Source: Hydrolagus affinis (Eukaryota). From it: DNA of 64,000 bases. Positions within the stretch are counted from its first letter, which is position 1, and the number at the start of each line of letters is the position of its first letter. Position numbers and translations under genes: made by a program. Location of the stretch: NCBI GenBank assembly GCA_012026655.1, contig JAAILG010001153.1, positions 1 through 64,000 on the forward strand, given 5' to 3'. Of this stretch, positions 1 through 64,000 are shown piece by piece. A model generated the notes under the pieces. It worked only from the letters and a program-made list of their open reading frames with translations. It was not told the origin of the DNA and did no database searches.

Positions 1-1429
1 CTCTGTCTCACTGTACCACCATGTACATATCAGCAACGTGAAGCAGATGTAGATAAGAAAGCTATGACTTTGCTCATTGTTCTGAATATGATTAGCTGTC
101 CATAGCATCTCAAGAATTCCCAGTTGAAGCATACTAATGGGAGAGATTATATACTTGCAGAACACTAATCCTTCCTGAGAAAAGCTGATAATCAGGTATA
201 TTTGTCTATTGATTTCAGTGTTTCAAAGTTGCAAAGTGCTTAAATCAACTATTGAAGCCCTGGTGATTCATTCTAATGTAAATGCCGAGCCATAGTGTGA
301 GTAACAAACTGTGTGTACTGTGTATAAACATTCTTTTCAAAGTGGCTGTGACTTCCTTTTGCTTTTCATAGTACTCTGATGCAAGTAGGAGTTGGCAGCA
401 ATTCAGAATAATTCTTGTGACAATAATCTCAGGGGCAGATTCCATTGTTTTAGGGTATGCCAGCTGTCATGCCAACAAACCCTCCCCAAAACCATCATGT
501 GTATGTTCTTTCATTCTGTGACAAAAAACAAGCATTTCTCCTTCCCCCACAAGCCTCAATCAATTCACTTTACAGTATATTCTGTACAGCACTTTGAGAT
601 GCCTCAATCAGGTGATCAGGTGCTATATCAAATGCATGGATTATTGTTATTATTTTAATAATTATTATTATTAAATACCATAATCTTTTGGTAATGGCCC
701 TCCGATCTATTTCTGTGTTGGTGATGGACGGGGAGGAAATCTCTGTTAGTCTATTTCTCCCAATGCAAAAGAATGCAAATATTTTCTCCTCAAGGCTCTG
801 ACTCACACTGCAGCACAGCTCCACATGTGCCAGCTGCCAGTCTGTATTTCCCTCAAGGGATCACTCTTCATACAAGAGTTTACACAGTGAATATTGGCCA
901 ATGGTTTTACTATGGGGACTATCGCAGCTAAGCCTAATACTGTCCTTATCCAAAATCCACACACATGCACTTCCCAGCAGAAATGACTGAAAGTAATAAG
1001 CAGTAGGAACTCAGCACTGACCTTTCTTCTCTCGCTGCCACCCCACACCCCTTCTCCACTATCCCCGCCCCCACCACCCCTGAGGGACAGAGGTCGATTG
1101 TAGTGAACCAACTGCTGTGCAAGCTGAGATCAGCTAATTCACACAGAATGGGTATTTGAACCTGAGAGCTTCCCTATCTGTAGAGCTCAGCTTTTCGTGA
1201 CTGACAGTGGATTTTCCTACAGGATAGGCTTCAGAATACAAATATTTTAAAGGGAACTGACTTCATCGAAAATGTATTTAGGAAAATCATGTATCTCATT
1301 GCTAGAGGGAAAGCCAACAACAACAACAAATTTACATTGATATTTCACTTCGGGAAGGCAGGCACCCTAAGGTCCTGGACAGTCGAAGGTTTGCACCCGA
1401 GCTGGGGTGGAGGGGGGTGGGGGTGCCAC

Positions 1430-1615
1430 AAAACGGGGCAGCCAATCACACACAGCTGTGTCCCCACAAACAGTGGTGGATGGAAGAGACCAATTTTTTT
1501 TCTTGAGAGATTCTTGTCAGGTGTTTGGTGTAAGGAAACTTGCCTAAGGTTTTGCCCTGTCGGTAATCAAACCCAGGTTTCTCACTTGCGAGGCGAGTGC
1601 TCTTAGCACTGAGCA
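1430..1615 (-). mobile_element. tRNA-derived SINE, 5' and central part
   Basis: Contains cagccaatcacacacagctgtgtcccc, aaggaaacttgcctaaggtttt and the reverse-complemented head (acccaggtttctcacttgcgaggcgagtgctcttagcactgagc), shared with the copies at 46128 and 49994. Confidence 0.8.
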
Positions 1616-2689
1616 ACAATGATGCTGTTTAAGTGCTTTCTCAACTCCTCCGCTCCCTCCTCCCCCACTATTGATATTTTTAACATGAACAATTCATTGG
1701 CTGATGTGCTTGTAAACAATCATAGATAGGTTCGGTGAAGAATTTAGCCTTTTAAATGAAGAGAAACACTCAGCCGACAAGCATTCTTTTGTTTGATTTG
1801 AAAAGGACATTTTTAATAGCTGTGTGGCCAGTAATAAAGGGGAGAGGGGTAACAAGTGGCCGGGCATGTTGATGAGATAGGATGCCTTAAAATGAATGTA
1901 ATAGGATATTTGTTGTCATCATGGCAGTGTTTTAATTAAATCTCCGCATCCACTCCTCCTTGATGCAAAGGGAGGAGGCAAACTGAAAATGATCCAAAAT
2001 GGGAAAAATGCATTTGGATCGTAAAATGTGATGCAGACGCATTTTTGCCACAAGGTGAATATAACAGAATTTGTATTTTGAAAGGAAGCTCTGGAGTGCA
2101 ATGCAATCTAAAACTCACAAGTAAATGGGGGCATAAATTCAATAAGCAGAGCATTAATGTGCTTGAGTTATTGTCAGAAGTGTCCAAAGAAACAACTTAC
2201 ATAGCATTCGTGAAAGCCTTTGATTTCAAATTAACCCTTCGTGGCACGTCCTTCATAGCTTTCAGTAGATATAAGCGTATTTTAAATCTTTTTTTTCAAA
2301 TTTTGCTCTGAATGAATGGCAATTTTCAGACATTGTCAAACCACTGGCTCCTTTAGCTGTTTGTTTGTTTGTTTGTTTTTGCCTAACCCTATCCTGATAC
2401 ATGGACTATTTCTGCTTCAGAACTTCTGAGTGTTCATCCAATTGTCAAGGGCAGCAAAGGACAGGAGAAGCCTGATCATGTCCCAAAGATGGATCATGGA
2501 TTATGGATCATGAAGCGCTCTGAGACGCCGTTTGGCGTGGAGGGCGCTATATAAATTGATGTTGTTGTTGTATCAAGGCCTAATATTGAACTTAGAAGAG
2601 GAGAGCTGATAGAGGGCTTCTTACACAAGAGATCATAATAACAATCATTGTGCTTGATTGATAGCAGGAGGACATCTCAAAATGCTTCA

Positions 2690-2975
2690 CTGGGTATACT
2701 GTAAAGGGTAGTAATTATATGTTTGCGGACGAATGAGGCAGCCATTTGCCAATAGCCATGAAGTGAATAATTAGTAGTAATGGGGGATTCTTGCCTTGAA
2801 CATGGAGAAAAACTCCTTTCCTGTTTTGAGTAGTGCCATGGGATCTTTAATTCCATTTGGACAGGCAAATGGGACCTTGATTTCATTCAAAGTTCAGCAC
2901 CTCCGACAAGTGCAATGTTTCCCTAGCAATACACTGAAGTCCTAGAACTGTGAGCTCAAAACCCTGAGGTGGAAA
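2690..2975 (-). mobile_element. Degenerate older SINE (DeuSINE-like)
   Basis: ggcagccatttgc...gtagtgccatgggatctttaattccatttggacaggca...cagcacctccgaca is the reverse complement of the core seen at 36215 and 63435. Confidence 0.55.
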
Positions 2976-3289
2976 TAATGGCACAAAGCACATTGACAAT
3001 TTGTTTCACAATAAATATTTTCAAACCACACGTGCAAGAAGTGTACACTTTTCATAAATTTATTAAAATCCTCTTCTCCTGAAGGCATTGGGCAGCTTTT
3101 TCCTCCACTGGGCTATGGGTTATTGGGAAGTAGTAGTGATCTGATATTTCACCAAAATATTAATACATGAGCCTTGCTAGCGAGTTTTAGCATGTTATGC
3201 ATTACCACAAGAAATGTTATAACATTGACCATCACAGATGTCAATGGTAGGTCGGGTCAGGCAGGAGACATGGAGCAGGCCGGAGCAGC

Positions 3290-3690
3290 GGACAAGTGGA
3301 TAAGGGGTCAGCAGGTCACAGAGGTAGGAAGGGCAAGGCAGTGGAGGGTCTTGAAAGTGAGGACAAGGATCTTGAATTCTATCCTGTGCGAGATGAGGAG
3401 TCAGTGGAGCTGGGCGACGGTGGGAGTGATGGGGTCATGTGCCTGGTGAGGGAGAGGACATGAGCTGCAAAGTTTTGGATGATCTGCAGCTTGTGGAGCG
3501 AAGAGTTGGGAAGGCTGACAAGGAGGATGTTTCCGTAGTTGAGCCTGGAGGTGACAAATGCGTGGGTGAGGGTTTCAGCAGTCTGAGAGGTGAACAAGTG
3601 GCGGAGTTGAGCAACTTGCAGAGGTGGTAGAAGGCAGTACTGATCATGGCACAGAGATGGGGGAGAAAGGACAGTTGACAGTATTAAACA
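3290..3690 (-). mobile_element. L2 LINE fragment (ORF2 C-terminal region)
   Basis: Minus-strand translation AETLTHAFVTSRLNYGNILLVSLPNSSLHKLQIIQNFAAHVL, a typical L2 post-RT motif. Confidence 0.9.
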
Positions 3691-4037
3691 GGAATGGGAA
3701 CCCACTATGGCACAAGACTCTGAAGCCGAACGTTATTTCCTCCATACCATCCCAGCAGACATGAGCTATCTCAGGACTGGCTTGAAATCCAACATTTAAC
3801 TTTCCTGGTTTATCTGGATCAGCTTCACATGGAATAAACTGACGAAGTCTGACATCGAGAGAGGGAAGTCTACAAAATCATAAAGGGAACTCTTCAGTCC
3901 ATTAGATCTAATCCTTCTAGAATCCCCACCCTTAATTTCATTCTTCACACCATTAAGCTGTTTGTTTTCAATAACACTAGTTGCATCTCGCGTAAGGTTT
4001 GAGTTGTCCTGGATTTTACCTCTGATGTATTTCGCTT

Positions 4038-4400
4038 ATCATAGAATCATAGAATCTTACAGCACAATAGGAGCTATTCGGCCCATTGAGTCTGTGCCGG
4101 CTCTTTAAAAAGAGCAATTTAATCTCACTCCCCAGCTCTCTCCCCATAACCTCGCAAATCCGTCCTCCCCAAATAAATGTCTACCTCTCTTTTAAAAGTT
4201 GTTATCGAATCGGCCTCCACTACCTTTTCAGGCAATGCATTCCAGATTCGAACAACTCGCTGAGTGAAAACATTTCTCCTCACCTCCCCTCTGCTTCTTT
4301 TTGAAACTATTTAAAATCTGTGACCACGAGTGACTGATACACCCACCAGTGGAAACAGTTTTTCCTTGTTTACTCTGTCGAATTCCCTCATGGTCTTAAA
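4038..4400 (-). mobile_element. CR1 LINE 3' end
   Basis: An (ATCATAGA)-type tail is followed by ...ttcggcccattgagtctgtgccggctcttt..., the reverse complement of the CR1 3' UTR also seen at 40030-40205. Confidence 0.85.
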
Positions 4401-4467
4401 AAGCTTCTTCAGAAACAACAAATCAGACAATCTGCTGGGATTTTGCATCAATAATAAGTAATAACAT

Positions 4468-5360
4468 GTATGCAGATGACACCCAACTCTATCTCTCCGC
4501 TTCCACCCTCATCTCCAGGCCTACCAGCGTCCTGACTGCCTGCCAGTCTGACGTTGAGTCCTGGACGATGGACAACTTTCTTCAGCAACGACAGCAAGAC
4601 TGAGGCTCTCCTGATTGGCTTGTGTCAGCGCCTCCGCACCTCAGGTGCTGGCAGCATCAGCATCCAAGGCTGCACTCTCCATCTTTCAAAGCCAGTCAGG
4701 AACCTGGGTGTCTTGTTTGACCCTGAACCGTCCTTCCTCCCCACATCCCCACCATGACCAGCACTGCCTTCCACCACCTCCGTAATATTTGGATGCTGCC
4801 TGACCTGCTGAGTTTTCCTGGCAACTTCTGTTTTATCTCCATAACATTGTCAGACTTCGCCACAGCCTCACCCCTCTGGCTGCCAAAACCCTTGTCCATG
4901 CATTCATCACATCAAGGCTCGAATATGGAAACTCCCTCCTTGTCAGCCTTCCCAGTTCTTCCCTTCACAAACCACAGATCATCCAGAGCTCTGCAGCTTG
5001 TGTCCTTTCCCGCACCAAGCTCCGCGACCACATCACTCCCATCCTCACCCAGCTCCATTGGCTCCCCAATTCAAGATCTTCGTCCTCCCTTTCAAGGCCA
5101 TTCATGGCCTTCTCCCCTCTTATCCCACAGTCCCTTTGCCTCGCTTCCCCCCCTTGACTCCTTCAAGACCAGTCTTGAGACCCTCCTCTTCGATCGTGCC
5201 TTCTGCTGCCCTTCAACTCTCTCTCTCCCCTCCTAACTCTCTCCCTGCCCTCCCCACTACTCTGCCCCTCCCCCTTGCTTGGGTCCCGAACTGACGAGTC
5301 AGTGCCTTGGCACGTCCTCCCGACATGAAAGGCGCTCTATAAATTTAATTTTGTTGCTGT
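4468..5360 (+). mobile_element. L2 LINE 3' fragment, degenerate, containing a small insertion at 4790-4836
   Basis: Starts atgtatgcagatgacacccaactctat (MYADDTQLY, RT catalytic motif), has KTEALLIG and VRNLGVLFD motifs, and ends in the L2 tail gccttggcacgtcctcccgacatgaaaggcgctctataaat...ttgttg. Confidence 0.9.
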
Positions 5361-8009
5361 AATTTTGAACATAAAGAAATGCTCTAAAATATCATTAATG
5401 CTGATGGTCCTTTATAGTACTAGGGGAGCCCTCCATTTTCCTGAGAAGAGCAGTTAGGGCAAGGTTCTGTGCCGTCCATCTTTTCTAATGAACATTGACA
5501 TTCCTCTCAAACCCAGTCAGGAACCTGGGATAACCAGACACTAAGGGAATAGTTACAAATGTAGAGGAAATGCTTTCTGTGAATTAGGAGCTGTTACACG
5601 TATACAATAATTAAAGAAGGACCCATTAAATACAAGGCATCACGTTAAACAGAACATTCGGGAAACTGCAGTGTGGGTGGTAAAGATGCAATGTGTTGCT
5701 AGTCTGTCATCTTTAAATGAAAAAAAAAGGAGAACTGAGAAGAAAGAGAAAAGGACACACTGTTACAGAGACAGATGGATCGGTCAGGTAAAGCCAATCT
5801 TTCTTGCAGCTCATAACTCATGACTACAGTATATAGAAATTAATGCAAATTGTTCAAAATAATTACAATATATATTGTTCTACAATGTTTGAACTAGCTA
5901 AATCCACTACTATAGTGATGTGTGCAAATGACAAATTAATAAAGATATATTATCTAAAGGAAGGAGTACAATGTGACAATATTGTGTTTAAACACTTTTT
6001 ACGTTTGTTCAAGTTACAGATACTACAAAGGATTTGCTGCCGAGTTTTGAAAACATCCAACATTTAGGGTATGACATGGGTTGTGGTGGCTCATCACTCA
6101 AACAGAATTGGGTGCTTTAGTCCAGACCAGACAAGTCCACAGTATTCCAGGTCATTGCTGATGACGTCAGGCAACAACATCGGCAGTTCTTGGAGAGGCA
6201 GATCAGTCATTGGAGGTCAGGGATTCATCCCCTCAACTCCCATTAACACAACAAGCCACAGCCCTACTGGGAAGGGTGGTTATAGATGGACATGCAGTCC
6301 ATGTCCAGAAAGCTTGCCCTTGGAAGAGGACATTGTTTCAGCAGGTTAAACTCAAGTGGTACGGCAACATGCATATTCCATTTCAAATACAGGGAAATGT
6401 CCATGCAAAGGATGTATTCTCAGTCTGGTTTGGATAATCTTAAACATAGTGATGTGTTTCCACATCAGTCAAACATCCAGCTGGCAAAAAAAGGACTGAT
6501 GCTGGTCACACAACCTCTGGAGACAAGGCTTCAGGAACCAAAGAGATATAAATATGAATGCTGGTAAGTCATGGAAGTGACTACCACAAGATTTACATTG
6601 TACTACTGAGTGGCAGTTAACAACAACAACAACAACAACTCGTATTTATATATCGCCCCTCTGGCATAGTAGCTTCTCAGAGCTTTTGAAGGTCACATAT
6701 GCATTGCAGACCACAGAGTCTGCAGAGTCTGCTAGTTATGGAGGTGAATGATGACTGCCTCTAGGAGCAAAACTTAAATTCTGTGTCAGAGGTGAGAGTG
6801 CTAGTAACCACACAAATCGTTGCACTTTACAATGTGTTGCGAAGCACTTTGGGGTGTCCTGACATAAAAAGCACCATATCAAATGCAAGGATTATTATTT
6901 AGTATTATTATTAACTGAGACAAACTGATACACAGCGATGGTTGTTGGCCTGATCACAAATGTCTGCTTCTCCACTGCTGTGAAGGGCTGTACCTGAGGA
7001 GTACTTGCAATAATTGTTTAAGCTCCATGGAGTTCTACTAAATTGGACTTGAGCCTCCTATGGAGATTGGCTCATTTTGTTCTAACATTAGCATAGCAAC
7101 TGATGTTCTTCCATGATGATCAGCATTGATACAATCTGTGATTAATTCCCAGAGAACCTTCTTAGACCACTTTCTTGCATGCCAGATACTTTCCTTCCCA
7201 TTTTGTCATGACACATTTCCATCTATCCTAACAGGGCTTCTACTGAGCTGGAGGCAATGCTGTGCTTTAAGCATCATGACACCATTACCTCACAATCACA
7301 CAACATTTCATCTTCCAAGTTATTATTGGCAAATGATGAGAAAAATCATTAACACTGGAGCCAGTTTACTGAGATCATTAAATGCTATGGGCATCTAATA
7401 TAATTAGGGTATAGGAAACAGACCCCCTCCCCAGCTTTGTTCCGCAAACTTGCTTAATGGTGCAGGAAGCCATGGAGAAGTAAACTGCAACTTTCAGCAG
7501 CCGGTGAATGGGATACAGTATTGGCATATAAAAGAAACAGAGAGGCCAGTAACCAGTTAACTAGGAGTCAAACTGTGCAATCCACTGGATATCCAAATGC
7601 CATAGATCTTGCTTCAACCAGGTTGCTTTTGATCACAGCACTGTGGGGGAGGCCTTGTCTACTTCAGACACATCTGAAAATCTGATATGCCAAATATCGA
7701 ATACATCACCATGTTTACCTATGTTGATAATGCTTTAGATTTTTGGATTCTCAGTTAGATTCAGCACTTACCCTAAAGCAAGTGGACATCTCCAGCCTTG
7801 GTGAGAGTCCCACAGACATTATGGGGAAATAAAAGCATAGTTATGCATTTCCTGTACTTTGACATGTGTTGCACACCACAGAATCGTTTTTAACAGCAGT
7901 AATAATAATATTAAAAACAGTAGCCTGCTATATAAAGTATTATTGTGCGATTGACGAAGGCTTTATTTTCATCTGCATTCACTATAATGTATTGGACAGC
8001 TGATTCAGA

Positions 8010-8560
8010 TTCTATCCCACATCCATGCCAAGACTTGCTCTATCTTCCCTCACCTCCGCAACATTGCCCGGCTCCACTACTGTCTCACACTGCAGGCCGC
8101 AAAACTCTCCTACCTGCATTCATAACATCCAGTCTTGACTACCCAAATTCCTTGCTTGTCGGTTTCCCCAACTCCTCCCTCCATAGGCTGCAGATCATCC
8201 AGAACACTGCAGTCCGTGCCCTCCCCCACAGTAAGCTCCATGACCCTATCATCCATCCCCATCCTTGTCTGACTCCACTGGCTTTCTATCACACAGAGAA
8301 TGCAGTTCAAGATCCTGGTCCTCACCTTCAAAGCCCTCCATAGACTCGACCCTACCTACCTCTGCAACCTCCTAATCAACTATCAATCTGCATGTTCCCT
8401 CCACTCAGTGCACTCCGGCTTCCTTCAGGTCCCCCCCTTGGCGAACAAGTCTTCAAGCACTCTGCCCCCAAGTCATACTCCACCTCACCCAATCTGCTGG
8501 CTCCTCGAGGCCCTTTTCTTCGACTGCTTTCGATCAACCTACTTTCTCATTTCTATGCAC
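8010..8560 (+). mobile_element. L2 LINE fragment
   Basis: AFITSSLDYPNSLLVGFPNSSLHRLQIIQNTA and FKILVLTFKALH motifs. Confidence 0.88.
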
Positions 8561-8574
8561 TCCAGTATAATATA

Positions 8575-8863
8575 GTCCTGTATCTTAGTGATTAGAGCAC
8601 TCATCTTGCAAATAAGAGGGCTTGGGTTCAATTCCTGAGCAGGGTGAAATATTAGGCAAATTTCCTTATTCAGTCGATTGTCAGATCACTTTTCCAGGGG
8701 TAATAACCTCTTGAATATAAAAGAAGAATTTGGTTTGACCAACCATTGACCCATGTCGCCACAAAATATACAGTCAATTCACTGTACAGCATATTCTGTG
8801 AAGAGCTTTGAGAAGTCTCAAAAACATGGTAAGCACTATGTATACTGCAAGGATTAGTATTAT
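8575..8863 (+). mobile_element. tRNA-derived SINE, degenerate full-length
   Basis: Head gtcctgtatcttagtgattagagcactc...gggttcaattcc and tail cagtcaattcactgtacagcatattctgtgaag...tgcaaggattagtattat. Confidence 0.75.
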
Positions 8864-11134
8864 TTAAAAATGAAAAACAAGTTAATTACTGTATTTGCTT
8901 TGTTGTAAGATTTCCTTTGTGCATGCTATTAAGAATAGGATTTACAAGATATATCATCGGTAAGACTGATATCCAAATGGAAAATACATTATTTGGGATT
9001 AAACAGCCAGCTGGGCAAGTCTTCAAAACTACTTTTGCTTTGGTTTCCTGATCCCATCATTATTTAAATTCTGCCAGTCAAGTTACTGATTTTAATAGGA
9101 ATGGAGGGTTTATATATCATTTTAAAATCTACTGAAGATTAAAATCCGTATTGATATCAACCAACCATTACTTTTTGCTTTGTCTCCACATCTTTCTTCT
9201 CAATCTGATGATGCCATAAGCTTTGGTCCATTCCCTATTTTTTCCCCATTAGAAAATTCACATCAGCTGCAACGGCAATTGAGGTCGCTCCTTACCTCCA
9301 CCGAACTGGTCATTTGAAGCTAAACTCTCACTTGCAGTATCCTTGAGCTGTAAGATGCCAATAGATTGCAAATGGAACCATTACCAACAAATTGCTTTGC
9401 AACACGTGTAATGTACTTTCCTGTGATTTACAGATGTGATGCTCTCTCTCTCCCTTCTCCTGTGGAATAAGGTGTGTCATTAAGTGAACAACCCGACCTT
9501 TCTGATTGTTGTGTCCATTCATGTTTTATAAGTGCTTCAATGGAAGTCCTCAGTCGTTGTCTAGTAGAGGACCTTGCCATTCAGGCTAAATCCTCCTTGT
9601 CTTCTCTTTTCTGGGAGTCTATCCAATGAGTTAACGGGAGCTACGACCATATTTAGATTATTTTTTACGTATTCTGCCTTTGAGTTTCCTCCTCCCCCTC
9701 TCCCTTCTCTTCTGTTTTTCTCCGACTTTAATCAACCAGTGTTTTAACCTCCCATTTACTGTATATCATACCTTCCTCTGGCGATCATTAAAACAATGAA
9801 ACTTAAAGATTCTAATTGGCCTGAAAACAGATCATCCATTTTGCTCTCCAGCAGTTTTCTTTGGAATTCAGCAGTTTTCAGAAATATTATCACCAATTAG
9901 AAAGCAAAGTGGAAGTAGGAGTTAATGCTTCCTACCCCATTTGAGCATGTACTCAGTCCAGTACATTTTCCACGGCAGTAATACATCCACAAGATTTACA
10001 TAGAAAAAGGCCATTTGGCCTATACTTTATTTATACTCCACATGTGTTTCTACCCACTCCTTACTGCCTCTTATACTCTTCTATTCTCTTCTCCCTCATA
10101 TCTATATCAAGCTTTCTTTTAAATGCATCTATACCAGTGATGGCCAACTTGTGGCCCCTGGGAATGTCAAGATGTTGCCCTACACCACCACCCCACCCCC
10201 CAAACATTTACGCAAGTCTACGTATGTCCATTTTCAATCTGTTTTATGGCATAAATCAAGAAATTTTCAAGCAAGAACATTAATTTTGTTGGCTCTTAAT
10301 AAAAGTTGGCCACCACTGATCTATACTATCTGCTTTGCTTTGGGTAGTGATGGTATTGTTGGCTAAAATCTTCTTTGCTTTTTATGTTCTTCACTCTCAT
10401 TGTATTTGCCACTAATGTTGTGCTAACAATCAGGGATTGTTCACTTGCTCCAGATTGATGTACCATGTGTGTATTCTGTGGCTGAGCAAAAGCTAAATTT
10501 TAAATGATTCTACATGCATGATCCTGGGGCTAATAGTGAAGCATATGTCAATAGAAACATGAATCTCAGAGATTTCTGTTGCGATTTTAGCCATTTTATC
10601 TTATTTGAATGACAATATTAACATTGCACTACTGTGACATATACCTTTGGTACTTGCTTTCCATCTGGATCGCCTGGGAATTTTAATGGACTGGAAGATT
10701 GCAGGAATGTGGGGCTCACATAAACATACTGCATATATTTAGAACCAGGGAAGCAACCACAGCATATATTGATATGCCACCTTTCACATCAGGAAGACAT
10801 ATCGAAGTGCTTCATACAATATTGCCAAATCATTAGATGGGAGTTTCATCAAATGGGTTGAATCAAATGTGCTGGATTGCTGATAGGCATGGTAATAGTC
10901 TGCACCAAATTATTTTACTGACCAGTTTCATTGTATTAAAACTATGGCATTCATTTTTCTCACAATTTATGTCAAGAGCAAAATAGAAGCGTGATGTCCT
11001 GGTTTTAGATAACTAAAAGTATAAATAAAGCAACACATTAAATGATTTTGTAAGTTCAACATAAAGGCTTGTCATGAAGTGATTCAGAGCTTCGCTTAAC
11101 TGTTTCTTTGAATTGTGGCAAAAGATACAACTAA

Positions 11135-11445
11135 ATCAATCAATCAATCAATCAAAACTTACATTTATATAGCGCCTTTCACGTTGAGAGGACATCCCAA
11201 GGCACTGTACAGTCAGGTAGAGACAAGAGCGGGGGGGAGGAGTCGAGGCAGGATGAAGGAGAGTAGGAGAATTGACTGTGTATTTGTGGGTGAAACGCAG
11301 CAGCCAAATTGCGCACAGCAGTGTCCCACAAACAGTCATGGAAGTGGGATTAGGGGAGAAAGGGGGAAAGATGGCAAGGGGAGGGGTCAGGGTAGGGGGA
11401 AGGAGAGCAGGAAAACTGACTGTATATTCGTGGGCGAAACGAATA
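11135..11445 (-). mobile_element. Composite L2-tail / SINE-core element with (ATCA)n tail
   Basis: The L2 3' tail (11160-11215) is followed by purine-rich spacers and two copies of the SINE core piece (about 11255-11342 and 11398-11441). Confidence 0.7.
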
Positions 11446-11858
11446 ACCAAAATGTTTCTTAATTAAGCGTGTATACATGTCAGTGTGATATGCCACATAT
11501 GGCTATATGTTTTAAGGATATATTTTATGATGATCAATTGATCAATTGCCTTGGGCACTTCAAAAATATTGGGCACTTCAATCCACAACTGTTGTAGGAA
11601 GGACATTGCTGTGTGCAATTGGCTGCCATGTTTCGCCAACAAATATAGTCAATTCACTTTACAGTATATTCTGTAAAGCACTTTGAGTTGTCTAGAAGAT
11701 GTGAAAAAGCAGTATATCAAAAGCAAGAATTATTATTATGCTACCTGTTGTTACAGTCAATCTTTAGAAACTGAGAGTACAAAATTCATCCCATTGGGTT
11801 CGAAGTAAATAAAACAATGAACCATAAACTAATGACAGTTACTATTTCTTGTGCCCAC

Positions 11859-12048
11859 TAGTCGATTTAGTGTGGGTCGGTAGATTTTGTGAGGGTCAGC
11901 CAATTTAATGAAGGTTTGTAGATTTAGTGAGAGTTAGTAGATTTATTGAGGGTTGGTAGATTCAGTGAGGACCAATAAATTTAGTAAGGTTCAATAGGTT
12001 TAATGTGGGTCTGCGAATTTAGTGAGGGTCTGTAGATTTAGTGAGGGG
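11859..12048. repeat. Degenerate 19-bp minisatellite, about 10 copies (consensus about TAGATTTAGTGAGGGTCTG)
   Basis: Units such as tagatttagtgagagttag, tagatttattgagggttgg, tagattcagtgaggaccaa, cgaatttagtgagggtctg. Confidence 0.85.
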
Positions 12049-15000
12049 GAAAATAAGGGGCTTTTGAAAATAAGTTTGTTTACATCTATAAAATATTAAT
12101 TATTTACTCCTTGAAGGATTATTGGCAGATTGTCAGTAAACTGAATTAAAAAGAAGTGTTTGATCCTTGTTGGAACAGACTGTAGTATGATGCTCTGTAT
12201 CCCTTCGGTCCCCCATTGGCTCATTTCTCATCCAACACTGTATCTCCCCAAGTGACCGTTCATGTCTGACTGAATAACAAATACCTTCTATGACTATTTC
12301 CTTCTTATTTCAGCTGCCCAGACTTTGCATTCTTTAGTCAAGAATAACTCTTGACACATCTGTGGGCACAAACAAAGGAGTTAACCTACATGAAATTTTT
12401 ATTTGTTTCAATCAATATTTTAGTAGTAATACTTTATCACAAATGTTTTAGTTTATCTGAAATTTGACTTCCTATCCTGAAATTGACTTCAACAATTATG
12501 CACACACAAAGTAAGATAACTTTTATGAGTAGCACAATATGAGTAGCAAATTAAATATTTTATATATCACCCCATATCCCATTTGAGTTATCAGAAACAG
12601 AATTATTTTTGATGCAAACAGTTATAAAAACATGCGAGTACTGATTTAATTACAAATGAATGAAGCTGACATGAAATGCTTTATTCATTACATACAAAAA
12701 GGTATGGGGTAAATATTTGAACATTATGCAGCCTCAGATTTATATCTACTCATCCTGATGTGATGTCTTGCAATAGATGTTATCTTTGACCAAGCAGAAT
12801 AAAAAAAAGGTGTATAAAAATATAGCAAAATGTATGCGTGACCTTTCATAAAAAAAACTGGGGAATAAAATCTATAATAAACATACTGGATACATGACCT
12901 AACACTCCAGTGGAAAATATCAAGGTACATAACCTGTATAAAAAAAAGCATGTGACCTATTATATAAAAAAGAATATAGCCTTTAATAAAATTACTGTGA
13001 TCAAAAGAATCATAAAATACTGTGTGAATCATATTTTCACCTCTACCAGGACTAAAGCAAATATATTTAAAAAATGCTTTCAAGAGCTTGTTAGCCAAAG
13101 TTAGTGTCTAAAGCTTTATTTCAAACAAAAGCCAGCTACTGCAGTTAATTGACTGAGGGGAACTGAGTTTATGGTCAAAGAGAAGCTTTTAAAATCCTGT
13201 CAGATATTCAATTTCCTGAAAGCTTCTCTGCGCTGATGGTAGTTGTTTAATTTGGCATCTTTATTTTCTTTGGGGGCTTTAATTACTGCTGACATCTTTG
13301 CCCTCATTATGCAGCCTTGCATTGTGTGGTGGAGGCACACCTTTCAGTTCAGGTTGAAGTGACAACAATTATGTTTGGCAGTAAGCGAGATGGTAAGTCT
13401 AATTATCATTGTGATGTGAAGCAAAGGTTAGTTTCAGCAAAATCATTGAACATGTAAGATTTTCTGTTCATACCTGCCCTGTCACTGTTACCATAATGTG
13501 ATAATAACTCCTTTCTTCTAAAACACTTGTCATTTCAGAAGGATTTTATTGTTCCTGTTATCAGGCATAATTAAATGGCAAGATAGTTAGTTTCTTCTTA
13601 AATCGTGTTCTTTAGAAGGAAATATATAGAGTGAGCAGAACATACTTCATGTAGATTCATTGATGTTTTTGAAGAAGGTAGCATTTTCACTGCAAGTTCT
13701 GGCCAGCACTCCCTCCCCCTCACTGCTTCCAAACCTTGGAGACTTATGAAAGCTAAATCATAGACTGTGAATTCTTCCAGCTCCTGTCAGCTTGCTGTAC
13801 CAGCTCATTAAAGTGATAATTACTCGCAAATGTGATCAGCCAAGAAAAAAAATTACCACGTTTGTTTGCTGGCTTAGGTACTTTGCAGCCTATCTAATTG
13901 TGTCCTTGTATCGCAATTCCGAGGGAAATATTTACTCCTTATTACAGTAATAGGGAAATGGTTTCCTCCTGGTATTTTTACTCGCTGGGAGCCAGGTTGA
14001 AGCTGTTGCGCAATCTCCTGCAGAAGGAAAATTTTTAACATCTGCATTACCTCTCATCTGATGGAGATTTTCTTCCCCCAATAAACTTGATGCAGCAATG
14101 AACATTTTGAAAGGATCATCACGGCTGGGCACATGGTGCTTTCTCTCCCTCCTCTTTCGTTCACTCTGTACACTCCAGGGCACTAAACAGTTCAATTACC
14201 TAACAAACTGTAAAATTGCTAATTAGTGTGGTGCATCTCCGCTCCATCTAACAGACTCCATTAAGACCACATTTAAATTCATTTAGCGAGATACTGATGC
14301 TCAAGCTTTTTTTTTAGTTGTTGATTTATTCAAACTTTTTTTTCAAAAAACTGTATATTTCAGTACACTTGTGGTAAGCGCATAGTCTGTTTCATCCACT
14401 AGTTTGAACAGGCAAAATGCTGTTGCTTCTTCATGGGGTTTGGATGTAAGAATGTTTACTCATTCACTGGGCATTCACAAAGCTGGTTACAGAATTGCTG
14501 ATATGTGCCTGGAATTGATCTTTCCGATTGAAACATCTAGCCATTTACATGTAAATTACAGACAACCGAAAGAGGCCCTAAATTGAGAGCAAGTGTGGAA
14601 GAATATTTTTTTTAAAAAAAGTCTTGCATGTGTATCTATCACCTACACAAAAACTGCATACAATTTGGTTGATTTATAATGAGTCATATTTTCTAATACA
14701 GAAATTAATCTGCTAATCTGGCAGTTGTTTACTCCCAGTTGGATTCTTCCCTCTCTCACCATTCCCTGTACATACTCCTCCAATCCATGCCAGCCACAGC
14801 AGCCAAACTGCCCCAGGCAAAGTCGCAATGTTGTTCTCCTAAACCGCAACCAGAGATTCGTTTGCCTTTCTCGTCCGCTTTGACCTCTCTGCTTTTCTAT
14901 TACATGATCACTGCGTTCGTCTCCCACTGTTTCTCCTCACTGCTCCACCTCCATCATTTTGTCCTTTCCTGTTTTCACTCTTGTGACCGGCTGAAAATGT

Positions 15001-15153
15001 AGGTGGGTGACTGTGTGAGCGTGTGAGTGGGTGAGGGGTTGAGGGTGTGAATGGCTGAGGGTTAGAGTGGGTTAGGGTGTGATCTGATGTGGGTGTGAGT
15101 GGGTGAGGGGATGAGTGGGTGAGGTTGTGAGTGGCTGAAGATGTGAGCGGGTT
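15001..15153. repeat. Degenerate GT-rich tandem repeat (about 24-bp unit, gtgtgagtgggtgaggggttgagg)
   Basis: Recurrent gtgagtgggtgagggg / gtgaatggctgagg / gtgagtggctgaag units. Confidence 0.65.
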
Positions 15154-15709
15154 GATTACACTACATTTTGCTTTGATTAACCATATCAAATTTGAATATG
15201 AAAAATATATTTAAACACTATTGTAAAGAATTGAATCCAAAATTTGGGGCCATAAATATGACAGTCAGTAACAGAACCAAAGGTTAGGGGGATTATTATG
15301 CAGATAGTGGTGAGAGAATGTGGGACTCACTACTGGAAACTGGTGGAAGCGGAAAGCAGAAATAATAGGAAACTTGAGGCATTCATGAGGGAGAAGGGAA
15401 TAGAGGGGAATAGAATTGAGGTGGAGGCTCTGGTTTAATGTGATAAAGTGTTATTAAAAATGGAAGTTCTTGTTGAATAAAGAATTGAATTCCTTTTATT
15501 TGTTCTGCAGTGATAACAATAACTGTATTTCTATAGTCTCTATTCATAAGCTATTGGAATGAGTATGCATGGCAATATAAAAAGAAATTACCATGCCTCA
15601 AAATATATACAGTTAATTCACTTTACAGTATATTCTGTGAAGTGCTTTGAGATGTCTCAAAGCTGTGATAAGTCACAATATCAAATGCACGTATTATTAT
15701 TATAGAAAT

Positions 15710-16039
15710 GGCTTTTCACATCTTAAAGTGCTTCACAGAATATACTATAAAGTGAACAAAACACAAAATATTACAGATGCTGGGAATCTGAAACAAAAAC
15801 CATATTATGAAGTGAATTGACTATATATTTGTGGGAGAACGCGGCAGCCAATCGCACACAGCAGTGTCCAACAAATAAACATGGATTGAGTGACCAAATT
15901 ATTATTGGATTTTTTTGAGGGATTATTCTTAGGTATGTGGAGCAAGGAAACTTGCCCAAGATTTCGGCCTGCTGGTAATCAAACCCAGGTCTCTCGCTTG
16001 CGAGGCCAGTGGTACAACCACTGAGCTACAGGACTCCAC
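15710..16039 (-). mobile_element. tRNA-derived SINE, near full-length, with a 45-nt insertion at 15757-15801
   Basis: Ends in ccactgagctacaggactccac (reverse-complemented head) and contains the gcggcagccaatcgcacacagcagtgtcc core. Confidence 0.88.
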
Positions 16040-16729
16040 AATGTGATGTCCAGATGGTGAGCAGACAATTGTGTTATGTTGCCTGGGGTCTGGGATGTGG
16101 GTTGGGAATTGGTGGAGAGTGGGCTGGGGCAGATCTGGTACAAACATCCTCACTACTTTATAGAATTTACCTGTGGTTTGGCGATTCGTTACAAATCGCA
16201 TATTTCAATAATCACGAACCACAGGTTTCCGTGTGTGGGAGGGATTAGCATTTCAGTTTTGATGCAGAGCAAAAGCCTGATTGATTTCACAGTATTGCTT
16301 GCAAGTTCCCTAAACACAGTTTCCAGGTTCTCTCTCCCCATCTCCCCAAATTCTTCAAAATATAGAAGTATTTAGTTTTCTGTAACAGACATAATGCTTC
16401 CCTTCTTTCCTATACGCCCACCCCCCCAACCTTCCCTTCCCCTCCCCCCCAACTCCTCTTATGAAACCATATGTATCTACCTAGTTCCTGTTTGAATCTA
16501 GCCTCAATCAATGTCTTTCATGTTATGAAGATTTACTGTAAAGTGTGGTCACCGTAGTATATTTTGTAGACGAATGTGACACTCAATTTGCACGCAGGAC
16601 TATTCCCCAAAAAGTCATGAAGTGAATGATCAATTTTATCTGTTGGTCAGATCACCAGTGGAAAACTCCATTGTTTTTTCAAGTAGGGTCATAGGATCTT
16701 CAATGTCCACCTGAACAGGTAGACAGTTT

Positions 16730-16912
16730 AATAATAATAACGCTAATCCTTGCATTTGATATAGCGCTTTTCATGTTTTCTAGCCGTCAAAAAGCGCTTC
16801 ACAGAACAGACTGTAAAGTGACTTGACTTTATATTCGTGGGCGAATTGCGGCAGCCAATTGCGCGCAGCAGTGTCCCACAAACAGTCGTGGATTGAAATG
16901 AAATGAAATGAA
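16730..16912 (-). mobile_element. SINE 3' half
   Basis: aatccttgcatttgatatagcgcttttca...gcggcagccaattgcgcgcagcagtgtcccacaaacagtcgtgga. Confidence 0.88.
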
Positions 16913-17726
16913 TTTAACATCTCATTCAGAGTATGACACTTCAAGGAGACACAGATGATTGAACGTCTCATTCAAGGACAGGGTTGTAGGGTTGCAGGTC
17001 GGGGGTGGTAGAGGTGCGGGTGTGTGAGGCGGTGGAGGGAATTGAAAGTGAGAATGAGGACCTTGAACTGGACCTGGGGTTGTTGTGCCTGTGAAACCAA
17101 GTGAAGAATGAGAATTAATCAGTTCATCTGTGTAATTGGCCCAGGCATGGGGGATACATCGTTTGCATGCTTCTGCATGTCTCCCATCCAACCCACGCAG
17201 TGGGCAAGCTTTCATCACATTCTGGATCTCCACCCCAGCATCCCTCTGCCTCACCCCTCCCCTCTCCATCTTCAGGACCTGTAATTTTATCTCACCTTCA
17301 TTAACCTCCTCTATATCGTTCCTTCCCCTTCCCCACTGGCTCTTAGTCTGCTCTCTGCCGAGCTTTTTTGATGTCCTCCAATTTGAAATATGCGATTTAT
17401 TTGTTTGTTTGTGTAAATTGTTATTTACTTTGCGGCTATTATATTGACATTGCGGTGTTCAAACTGGCTGCCACGTTCGCTTAAAATTATACGGTCACTA
17501 CACGTTACAGTATTTCACCTGTGGCGATTTTGGGGGGATGTCCAGATGTTTTGGTGTTATATCGACTGCAGCGATTATTATGAATCGATTGAAATTTAAG
17601 CCAATTTGGCTTCCTTTGGTTTTAAGTCTCACACAATCAAGCACCAAGTCTGAACGGAAACCGCACGAAAAACCAGTGTCAGCAGCACCGCCAGTCCAAC
17701 ACATCAATCATACCAAGTCATCATCA

Positions 17727-17903
17727 TAATAATAATCCTTGCATCCGATACACAGCGCCTCATCAAGGCCCTTGACAGTCTCAAAGTGCTTCGCAGCCCA
17801 CGGCGCAAATTAAGTCCACTGCGTGTTTTTGTGGGCGAAACAAGGCAACCGGTCGCGCGCGGCGGAGTCCCACACGCGGTGGTGGGAACCGACCGAATGA
17901 CCG
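17727..17903 (-). mobile_element. SINE 3' half embedded in the promoter edge, GC-shifted
   Basis: taataataatccttgcat...tctcaaagtgcttc...tttgtgggcgaaac...gtcccaca is collinear with the 16730 copy. Confidence 0.8.
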
Positions 17904-18407
17904 AGGTGCCATTGCCATTGTCGCTGCCGTCTATTGTATACAAATGGGGCACCGGGTAAAAGTTGGAAAGGCGGTTTCAGGGACTGGAAGGTGCAGCCAG
18001 TGAGGGTGTGGGGGGGTGGGGGGGGGCAGAGGAGGGAGAGGTCCCCACAGAAGGTGTGGCGAGAACAGCAGTGATTTGAGAAGAGGGCTCTGTGTTGCTT
18101 GTTGGCCGCACCCACTTCCAGGGGCATGTCTACCTCCAAGCAGAGGGAGGGGAGCCACATGCCAGTGACGGGCTGTGCGCGGCTGTGCGGTGCGTGAGCG
18201 ATAGCAGAGAGGAGGGAGGGAGGGAGGGAGGGGAGCCCGCAGCTCAGCTCAGCCTGTGCAGTGGGAGAGTGTGGTATCACCCCGGCTGCTCTCTTGTCAC
18301 TCACTCAGTCAGTCAGTGACTGGGTCCTGAGAACAAGTGCGAACCTCCGCCTCTCTCTCCTGTGTGTGAGAGACACCAGCCAAGCGGCCGAGCTGGAGCC
18401 CTTCAGA

Positions 18408-18444
18408 ATGACGATGTTTAAAGGCAAGCGTCGCAATCAGCGAT
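18408..18444 (+). CDS. RALYL: RALYL alternative first coding exon (short, RRM-less isoform N-terminus MTMFKGKRRNQR + 1 nt)
   Basis: ATG ACG ATG TTT AAA GGC AAG CGT CGC AAT CAG CGA T is followed by donor GTGAGT at 18445. The phase-1 end joins the AT of the 38238 exon to make TAT (Tyr), giving ...[13 protein letters not shown]. This matches my recollection of the mammalian short RALYL isoform start ([21 protein letters not shown]). It sits in a GC-rich promoter-like block. Confidence 0.85.
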
Positions 18445-18594
18445 GTGAGTATCCGTTTCCCCGTGTGAGCATCGCCAGGTCTGCCGAGCTCTGCCGCAAA
18501 CCCTGTCTTGTCTTGTTTAGCCCAAAATGAAAGGCAATTGAGGGAAGGGAGAGCAGGTAAGGGAAGCTGCGGAGTGGGAAGGCTGTGGTGAGAG

Positions 18595-18780
18595 NNNNNN
18601 NNNNNNNNNNNNNNNNNNNNNNNNNNNNNNNNNNNNNNNNNNNNNNNNNNNNNNNNNNNNNNNNNNNNNNNNNNNNNNNNNNNNNNNNNNNNNNNNNNNN
18701 NNNNNNNNNNNNNNNNNNNNNNNNNNNNNNNNNNNNNNNNNNNNNNNNNNNNNNNNNNNNNNNNNNNNNNNNNNNNNNNN
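18595..18780. other. Assembly gap (186 N)
   Basis: Run of N. Confidence 1.
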
Positions 18781-21700
18781 TCTCCCATTTTCCCAGATTG
18801 ACCACAATGATCCATCCGTTCACCAGAACTTTATATTACTTGAGAATCGGTTTGCGTTTGTGTCTCAGTGGTCCAAATAACACTATAATATATATGTGTA
18901 CAGGGATATATTTTTTAAATACACGTGTGACGTGTGTGTTTTCACTGAGATCACCTGTGAACTTGTTTTATTTTAAATTCCATTCCAACTATCTATCTCT
19001 GGGATGCGCAGGTGGGATGCATGGAAATCTCAGTTTGGTTTGGATCCTCTTAAGCGCGGTGATGGGTTTCCACATGTGTCAGACACCTGGCAGACCCCCC
19101 CCCCCCCCCGCCAAAAAAAAAAAATCATGAATTTAATTCTGAATCTTGAGCAGTTGGGTAGAACAATGAAAGTTCAGAGATTTTTATTGTAAGGATTTGC
19201 TAATAAGCTGTGTTAAATAACTGAGCGATATGTATAATGTTCAGGTGGGAGGAAGAAAGTTTAAAATAATGTGATAGGGAATGATTGACAAATGAAGGGT
19301 CCATTAGCAGTTTGTTATTTGGAGTTTGTTTGGGGAGAGAAAACAGCATCACCAATTTATATAAACTTCATTTACTTGAGAGCGAGCGAGAGAAACGATT
19401 TGTTTTAAAGTGCAATCAGTTTAGAGTGATATTGAAAAGAAATGTGCCCAGCAAGGAATGTTACTGTTAAGATAAATAACGAAGTTGATGCATAGCCTCT
19501 GGGGCAAATCGTGCAGTGTTCACACTATCATTCAAATTGTCCCTGAAAAAACACAGCAACTGTGCCATCATTCTATTGAATGAGACAACGGGATGACAAA
19601 CATTTAGAGCTTAATTCATTTATTACTGGGAGATGGCGGGGAGGAAGAGAGAGGAAGAACTTTATGGACAGACTTCTGAGCTGCAGGCAATGTTTGTGTA
19701 ATAAAAACTGTTTAATACCAAATGGTTCCAAGACAATTGATCTGTGGAAGAAAAAAAGAGAGAGACGTTATCGTTTTGATGTGGAGTAAAAGGCAATTGT
19801 TAAATCGGCAGCAAAACAAACTCAGAAGCAATGCAGTTTGTGTTTTCACATTCATCTTTCTGTATTATCTACCTGTTTTCAATATACAGTATAACACCCC
19901 CACCCCCAGTACCAGAAATTGTCTACAATTTCTCTATTTTACACAAACTGGGTGTATTGGACACAGAATCAATCGTGTTGCACATTCTGGAAAACTGTTT
20001 CAATTTTGGTGCAATCGTTCCTCTCAGCCTTGGAGATCATTATGCTTGTATTCAACCGTGCTTTTCATGTTTCTGGATTGATTGAGGACTAACATTTATA
20101 CATTATACCCGTGTGTTTGTGAACAAAAGATTGTTCTCAGATCATAAATTCCTGGACCATGCTCCACTCTGAACAACGTTATGTATTATTTAATAATCAT
20201 ATTGCTTGTGTTTGATTGAGTGCCTTATCACGTCTTTGAGATATCTCAAAATGCTTTACAGTATATACAGTATTGTAAAGTGTATTGACTATTTTGTGGG
20301 CAAAACATGGTAGCCAATTGTATACAGCAGTGTCTCAGAAACATTTGCAATATTTTGAATTTATAATTAATAATAATGCAGAATAATAATGCTTATATTG
20401 ATATAGCGCCTTTCATTTCAGGAGGACGTCTGTCACAAAGTGATTCATAGAATGTAGCGTAATGAGTGTATTTTGCCAGCTAAATAAATTTTATATATAT
20501 ATATTATTATAGGGAAGTTTCAATATTGAGCTAAACATAATCTAGTATTGTGTCTGCACTGATGTGGGAAAATATCACACTACAGAGCATGTGTGTTCAG
20601 GATTAGAGCTGGTGTACTTGGAATTTTCGCTAGAATTTATCTTAAAATTATTCTATCATGCCTCTGTTATAGTTTTATAGTTGTTGTGGATTTGTATCTT
20701 TGGTTCTTCACACTCTTCCACAATCCTGCCCCCCTGTCCCCCCCCCACTGCCCCCCCCCCCTCCCCCCTCCACCACCTCCCCCCACATAGACACACACCA
20801 TGACCCTAACCAAACCATTGAGTGAAGTTGTCAGGTGGAGGGACAAGCACGTCTGATTGTTTGGCTCCAGACCAGCACTGGTAGATAGCTGAGGGCATGC
20901 TGCATTCACACAGATAAACCTTCAGAAATAGGCAACGGCGCAGAGAGGAAAATGCATTGAAAACAAATGCAAAACATGTCAGAAAGTATGGCACGGCCAA
21001 GGACACTTTAAGATCGGTGTCCAATACTCATTATTGAGAGAAGGAGGGGTTCATTTGCTCAATCCATCAGAACAAATATTCAGAGCTCTTCATCATTATG
21101 TTTCTATGGTATTATTTTAAGGGTGAGTTATGTACAGAATAAATCAGGGATAAAAATAAGGGTTTGCAACTGTGACTTGAAAGGCTGCAAATTTAAAACT
21201 ACAGCTCATGGCAGGATTCCAGTCTTGGAGTGAATTGGAAGAAAGAGAAAGGGACGGAATGATCTCAGCCCTGCAATGCAAATCTGCAATACTTTACACT
21301 TGTCATTGTAATGTTTTCATTATAATCAATTATTAATCAATAGGAAACTCTTGCACCAAAATGAAGAGTGTTCCAATTGCGTAATGTTTAATTTATTTAG
21401 TGAATATTGCAGAGACTATACAATTGTATGCTTTAGATGTAATGTCCAATGCTTTATAATATTTTCATAGAAAGTCTTCACAGCCATTTAAGATTCATGA
21501 AATGTTTGTGTGGAATGAAAGAGCCAATGCAATACCCGAAGGATACAAGACTATCACAACAGCTAAAACTAATGAACATATTTATCAATGCCCATGTGTG
21601 TGTTTTCCCCAAGCTTGACACAGTTGATGCAATGATAAAAACCTTCATTTGTTTGAAAGGGTAATTTCATTAATGGGCTCTATTGATAATGTTGCTGGGA

Positions 21701-23449
21701 TCAGAGGTTTGTATTCTCATGGTTTGTTCTGCAGCCTTGTTCATGGTGCACGCCTCATGGTTTTTAGTCTGATGCTGGCAGGGACCTGTCCCTGGGGTTG
21801 AACCAGGCTTGTGGATTTGGTTGGTTAAAGACAGATAGATAGTCTGCTCATTCGTGCCCACTAAGTCCATGCCCAGTGAGCAGCTCCTTCCTTCAAATAA
21901 CATCTAGTGTCAAAGTGTCATATTTTAGCCAGATGTAGAGTGTGGTTGATTTGGGGGAGAGTTTTTGTTTGGTAATCCAAGACAAGCTTTCCTCTACAAT
22001 TGCTCAGATGGGTATATGCTCAGTTGTAGATGAGGTGGAGCAAATTTAATACAACATAGTTGTGGGGATTTTTAAAAAAAAACTGGATAAATAAGTGGCT
22101 TATTACGGCATCTGGTGGCATGGCAATGGTGGAGGTTATCAAAGGAGATGTAGATTAGAAGCAGGGTTAAGTTAACCCATGATGGGGGTGGGGGGAGAGA
22201 AAGAAAGGAATCATTTAAAGATCCCAACTCCCCTCCCCTACTGTGTTCTTCCACAGTCGGTTACACTTGCAGTGCACAAGAAGGTAGACTGAAGATTTGG
22301 GGGGATGCAGATGGGAGTTTTCATCCACCTCATGAAAGATAAGAAAAATCTACCATCAACATTTAACACAAAAGCGTGCAAGTGTTCCCCCCTATATTTT
22401 AAAAAATATAAAGTGCCAATATCTTTATCATCATGCAAGAAAATTAGCTGTCAGTCTAAACGCAGGGATTTATATAATATACAAGTTTTAAGAAAATATG
22501 TTGAAGCAAGGACACCCGGTTGTTGTTGCTGTAAAAGAGTGATTGAAGAGCTCTTTAATGTATTGCATTAATATGAATTGCTCAAGTATCGTAGAAAGGA
22601 AACCAAGAATACAGGGAGATAAATTAGCATTGAGAGAGGAATGCGCCTGGGAATGGAAAATAGGCAGTTGTCAGTCAGGAGATAAAAATGTATGTTGAAT
22701 AACTAAATAAATCATCCAGTGTTGGGAAGAGAGTTGTTTAGGAAGGTTGGAGTGTCTTATATTGAACCCTGGCTAGTTTACCATGGAAAAAAATAAGAAA
22801 TGACAGTGTTAAGAATGGAATGTTCAAGCCAAGAATCAACTTCTCATCTTTTAATAGTTTTTGCAAAAAATCATTATTGTCGTAGGCATTGTGATGTTTT
22901 AGAAAACATTTCACACCGTGAGTAGAGACCTAATGTTTTGTAAGTGTTTGTAGAAGAAGAGAAATCCAACTGCAGTCCGGAGATTGCTACTGGAGGAAAC
23001 TGAATTGCAATGTGTGCCAAGTGAAAGGATTTTGGCAATTACACAAATCGATCTCCAGCAAATGAGTGGAATAAGGTGGTAGAATTACCAACTTGTTACC
23101 TAGAATTACACAGAACAAAACGGCACAGAATCATATACAGTACAGACACGAGTCCGTGCCGAGTCCGTGTTTATACTCCACACCGCTCCCGCTTCTGTCT
23201 CTCATACCCTTGTAATTCCCTTCTCCATTGTGTTTGGGTCACATATCCTCTTAATTATGTTGATGACTGTACTGTTTTAAATAAAATCAGCCGAGATCAG
23301 GGAACCTATTCATTGGTTGTGCATAAGTGAATTGTTTAAAAAGAGGAAGTTAATTCTGTCAGTCTGATTAGATTCCTATCCTCAGTAAGACCATGTTTAT
23401 AAATGTCGTTGGTGTGTGTGTGGGTGGGGAGATTGAATATTTAATAATC

Positions 23450-23647
23450 TCTCGAAAAAACACCCAATAATAAAATCGGTCATTTTCAATCCACAACTGT
23501 TTGTGGGACACTGCTGTGTGCAATTGGCTGCTGCATTTCACCCACAAATGTACAGCCAATTCACTTTACAGCATATTCTGTTAAGTACTTGGAGATGTCT
23601 AGAAGACGTGATAAGGCGTTATATCAAATGCAAGGATTATTATTATT
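23450..23647 (+). mobile_element. SINE 3' half
   Basis: tgtttgtgggacactgctgtgtgcaattggctgctgc...tatatcaaatgcaaggattattattat. Confidence 0.88.
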
Positions 23648-26029
23648 TTATGTGGATGATGCTGCAATCTGCCCTCCACGCGCAGCAACATTCCTCACTA
23701 TTTATTCACTATCAGGTTTCTAGACCAGACATTTATTTTAATATTCTAAGAATTCTAATATGTGGTCAATGTACCAATGCAATACCAACCAGGTAAGCTC
23801 TCCGAGACGCCGTCCGGCATGAAGGGCACTATATAAATCCAAATTGTTGTTGTAACAAGTGAACAGTCATCTCCTGCAAAGTAGCCTCTCCACGCCTTTG
23901 TTACAGGTTTGCCTCAGCGAGATTTTATTCCTCTTTCATGCGGCAAATCAACCTAGAGTGGAGAAAAAGTACTAACTGTTTTGGGGGAGGCAGAGAGTGC
24001 ACATGTAAATGAGTATGACTTCACACAGTGATAATGTTCTGTTTACTTATTTGCAGTGCTGAAATGTTACCGCTTTAGTGCATACACTGTGCCTATCATC
24101 TGTAATATTTACACAACAAACGTGTAGTTTCAACCTTTAACTATTAACAATAATCCCTCACATCATGCATCATGCAGCACATTGAAGTACAGGCTGGAGT
24201 ACGGCAATGTGCATTGTGAGAGATGCGGCTGATGTTTGAGGCAAAATTTTAACCGCAATGGAGTGCACATCCTACTGAGGACACTGATAGCATTGCAATC
24301 ATTCTGCGCTGTTAAGGATTTACATTCCTCCACTTAGAAGGCGGCACAGCTGTTTCATTGTCGACTTTTATAATCTGTGCTCTTATTCACTGATTCCTTT
24401 TGAAGCAGCTAATCATCTCAGAGATCAGTAAAATTACACACGCATCTGAAACTTCTTGTAGCTGATTATGTGAAAAGCTTTTTTTTAATTAGAATCTTAT
24501 TTCATACACAGAGCTAGAAACTAACAATAACCATGCATGTGGTGATTCCTAACAGTTTACTGAATTGGGTAAGTGATCTGCTTTCCCCCGACCACCCAAC
24601 ATACACACACACATTTACTTTTCTCCTTTCTTGAAATGTGACTTGCCAACTGGTTTCCCTTGAGGTCAGATTCAGTGTTTTATTGCACGTTAGTTCTTTA
24701 GTTCCTCTGCGCTCGAAGCACGATTGAAACAACACCTTGCCACCTTGTCTCTGCAGATGCTTTTCATTCTCAACTTTTCATTCTCACTGTCAGAATTAAC
24801 CATCAGGAAATCAGACGACAACACAACAAAGTCCATACAGGAATAAGTGCTTCAGTGTACATTCCGGTATAGGGAAGCACACTCTCCCTCATGGAAGCTG
24901 TCATGGGTAAGAGAACACATTGGCAGGACACAGAAATGGGTGACTTTTTAATTCAAGAGGGACAACAGAACCAATAACAGGAGGTAGATACACAAGACCG
25001 CTGTGCAACAAGTGTTCAGCCGTCTGCGTGGAGACATAAGTACATTGCGAAACATTTTGCAGCCTCAGAGGACTGAGTGCTGACAGAATATGCTCTCTGG
25101 TGAATGTCATACTCTCACACGAGAAGATCTTCCTCCGCCCTTTTATTGTACAGAAGTGTCATCAGAGCCATGCTCAGTCCACTCGAGACAGCTAAAGGTG
25201 TTCTCCAGTGGCATGTGAGAACATCATTTAATGGCACTGTGGGACTGAAGGTGACTGTGCTGAAGGTGACTCTGCTGAGGATATTTGCATTGAGGAATTG
25301 TCCCCGAGCCTTTTTACACAATGATATGATGGAAAAATGCAAATGCACAAAAATATATACTTGGTGTTGTTGTATCATGACTTTTAGAATGTTACTGTTA
25401 ATCCATGGCAGTCGGTGTCCTAGAGCAGCATTTACAATTATATTTTCAATTTAATGCCGCACTAGATTGTACAAATGGTAACGGTAGACACATTTAGGTC
25501 TAAAATGTGGGATTTGTAAAAGGATTCCTTAATAAATTGTAAATTTGCAACAAATATTGTTAGTGAGTACAGTACTGTACTCTCATCTCATAATGTCAAG
25601 TGTTACACTGCGCCCATGTATAGCCTCAGGGCTTATCCCACAACAACAACAAAATTACATTTATAGAATGCCTTTCACGTCGGGAGGACATTCCAAGGCA
25701 CAAGCAGTTAGGCAATGGGGGAAATAATTTCCTCTCTCTCACTCAGATTCCACGGACTTCCAACAACAACAACATCAACCAGAACTTGCATTTGTATTGT
25801 GTCATTACCAAATTGGACTGAGTGTTCCACATATGTATGCCACCAACACATAGAAATTTCTCAGCATGGAATATGTCTTCCTTCCTGAAGAAGTGCAGCT
25901 TGCTTACCTAATCCCAGTATAAGGCAATGGATGGCGAGAACTATTTGCATAACCTTAGTAAGAAATCCTGTTAGAAATCCCACATATTGGATCCCAATAT
26001 TCTTGCAGATACCCAGTAACATATCTGCT

Positions 26030-26320
26030 GTACACGCATTCATCACATCAAGGCTCGACTATGGAAACTCCCTCCTCGTTGGCTTTCTTGGCTTTTCCCT
26101 TTCACAAGCTGCAGATCATCCAAAACTCTGCAGCTCATATCCTCTCCCACTCCAAGCTCACTCCCACCCTTGCCCGGCTCCATTGGCACCGCAGAGGATT
26201 GAATTCAAAAGCCTCGTCCCCGACTTGACTGTTCAGCGCCTTGGCATGTCCTCCCGACATGAAAGTTGCTCTATAAATGTAATTTTGTTGTTGTTGTTGC
26301 TGCTGTAATTTTGTTGTTGT
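26030..26320 (+). mobile_element. Internally deleted L2 3' fragment
   Basis: VHAFITSRLDYGNSLLVG motif and an L2 tail with (TTG)n. Confidence 0.85.
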
Positions 26321-27530
26321 TATGGAGGTGTGATTTGAATAAAAGTTCTCTAGGAATCTTCTCTTTTCCCTGTCTCTCTTTTTCTTGGCTATTTAGTAGC
26401 ATGTACTGGTGGTGTGACTACATGCGCAGCCTTTATTGGTGGTGCATCTTCTGGCCGGTTACTCTTTTCCTCGTATTTGCCTTCCAATGATCAGATTCCT
26501 TTGTCGAATTTAAAACTGGAAACATATTTCTGCCCGGTTTGACACTTAAATGACCATGAAGATGTGAACTTGTCCAGGCAATTTGGTTAGCTGGAAGCTA
26601 CCAATGAGTTTACCCTTTTGTTATGTCCATTTGTTTATTGGGACACAAAATCATACCCACAGATCTTTTGACATATTTGGGAAAGCTGGTTTATTTGTCC
26701 TTCTATAGCCTAGAGCCTTGAGGCCAATTGTAGCATCTCTAACACTGGCCTGACCAAAATAATGTCACTTGGTTTAGGTTAAAGATTGAACTTGGGAACT
26801 ACAGTATCAGGACTTTAGGACTGAGCTCCTCATGAGGTAAACTTGCAGATCCATGGTGCAGGCTCTATATTCCCTTTTACTGAATGATTCTCGCAGATGG
26901 TATACAAGACCTTCTTTATACGGTAAATCTAATCCTGATGAAATGTGTGTGTCAAGAACATTCCAAAAAAGCAAATTGACCCGATGTAGATCGTTAGGGA
27001 ACAGAGAACTCCTGTTTCTTCAGTCTCACACCAGTCAGAAAACTGTCAGTTTGGTGTTGAAATTATTTCCATGGGAATATACAAGAAGATGACACATCAG
27101 GCAGAGTAGCCCCAGAGATTTTCCAGTCAATCCAGCCATTTGTCTGTCAGATTGGTCCACAGAACTTAGACCAGGTTATTGCAACAAGATGATTGCTGAA
27201 TACTGTTGTGTTTGCATAATGTTGAGTAACTTATGTTTACAATCCGAATAATGTTATACTGGCGGTTGTTCCTGGTTGTGCTTGGTATGTTTTGCACATA
27301 TTTGAGTTTGCGTATTTGTTGTAGCCATATAATGTTACACCTTTACAGAGACTGGATAATGTTTTACCAGAGTTACTGCAGCACCTGAAACCCAGAATGA
27401 AGAGGCAGGTGGATGGTCCATTGAGAACAAGAATGGATTAATGGATAGGCAGATGATCCAATGAGAAAAGGCTCACAGTACAGTATTTTACAGGAGTTCA
27501 TAAGGGATGTTCCCTTATTATCACAGTACA

Positions 27531-27822
27531 TAATAAATAATAATAATCCTTGCATTTGATATAGCACTTTTCACATCTTCTAGACATCTCAAATCGCTTC
27601 ACAAAATATACTGTAAAGTGAATTGACTGTATACTTGTGGGCAAAACACGGCAGCCAATTAGGTACAGCAGTATCCCACAAACAGTTGTGGATTGAAATG
27701 ACCAATCTATTTTTTTTTGAGGGATTACTATTAAGCGTGTGGAGAAACAAAACTTGCCCAAAAATTTGCCCTGACCTGCCTGGATTCGAACACATTCTAA
27801 CCACTGAGCTACAGGACTCCAC
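27531..27822 (-). mobile_element. tRNA-derived SINE, near full-length
   Basis: (TAA)n tail, core, reverse-complemented B box ggattcgaac and head ctaaccactgagctacaggactccac. Confidence 0.92.
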
Positions 27823-28239
27823 AATCATTTTAAAAATATATTTTCTCTGCACAACTGAGTAAGACATTAAGCAGACTCGACTCTATCACTGGAAATATGG
27901 TATGAATAACCATAGACTATTAGAACTTCTAATTGGTCAATAAGCACCAGTTCCAGTTTTCAGCATTGCACTAAGACTTATTAGTAATCGTGCAAAATAA
28001 ATAGATGATGCATCATGGCAAATGGACTTAATTAGCACTGCACACTGACCTCATAACATATAGTACAGCATTTACCAGCTAATACATCTCCACATACTGC
28101 TGGGCAAAATTAACCCCCATCTAATGAGGAATAAACCATTGCACTCCCCTCTGCCTCCCCTCTTCCAGTGTATTTCTTTTTCAAGAGAGATCTGTAGTTG
28201 TTTGTATACAGTTTAATAAAACTTATCATGTTGATTATT

Positions 28240-28612
28240 TCTGTCAAATCCTTGGGGCTCATAATTGTGGGTTCAAGCCTCAGAGTAGAGATTTTGATCT
28301 TGGTATCTATGCTGGTATTCCAGTTCTGGGAGGAATCACTGCATTGTCTGAAGTGCTGTCCTTTGAATGAAACATTAGAATGAAGTCTCACCTACCTGTT
28401 CAAGTTGACATTATTTGGAAAGGGAAGAATCCAGTCTAATAATCTCTGAAGATAAAATTTGTCATTCACTTTGTGGCTGTTTGCAGGCCATTACCATATG
28501 CAAATTGGTTACATTTGCCTACAAATACTGTACACAGCAATTACGTTTCACAGTAAAATCCTGAGAAGCTCTTTGGGACACCTTGATGACGTTATAAGAT
28601 GTTTTATCAAAT
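28240..28612 (+). mobile_element. Degenerate older SINE (DeuSINE-like)
   Basis: ttgtgggttcaagcc...ctgcattgtctgaagtgctgtcctttgaatgaaacatta...tgcaaattgg...ctttgggacacc is collinear with the 36215 and 63435 copies. Confidence 0.55.
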
Positions 28613-29299
28613 GATTCGTACAACCTCAGATTCAAATCATTTCCTGGATTGCTTGGCAGAGTTCCATAACTTCCAATGCACCTGCCAACTGCATTAATAA
28701 GGAGGGTAGCTCAATGTGCTTGTTTCATTGAAATGTCTGTGCAACCCATCCATCAGTGAGGCTGTGCATGGTCTGTCGCAATGTGATCATTGTGATTGAA
28801 ATGAATAGTGAGCTAACCAGATTCAGAGTAATGTAGAATGAAATCTGGCAGTAGATTCAGAACAGGCTAGCAGTGCTCCGTATTTCACATGTAATTTAAC
28901 AAAGAGATTTTAAACTAGAATTGTATGGACAGCAGAAGTAGTTGGAATAGGTTGAGAACTGAGTGAGAGGTAATATTGCACGGTTTCTGGTTATTGGGAA
29001 GGAGCAGAGCTGAAGAATTTACATTTCATTAGAGAAAAATTATACGGTGACCAAACATTATATTCCATTGTAAAACATGAATTGCAGCTTGCCAATTGTC
29101 TGAAATATGTGCTTGTTTGCTTGGATTCTGATTTATTTTTCTGAAATCCATAATATCAATAATATCTGAATGAATCTGATTTTCTCTGGTTGGCACAATG
29201 CATTTTCTATCAGAAAGCCAGGAGTGAACATCTCGCTGAAGGTCAAATTGTTTCATTTAAGTGGATTTTTCATATATTTTTATTCCCAAATGAAAACTG

Positions 29300-29690
29300 T
29301 GGCCAAACTCCAGATCTGGTTGTTTTAGCTTGGGGATCTTAAACAGCATTAGATATAAATAAGCCATAGATGTGTATGAAGAAACCAAAAGGTTTCTGTT
29401 CCATTGAGTTAGAATGAGTGAAGAATAACCCCTTAAATGATTACATGGCAACCAGACTAGACAGGAGATGCATTTGGATCGTTGAGGAAATGGGTGAAGT
29501 TCTGGTTAATAATTGTAGAAGTTCTCATAAGTATGACGCCTCTAAGTATTGTGCTTAAATGTGTACACATGAGGGAGAAGGGAATTAAGTTGTATAATGA
29601 ATGAATGAAGACTCATGTGGACTACAAACAGCAACATAGATTAGTTGAGCAGAATGGCCTGTTTGCCTGCTGTACATTCTATGTAAATCA
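29300..29690 (+). mobile_element. Degenerate CR1 3' fragment
   Basis: Ends with ...gttgagcagaatggcctgtttgcctgctgtacattctatgta, a CR1-type 3' terminus; upstream aggtttctgttcca and ggagaagggaatt are CR1-like remnants. Confidence 0.55.
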
Positions 29691-30922
29691 AAGTAAACCT
29701 GATGACTGGAAGATAGAGAATGTCAGCAATTATTTCAAATAAGGAGTGAGACAAGCACCTGGAAATCATTGACCAGTTAATCTCACATAGAGTATGTAAA
29801 TACTTGAGAGCATTATACAAAGTCATTTGGTTTGGGCTAGATTGGAGTGATGTAGGTAATTGAATAATGTCTGTGATCCTGATCATGATACAACAGGTAC
29901 ACAGCACAGAGAAGAGCACAGTGCACAGCAAGAGAAGACCCTAAGTGCAGTAACAGCCGTCCAGCAGTGTGGAGAGTTTATCAGAGTGTGACCCACAGTA
30001 TACAGCACCGTTGACGGTACATACAAGATTCTTCCTCGTTCCTTGCATGTAAACAGATTTTGACATATCTATTTATACTTTACCTCTGCTCTGATGTTGC
30101 ATGCTATGGTTTATGATGTGTATTTGCTGTGTGCATTATACCGTGCTCACTGCGATACATAGGTAGACTTGTTTATAGAAGATATAATGCCTACGCCTGG
30201 CAGATTGTACACACTGCTAATGCATCTCTTTTTTTCACCTTCCATAACAGATCAGCCAGGTTCACCTGGACAAAGAGTACAGCACCAGAGCGCAAATCTA
30301 CAGCATATAATCACTTAATCCCCAATGGCCAATACTATACAAATCAGTTTGCTGCAATAACTAATATAATATGATGCCTCTTTTATGAAAAGATAGTTAT
30401 TATTATGTGTTTTATGACAAATTGTTTATATAGCGTTAATCTCTGGGGTTTAAACATCCAGTGGTAGCATTAGGGATGCCAGGAACAAGATACTGAAAGA
30501 ATACTCTTAAAAATGAAATGTAACCACACGGGTCCCCTGCCATCAGCTTTATCCTCTTCTGCTTCCTAATCCATCTGAATGATACGAGCAAAGTCTGCCA
30601 AGAATATCCAGATGAAACCCTGCCCGTGGCTGTGTTGTGCAATGCTACATAGCACCTGCACAATCTTGGGCACCACGGGTGGCTCCTGTAAAATGGAAAT
30701 CCCCATAACGGGGTACTGTTGAGGTCAATAGGTAATTTGTTGTCAATGCATCACATTAATGCAGTAGAAGTCCATTCCCCTATGCAACTATTCAATGTTA
30801 TTCACTATTAAAATTCTTAATGCTACTTGTGTGCTACTTCAATAAAAACCACCTCTGGGAATTGTCTGCAACTGCACGGAATTTCACTCTCTTCATCTGA
30901 AACTTTTAACTGTTGCTCATCG

Positions 30923-31022
30923 NNNNNNNNNNNNNNNNNNNNNNNNNNNNNNNNNNNNNNNNNNNNNNNNNNNNNNNNNNNNNNNNNNNNNNNNNNNNNN
31001 NNNNNNNNNNNNNNNNNNNNNN
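30923..31022. other. Assembly gap (100 N), followed by poly-C
   Basis: Run of N. Confidence 1.
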
Positions 31023-34000
31023 CCCCCCCCCCCCATAGCTGCAAGGCAATCCAACGTCACATAGAGCACAAGTTATTGTTCACCTACAAAAAATACACAT
31101 TCACTATACTTTACAATATAGCCTCCTGACCCGAAAGACAAATCAAATGAAATAATAATTATTAAGGACGTTATTATTGTTATGTCACTGGAGTTTAATT
31201 CGCAAGATGGGTTAACAACCCATATGCCTCGTTTGTGTGCTGGGTTAAAGCATGTAGAAATGAATATAAGTACGCTTAGTTTTGTAGTTAACAAACAATA
31301 TAAAAGATGACCAAATTACCTGTATTTCTTTTCATTGGTTATGAATTGCAAAACCCAACCTGCAAACTATATACAAGGGCTGATAACCTAAAGCATGCAA
31401 ATCAATTATGTTCTTATCCCAAGAGTGGGCTTGTTGGGTCTGCTGGTACTTTGCACTCTTTCCTTTCCAGGTATCTATGTGTCAAAAGGCAAGTTAAGGA
31501 CAGACACCAGGATGTATTTCAAGGCACGCCAATGTTTACACATTTCATAATTATTGACTGGGACAGGTTCCCAGGAAGGGTGGCTGAGGCCAAAATATTG
31601 GAGTCATTGATAGATAGCTTGGTGCTGTGATGGGAAGATGATAGAATGAGGATTCTGGAAGGGTGAGATAAGATGAGCCAAAGGGCTTTTTTCACTCAAA
31701 CCAATCTTGCAATTTTATATCTTCGGTTTCACTAAAACTAATATACAGAAGATGTAGTATTGAGATAATCATTACAACTTTCATTAAATATCAAAGGAAA
31801 AGTTTGCAATAATAAACAGTTTGTATATAGTCATTTTGTACGTGTTGCCTTGAGGTTTTATTTGTGATTGAAGAGTTGTTTTTTTGATAGAAACAAATTG
31901 TACAGTCACCAGGATTCTCATGGCCTATATTGCTCTTGGTGTGGTGGAGATATCTGGTTTGTTATCCTGTTTACCATATGGAAGTCAGCAATAATGCATC
32001 TGGAAATCAAAATGGTACACACTCTTTGACTAGTATGTAAAGAACTCAGCCAGTTATGCCATTGCTAATATTTCAACAGGTCACTGTGACTTCATTTATG
32101 CAGCTTCAAGTTAACAATCATCCAAGGCTCATATGTCCACCCAGTGACCCACAAAATGAAGCAATATTCAACGGAGAACAGGTCTCAAAGATCTGACTGA
32201 CCTGTTGAAGGCTGCATTGGATGGCATTATCAAGTCACGTGTTTTAGCATTTGTGTATATGCTCAGTAGAAACTAGAAATGTACACAAATGGGGAAGCCC
32301 ATTGTGGACCATCTCATCAATGAGAAAACATTTATAGAATCCAGCACCGGCCCTCTCTCTCTATCTCTCTCTCTTACACACACACACGACTTCTTCAACT
32401 AATAGCTATCTTTCCTGTTGAATTTTTGATGAAGCACTGCCTCCGTACTAATCTCTCCTAGTAATGCAATGGACAGACACAGCCTTGTACATCATCTGCC
32501 CATGAAATACGGCCAGTTACCATGTATACATAATGTGTAGATAATATGCAGAAGGCTGTATCAAGCACATCAAGACTTTACAATATATCAAGCACTTTGA
32601 GACACCTTAATGATATGACATGGCACCATATCAAATGCTATGATTATCATTATCATTGTATCTGGTTTTATTCCAACCATTTGTTGAATGTGGAATTATG
32701 ATTGAAATATAGTTGAAAACAGAAAGTGCTGGAAATGCACAGCTCATGCATGAGCACCTCAAGGAAAATGATGGGTTGACATTCTTAGGATTTTGGCTCC
32801 TTTACCAGGGCTGGAACTTCTCCAAAGTACAGTACTGTAATTGGTTTTGTTTTGATCATAACACTGTACACTTCCCAGCATTTACGTTTCATCATTTAAA
32901 ACCTTTTTCTTTAGCCTGCAGATACAAACATCTAATTAGGCAAAGCTGTTTTTCAAGATACTGTATATACAGTATTGTATAAATCTATTTACCAAAAGCC
33001 TCCATTTTCAAAATCAGCTTCCATTTGCATTGCACCGGGTAGTATCTCAGAGTGCTGTACAGTGGTGGGGGTTAGATGCCTAGCATGTGAGAAGGGAAAG
33101 TGAATATAGCTACAGTTGAAGAAATTTTCAAACCTTTGAGAAAGCAATCTTCGCTTGTGTAAATTAGCCAGAATTGTGTGTTTGGTATTAGCCACAAATT
33201 CACTACTGAGCTTTTAAAATATACATAATTCGGGATCTAGCCACAGCTGTTAATGTGGATGCAGATTGCAATAATTGGTATCTTCAGCAAAATAGAATTA
33301 TGGTGGAGTTACTTGTTCTGTGGATGCTGAATATTCCGTGAGCAGATATGTTTACTTTCCTACTTGACTGATGTACCTTCCCTCTGTATTACACTTGGGT
33401 ATTAAGCGCTGGCTGATTCCTGCTGAATTTTCAATGGGTATGAAAAATGCCGGTGGCAAAAAATGTTAGCATTGTTGTTAATTTAAAAGTTATTGACATG
33501 ACATGGTTCTGATGGGGGTGGGGGCCTGACACTGCAGATTAATACATACCTCCTCACATAAATTCTAAATAAATTGCTTGTTTGAACCACACAGCTTGAG
33601 TATCTGACTAATCAGGAACGGTAACATATATTCTAAATATTTTGGCCTAAGGCCTTAGCTCTTTCACACATGTTTCCCTGTGTTTTTTCCACAAAGGAGC
33701 TTTTCAACCATTTCGCATACTGTGCATCAAGTCTGAGAATCACTTTCTGCTGTTTGTTCTTGATTCAGCTCACAGAGAGCTCAGTGCTTCTAATTACAAT
33801 TATTTCGGCCAATTTATATCATTATATGGCATGTGAAGTGTTACTTTCCAGTTCACTTTCTGTGGTTGTGTGGCAAATCACACACAGTGAACAATGCACA
33901 TTTCTTATAGCAGTCACACCCAACACAAAACACATTCAATTGTGGCCAGCTGAAATCGGGGGAGGAGAATGCAACCCTGGAGCTAATGTCTCAGACTAGT

Positions 34001-34296
34001 TTGGTCTGTCAGTGTAACACAATCATTACCCTCGGCAGGCAAGCACCATGCTGCAAATTAAAACACTCCAGTTATTGCCTGTCACAGCATAGTGCTCGTC
34101 TGTGTGAGAATCTCCATAAATTACTACCCGAGCACTCAACAACAACTTGCATTTATATAGTGCCCTTCACATAGGATAACATCTCCGAGCACTTAATTTA
34201 TTAAACGCACTCTGCTAGTACAATTGAGCTACTCACCTCCCTAGTTTCTTCTGGTATGACTGAGGTTGTAAACCTCTTTAGCTCTGAAGGCTACAT

Positions 34297-34937
34297 AACA
34301 ACAACAACAACTTAAACTTATAAAGCGCCTTTCGCGTCGGGAGGACGTCCCAAGGCGCTGCACAGGAGGCGTGTGACCCGAGCTGGGAGGGGAGTGTTCG
34401 GGAAGGGGTGAAACACGTAGGGGAGGTCGAAAAATTTGGGGGGGAACAAAAGGCACGGTCGAAGAAGAAAGTCTTCAGACTCGCCTTGAAAGAGGAAAGG
34501 AAAGAAAGAAGGCGGAGGGATTGGGGGATGGAATTCCACAGGGTGGGAGCGGAGAAACTGAAGGCCCGGCCTCCGATGGTGGGGCGGTTCGGGCAGGGGG
34601 CTTGGAGCAGGCCAATTCCTGCTGAACGGAGGGTCCGGGTGGGCTTATAGGGGGAGAATAGATCGGTTAAATAGGGCGGGGCAAGGCTGTGTAAGGCCTT
34701 GAAGGTGAGGACGAGGATCTTGAACTCAATCTTCTGGAGGATGGGGAGCCAGTGGAGACGGGCGAGGGTGGGGGTTATGTGGTCACAGAGGCGGGTGCGG
34801 GATAGTACACGGGCTGCAGAGTTTTGGATGACCTGCAGCCTGTGAATGGAGGAACTGGGGAGGCCGACGAGGAGAGAGTTTCCGTAGTCCAGCCGTGAGG
34901 TGATGTACGCGTGCACGAGTGTTTCGGCAGCGTGCAT
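34297..34937 (-). mobile_element. 5'-truncated, relatively young L2 LINE (uninterrupted ORF2 C-terminus plus 3' UTR)
   Basis: 219-aa ORF AETLVHAYITSRLDYGNSLL...LARLHWLPILQKIEFKILVLTFKALH...GGRAFSFSAPTLWNSIP, CpG-rich, with a (CAA)n tail at 34297. Confidence 0.95.
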
Positions 34938-36211
34938 ATGTGCCGTCTCGGATGCCGTTTTGCCTGGGTGTTCAATACTGCACTAATAAACCAATAACTG
35001 CTGGATAAATCTTGTGATTTAAATTCTCTCTGAGTAACACTGATAATTGCACCCCATCACTAGGGATCGCTTAAAGTGGTAATGTTTAGTGTATGAGGAA
35101 GGAGAACTGTAAGACAATATCATCAAGGGAAAGGGGAAATGTTAGTAAGTGAAAAGGTGTTGAATGGAAATGCTGAAAACACCTTTGACTACTGGAGGGA
35201 ATAGGCAAGAGGAAAGGATGGAGGTTATTAGACCGCTTTGTGTTTGCTTTCCTTTGCCAATTTGTGGGCTCCTGAAATTTCGAGTGCAAATTGCTTCATT
35301 ATCCAGAAGTTGGAATCTTGTCTTTTCAGTGTGGAATAGATCTTGGGAGATTGTAACTGAATACTGATGAGTTTATCTGCGTTTAAACTTTATCTGCGGG
35401 TATCTTTAAATCCCACCTGAAGACTTACCTCTTTGTCTGGTGCTGACTGTCATATACCCTTTCTTCCTTGCTTGGCATCCACTGTGCAGTGCTCAAAGAC
35501 AGTATCCTGCATGTAAATGCAATTTGTTGTAATAGATGTAAATATCATTGTGTAAATGGGGAAGAATGTTCTTAATAACAATCGTAACACAGAAATACCT
35601 TAGATTTATTTTAAAAACATGATCCTATTTTTCATGCACCAGTTATGTATATGCGCCTTACGCTGTTTCAGTTATTTATCCTCTGTTATACCAAAGCTGC
35701 TTTTCATACCCTGGATACCTCTTATTTAAGTAATAGCAATCTTTCCAATAAAAATCATTAAATCTCAAACTTATCTTAACGGCCTCTCGATTACCATTTT
35801 ATCTGGAATAAAACAGAAGGAAGAACAAGGAAGAGGGAGGAAAGCAGAGTGAGAATAGGTGATAAGAAAACCTGAAATCAATCCTTTTCTGTATCTCTGA
35901 TGCAATCCTGTTGTTGGCCAAGATGAATGTTATTTTTAAAACTGGTATGAGATTTAAGAGCTGTCCCTAAACCAGATGAGGTTGTAATGATTATTCTGGG
36001 TTACTAAATCAGGTGCTGTTATAACATCCTATTCAGCTGTAATGTTTTAATCAGTGCAAGCAGCCTCACGTACACAGAAGTGAGATATGCTGTTTTCCTT
36101 TAACAGAACTAGAGCCGAGTTGTTCTTTGTAACCTCAATGAAGTGAATGTATTCTGAAATAAGGATTCATAATTCACCCTGCCAAGCAATTTCTAAAGAT
36201 GTTCATTTAAG

Positions 36212-36680
36212 TGTCAGCCTAGCTTAGTTTGTAACACTCTTGCCTCTGAGTCAGAAGATTATGGATTCAAGCCATACAGCAGAGCTTTGAATTATAATAA
36301 TTATAATCCTTGCATTTGATATAGGGCCTTATCATGTCACTTAGATATCTCAAAGCCCTTCACAGAATATATTGTAGGATGTGCATTGTAAAGACTGTGA
36401 GAATGAAGTGTAGTGCTGCATTGTTGCAAGTGTAGTCCTTCCGATGAGATGCTAAACTGAGGTCTGATCTGCCAGTTCAAGTGGACGGTTAAGATCCCAA
36501 AGAACAATTTGGAAAGAAATGGAAATTTCTCTGATCAAAATTGATCATTCACTTTATGGTTGTTTGTGTGACAATCCTATGTGCAAGTTTGCTGTTGGAT
36601 TTGCATACAAAATCCACAAAGCCACTGCACTTTGCATAGGATTCTCTGAGACAGTTCAAAAACACAATGAGTTACAACAA
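36212..36680 (+). mobile_element. Older tRNA-headed SINE (DeuSINE-like), interrupted by an antisense SINE tail at about 36295-36375
   Basis: Head cactcttgcctctgagtcagaagattatggattcaagcc and core gatgagatgctaaactgaggtctgatctgccagttcaagtggacggttaagatccc, which resembles the Deu domain as I recall it. Confidence 0.6.
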
Positions 36681-38237
36681 CCACAAAATAACATTTTTAT
36701 AGTGCTTTCATGTCAGGAGGATGTCCCAAAGAGCTGAAAATCATAGTTTCAGACCTGAGCTGGGTTAAGGATCAGGGAGGGTGGAGAGAAGAGAGGGGAG
36801 GGAGGGTGACCAATGGGACTGTGAAAGTTAATATATTAAATGCAAGGATTATTATTATTATTGATCTAATCTTTATATTACATAATTGTGAATGAATATC
36901 AGATACACACTGGCAAGACAGTGAATGTTCAAAATCTGAAATGATACAAACATTTTGAAATGGCAGTTGAAGCTGAATCCATGGTAATGGGACAAAAACT
37001 CGAGGAAAATTAATAATATTAAAACATATGTGGAAAGAGCAGTGGGAATGGAATTAGAGTAGATGGCTCCAGTGGGGAAGTGAGCACCAAGGCAGATAGG
37101 ATGGGCGGAACAGCTTTGCCTACACCATGAAATGTCCAGAAAGGTTAGCAAATTTATCTTTCTCGTTCAGCTGCTGATTGACTTGCTGTGCATAAGAAGT
37201 ATCTGGAAAGCATTGTAGATGGAGTTCGCTGTGGGGAATCAGTTTCAACGTTAAACAAATACCGTACTATGTGTCTCACTGGATTTCTTTCAAATCCACT
37301 CCTGCCTTTGAAGAGTAAATCTCCATTAAAGGGCTCCTCAATAGAACCCTTAAGACTGGCATTTTGTAAAGGTGCAAACCTTAAGTTGACATGAGGAAAA
37401 GGAACCACAGGAAAGCTACGCTTAGCCATCCAGATTTGTTTAGAATATGATTAAAGATTTATCTAGAGAAGGTTTTTGTTAATTTCCCGGGGGGTGTTTC
37501 TCTCTGTACACTATTTTCTTCACAGCCAGCATTTTGCTCTTGTCATTTTATTTGGATTTCACAGTCTTTGACTACAAATTCTGTAAACGGAATTTCACGA
37601 ATCAAAGTTTGCAATTTATACAAAAATTCTGGCTTGAGAATCTCGCCTTGTGACAACCATTCCACAAACCTGTAGTCATGAGGCAAAGCCGAAGAATGTG
37701 CTGCAGTCTTTCCCTAATCCTCTTACAATGTCAGCATGAATTCTTGTTGGACAGATTTGCTCGTTTTTCTTTCTCCTACTTGGAAGAAAAGCCTCGAACG
37801 GTGGACGGATTCTGGAGTATTACGTTAGTGGAAAGCCATTAAATAGAAATGGCTCCAAATGGAAACAGTGGAAGGAGATGAAGTCGCGGGCATAAAAAAT
37901 TAGTTAACTGATTTATTTAGCTGAGGATGAAGTAGCAGGAAATCCTCACGAGTAGCTTAGCAGTGAATGGGATCTAAATGTAATGGGAGCTGGTGGCAGC
38001 AGAGACATTGTGTGGGAGTGGATCAGCTGTCATTGCTTTACACCCAGCATTTGATATGATTTGGGCTTTGGATGCATATGAATTTGCTTTCAACACTAAT
38101 GTATGCAGTGCCTACATGCTCTTTGTATTGGAAGATCAACAAAGCATATGAATGAGATATACAGTGCAGGCAACACATTTTTAAAGACTATAATTTGATA
38201 TTCCGCGTTCACTAAGATGATTGATTTTCTTTTTCAG

Positions 38238-38313
38238 ATATAAATATGGCTGGTGAACCCAAGCCTTACAGGCCCAAATCTGGAACCAAGAGGCCATTGT
38301 GTGCCCTGTATGG
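38238..38313 (+). CDS. RALYL: RALYL internal coding exon, 76 nt ([26 protein letters not shown]), immediately C-terminal to the RRM
   Basis: The acceptor is ttttctttttcAG (38236-38237) and the donor is GG|GTAAGT (GT at 38314). The translation matches the RALYL segment [25 protein letters not shown]; the INMAGEPKP motif closes the hnRNP C/RALY-family RRM. Confidence 0.93.
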
Positions 38314-38809
38314 GTAAGTATATACCTCTACCAAGTTATTCCAGTCAATATATTCTGGAGGAGAATAGTGGATTTCTTTTCATAGCGTTTTGTAAAGTTG
38401 CTGTTCACCAAGTTCTTATCATTGAGAATCATACTTAGATTGCCTGCCCTAGGTTTGTTCAAATGTACATTTAATATAAATATGTCTTCCATCAAAGCTG
38501 TCAGCATGAATGTAAAATTCATTTACAGAAAATGATTAGTCATTTTTGTCTCATCTCTGGAAATAACCAACATAAATTGACTTTTTCTTAAAGATATCTA
38601 CTACCATAATTAAAGGATACATTTTTAAAATGCAATTCTTTAAGAGTTTTATTTTTATTTGTGGTATAATAATAATCATTCCATTTGATATAGCATCTTT
38701 GTTATCAGGAGGAAAACTCAAAGCATGTCCCGATATTTAATTCAAACTGTAGTGACTGTGCATTTTCCAGGATAAACATTCTTCTTCCATTTAACTAGAT
38801 CATGACTGA

Positions 38810-39040
38810 TCTGTACCTCTACCAACCCTTTCAATTCTAATTTCCTGCTTTCTCCCTGTATTCCTTAATACCCTGACTGACCCAAAATTTATCAACCTCT
38901 TGAAGGTGTGGATGGATCCAGCATCTACGATCTTTTGGAGGAGTAAATTTCAGATTTCTACCACCCTTTGAGTGTAAAAATGCTTCCTGATTTCACTCTT
39001 AAATGGCTTGGTTCTAATTTTAAGATTATGCCTCCTTGGA
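38810..39040 (-). mobile_element. CR1 fragment
   Basis: ccagcatctacgatcttttggaggagtaaatttcagatttctaccaccctttgagtgtaaaaatgcttcc is the reverse complement of the FFTQRVV..WN region. Confidence 0.75.
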
Positions 39041-39059
39041 GGATCTTCAAGATGGAAGA

Positions 39060-39620
39060 CAGGTAGGGCTAGGAGGGTGGCCTAAGGCACGGGTCAAAGA
39101 GTAGGGGCTTGAGACATGCCTTAAAGGAGGAAAGTGAGGGAACAAGACAAAGGGTTAGGGCAGAGAGGCTGAAGTCCTGACCACTGTTGGATGTGGAGTA
39201 GCCCAGAGCAGACAGGTTAATATGGTATTAGCATGTCATAGAAAAGAGCATGGCCATGGAGGTCCTTGAAGGTGAGGATAAGAATTTTGAGCTCTATGCT
39301 CTGGGGGATGGATCCAGGCGAGTGGATACAGGCGAGGGTGGGAGTAATAAGGGTACGTGCGAAGACATGAGCTGCAGAGTTCTGGATGATCTACAATTTG
39401 TGGAGGGAAGACTTAGGAAGGCCAACAATCAGGGAGTTGGTGTATTCAAGCCTAGATGTAACAAATACATGGATGAGAGTGTTAGTGGCCCAAGAGAGAG
39501 GCAGTTGCAGAGCAGGCAATGTCGTGGGGGTGAGGAAAGGCAGAGAAGATCATGGCATAGATATGGGATAGAAAGAACAGTTGAGGGTCAAACAAGATGC
39601 TAAAGTTCTGAACTGGCTCA
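39060..39620 (-). mobile_element. Degenerate L2 fragment
   Basis: gtccttgaaggtgaggataagaattttga and gctgcagagttctggatgatctacaatttgtggagggaag match the other minus-strand L2 copies. Confidence 0.8.
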
Positions 39621-40029
39621 GTGAAGTGGAGTGTGTATCAATATACAGAGTACAAATACCTCTGTTAGTGACTTGACAAAAAATGGCTATTTTTAAGATG
39701 GAAAGCCCAATTTATCACTCAAGCAAATATGCATCCTTACTCTGTATACATTTGACTGATCATGAGTTTAAAATACATAATCATTTAAAATACAGCAGTT
39801 TTTGAGTTTTGTTTTGTAATATTTTGGGTGTTTGTCCTTCCCTTCAATGATTTCTGCTATTTATTGTACCATATCTGTAACCTACAGAACTGAATCAACA
39901 AGCGCACTTAAGTTCATCTCATTTATTTATTTGTTCTGCATAGCGCAAACGATGTGTATAAAACTTTGTGATTTAGAGAATTAGATTGATTGGTTTCCAC
40001 CTATATATGGGAAAGAACGTTGTATCCTG

Positions 40030-40212
40030 TGACAAGATTCGATAACAACTTTCAAAAGAGAGGTAGACATTTATTTGGGAAGGACGGGTTTGCGCAGTTA
40101 TGGGGAGAGAGCCGGAGAGTGGGATTGAATTGCTCTTTTCAAAGAGCCGGCACAGACTCGATGGGCCGAATGGCCTCCTTTTGTGCCGTAAGATTCTGTG
40201 ATTCCACGATTG
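40030..40212 (+). mobile_element. CR1 3' end
   Basis: gagccggcacagactcgatgggccgaatggcctccttttgtgccgtaagattctgtgattc; inverted relative to the 4038 copy. Confidence 0.88.
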
Positions 40213-41029
40213 TAATCGGTAACAAAACAAGAAGGTGGAAAATGTGGTATTTTCAAGCCCAAATCACTGTGCTAATTGCGACTTATGGATTGTGACCGAA
40301 ATTGCATGATACGCCATTAGATTTGATTGCAAATCCGTTAGAAATACATTGAAAGTCTGAAGGCTACAAAGACATTTTATGGCTGGCATCTGGCATTTTT
40401 ACATTGAAACCTTCTGTCAGACTTTTTAATAATAAAAATTTAACAATAATAAGAATCCTTGCTTTTGATAGAGAGCTTTGTCACGTTGTCAAGACTCAAT
40501 ACGCTTCCCACGATATACTGTAAAGTGAATTGATTGTATTTTGTGAGCGAAACGCTCACAGATTTCAGTGTCGCTGCATAGGTTTCTCATTGTGCTAAAC
40601 CCAGAGCAGCAACCACACAATTACCTACGATGGAAGAATTGAGCTCAGTATCTGTGAAATCACAGGTACAGATCTGTGGTGCAGTTTGTTGTAGAATTCC
40701 TGACCGTGACCCTTGAGAAAGATGTCTGTGAGGATCGCTACCTTCAACAAATGATTAGTAAGTAACTTTGAACAGTACAATCGTCTTAGCATTCAATGTG
40801 CTAATTATGATGACAATCACACTGTTTAACAATAAATCACTGCTAGCTGCATTCACCGATAGAGACAAATTCATTGCATTCGGCCCCAAATGCAGCCACA
40901 ACCCTTGTGCATGCATTTGTCACCTCCCACTTGGATTAGTCAAACACACTCCTCACCAGTCTCCCTAGCTTCACTATTCAAAAGATCCAGCTCATTCAGA
41001 ACTGCTGTCTGCATACTACATGCATTATC

Positions 41030-41520
41030 CACAGACATGGGGACAATTTCCACACGTACTATACAAGGATGACACCCAACTCTACCTCTCTGCCTTCACC
41101 CTCAATTCCAGGATAACTGGCATCCTGACAGAATGCCTGTCAGGCATCAAGTCTGGGATAAGAGACAACTTTCTACAGTTGAATATCAGCAAGATTGAGG
41201 CCCTCCTGATTCGCTCGCGCCAGTGCCTCCGCACCTAACGCATTGGCAGCATCGGCATCCATGGACTCACACTCCACCTCACCAGGCTAGTCAGGAACCT
41301 GGCTTGTTGTTCAACTCTCAACTTTTTTTTCTCCCCCGTGACCATGCAATGACCAGCACTGCCTTCCACCACCTCCGCAACATTGCCTGACTCTGGAACT
41401 CTCTCCCTCAGCCACCTTCTTCCCACCATCCCAGCTCAGTGTCAGGCTCCCCTACTGTTAATCAGTCTGAAAAGCTACCCTGGGTGGAGTGTGCTATATA
41501 AGTGCAAGTTATTGCTGTTG
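41030..41520 (+). mobile_element. Degenerate L2 fragment
   Basis: [10 protein letters not shown]...FLQLNISKIEALLI motifs and an L2-like tail. Confidence 0.85.
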
Positions 41521-44500
41521 ACATTGTTTTCTCCCATTTACCCTCCCATGTTGTTGTATTTTGAAGTGAGGCTTTGTGTACTTTACACTGTAACCTCTAG
41601 AACGGTTTATCATTTTTTTCTTTAATATTTATCTTCCAGACTTGAAGTGCCAAAGAGGAATATAATTCATGCTTTTCCCTGAGAGATAAATAATTTCCCT
41701 CAATCCCGAGGCTTTGGCTATCTAATCGGGTTGAAACAATTGTTTTAATTGTTTTAGGGAGGATTTTTTTTTAACTGCTCTTCAACAACAACAACAATAA
41801 GATTACATTTCTATAGCGCTTTTCATGTTGGGAGGATGTCCCAAGGCATTGGAAGAGCATAACTATTAAACAAAAACATTATAAACTGCTTCAGCCGCTA
41901 TAATCCAAAATACATAAATGTTCACTTCAGAACAAAAAGGTTGGCAATCTCAATTTGAAAGATGAGCATCCTTGGGGCCATTTACGGCATTAAACACCAA
42001 ACACCAAACAGTCTCAAGTTCTGAACTTGTGATAATTAGCATTGAGGACAGTTATCCACATTGGGTGCTTCAAAGGTTGCAAATTTACACCCATTGTTTG
42101 AAAAATTCACAGTGAGGCTAATTGAATCGACACCTCGAGTATACTCTGTTGAAAGCTGAAACATTAGTTTTCTAGCAGTACAATTAACACGTTTAATAAA
42201 CCAACCTTTATCCTATGAAAAGGGTATGTGAGAAAAATTGGAATAGTAGGACCACTGTGATTCTGAATGTCAAATAAGCCAGTTGTGACAAGGGCAAAAC
42301 AAGCAGTAAATTCACGATTGAAAGCTGTTCAATCTTCATTAATATAGTTAGAGACTTGAAAGACTCTTTACTGCTGTGGATAATTTATGTTCATGTGCAA
42401 TGCTGCTGACATCAGTATTTGCCCAAAGTCTTTGTAGTTGTTTGAAGAGTTGGGAATATTAGCATTTCCTTGCTCTTTAGCCGTTATGATGTGATTATGG
42501 GCAAAGCTTTAATGTTGCAAAGAATTGCTTTACTTTGATAGTTTTGAAAAATTATGCATTTTGTGATCCAAAACAAAGGTCCTTCCTTCAGGAAGTTGCA
42601 TAGTCTGTGTAAATATTGTGACAGTCAAACAAACAAATTAAATTGTGACCTTTTAGGTCACAATTTATCCGCAGTAACCTACTCATAATAATCTTCACTT
42701 ATACGTGCACTTAATCCAAAATCTCTTTCTAGTAATTTCCATTTGTCAGATTGGTTTTGGAAAACTGTTCAAAATTCAGTAACCCTTAAGATAAGAGAGT
42801 CTCATTATTCTAGTGGAATTTACAGTTCCTAGAGTTTGTTGCTTCTTGTAATGGTGAAATAATTGCCTTTAATCTATTGCAGAGTGACCATAAAATACAT
42901 GGGTATGTCCAAACCCCAAACAACATATAGATTTCACAGCTGGATTCTTGCACTCAGCTTCTGTTTTTTACTTTATGTCTCCCAATTGTGGATTTCAGAT
43001 ACAAGAAAATAATTTAATCAAAAGCTATCCGAATCTGTAAAATGGCAGTCTATTCCCTTGGAATAAACTACTCCCAGATTAACAAAATATCGTATGCAGA
43101 AATCCAATGTTTATCAAAGGGAAGTGTTCTCATCATGAGAAATTGTTCAGTATAAAGCGTGCGACATTGGCTATTATTGTGCAATTGGCCAGAAATGCAA
43201 ATATCTATCACAACAACAACTTGTATTTATATTGCATCCCTCACGCAGGGTAGCATCCCAAAGTGCTTAACAGTGTAATGGGGAGGTGACCGTACGCACG
43301 ATCAAAGGGGAAGTCTGCATATAATCATATCTTAATGTAGATATTGTAGTGAAATCAATCAACTTGCATAGATTAGTTTACTCCAATCAACCAATCTAAA
43401 GGAGAATACTCATTAAAATGGCCAATTCCACAATAATAGTCAAAGAAACCTTATAATATGTGTAAACATATTTATTTAACCTGTTTCTTATAATGGGGCA
43501 TATGCTTGGTACAATGTGATTAAAGATATTACAGCGCTCAAAGAACTAGACTGGTGCACAATAGTACTAGATAAAGCTGTTTGCAAGTTACCCTCACACT
43601 TCAATAGTAAATAATTACCAATTTTACACACGGTTAGGAACAACAGACCAGTTGGCAATTGCTTTCTCTCAGTTTAATCTGCTTGTCTCAATTCTCCGGA
43701 AATTATTCTTTTTATCCCTTGCACAAATGCAATATGTCCATACTCTCTTTCTCCTGCTTAACAAGATCTTTCTGAAATCAATGCTACGAGCTTCATTAAA
43801 ATGGTCAATTGGACTTGATTGCTCTAGAAATAAATCACCAGATTCAGAAAGAAAGAGAAAAGGCACTCAAATTATTGTATTTCTCCCTTCAGAGACAGAA
43901 TAAACAAAGAAAATTAGTCAGTTCTATTTTACTTCATAAGTGCTTTACTTCATCAGCACATCAAATGAATTAAAATAAACCAATAAATTATTACTTTATC
44001 TTTTGATCCAGTTGGAGCATCATTTTCAATTGAAATCTGGCTTTGCATAATTTATTTTAGATTGTGCGTCCATTTAAAATGTTTAAGGTGCTCAAACTCA
44101 ATGCCTTATTATGTGTTCATAAGAAAATTGTTCGTGTGTTGCTCTTGTAAATTGTATTACAACAGATGTTGCCACGGTTATAAGATTATGCCGAACAATG
44201 CAAAATGAATTCTACAATTGCAAAATTGATTAGTTTCATAGGAACATTAAATATTATGAGAAAAGAAAGAAAGGGCCATTTGGCCCATCAAGTCACTTTT
44301 CAGTAGTCCATGTTCAATTTATTCTGTAATGGATTTGCTATAAATTACCTGATCTTTTGATCTAGTCTACAGGTTGGATTAATGTTTACAAATTCACAAT
44401 TGCAAGGGAAAAAATCCTGAATAACAATAAATGATTCAACACTTATCTGCCTCACAGCATTCCTAGTGTTCCATACTGTATTTGATGTATGTGCCTATAC

Positions 44501-44689
44501 ATAGTCCTATAACTTTAATCCCTTTTATTCTTGCTCATTTTCAAAGAGTTAGTGTACTTTGTGTTACTTATATTTGATGGTAGTCTATGTTATGTATGTG
44601 TGTGTGGATGCGGAATGTGGTGGTTGTGTGTGTATGTTTGTTGGGTGTTTATGTGAGATTGGGTTGGTGTTTCTGTATAAGATTTGTAT

Positions 44690-45885
44690 ATGGGGAGTCT
44701 TGAAAGTGAGGACAATGATTCTCTGCGGAATGGGGAGATAGGCGAGGGTGGGGTTGATGGGGTCACGAAGCCTGGTGCGGGAGAGGACACGAGCTGCAGA
44801 ATTTTGAATCGTGAGGGAAGAGTTGGGGTGGCCCACAAGGAGGGAGTTACTGTAGTCAAGCCGAGAGGTGACAAATGTGTGTGTAATGGTTTCAGTGGCT
44901 GAGGGGTGAGGCAATGACGGAGAAGAGCGATGTTGCGGAGCTAATGAAAGGCAGTGCTGGTCATGGCCCAGTCATGGGGAAGAAAGGACAGCTCAAGGTC
45001 AAACAAGTCACCCAGGTTCCTGACTGGCTTGGTTAGGTGTTTGTTGATGCTGCCAGTGCCTGAGGTGCAGAGGCGCAGGCACGAGCCAATCAAGAGGGCC
45101 TCGGTTTTGCTGATGTTCAGTTATAGAAAGTTATTTCTCATCCAGGATTCAATGTCTGGCAGGCAGTCTGTCAGGACAACAGGCATCCTGGAATTGAGGG
45201 TGGAGGCAGAGAGGTAGAGTTGGGTGTCATCCACATACATGTGAAAATTTACCCCATGTCTGCGGATGATGCTACCATGGGGGAGAATGTAGAAGTTGAA
45301 TAGGAAGGGACTGAGGACAGAGCCCTGAGGAACACCGCACAAGATGATGCGGGGTCTGGAAGAGAAACCGTTGGCAGAGACAAAGTGGAGCGGTGTGAGA
45401 GGTAGGACCTAAACCAGTCAAGGACAGAACCTTGAAGGATGAGGTAAGAGGAGAGGCAGTGGAAGAGGCCCACTGTGGTCCACGGTGTCGAAGTCAGCAG
45501 AGAGGTTCAAGGAGGACGATGAGGTAGAGGGAGCCCTGGCCACAGATGGACGAGATATCATTTGTGACCTTGACCAGAGCAGTAGCATGGAAACTTGATT
45601 GAAGGGGCTCATGAAGGGAGTAGGAGGACAGGAAAGAGCGAAGCTGGGAAACCACGGCTCTTTCAAAAACCTTGGAAAGGAAAGGTAGGTTGGAGATGGG
45701 CCAGTAATTGGATAGCAGTGATGCGTCCAGGGAAGGTTTCGTGAGGATATGGGTTATTGTGGCTGTTTTCAGGGGTGTAGCAATGGTACTGGTAAGGGAG
45801 AGATTGATGGTGTCAGAGAGAAGGAGCTTGAGGAGTTGGAGCTGAGAGAGGTGAGGATGGGGTTAAGGGAGCAGGTGGTGGGCTG
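44690..45885 (-). mobile_element. L2 LINE fragment spanning the RT domain
   Basis: Minus-strand [20 protein letters not shown]...[21 protein letters not shown] and HTFVTSRLDYSNSLL motifs, with multiple frameshifts. Confidence 0.92.
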
Positions 45886-46127
45886 TAACTTACAGTTGCA
45901 TCACTGGTACTAATGACATACGCATATAGTACTATCATTAGTGCTAATTATCATATCAGCATCTAGTAATATCACCAGTGATAATTGTCACATTGGCATA
46001 TGGTAATTTTACCAGCAATAATTATAACACCAATCTACCAGAATTTAGTCAAAACCAGCTGCTACTGGCTTCTAAGATAAATCCAACCCCGCCCAAATCC
46101 AGTCACTCTATGCACCAACCAATGATG

Positions 46128-46421
46128 ATAATAATAATCCTTGCATTTGATATAGCGCTTTTCACGTCTTCTAGACATCTCAAAGTCACAGAATATATTG
46201 TAAAGTGAATTGAATGTGTATATGTGGGTGAAATGCGGCAGCCAAATGCACAGCAGTGTCCCACAACAGTCGTGGAATGAAATGACCAATTTGTTTTTGA
46301 GGGATTATTATTAGGTGTGTGGAGTAAGGAAACTTGCCCAAGGTTTCGCCCTGCTTGGAATTGAACCCAGGTCTCTCACTTGTAAGGCGAGCGCTGTAAC
46401 TACTGAGCTGCAGGACTCCAC
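46128..46421 (-). mobile_element. tRNA-derived SINE, full-length
   Basis: Complete tail-core-head architecture ending in taactactgagctgcaggactccac. Confidence 0.93.
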
Positions 46422-46689
46422 AACTGGTTATTGGTGATAACCAATAACTGCTATTTTGGTTGATGTGATTATTAGCAGCAATGATATTTCATAGACATTT
46501 GTGGTATTATCATCATTGGTATTATTATTATTATATAGATTTCATAATGCAAAATAACATCAATGTTATTATTTTGACCTTCATATATTCAGAATTCATA
46601 TCAATAAATCTTATCTGGGGAGTTTATAACTTTGTACAATTGGACCTGTTATTACAATGCTCCGCTCTGGTACACTGGGTATACTGGTA

Positions 46690-47332
46690 CAGTAGGCCCT
46701 CGGCGATCGCGACTTTCTCGATTGCGAATCCAACCATACGCAAAGAAAAAAACGTGGTACTGTTTTGCGCAATGCATGTAAAATTTGTGATTACTTGCTG
46801 GCTGCCCCGTGCGCATTCGCACGTGGGAGTTCGCCGGCCTTGTATGGTGCACCCTTGGGACGAGAAGGGAGAGTGAAGCGAGCGATGAGAGAAGGGAGAG
46901 TGGAGCGATTGATGAGAGAAGGGAGAGCGGAGCGATCAATGAGAGAAGGGAGAGCGGAGCGTTCGATGATAGAAGGGAGAGCGGAGCGAGCGACGAGAGA
47001 AGGAAGAGCAGAGCGAGCGACAAGATAATTCTGTAATAATAAATAATTAAGCCAAGCTGTGGTAGGGTAAGGTGCTGTTTTATTGTCTCCAGTGAGTCAG
47101 TGAGAGCGGGGAAAGTGGGGAGAGGGGAGAGCGGGCCACCCGGCTGTAGCCCACCTCAGTACGTACCTTGCATTGGTCGGGTGTGGATGTGCCTGGAGGC
47201 TTGAGGTGGGTAGCCCATCGCTAGATTCCCCTAACTCCCCTTTTCCCATTACTTGTTAAAATCCCAAGGCGATTTTAACGATTGCGCAGTTTTCCAGGAA
47301 CATAACCCCAGCGTTCGACGAGGGCCTACTTG
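46690..47332. mobile_element. Non-autonomous Tc1/mariner-superfamily (Tigger/pogo-like) DNA transposon
   Basis: TA|CAGTAGGCCCTCG at the left and CGAGGGCCTACTTG|TA at the right (TIR with one indel, TA target duplication); subterminal ggaacataacccc is typical of Tigger-type ends; CpG-rich. Confidence 0.85.
46860..47021. repeat. 27-bp minisatellite, 6 copies (GAGAGAAGGGAGAGCGGAGCGATCGAT-like), inside the transposon
   Basis: Directly visible units; explains the REGRAERSM and APLSLLSS repeats in the ORF track. Confidence 0.92.
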
Positions 47333-49729
47333 TAAAAACAAGGATTTGTTTATAACATGATTGACTAAGTGTACACTTTGGTGTACTGGGTTTACTGCTA
47401 TAAACATCTGGCTGTTTCTAATATGGTTATAACACGTGGTTCATCTCTACTGCATGGGCACAGAAGGGCTCCCTGCATTCAGCAACAGAAAACACTCACG
47501 AGCTATTGTGGTTTTGTGTGTGCTGCATGCAGATGCAGTCACATTTGATGGCATCAGTGGTCGCACTCCTCCGCCTTGCCTCCTCCCTCGCCACTTTCAA
47601 ATCCTGCCTGAGAGCCTTTATGATCGTGGTTACGGTCACTCTTTCCCTAGCTCAGGTCAGACTCTACCACTGTCAAGTGTTCCAGGCTCCACCAGGCGTG
47701 ACGGATGCTATATAAATGCAAATTGTTGTTATAAAAGGGAGCTGACTACATTATCTGACCTTTTTCAATGAACCATTGAGGCCAATTTCTGTCCTTCTCA
47801 ACAAGGGCTTATTGATTCAAATCAATTTTATTCCAATAAAATATTCTGGAGAAATCTATTCTCAGATCACGATTCTGTTTCCTTCCATCGAGGTCTCTTC
47901 CTTCTTAAAGGCATTAAATCTTGCAAGCTCCGATTGGCCAATCTTCATGTGAACTTGGAAGTAGTGGAGTGTGCAACAGCCAAACCAATGTCCTTCCTCA
48001 CTCTTTTGCACCGGAAATGTTTTTACCAGAAACTGACAATAACAATACATTTTGAAAGTTAAATTTTAAAATTAAAATACTATTCTAGCAGTTTGGAATT
48101 ATCACATTGTTCAAAAAATTTAATAAAAAAGTGACCAACCTAACTCTGAGTGATCAACCTAACACCCTAAGCCTTGGGAGGTTCATTCTCAAAATTGTTG
48201 TTAAAAAATATTTAAAAGACCACAATATCAATGGCAATTTCTGTGCCACCAGCAATAGTGAAGGAATGTTTGGGGAGAAATTCCACCCAAATCTAGATTT
48301 CTTCTGTTGATGTTGTGAATTAGAGCAAACAGAATTTAGCAAATTGTTAAATTCAGCTTTACCTTTTAAGTTTGTTTGAAAAAATTCAGCTACGTTTAAG
48401 AATTTGACAAATTCTGTGTGCTCAAATGATACATAAATAAGGTAAATCTATGTTGGACTATCTACCCATCAATGCATTAGGAAAAGTGTGATTTTGACTC
48501 TCTTCTTATGTTATTGTTTACCTCTGACAGATTGCAATACCAGGCTCCAATTTTGTTTTGAATCCCCATGTCAGTAAATCATGTTGTTACATTCTCCTTA
48601 GGGTGGTAGATTGATAGTTCTTAGGTCCTAGATGTATCCCACATTGACAATAAAATTGCAATAGTAATGCATCTTCAAAACAAAAAACATTTTTCAAGAT
48701 GATTTACTCTGTGGCCTGTGCAGTTCCGATGTTTTGTGCTACATGTCTGTCACTAAGATTGTATTCTAAGATTTAATATCAATATTAGCATGGAAGTGCA
48801 TACAATCCTGAGTAACAATGGGAGCAGGTTTTGAATAATATTAGGAATCTCTGTTCATTCAGACTTAATCAAATGGAAGATTTTTGCCTTGATACGTTTA
48901 GACAATTTGGACCATTCAAATGGTTAAAAAAAACTACAATATTTTGGTTCAGTTTAGATTTGCTTTGACAAAATGGCCAGATACAGTTTTTGACCACCCT
49001 GCAAGCCTGTAGTGATGTCATGTCAAATGCTTGGTTCCTTCCAGCTGTGTGCTACGCAAACATGCCTCTGGAGGTGTTGCTTCCAGCCATTACACCCCAA
49101 ATCTCTAGAACTCCCTGCCTCAATACCTTCCTCTTGCTCCTCTGTCAGTTGTCAGCTCATACCTGAAGATCTTCAACTTCGACCGTACCTATGGTCACCT
49201 CCCCTCTCGCTTCAGCTCAGCATCAAGCTCCTCTACTGTTCCTCTGGAACCTTCCCTTCCTTCCTCTGGAACCTTCACTTGCTTCGAACACTTTACACTC
49301 TACCACCCCTCCAGTCTCTCCCTCATAAACTTCCTTATCATCCCCCCAAAGCCCTCCCCCACCTTCCTCTTCAGACATATCCACCCTCCTATCTTCCCTC
49401 CCCTTTGTTCTGAATGCCTCCACATCTTAGGCAATTTCAACCTCCACTTCACCCCCGCCTGCTCTACCTCCGGTGACTTCTCCTTCCTCCTCACCTCCCT
49501 TAATATCTCCCTCCACATCCACTCCGCCACCTACATCCATGGCCACCCGCTCGACCCACTCCATCCTCCTATACCATCTCTCCTCAAATAAATCTTCATG
49601 GACCTTCCCTTGCCTGGTTCGATTCCAACGGCTTCTCTTCCAGCCCCCGCACTGTCACCTGTGGCATCCCCCAGGGCTCTGTACTTCGTCCCCTACTTTT
49701 TAACATTTTTATTTACTTTAGATAATTCT

Positions 49730-51200
49730 TTTAGATTTTTTGAGAACATATCAAGTAGACTAGATAGGGGGAATCAGTAGATTTAGATTTCCAAAAGGCA
49801 TTTGATAAGGTACCGCATAAAAGGTTGATCCACAAGATTAGGGCCCATGGAATAAGGGGAATATATTAGCATGGATTGAAGAATGGCTAATGGGAAAAAA
49901 AACAGAGAGTAGGGATAAACGGGTCCTTCTCAGATTGGCAGGATGTGACTAGTGGAGTGCCACAAGGATCAGTGCTTGGGCCTCAACTATTTAGTGGAGT
50001 GGAGCTCCTGTGGCTCAGTGGTTAGAGCACTTGTCTTCCAGGCTGGGGAGACCAAGCTGGGGAGACCTGTGTTCGAATCCAGGCAGGTCAGGGTGAAACC
50101 TTGGGCAAGTTTCCTTACTCCACACGCCTAATAATAATCCCTCCAAAAAAAAAAAAACACAATAATAAAATTGGTCATTTCAAACCATGACTGTTTGTGG
50201 GGGACACTGCTGTGCGCAAATGGCTGCCGCGATTCGCCCACAAATATATACAGTCAATTCACTTTACAGTATATTCTGTGAAGCGCTTTGGGACATTGAT
50301 AAGATGTGGAAAGCGCTATATCAAATGCAAGGATTATTATTATAACTAGGTGAGTGGGCAAGTAGGTGGCAGATGAAGTATAATGTAGGGAAGTGTAAGT
50401 CATCCACCTAGGTAGTAAAAACAGTAGAGCAGATTATTTTTTAGAAGGGGAGAGCCCAGATAATGTTAGCGTTCATAGGGACTTGGGTGTCCTTGTACAC
50501 CCGTCACAAAAAGTTAGTTTGCAGGTACAGCAAGCAACTAAGAAGGCTGATGGTATATTGGCATTTGTTACAAAAGGGTTAAAATATAAGAGTAGGGAAG
50601 TCTTGCTGCAACCGTATAGAGCCCTGGTGAGAACCACACCTAGAATATTGTGTGTAGATTTGTTTTCCTTATTTAAGAAAGGACATACTCGCCTTGGAGG
50701 GGATACAGCACAGATTCATTAGGTTGGTACCTGGGATGAGTGGGATGAGCTATGACGATAGGTTGAGCAATCTAGACCTATATTCTCTAGAATATAGAAG
50801 AATTAGAGGTGACCTTATAGAAACCTATAAGATTATTAAGGGGCAACACAAAGTAGATAGCGGGAGACTGTTTCCCCTAATTGGGGAAACAGTCTTAAAA
50901 TTAGGGGTCAGCCCTTTTGCACAGAATTGAGAAAAAACTTTTTCACTCAGAGGGTAATGAATTTTCTGGAATTCTGTACCCCAAAGGGCTGTAGATGCTC
51001 AGTCCTTGAACATATTCAACACTGAGATTGATAGATCTAAGGATGGAAATGTGGATAAAGGGATTAAGGGATTAAGGGATATGGGGATAAGGCGGGTAGG
51101 TGGTGTTAGATGAGAAGATCAGCCATGATCTTATCGAATGGCTGGGCAGGCTCGAGGGCCCGAATGGCCTACTCCTGCTCCTAATTCTTATGTTTTTATG
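49730..51200 (+). mobile_element. CR1 LINE (RT region to 3' end), inserted in L2 and interrupted by a SINE
   Basis: [56 protein letters not shown] and FFTQRV motifs; 3' end ggcctactcctgctcctaattcttatgtttttatg. Confidence 0.93.
49994..50343 (+). mobile_element. tRNA-derived SINE, full-length, with Pol III A and B boxes
   Basis: A box TGGCTCAGTGG (50011-50021), B box GTTCGAATCC (50071-50080), core gctgtgcgcaaatggctgccgcg and tail aagcgctatatcaaatgcaaggattattattat. Confidence 0.95.
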
Positions 51201-51310
51201 CTCTAACATCTACATGCTCCCACTTGGTTACATCATCCACAGACATGTGGTAAAGTTCCACATTTATGCGGATAACACCTAACTCTATCTTTCTGCTTCT
51301 ACCCTCGACT

Positions 51311-52796
51311 GCTGCCATCACCCCTTCCTTAAGAAACCCTCACTAGATCCCTCAAACCCTAGCCACTACTGCCCTATTTCTAACCTGCCCTTCCTTTCAA
51401 AACCACTGGAACGCGTTGTTGCCAACCAACTCCACGCCCACCTCTCCTCCCACTCCATCTTCGAACCCCTCCAGTCCGGTTTCCGCCCTGCCCACAGTAC
51501 TGAGACTGCGCTTGTGAAAGTCGCAAACGACGTCCTCTCTATCTGTGACCAGGGCTCCCTCTGTCTCCTTATCCTCCTGGACCTGTCCGCTGCATTCGAC
51601 AGAGTCGACCACACCATCCTCCTCCACCGCCTATCCTCTGTCATCCATCTCAGTGGGACCGCACTCGTTCAAGTCCTACCTCACAAACCGCCAGCAGTAC
51701 ATTTCCACAAATGGCTTTTCCTCCCACACTTACCCAGTTACTTGTGGGGTACCCCAGGGATCCATCCTTGGCCCCCTCCTCTTCCTCATCTTCCTCTTGG
51801 GGATGTCATCCGCAGGCATGGGGCACACTTCCACATGTATGCGGATGACACCCAACTCTATTTCTCCACTTCACTTTGTGACCCCCAGTCCCCTGATGTT
51901 CTGTCAGCCTGCCTGTCAGACATCAGGAGCTGGATGAGCGCAAATTTCTTGCAGCTGAATATTGACAAGATGGAAGCCATACTCTGGCTCTCGTCAACGT
52001 TCCCATTCACATGGCTCTCACCTCCTCCACCTTCCCGGTCTCCCCCCTGAAACTCTCCAAACCTGTGCGCAACCTTGGCATCAGGTTCGACTCCCAACTG
52101 TCCTTCCTCCCCCACATCCGGTCCCTCACTAGCACCGCCTTCCTCAACCTCCGTCAGATTGCCCATCTCCGGCAATACCTCATCCCAAAAGCTGCTGAAA
52201 CCCTGGTCCATGCCTTCGTCACCTCTCGGCTGGACTATTCAAATGCCTTCCTCGCCGGTCTCCCCTCCACCACAATCCATAAAATCCAACTCATTCAAAA
52301 CTCTGCCGCCCGCATACTCACCCACACCAAACTTCACTCCCCCATTACCCCAGTCCTTGCCAGACTTCACTGGCTCCCTATCCCTGAGAGGATAGACTTC
52401 AAGATCCTCACCCTTGTTTTCAAATCCATCCACTCCTCTGCACCCCACTACCTCTCTAACCTCCTCTCTCTTCAAACCAGCTCCCGTTGCCTTCGCTCCA
52501 TCGGGTTTGGCCTCCTCCACGTCCCCCAAATCCTCCGCTCCACCCTCGGCGGCCGGGCCTTCAGCCACTATGCCCCGAGGCACTGGAATTCCCTCCCTCA
52601 CTACCTTCGTCTTGCCCCTCTTTTCTCAGTTTCAGGTCCCAGCTGACGACCTTTCTCTTCGCCCGCGCCTTTGGTCACGTTTCTACCCCTGCTCCTGGCT
52701 CAGTCCCAGGATCCGCTCTTGTGAAGCTCTCTAAGACACCGACCGGCATGGAGGGCGTTATATAAATCAAAGTTGTTCTTGTTGTTTGTTGTTGTT
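51311..52796 (+). mobile_element. Second L2 element (different subfamily) nested in the host L2
   Basis: [43 protein letters not shown] and LARLHWLPIPERIDFKIL motifs; it has its own tail gctctctaagacaccgaccggcatggagggcgttatataaatc(TTG)n and is flanked by gact on both sides. Confidence 0.92.
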
Positions 52797-53811
52797 GACT
52801 CCAGGAACATTAATATCCTGTCAGACATCAAGTCCTGGATGAGAGCTAACTTTCTCAGTTGAAGATCAACAAGACTGAGGCCCTCCTGATTGGCTCGCGC
52901 CAGCGCTTTCACGCATCAGACACAGGCAGCAAAAACCTGCTTGGTTGCACAGTCAACCTCACCAAACTAGTCAGGAACCTAGGTGTCTTGTTCAATCCTC
53001 AACAGTCTTTCCTCCCCCATATCCAAGCAATGACACTTCTGACTTCCCTCACCTCCGCAATATTGCCCGTGTGCCATTACCTCACCCCACAGGCTGCTGA
53101 AATCATCATTCATGCCTTCATCACATCTCGGCTCGACTATGCCAATGTCCCGCTTGTCAGCATTCCCAATTTCTCCCTCCATAGGTTGCAGATAATCCAG
53201 AAATCTGCGACCCATGCCTTCTACTGCTCCAAGCTTCTGACCCCATCGCCCCTATCCTCGCCCAACTCCATTGGCTTCCCATCACCCAGAGGAACCAATT
53301 CAAAATCCTGGTCCTCACATTCAAATCCCTCCACGGACTCGCCCCACATTACCTCTGTGATCTCCTAACCCCCTAACAACCGGCCCGCCCCTTCAATTTT
53401 CAGCAGGCTCTGGCCTGCTCTACGTCCCCCGACCCCCACCCCACCATTGGAGGGTGAGCCTTCAGCCACACTGCCCCCAACCTCTGGAATTCCATCCCGC
53501 AGTCCCTCCGCCTCAACCCCTCCCTGGCCTCTTTCAAGTTTCGTCTCAATACCCTCCTTTTTGACGGTCCCATCGGTCATCCCAAATTTCCCCCTTTCCC
53601 TCCACCCTCCCTGTCCTCGACTCCAACTTGGGTCGGAAGCAGTGACTGTCCAATGCCTTGGGTCGTCTTACTGATGTGAAAGGTGCTGTACAAGTGTAGT
53701 TTTGTTGTTGTTGTTGTAGGAGCTCTGAGACACTGCCCTTAGTGAAGGGCTCTATATAAATGCAAGGTGTTATTGTAGACTTTGGATCTGGCTGTCAGGT
53801 GCCAATGTGAA

Positions 53812-54093
53812 GATTAGGGGTCAGCCCTTTCGCACTAAGTTGAGAAAAAATTTCTTCACTCAGAGGGTAGTGAATTTATGGAATTTTCTACCCCCAAAGG
53901 GCTGTGGATGCTCAGTCCTTGAACATATTCAAGACTGAGATTGATAGATTTCTTATGGATAAAAGGATTAAGGGATATGGGGATAAGGCGGGTAAGTGGA
54001 GCTAGAATAGATCAGCCATGATCTTATTAAATGGCGGTGCAGGCTCGAAGGGCTGGATGGCCTACTCCTGCTCCTAATTCTTATGTTCTTATG
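53812..54093 (+). mobile_element. CR1 3' end (same subfamily as 50900-51200)
   Basis: attaggggtcagccctttcgcactaagttgagaaaaaatttcttcactcagagggt...cctactcctgctcctaattcttatgttcttatg. Confidence 0.92.
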
Positions 54094-54142
54094 TCAAGCA
54101 GAAGCTCAGCACTCCCCTCAAAAATAACAACTTGGGTTTATA

Positions 54143-54650
54143 TAACAACAACAAACAACAACTTGCGTTTATATAGTATCCTCCATGCCAGTTGGTGTCT
54201 CAGAGGGCTTCACTAAAGGAGCCCGGGGCCAAGCCAGGGCGAAGGGGAAGGTGACTGTAGGTGCAGTTGAACAAAAAGGTCTTCAGGCACGACCTGAAAA
54301 TGGAAAAGGAGGGGGTGAGACGAAAGGATTGAGGGAGGGAGTTCCAGAATTTCAGGGGGTAGTGGTTGAAGGCACGCCTGCCGATGATGGAGCAGAGGAT
54401 TCGGGGGACAAGGAGGAGGCCAGACTCAGTAGAGCAGAGGCAGTAGGTACTGCTGTGAGGAGAGAGGAGGTTAGAGAAGTAGGGGGGGTGCAGAGGAGTG
54501 GAGGGATTTAAACACAAGAATGAGGATTTTGATGTCAATCCGGTCTGTGACAGGGAGCCGGTGAAGTCTGGCGAGGACTGGGGTAATCGGGGAAGCGAAA
54601 TTTGGTTCAGCTGAGAATGCGGGCAGCAGTGTTCTGTACGAGCTGGATAT
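54143..54650 (-). mobile_element. L2 3' fragment
   Basis: (CAA)n tail; minus-strand IGRRAFNHYPLKFWNSLPQSFRL, same subfamily as 51311-52796. Confidence 0.88.
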
Positions 54651-55094
54651 ATATCGCCTTCAAGCAGAGGAGTCGGTGCGAAATGTAATTTGCATGACTT
54701 GATAGTACACTATTAGGAAAGACCTGGAGCATATTACCTCCTATGATTTAACCCATGCTGGTGTTCAGGTGGTGCAGGTTCCAGACACCCGAAAGAGAGA
54801 AAGTAAAAACATCTAAAGCAAGATCATTCTTACTGCAATGGAATCTTCTTGTGAATATTTGCTGATTTCACAGTAGCATTAGTGGGTAGAGTGGTATGGT
54901 TACCATGGTTACAAGTCCACAGCACAGTCCTTTCATTCAGCCTTTCATTGAGCTAAACTAGTTCTCTTTAGTATTTTTTTTGTTACTTTTAATCTGGAAG
55001 GTTGTTTTGTTTCACAATGCAGGCTTCATGTCTTAAAAAAAAAGTACAGAGAACAGACAGAGCAGGAGAAGAACATTAAAATGCCAAATTTAAA

Positions 55095-55402
55095 AATTTG
55101 GGATTGTTGGCCAGGACACCAGGAGAAACTCTTCTCTTTTCGAACAGTGCTGTGGGATCTTTAATGTTTATCTGCGCAGGCAGATAGATTATCATCTCAT
55201 ACGCATGTCATGACAATACAGCCCAACACTGGAGTGTTAGCATAGAGAGTAGGGTTCCTGCATATCAGTTGAAACCACAACTTTATAACGCAACACCAAC
55301 AACAACAAAATTACATTTGTAGAGTGCCTTTCATGTTGGGAGGATGTCCCAAGGCACTGAAACTCAGAAGCAAGAGAGCTACCAACTGAACCAGCCTGAC
55401 AC
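55095..55402 (-). mobile_element. Older DeuSINE-like copy interrupted by an L2 tail (about 55290-55359)
   Basis: ttggccaggacaccaggagaaactc...gtgctgtgggatctttaatg...actcagaagcaagagagctaccaactgaacca. Confidence 0.65.
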
Positions 55403-58177
55403 ACAAATATTGATAGGAGAAAGAAGACAAGAGGAAATGGGAGAGAGAACTCAAAGCATAGGAAGCAAGAGAACATTGTAAGATGCAGATAAGTGAAAAA
55501 GAGATAATAAATTCTGCTTTTCCAGGGGAACAAGAACTTCCTGAATGTCAGTTAATGCGGTTGGACCAAGGCATGTCAGGACCATGAATCTTTTCATGCT
55601 TTCAAGTATTTTAACTGGTTGTCTATAATGAATCAATATGGATTGTATATTGTTAATAGACCAGGAAAAATACAAGGTGGTCAAATCCAGTCCATCAATC
55701 CAACCAGTCTCTGGCAGCCTCTTGTTTTCTGATGCTTCTTGTTTTGTTTGGTCATTTCTTCCTCTCTGCCCTTTCTTTTCTCCATTACTTCTCACCCTGT
55801 CTATTTGTTGCCTCTGACCCTCTGATTCGCCATTCCTCTGGACCTCAAGCAGAGCTGGACATGTGCCCTGTAACAATATAAGTGATGACTTGTGCTTGTA
55901 ACAATATAATATTTGTATTCCTTCAGAATTCTTTGCCAAAATGCACAAGTAAACTGTGCCATTTTGAGTCTTATTTTATAACAAGTTGTGAATCAAACGC
56001 AAGTTTTTTCAAATATGTAAACGGATTCTACTGTGGGAAGTAGCATTCTGAGCTATTTTTGCAAAGTACATTTTCAGAAAGAGAAATATTCTGAAGTGTT
56101 ACTTTACTGTGTTTTGTTGCAAACAAGCTCTTTGTACTTTGGTTGCTAGTCACTCCGATTTTAAGGTGGTATGAGTAGTGTGCTGGTTATCTGCAGTATT
56201 CAGTCTTGTGAGCCAGCAGTGAGAGTCTTTCATTGCTGAAACTTGAAAATTTATCTTGTTTCTGTTCCTATTCATTTTCCTGTTTCAGAAGTTTAGAACA
56301 ATGTTTTATACAGTAGATGTTGTTCTCTCCGTCATACATCATTCAGAAAGGTGGGTGCGGAGGCTAGCTGTTGATGGAAACCATACTTTTTTTTTCTATT
56401 TCTGTCCATCCAATTTCTCAAAAGGCTCCTTCCACACATCTATTCCACCACCAAGTACCGTTAGAACAAAGAACAGACTTGTGTATTTCTAGAAACTTCT
56501 TGTTACAGTTTTATAACTGCTCCATTTCAGTGAGGGAGGCAGACCATCCACTCATATGTAAAAGTTTTGATAACCTAAATTCCACCAGTCTTGGCCCATA
56601 TAAAAATTGTCTTGAAATTTAAGATTACCCTGTATTGTGATAAACTCAAATACATTCTTTATTCGGAAGACTTTTTTCCACAGTTCTTATTAGAAACATA
56701 CAGCTCAGAAGGAGGCCATTCTGGTCACTGAATCTGTTCTGGCTGACAAAGCAAGGATATTATTTCACTCCCATTGCCCCTAACACAGTACTAGACTATT
56801 GTCTCAAACTAGCCTTTATGAGGCAGAAATCGTGATGGTCAAAGATACTTGAGAAACAACAAGTGATGCAGTAGTTCACATCGCAGTTCACAAGCTTAAA
56901 ACCAGGGTGGTTTTAGGTGATAAAGCTCCAATACCCTAATGTCTACTCTTGGGTCCCCAAATTCTTGCTAACCAGAGGCAATAAAATTAATTTCCACACA
57001 TGTTAGATGCCTGACTGACAAAGAAAGAGAGATTTGGATGAAGGTCTTTTGACCTATTTGTTCTCATCCTTCCCATCACAACATCAGTCTTTTTTTTAAT
57101 GAGTACAGCATCTTGGACTCAACCATTCTTTCTGCCCTGGTGTCTCCTCCAGTCATTAATTAACTTTCATAAATACCATTTAGAGATTATAGCATATTCA
57201 TTGGAATATATCCACTTTGCACAGCATTCTGAATTGTAGCAAATGTTGATCTACACAGCTGCATTTCAGAAGACAATGTTTCCTTCCTTTGACAATCTGT
57301 GATTTTTGTCTCATTTTTTTCAAATAAAAAAGGAATCAGAGAAAACTATTCTCTGCATCAAAGAGAACAAAGGGTGAAAGGTCAGTTTCAGAAAGAAAAA
57401 AACTTGCACTTGTCAAATCAACATCACAAACTGCTATATGTAATCACTATATAATAATAATGCTTGTGTTTCATATAATGCCTTATCACATCACCTTAAA
57501 GTACTTCATAGGATATACTGTACTGTAAAACAATGTGACTATGTGTGTACTCTGTGGTGAGACTGTAAGATCTCACAGGTAAATGTTCCTAATACCAGCC
57601 ATGAATGATCATCTCATCTGAAGGATTGTTGTATTTCTGATTATTTGGGGGATTTTGTGGTAAAACTTGAGCATGGTTAAGGCAGTTCATGTGGGAAGAA
57701 CATGCAGTTCTGTAGATGAGGGTAATAAGTGAAGGTTGGAGGGAGTTGAATGCAGAGTTAATGATGTTTCAATGTGTGTGGCACAATATGCATTAATTGT
57801 CCTCAGAAACATGAAAACACTCTGGGAGCTATAAAAGCTAGTAATAAAGAGGTCATCCCACACATGACCATATGCTTGTGAATTTTCTCAATAACCCTCC
57901 TCCCTGGATTGCTGAGTGGAAAACAACCGTTGGAGTCCATATTGTTTCACAAGAAATAAAATAATAATCCTTGCATTTTGTATAGTGCTTTTCATGTCTT
58001 CTACATGTCTCAAAGCGCTTCATGGAATATACTGTAAAGTGAACTGACTGTACTGACACAAAACATGGCACCCAATTGCGCATAGCAATGTCTCACATAC
58101 AGCCATAGATTGAAATGATCAATTTATTATTTTTTTTTGGTGGGTGTAGTAGGGAAACTTATCCAAGGTTTCACCCT

Positions 58178-58294
58178 AACAAAAACAAAAGTTGCTGGGG
58201 AAACTCAGCAGGTCAAACAGCATCCATGGAGAAAGGAAAAGAGTAAACGTTTCGGGTCTACAACCCTTCGTCAGGACAGAATTTTGTGTTTTGT
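58178..58294 (-). mobile_element. 117-bp Penelope-like terminal-repeat fragment with a 14-bp target-site duplication
   Basis: Flanked by CAAGGTTTCACCCT at 58164-58177 and 58295-58308; shares gatgctg..tgacctgctgagttt.cc.gcaactt with the insertion at 4790; carries a hammerhead-like core. Confidence 0.7.
58244..58277 (-). ncRNA. Minimal type I hammerhead ribozyme-like motif (probably degenerate)
   Basis: The minus strand reads GUC-CUGACGA-A-GGGU-UGUAG-ACCC-GAAAC-GUU-UAC: a CUGANGA box, a 4-bp stem II, a GAAA box and a palindromic AAACGUUU in place of stem III. Stem I is weak in this copy. Confidence 0.6.
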
Positions 58295-58399
58295 CAAGGT
58301 TTCACCCTGCCTGGAATAGAAACCAGGTCTACCGCTTGCAAGGCAAGAGCTCTAACCACTGAGCTACAGGACTCCATGTTGAGAGGACTTTTTATAGGC

Positions 58400-58695
58400 G
58401 AATGCAGCCGCCCCTTTTTTTGCACAGTAAAGTCACTCAATGATCAATTTTATTTGGGGCATTATTGAACCTAGACATTAAATTGCATCATGGGATCTAT
58501 AATGTCTACATAAACAACCAGACTCGACCTCGGTTTAATGTTTTATCCAAAGAATGATACCTCTGACCATGCAACACACCCTACCATGTATTCGAGTGTC
58601 AACCTAAATCATTTAAACCCCTCCCCTCATTGGGCTTCAACCCACCATCTTATCACTTAGAGGCAACAATGCTACCAGCCGAGCTAGGCTGACCT
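58400..58695 (-). mobile_element. Degenerate older DeuSINE-like copy
   Basis: catgggatctataatgtc...acctcggtttaatgttttatccaaagaatgatacctctgac...cttagaggcaacaatgctacca..gagctaggctgac. Confidence 0.6.
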
Positions 58696-58780
58696 CAGGC
58701 TGATAAATGCTTGCTGGCTAACTTCTATTGGAGAATGTTTAATTTCCCAACCATGGTTTCAGTGTTACATGTAGATGTAT

Positions 58781-59089
58781 GTGGAGTCCTGTAGCTCAGG
58801 GGTTAGAGCATTTGCCTTACAAGCTTGAGACCTGTGTTTCGAATGCAAGCAGGTCAGGGTGAAACCTTGGGCAACTTTCCTTACTCCACACTCCCGCAAA
58901 TAAAAATAATTTAAAATTTTTTTCATTTTCATTCCATGGCTGGTTGTGGGATACTGCTGTGCGCAATTGGCTGCCACGTTTCGCTCACAAATATATAGTC
59001 AATTCAATTGACAGTATATTGTGTGAAGCGCTTTGAGACATCTAGAAGACATGAAAAGTGCTATATCAAATGTAAGGATTATTATTATT
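58781..59089 (+). mobile_element. tRNA-derived SINE, full-length
   Basis: gtggagtcctgtagctcaggggttagagc head through tail ctatatcaaatgtaaggattattattat. Confidence 0.93.
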
Positions 59090-60435
59090 GTTATAAATTT
59101 CAGTAACTATTCTTGTGCTTTGCAGTCTTTTGAGACAACGGTCAAATTGAATTCATTCTCTTACTACTAACTCACTTGGTTTTCTGATGTGGTAATTATA
59201 TCATTTATTTCGAAACATTTTATGTACAGTATATTAGAAAGTTATTTGAAACCATCACCCGTTCCCACTCAATTTCCAACCCCACCAACTCCGGCTCTGA
59301 CTGACCTTCTGGCCCTGTCTGTTCCACTTCAAACTGCCCAAACTACTGTATACCATAAGTTGCACCTGAAAATCACAAACTATTGAGAATGCTCTTCCAG
59401 TTATTTCTAAGACAAACTCTACACAATTTTGATGCAATTGAACAAAGTATTAAAAACCTGAATGTTTTTCTTTACAGCTGATATATTGTCATTACAAGTT
59501 GAAGAGTGCTGGTATTGAGATCCTATAAAGAGAATGTAACTGCTTGTGGTAGGATCATTAATACAATAGACATTGCCCACAATCATCATGCACTATACTG
59601 CCTATATAAATCGCCCCCTGCACACTGTATAGCTTCCAAAAACTGCATTGTAAGGGCTCTGCTGCATTAAACTATTTCTAGAGGCAACGTGAGAATATTG
59701 GCAAAAGTGAATGACAATGATGGAAAGCAATTTTGGTCAAATGGAGAAGTGTAATGGCTTGGCTCAGTTATATACTGACAGTAACCAATTTTAACAGCTG
59801 TAGCAAAATAGAAATCTATCGAGCTCTCCCCCCCACCCACTGTCTTTGATAGCAGTTCTCCATTCAGCGCATCAGAACATCATCTCAACTGTGTCAGGTA
59901 ATTATTTTAATAGTAAGGATAAGAGTGTTCTCTCACTGCAACACTGGCCATTTAACATCCTGATGATAAAACTGCCTAGAGTGAATGTTTAATCCTTTTG
60001 GTTCTTGTTACAATTCTGCTGAGATGTGGGAATGCGACACAGAAGCTGTAAAAATTAAAAGCTCCTGCTTCCTTTTACTTCCAGTATAATCTGTTGGATG
60101 TAGTTTTGGCTTGTGATGAGGAAGGAAAATGGTTGCATTTGTTAAGCGCTTACAAAACCTATTGGAGTCAGTTTGTCAGATTTAAGGAACTACACAGTTG
60201 TATGGAATAAATTCTGCCTCAGCTCAATCAAATCAACCACATTGCTGCTACACCCTATAGGATTAGGTTTACGTAGACATGGACTGTCGGAAATTTAACA
60301 AGGTCACTTTCTCTTAGTACAATTCTGGTGACTCTTTGTCATACCATGCAACCTTTCAGGTTACTCTAATTTTCCCCTTCTCTGAGACTTGTCATACTTG
60401 TTGGGAAAGTCATTTAGCCGATCAAACTGTAATTA

Positions 60436-61171
60436 CAGTTGAAGCCCGTTTATCCGTGACTCGATGAACTGGCACTTCCATACGACCGGCACGCCAAAAA
60501 AAGTCCCCATTCGATAAACCGGAACTTATCCGGACCAATAGCAGTGGAGCATTTGTAAATGCATAAATAATAACATAATAACAGAATATTGTATTGGTAC
60601 TTATTGTTAAAACTACTCTCTTGCGCTTCTCACCCTTGCTTGTAGATGCTGCACTTGAAGCCATGATGCTATGGTTGAGGTTTATAGTCTAGCGATTCTT
60701 TTTAAAATGGAGCATGCCAAGCGGGTGAAAAAACCGAGCACGACTTTAAAGCCATACTAGCGGCTAGCCGATAACGCTAGCCGATAACCCACATTGTCGC
60801 GCAGATGCAGTATTTCGGTTTACCGCTAGTAGAATCTAGGGTTATCAGCTTGCAGCTAGTAAAGTCGCGCGACTTTAAAATCGCGCTGCCATATTTTTAC
60901 CTGCTTGGCGTCCTCCATTTAAAAAAGAATCGCTGGACTGTAAACCTCAATCAGTAAAGGTGAGAAGCGCAAGAGAGTAGTTTTAAAAATCAGTTCCAAT
61001 ACAATATTCTGTTATTATCTATTATTACTTAGTCTGGTGCGTATGGTGTGTGTTAAAAGAACTTAAATTTTTTTGTGATGGGTTTTTGGCCGTGGGCCGC
61101 CCGAATATCCGGCAGCGCTTTAACCAGCATTGGCCAGGTCCCATGGGTGCCGGATAAACGGGCTTTTACTG
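60436..61171. mobile_element. Non-autonomous Tigger/pogo-type DNA transposon with internal inverted duplication
   Basis: TIRs CAGTTGAAGCCCGTTTATCCG and CGGATAAACGGGCTTTTACTG (19/21 match); TA on the left and TG on the right; carries the transposase N-terminal remnant MASSAASTSKGEKRKRVVLTI, similar to the KRKRVVLTI start of JRKL/TIGD-type proteins. Confidence 0.9.
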
Positions 61172-63434
61172 TGCTACTAATCCATTGCATATACGTCTGC
61201 ATGCAAGTCAGATGTTTGATCCATGCAAATTATTGACTTATTGCATCGGTCACAGTAAACATACAAAATGACATCTGAAAAATCAACATGAGAGCTGGCG
61301 ACTCAGCAAGATTAAACATTTACTTTGCTGATAGAATCATTCACTGAAACCAAAGCAATGTTCTCAGAGACATAGAGAGCGAGCTTTAAAGTTGGGCTGG
61401 TACCTTTCAAAGTACTAATAGTATTCACTAATATGCCAGACAAATGTGTCAGGTTTCTGAGTTTTTCAGTGGTCTCATCAAACCATTTGAATGCAAATAA
61501 GAACATATGCCACAATCCTAGCGGAATCACACAGATCACTGAGGAATCTCCTGACTAGGCCAAGTACCAGAGTTCATCTTCACAGATCAAAGTGTAAGGC
61601 ATGACACCAACTTCCACTCAAACAATAGGGTAAGCAACAGTATTCAAATATCATTGTAAAGTTCATAACTCCTCAAGACACCTTTCAACGCTTATCTGCT
61701 GAGCTTTCGCAATCCTAAAATAATAATGTCATGAATGCTTCTACGCTTGAGCTCCTAATAAATAATTAAAGTAAATTGGATTTGCATTCAGTAATCATTT
61801 AATGGTGTTTGTGAGCAATTCAAAGGCTAATGTTCCAAAACATTTCCAAGGCCTAAAATGGGCACATCACTAAGGATTTGAGTGTGAAGCCATCACTAAT
61901 ACAGGGGTCAAAGAATCCAAGTGGGTGAGGATTCAGAGAGATTACTCACAAGACCTGGGGCAGCAGATCATATTCTTAGCAGCTGGATGATGGCATTGCG
62001 TGCACTGAATTCCACAATGCTAGCTGTAGGAGTGGCTGTGAAAGAAGACACCCACAAAATATACAGTCAGTTCACTTCACAGTATATTCTTTGAACCGAT
62101 TTGAGACATCTAGAACATGCGAAAAGCACTATATCAGATGCAGGGATTATTATTATTATTATTGAATGATCCCCGCCCACCTCACATCAAACAGCCACAG
62201 CTAAAGTAACGGGTGTGATCAATTAAAAAAAAATATGATTGCTTGAAAGTAAAGGATTCCTTTGGCCTGGAAAAATGTAGATTCTGCACCTCGTCAGCAT
62301 ATCAGTGCGGCAAAACAAATATTTGAATACAAAAATGGTAGAAGCCCTACTGAGAGGCTTATGTCTATGATAACATTCACTTTGGCCTCAAGAGAGAATC
62401 AAAGCTGATCCAAGACTGAAAGAAAAATATTATTTTCAAGAAATGGTGCTGGCATTTATTCTGACATGGCATGCACCTTATATTAGTAGAAGCCTAGATT
62501 TGTGAAACAATGGAATTGCACAGAAGGTAATTTTTCCCAGTGTCCTTGCCAACAACCCCCCAATAAACTTAGTCATTCACTTCATGGCATTTTGTGGGGA
62601 CATGCTGTGCACAAATTGGCTGCTGCCCGCAAAACACACAGTTACAACACTTTACAATAAATCTTGCAAAGTTTTTGAGACATCATCACGATGTGAAAGG
62701 TGCTATATCAAATGTCGGGACTATTAGCAGTAGTATTAGTATTATTGCTCTATATCCTTTATACACAGGGAATGCTGACAAGACGAGAAATTGATAGAAT
62801 AGATAATTACCTGATTCAGTCTTGTCTCATTTTCAGTATTCATTATTTTAATCCTCTCCCCAGCTAAATTTGCAAATTATCCCAGGAATTTTATTTGAAT
62901 AACTCTAAACTGCAATACAAATCCAGCTGCATAGGGCTTCCTCATATATCACAGTATCTATCAAATGTTGTGTTGCACAAAGCAACTCAGAAAATATAAA
63001 TAGCATCTGGATAGAGGGTTTCCATGACATCTAATGCTGTCTTTATTACCAGAATGAACCTCTTTAATACAAATTTGTGCTCTGCATCTGTCTGTCTTTC
63101 ATTCCCTGTCACTTTCTCTGTCTCTCACACACACTAATGGAGATAATCATCTGTCCAGAGCTGCAATTTGTCATTTCTTTCTGGTTTTTGGCAGCTTTCT
63201 AAACAGTAATGAACAAATCGTTGCAGAATTGTAATACATGATATAGATGGTTCATGATATTGGCTGGAATTTTCGTAGTCAATGGAGGCAACGTCTCCCG
63301 AACCCCTCCCCCCATCCCAAATATGATGACGCAGCCCCCAACTCTTCCCACCCCACAGAAAATAAATTATGTTGCAGGGGCTATCCCAAATCTCGTCATG
63401 TACTTCCAGGTGTCATCTTAACCCAGTTGGTGTG

Positions 63435-63862
63435 TGTCACAGCCTGGCTTGAGTGACAGTACTTTTTTTTGCCTCTGGAATCAAAAGGTTCAACTCTCCA
63501 ACATTGAGCTGATAGTCCAGACTAACACTCCAGTAAAATGGTGGAGAGTATTGCACAGTAGTAGGATCTGTCCTTTGGATGAGATGTTAATCCGAGGTAC
63601 TGTCTGTCTGCTCAGGTAGAAGTTAAAGTACTGGTGGCCCTTTCCAAAAGGGAATAGAGTTTCAGCCAATGTCTGGCCAAAATCTCCCAAATAAAATTGG
63701 CGATTCATTGTTCTTTGTGAGACATTGCTGTGTGCAAATTGGGTGCTGCAATTGTCTTACAAAATACAGTCAGTATATTGTACAATAAATTCTTGACACT
63801 CTTTGAGGCGCTTTCCCGAGATGAAAGTCACTATATCAAAGGAAAGGATGATTATTATTATT
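63435..63862 (+). mobile_element. Older DeuSINE-like copy, near full-length
   Basis: tcctttggatgagatgttaatccgagg..ctgtctgtctgctcaggt core, then gctgtgtgcaaattgggtgctgc and a tail shared with the younger SINE. Confidence 0.65.
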
Positions 63863-63894
63863 TAGTTAAAAAATTTAATATAGAACATCACAAA

Positions 63895-64000
63895 ATCATA
63901 AAAACATAGATCATACAGCACAGAAGGAGGTCCATTCAGTCCATTGTGTCTGTGCAGGCTCTTTTAAAAGAGCTGTCCAAATCAATGCTACTACCCGCTG
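63895..64000 (-). mobile_element. CR1 3' end, runs off the window
   Basis: catagatcatacagcacagaaggagg.ccattcagtccattgtgtctgtgcaggctcttt, as at 4038. Confidence 0.8.

What the first reader, a model, noticed from the sequence alone, without database searches (positions are those of the whole stretch)
58164..58308. Hammerhead-ribozyme-bearing 117-bp mini-element inserted with a perfect 14-bp target duplication
Seen: a SINE is split by a 117-bp insert bounded by an exact duplication of CAAGGTTTCACCCT. The insert's minus strand has CUGACGA-A-GGGU[UGUAG]ACCC-GAAAC-GUU with a self-complementary AAACGUUU instead of a stem III hairpin, and its ends are imperfect inverted repeats (acaaaaacaaaagttgctg vs revcomp acaaaacacaaaattctg). 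Established: Penelope-like retroelements and retrozymes carry minimal type I hammerheads with palindromic stem III that can act as dimers. Inference: this is a non-coding, ribozyme-containing mobile unit derived from a Penelope terminal repeat that moved after the SINE did. This copy has a poor stem I and lies antisense to RALYL, so it probably does not cut the pre-mRNA.
Basis: partly seen in the sequence, partly recalled or inferred. Interest (0 to 1): 0.7.

Follow-up and report, generated by a model that had tools for sequence, protein, structure and literature searches.

The report
Back-to-back Penelope stub in a SINE
The 117-base insert is real and is two short, back-to-back pieces of the end of a very common Penelope-type jumping gene, likely laid down in one insertion event, with a damaged ribozyme motif predicted to be inactive; it is mostly ordinary, though the way the family's copies start and stop hints at how this class copies itself.

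Summary
Observation confirmed: an exact 14-bp duplication flanks a 117-bp insert that splits a tRNA-derived SINE, and the minus strand carries a minimal type I hammerhead motif. It is not a separate mini-element with terminal inverted repeats. It is a head-to-head stub of the terminal repeat (pLTR) of a high-copy Penelope-like retroelement with RT, a Neptune-type zinc linker and GIY-YIG. A 100-bp inverted arm ends at the first 3' end site; a 17-bp direct arm is the tip of the 'tail' (second site). The 'imperfect inverted repeats' are those two similar T-rich sites. Of 217 sampled insertions, 125 are head-to-head, and 112 of 114 assignable pairs use one site each; 14 bp is the commonest duplication. 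69 of 150 arms start within -9..+6 of the ribozyme's first core base, not at its cut site, likely the RNA's 5' end. No head-to-tail arrays were found, so it is not a retrozyme. This copy has a private stem I mutation. The architecture is published; this scan noted similar stubs before, here and in other genomes.

The parts
58164..58177 (.). Left copy of the 14-bp target-site duplication, inside the SINE
   Evidence: single in the intact SINE copy
58178..58277 (-). Inverted arm: pLTR from 3 nt before the ribozyme core (-3) to the first 3' end site (+97); 96% identical to a long genomic copy
   Evidence: (blastn to a stretch of L054)
58246..58274 (-). Minimal type I hammerhead motif: CUGACGA 58274-58268, extra A, stem II 58266-58263/58257-58254, GAAA 58253-58250, ACGU palindrome in place of stem III, predicted cut between 58246 and 58245
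   Evidence: architecture as in PMC4209133; no Rfam hit
58245..58245 (-). Private substitution at hammerhead position 1.1 that breaks the core-closing pair of stem I
   Evidence: family base in 279 of 285 arms; 348 of 356 plus-mate reads of run X3, a related organism, show the family base
58278..58294 (+). Direct arm: last 17 nt of the pLTR tail (+117..+133, second 3' end site), 16 of 17 identical
58295..58308 (.). Right copy of the 14-bp target-site duplication
57960..58376 (-). tRNA-derived SINE that was split by the insert (head 58373-58302)
58782..59086 (+). Intact copy of the same SINE family, showing the empty site once at 58856-58869
15755..15800 (-). Second stub of the same Penelope family in the window (tail region only, 98% over 46 bp)
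38238..38313 (+). Exon of an hnRNP C/RALY-family gene; the ribozyme motif lies antisense to it

Best explanation
The insert is two short, back-to-back pieces of the terminal repeat of an abundant Penelope-like retroelement with a Neptune-type protein, likely made in one insertion event in which the element's enzyme would cut the SINE with a 14-base stagger and prime reverse transcription from each cut end at one of two internal start sites on the element's RNA. Shown: arm coordinates, duplication, physical link of the repeat to an RT-linker-GIY-YIG ORF, the one-site-each pairing and the pile-up of 5' ends. Inferred: the arm primed at site 1 ran 100 nt and stopped 3 nt before the ribozyme core, where about half of sampled arms stop, most likely because the template RNA begins there (the upstream pLTR of the mRNA); the arm primed at site 2 stopped after 17 nt; the two cDNA ends were joined head to head. 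The ribozyme is a passenger: family copies do not begin at its cut site, and this copy has lost half of stem I, lacks a same-strand partner nearby and is predicted not to cleave.
For: ORF link: locus L075 holds a pLTR piece, the ORF (tblastn to P0001 residues 43-325 and 359-902), then 3'UTR, ribozyme and tail in one orientation. Its 487-aa frame hits RVT_1 (E 1.5e-6) and 351 long proteins (best 904 aa, 54%, E 6.7e-161; many carry PF00078 plus PF01541). A CX4CxxC linker and a CxxC inside the GIY-YIG core are present. 3' ends of 99 arms fall in two groups, +95..+108 and +130..+135. 125 of 217 insertions are head-to-head; 112 of 114 assignable pairs combine site 1 with site 2; duplication length mode is 14 (43 of 217; 37 of the 125 double-arm inserts). 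69 of 150 arms start in -9..+6 (4.3 per nt) against 0.16 per nt upstream and 0.69 per nt around the cut site at +29. Among 55 pairs where both arms reach the ribozyme, 42 both stop there, 8 both run on, 5 are mixed (Fisher p 1e-6), as expected if both arms share a template end. Two internal RT start sites bounding the tail, cutting and extension of both strands, and no need for ribozyme cleavage were shown in vitro for the anole element (PMC11167929).
Against: No RNA 5' end was mapped: reads from a related organism showed no pile-up of starts and cannot test this. 5 of 55 pairs are mixed. Tandem copies with 3'UTR upstream of an ORF start exist (four loci starting at -42, -129, -275, -303 among 30 examined), so some templates begin further up. 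In D. virilis Penelope the mapped start lies upstream of an intron whose end maps to helix I (PMC2377424, PMC4209133), not at the ribozyme edge. The region -4..+32 folds as a long hairpin that could stop RT by itself. Most paired arms overlap on the RNA (only 12 of 112 nearly or fully non-overlapping), which needs strand displacement or two RNAs. The Pfam RT and GIY-YIG scores are below the curated cut-offs. Sampling used exact patterns and the first-listed (largest) contigs; arm ends from local alignment are good to a few nt only; the duplication finder had no shuffle control.
Confidence: 0.82

Rival explanations
1. The insert is a member of a separate non-autonomous, ribozyme-bearing mini-element (SINE- or retrozyme-like) that is transcribed from solo copies and mobilised in trans by the Penelope protein.
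For: 158 of 217 sampled insertions hold no sequence upstream of -9. If the promoter is internal, as in D. virilis Penelope (PMC2377424), stubs that begin at the start site keep it, and internal priming would hide any 3' flank. One haplotype is commoner in short arms (11 versus 2). Retrozymes derive from pLTRs (10.64898/2026.07.22.740005).
Against: The main haplotypes are shared between short and long arms. No fixed unit or recurring junction was seen. 0 head-to-tail junctions in two genome-wide patterns. No 5' ends at the cut site. Neutral decay of the core (16 of 689 versus 41 of 1690 substitutions, p 1.0).
Confidence: 0.1
2. Same Penelope origin, but the 5' ends pile up because the ribozyme-region hairpin in the RNA or the new cDNA stops reverse transcription, or because hairpin complementarity favours head-to-head joining there, not because the RNA begins there.
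For: The -4..+32 region folds into a three-helix hairpin in intact copies. Short reverse-complement matches lie at several junctions. No RNA start was mapped.
Against: A stop acting on each arm separately predicts about 17 mixed pairs of 55 (my estimate from the arm frequencies), but 5 were seen. Single-arm insertions stop there too. The upstream edge is sharp with a downstream tail. The fold is no more stable than shuffles (z about 0).
Confidence: 0.2
3. The head-to-head form arose by self-priming (snap-back) at a palindrome, and a later central deletion left the 17-bp arm.
For: Self-priming on an antisense template was proposed for inverted pLTRs (PMC3846280). Long palindromes are unstable (general knowledge).
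Against: The two arms here share no sequence (-3..+97 and +117..+133), so neither can be a copy of the other, and the long arm ends exactly at the family's pile-up. 12 of 112 pairs have a site-2 arm starting within 12 nt of, or beyond, the site-1 arm's end. Snap-back does not explain the one-site-each rule.
Confidence: 0.08

Closest known systems
Insertion units of endonuclease-positive Penelope-like elements: 5' truncation, adjacent inverted pLTR, 30-40 bp tail at one end only, target duplication (PMC8557442; PMC3846280)
   Same: Head-to-head inverted arms, tail on one arm only (about 36 nt here), target duplication, ribozyme in the pLTR, partial tandems joining pLTR to the ORF start.
   Different: This copy is minimal and its arms do not overlap; duplications here centre on 13-15 bp, versus 8-10 bp in the rotifer examples; the one-each pairing (112 of 114) and the 5' pile-up are quantified here.
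Poseidon element of the green anole, PAc (PMC11167929)
   Same: Two internal RT start sites bounding the tail; ribozyme cleavage apparently not defining template ends.
   Different: This family has the Neptune/Nematis-type zinc linker, which Penelope/Poseidon lack; the ORF's position relative to the ribozyme was not mapped here; the sites were not assayed.
Minimal type I hammerheads (min-HHR) of metazoan PLE pLTRs (PMC4209133)
   Same: Conserved boxes, extra base between positions 9 and 10.1, G10.1-C11.1 pair, palindromic 15.2-16.2, 4-bp helix I, mostly solo truncated copies, some in close opposite-strand pairs.
   Different: Helix II is 4-5 bp rather than 7-8; the predicted cut triplet is GUU; this copy has a broken helix I.
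Non-LTR retrozymes (PMC7229834; 10.64898/2026.07.22.740005)
   Same: Type I hammerhead, non-coding, related to PLE pLTRs.
   Different: Retrozymes are head-to-tail tandems, typically with canonical hammerheads and circular RNAs; here copies are solo or head-to-head, no tandem junction was found, and ends avoid the cut site.

Membership tests
EN+ Penelope-like element (parent family) | [quoted passage not shown] | tested here: met
   L075 order and tblastn; RVT_1 E 1.5e-6; GIY-YIG E 0.026, both under curated cut-offs; 351 homologues, many with both domains
EN+ Penelope-like element (parent family) | [quoted passage not shown] | tested here: met
   pLTR joined to the ORF 5' region and downstream of the ORF
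EN+ Penelope-like element (parent family) | 30-40 bp tail present at one end; inverted 5'-truncated arm; target duplication | tested here: met
Neptune clade | CX2-5CxxC linker between RT and EN, plus CCHH motif in the EN | tested here: met
   CX4CxxC and CxxC with two downstream histidines in L040, L049, L053, L075; the linker is shared with Nematis
Neptune clade | RT phylogeny grouping with named Neptune elements | not tested
   no named PLE reference proteins were returned
Minimal type I hammerhead of PLEs | Core boxes, helix II, palindromic 15.2-16.2, 4-5 bp helix I (family level) | tested here: met
   78 arms not selected on the core: pair 2.1-1.1 is U-G in 58 and C-G in 12; other helix pairs kept in 58-72 of 78
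Minimal type I hammerhead of PLEs | Intact helix I in this copy | tested here: not met
   2 of 4 pairs; position 1.1 mutated, 2.4 lost at the junction
Minimal type I hammerhead of PLEs | Compensatory covariation | tested here: inconclusive
   only a one-sided C-G/U-G change; no double changes; family too uniform, variation dominated by CpG decay
Minimal type I hammerhead of PLEs | Self-cleavage as dimer or with protein | not testable with these tools
   only folding energies were computed
Non-LTR retrozyme | Head-to-tail tandem units, each with a hammerhead | tested here: not met
   0 matches (exact patterns, fragmented assembly); in L101-L342 six same-strand pairs, five 585-1433 nt apart and one 97 nt apart, not examined further
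Non-LTR retrozyme | Unit ends set by ribozyme cleavage; circular RNA | tested here: inconclusive
   genomic 5' ends are not enriched at +29 (9 of 150 in +23..+35); circles not testable
MITE / DNA transposon | True terminal inverted repeats on a fixed unit | tested here: not met
   the two ends map to different positions of a retroelement repeat; 92 of 217 insertions have one arm only

The most novel reading that the evidence does not exclude
A single Penelope ribonucleoprotein primes both ends of a 14-nt staggered cut under a strict one-site-each rule and runs off the RNA's 5' end, which sits at the front edge of the hammerhead. The ribozyme would then mark the start of the template rather than cut it, this insert would be a twin-priming product caught with non-overlapping arms, and stubs that begin at that edge would keep an internal promoter and could serve as secondary sources without tandems or circles.
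Probability: 0.35. Interest if true: 0.55.

Novelty: new member of a known kind. Interest (0 to 1): 0.27.

Why it matters
As a locus it matters little: one of thousands of old stubs, probably silent. As evidence it is modestly useful. How Penelope-like elements make their inverted, tailed insertions and what their hammerhead does are open questions. The counts here (one start site per arm in 112 of 114 pairs, a 14-bp stagger, 5' ends at the ribozyme's front edge and shared between arms, non-overlapping arms such as this one) give concrete predictions for the existing in vitro system and argue against simple snap-back and against ribozyme-cut templates. My searches found the architecture in print but not these counts; subscription papers and Repbase were not searched.

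Tried and rejected
Rfam gave no hammerhead hit at E up to 10. This is not evidence against a minimal motif, which was defined by a separate descriptor (PMC4209133). Folding gave no support beyond chance (z 0.05, -0.08, 0.14 for three 49-mers). The dimeric hammerhead fold scores -6.1 kcal/mol for this copy and -10.7 to -14.5 for intact copies, while a core-sequestering fold scores better in all (-22.1 to -29.1). Pfam scans of four of five short fragments found nothing. An alternative 5' context shared by L093/L095/L097/L098 was considered as a true 5'UTR and rejected: it is another repeat, and the joined form was found in 7 similar loci, mostly on small contigs, likely duplicates of one insertion. 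A splice acceptor at the AG just before the pile-up was considered; single-arm copies share no upstream exon, only duplication or filler bases. Cap-derived extra G: not evident in 20 single-arm copies, not counted formally. The look-up of sequencing runs listed no RNA holder. Laying three RNA runs of one sample of a related organism showed no pile-up of read starts, and 76-80% of reads ran on into unlike sequence, so the depth drop at the ribozyme edge mirrors genomic stubs and was not used. Runs X1 and X2 gave no contig bridging the site, so no empty allele was seen. The first automated partner search missed some inverted arms and was redone; 11 of 125 pairs were left out of the site count because an arm's 3' end could not be assigned. 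A search of the PMC11167929 supplements found no text for its Fig. S2; that figure may bear on whether the 5' pile-up is already visible in print. The bioRxiv preprint's supplements were not seen.

Full report
Observation. The duplication CAAGGTTTCACCCT stands exactly at 58164-58177 and 58295-58308, around 117 bp. The flanks are the two halves of a minus-strand tRNA-derived SINE (head 58302-58373, 34.4 bits). Aligned separately to an intact copy at 58782-59086, they overlap by exactly these 14 bases, which the intact copy carries once. The insert therefore came after the SINE. The minus strand carries CUGACGA-A-GGGU-UGUAG-ACCC-GAAAC-GUU at 58274-58246. Rfam's hammerhead models do not hit it, but the features match those listed for minimal hammerheads of Penelope-like elements (PMC4209133, parts 1-2 of 4 read).

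The family. The insert found 1474 first-look candidates in the own genome, 40 of them scored. Exact patterns gave 818 matches for the ribozyme core, 2344 for a middle segment and 388 for the tail, with 0 for each reversed control. Walking upstream from longer copies led through a 3'UTR into a GIY-YIG frame, a CX4CxxC linker and an RT. Further upstream the same repeat joins the ORF's 5' region. Locus L075 shows the whole order in one orientation: pLTR piece, ORF (tblastn to P0001 residues 43-325 and 359-902), 3'UTR, ribozyme, tail. Its 487-aa frame hits RVT_1 at E 1.5e-6, just under the curated cut-off, and 351 proteins of 854 residues or more, best 54% identity; many carry RT and GIY-YIG domains, and none is named as a PLE. 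The linker marks Neptune or Nematis rather than Penelope/Poseidon (PMC8557442, passages); no tree was built.

Anatomy of the insert. With the first core base of the ribozyme as 0, 58277-58178 is the parent repeat from -3 to +97 on the minus strand (96%). 58278-58294 is +117..+133 on the plus strand (16 of 17). So the insert is two head-to-head arms with no shared sequence. The 'imperfect inverted repeats' are two T-rich positions at which family copies end: of 99 arms, all ended at +95..+108 or +130..+135. The stretch between is the 30-40 bp tail described for this class (PMC8557442, PMC3846280, passages and discussion). In the anole element its two bounds are internal RT start sites, both target strands are cut and extended, and ribozyme mutants still insert (PMC11167929, parts 1-2 of 4).

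Family statistics. From the first 100 places listed per pattern I held 242 loci (L101-L342), giving 257 anchored matches and 217 distinct insertions; the listing favours large contigs and exact matches. 125 are head-to-head and 92 single-armed. Of 114 pairs with both 3' ends assignable, 112 combine site 1 with site 2 (exceptions L140, L153); 11 pairs were unassignable. A flanking repeat of 7 bp or more was found in 171 of 217, mode 14 bp (43), then 13 (27) and 15 (21); there was no shuffle control, so the shortest may be chance. Among 150 arms anchored away from the ribozyme, 69 start in -9..+6, 8 in -60..-10 and 9 in +23..+35 around the predicted cut at +29 (binomial p below 1e-18 against either flank). 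Where both arms reach the ribozyme, 42 pairs both stop there, 8 both run on and 5 are mixed (Fisher p 1e-6). 12 of 112 pairs resemble this insert in having a site-2 arm that starts near or beyond site 1. Short and long arms share the main haplotypes, with one minor haplotype commoner in short arms (11 versus 2). Two head-to-tail junction patterns found nothing.

The ribozyme. In 78 arms not selected on the core, helix I has four pairs, the first being U-G (58) or C-G (12), and no compensatory double change occurs. 40 of 78 keep the core and 14 of 78 keep core, helices and palindrome. Non-CpG core positions change as often as downstream ones (16 of 689 versus 41 of 1690), CpG positions far more (85 of 458). 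This is neutral decay of inserted copies of a once-selected motif. The window copy has a private change at position 1.1 and lost position 2.4 at the junction, leaving two helix I pairs. Computed folds favour a hairpin that hides the core, in intact copies too. Minimal hammerheads did not cleave as monomers and cleaved poorly as dimers in vitro (PMC4209133), and the anole one needed protein (PMC11167929). This copy is predicted inactive.

Mechanism. Shown: the arms, the duplication, the parent ORF and the end statistics. From the literature: internal priming at two sites and extension of both strands. Inferred: one event in which each end of a 14-nt staggered cut primed at one site; the site-1 cDNA ran to the template's 5' end at the ribozyme's front edge, the site-2 cDNA stopped after 17 nt, and the two were joined. 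The RNA-start step rests on the sharp upstream edge, on single arms stopping there too and on the correlation within pairs. The bases at -7..-2 fit an initiator consensus that I recall and did not test. D. virilis Penelope has an internal promoter in its pLTR, but its start lies upstream of an intron rather than at the ribozyme (PMC2377424, parts 1-3 of 4). RNA reads could not test it. The rivals are a structural stop, snap-back with later deletion, and a separate non-autonomous unit (retrozyme definitions from PMC7229834, passages, and 10.64898/2026.07.22.740005, parts 1-3 of 5).

Novelty. The element class, the ribozyme type and the inverted-plus-tail architecture are published. My searches did not return the one-site-each count or the pile-up at the ribozyme's edge. 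I noted both before looking at earlier scan notes, which report the same pile-up in other genomes and similar stubs in this one; those are unchecked AI notes, not support. Verdict: a real, mostly ordinary new member of a known kind; interest 0.27. Confidence 0.82 in the identity as a PLE insertion by-product, lower (about 0.55) for the RNA-start step.

Noticed in passing
window 15755-15800: A second, 46-bp stub of the same family (tail region only, minus strand), also sitting in SINE-like sequence with an imperfect flanking repeat.
   Followed up: partly
window 4790-4834: An older 45-bp match (87%) to the middle of the same repeat, amid sequence that looks like another repeat.
   Followed up: no
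L152/L363, L153, L367, L028/L130: Copies in which a pLTR is preceded by a short piece of the ORF's 5' region, joined near the ribozyme's front edge (-24 to 0); these look like template jumps at the end of the template.
   Followed up: partly
L093, L095, L097, L098, L344, L345, L347: A pLTR-ORF start insertion beginning at -3, with a second pLTR about 1 kb on in some, appears with the same flank on about 7 mostly small contigs, likely duplicates of one insertion.
   Followed up: partly
L083/L359, L084, L094 (just downstream of the tail): A pyrimidine run ending in AG about 30 nt after the tail looks like a splice acceptor at the start of the ORF region, recalling the introns of Penelope-like elements; L087 begins its ORF part there.
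   Followed up: no
L069:1080-1176, L009:1159-1218, L014:2329-2495: More diverged relatives (74-84%) of the repeat lie near some copies; L069's keeps helix II with a different loop, suggesting older families that could supply covariation.
   Followed up: no
L379-L384: Six loci share the same upstream flank before a tail-plus-ORF start piece, another apparent multi-copy duplication of one old insertion.
   Followed up: no
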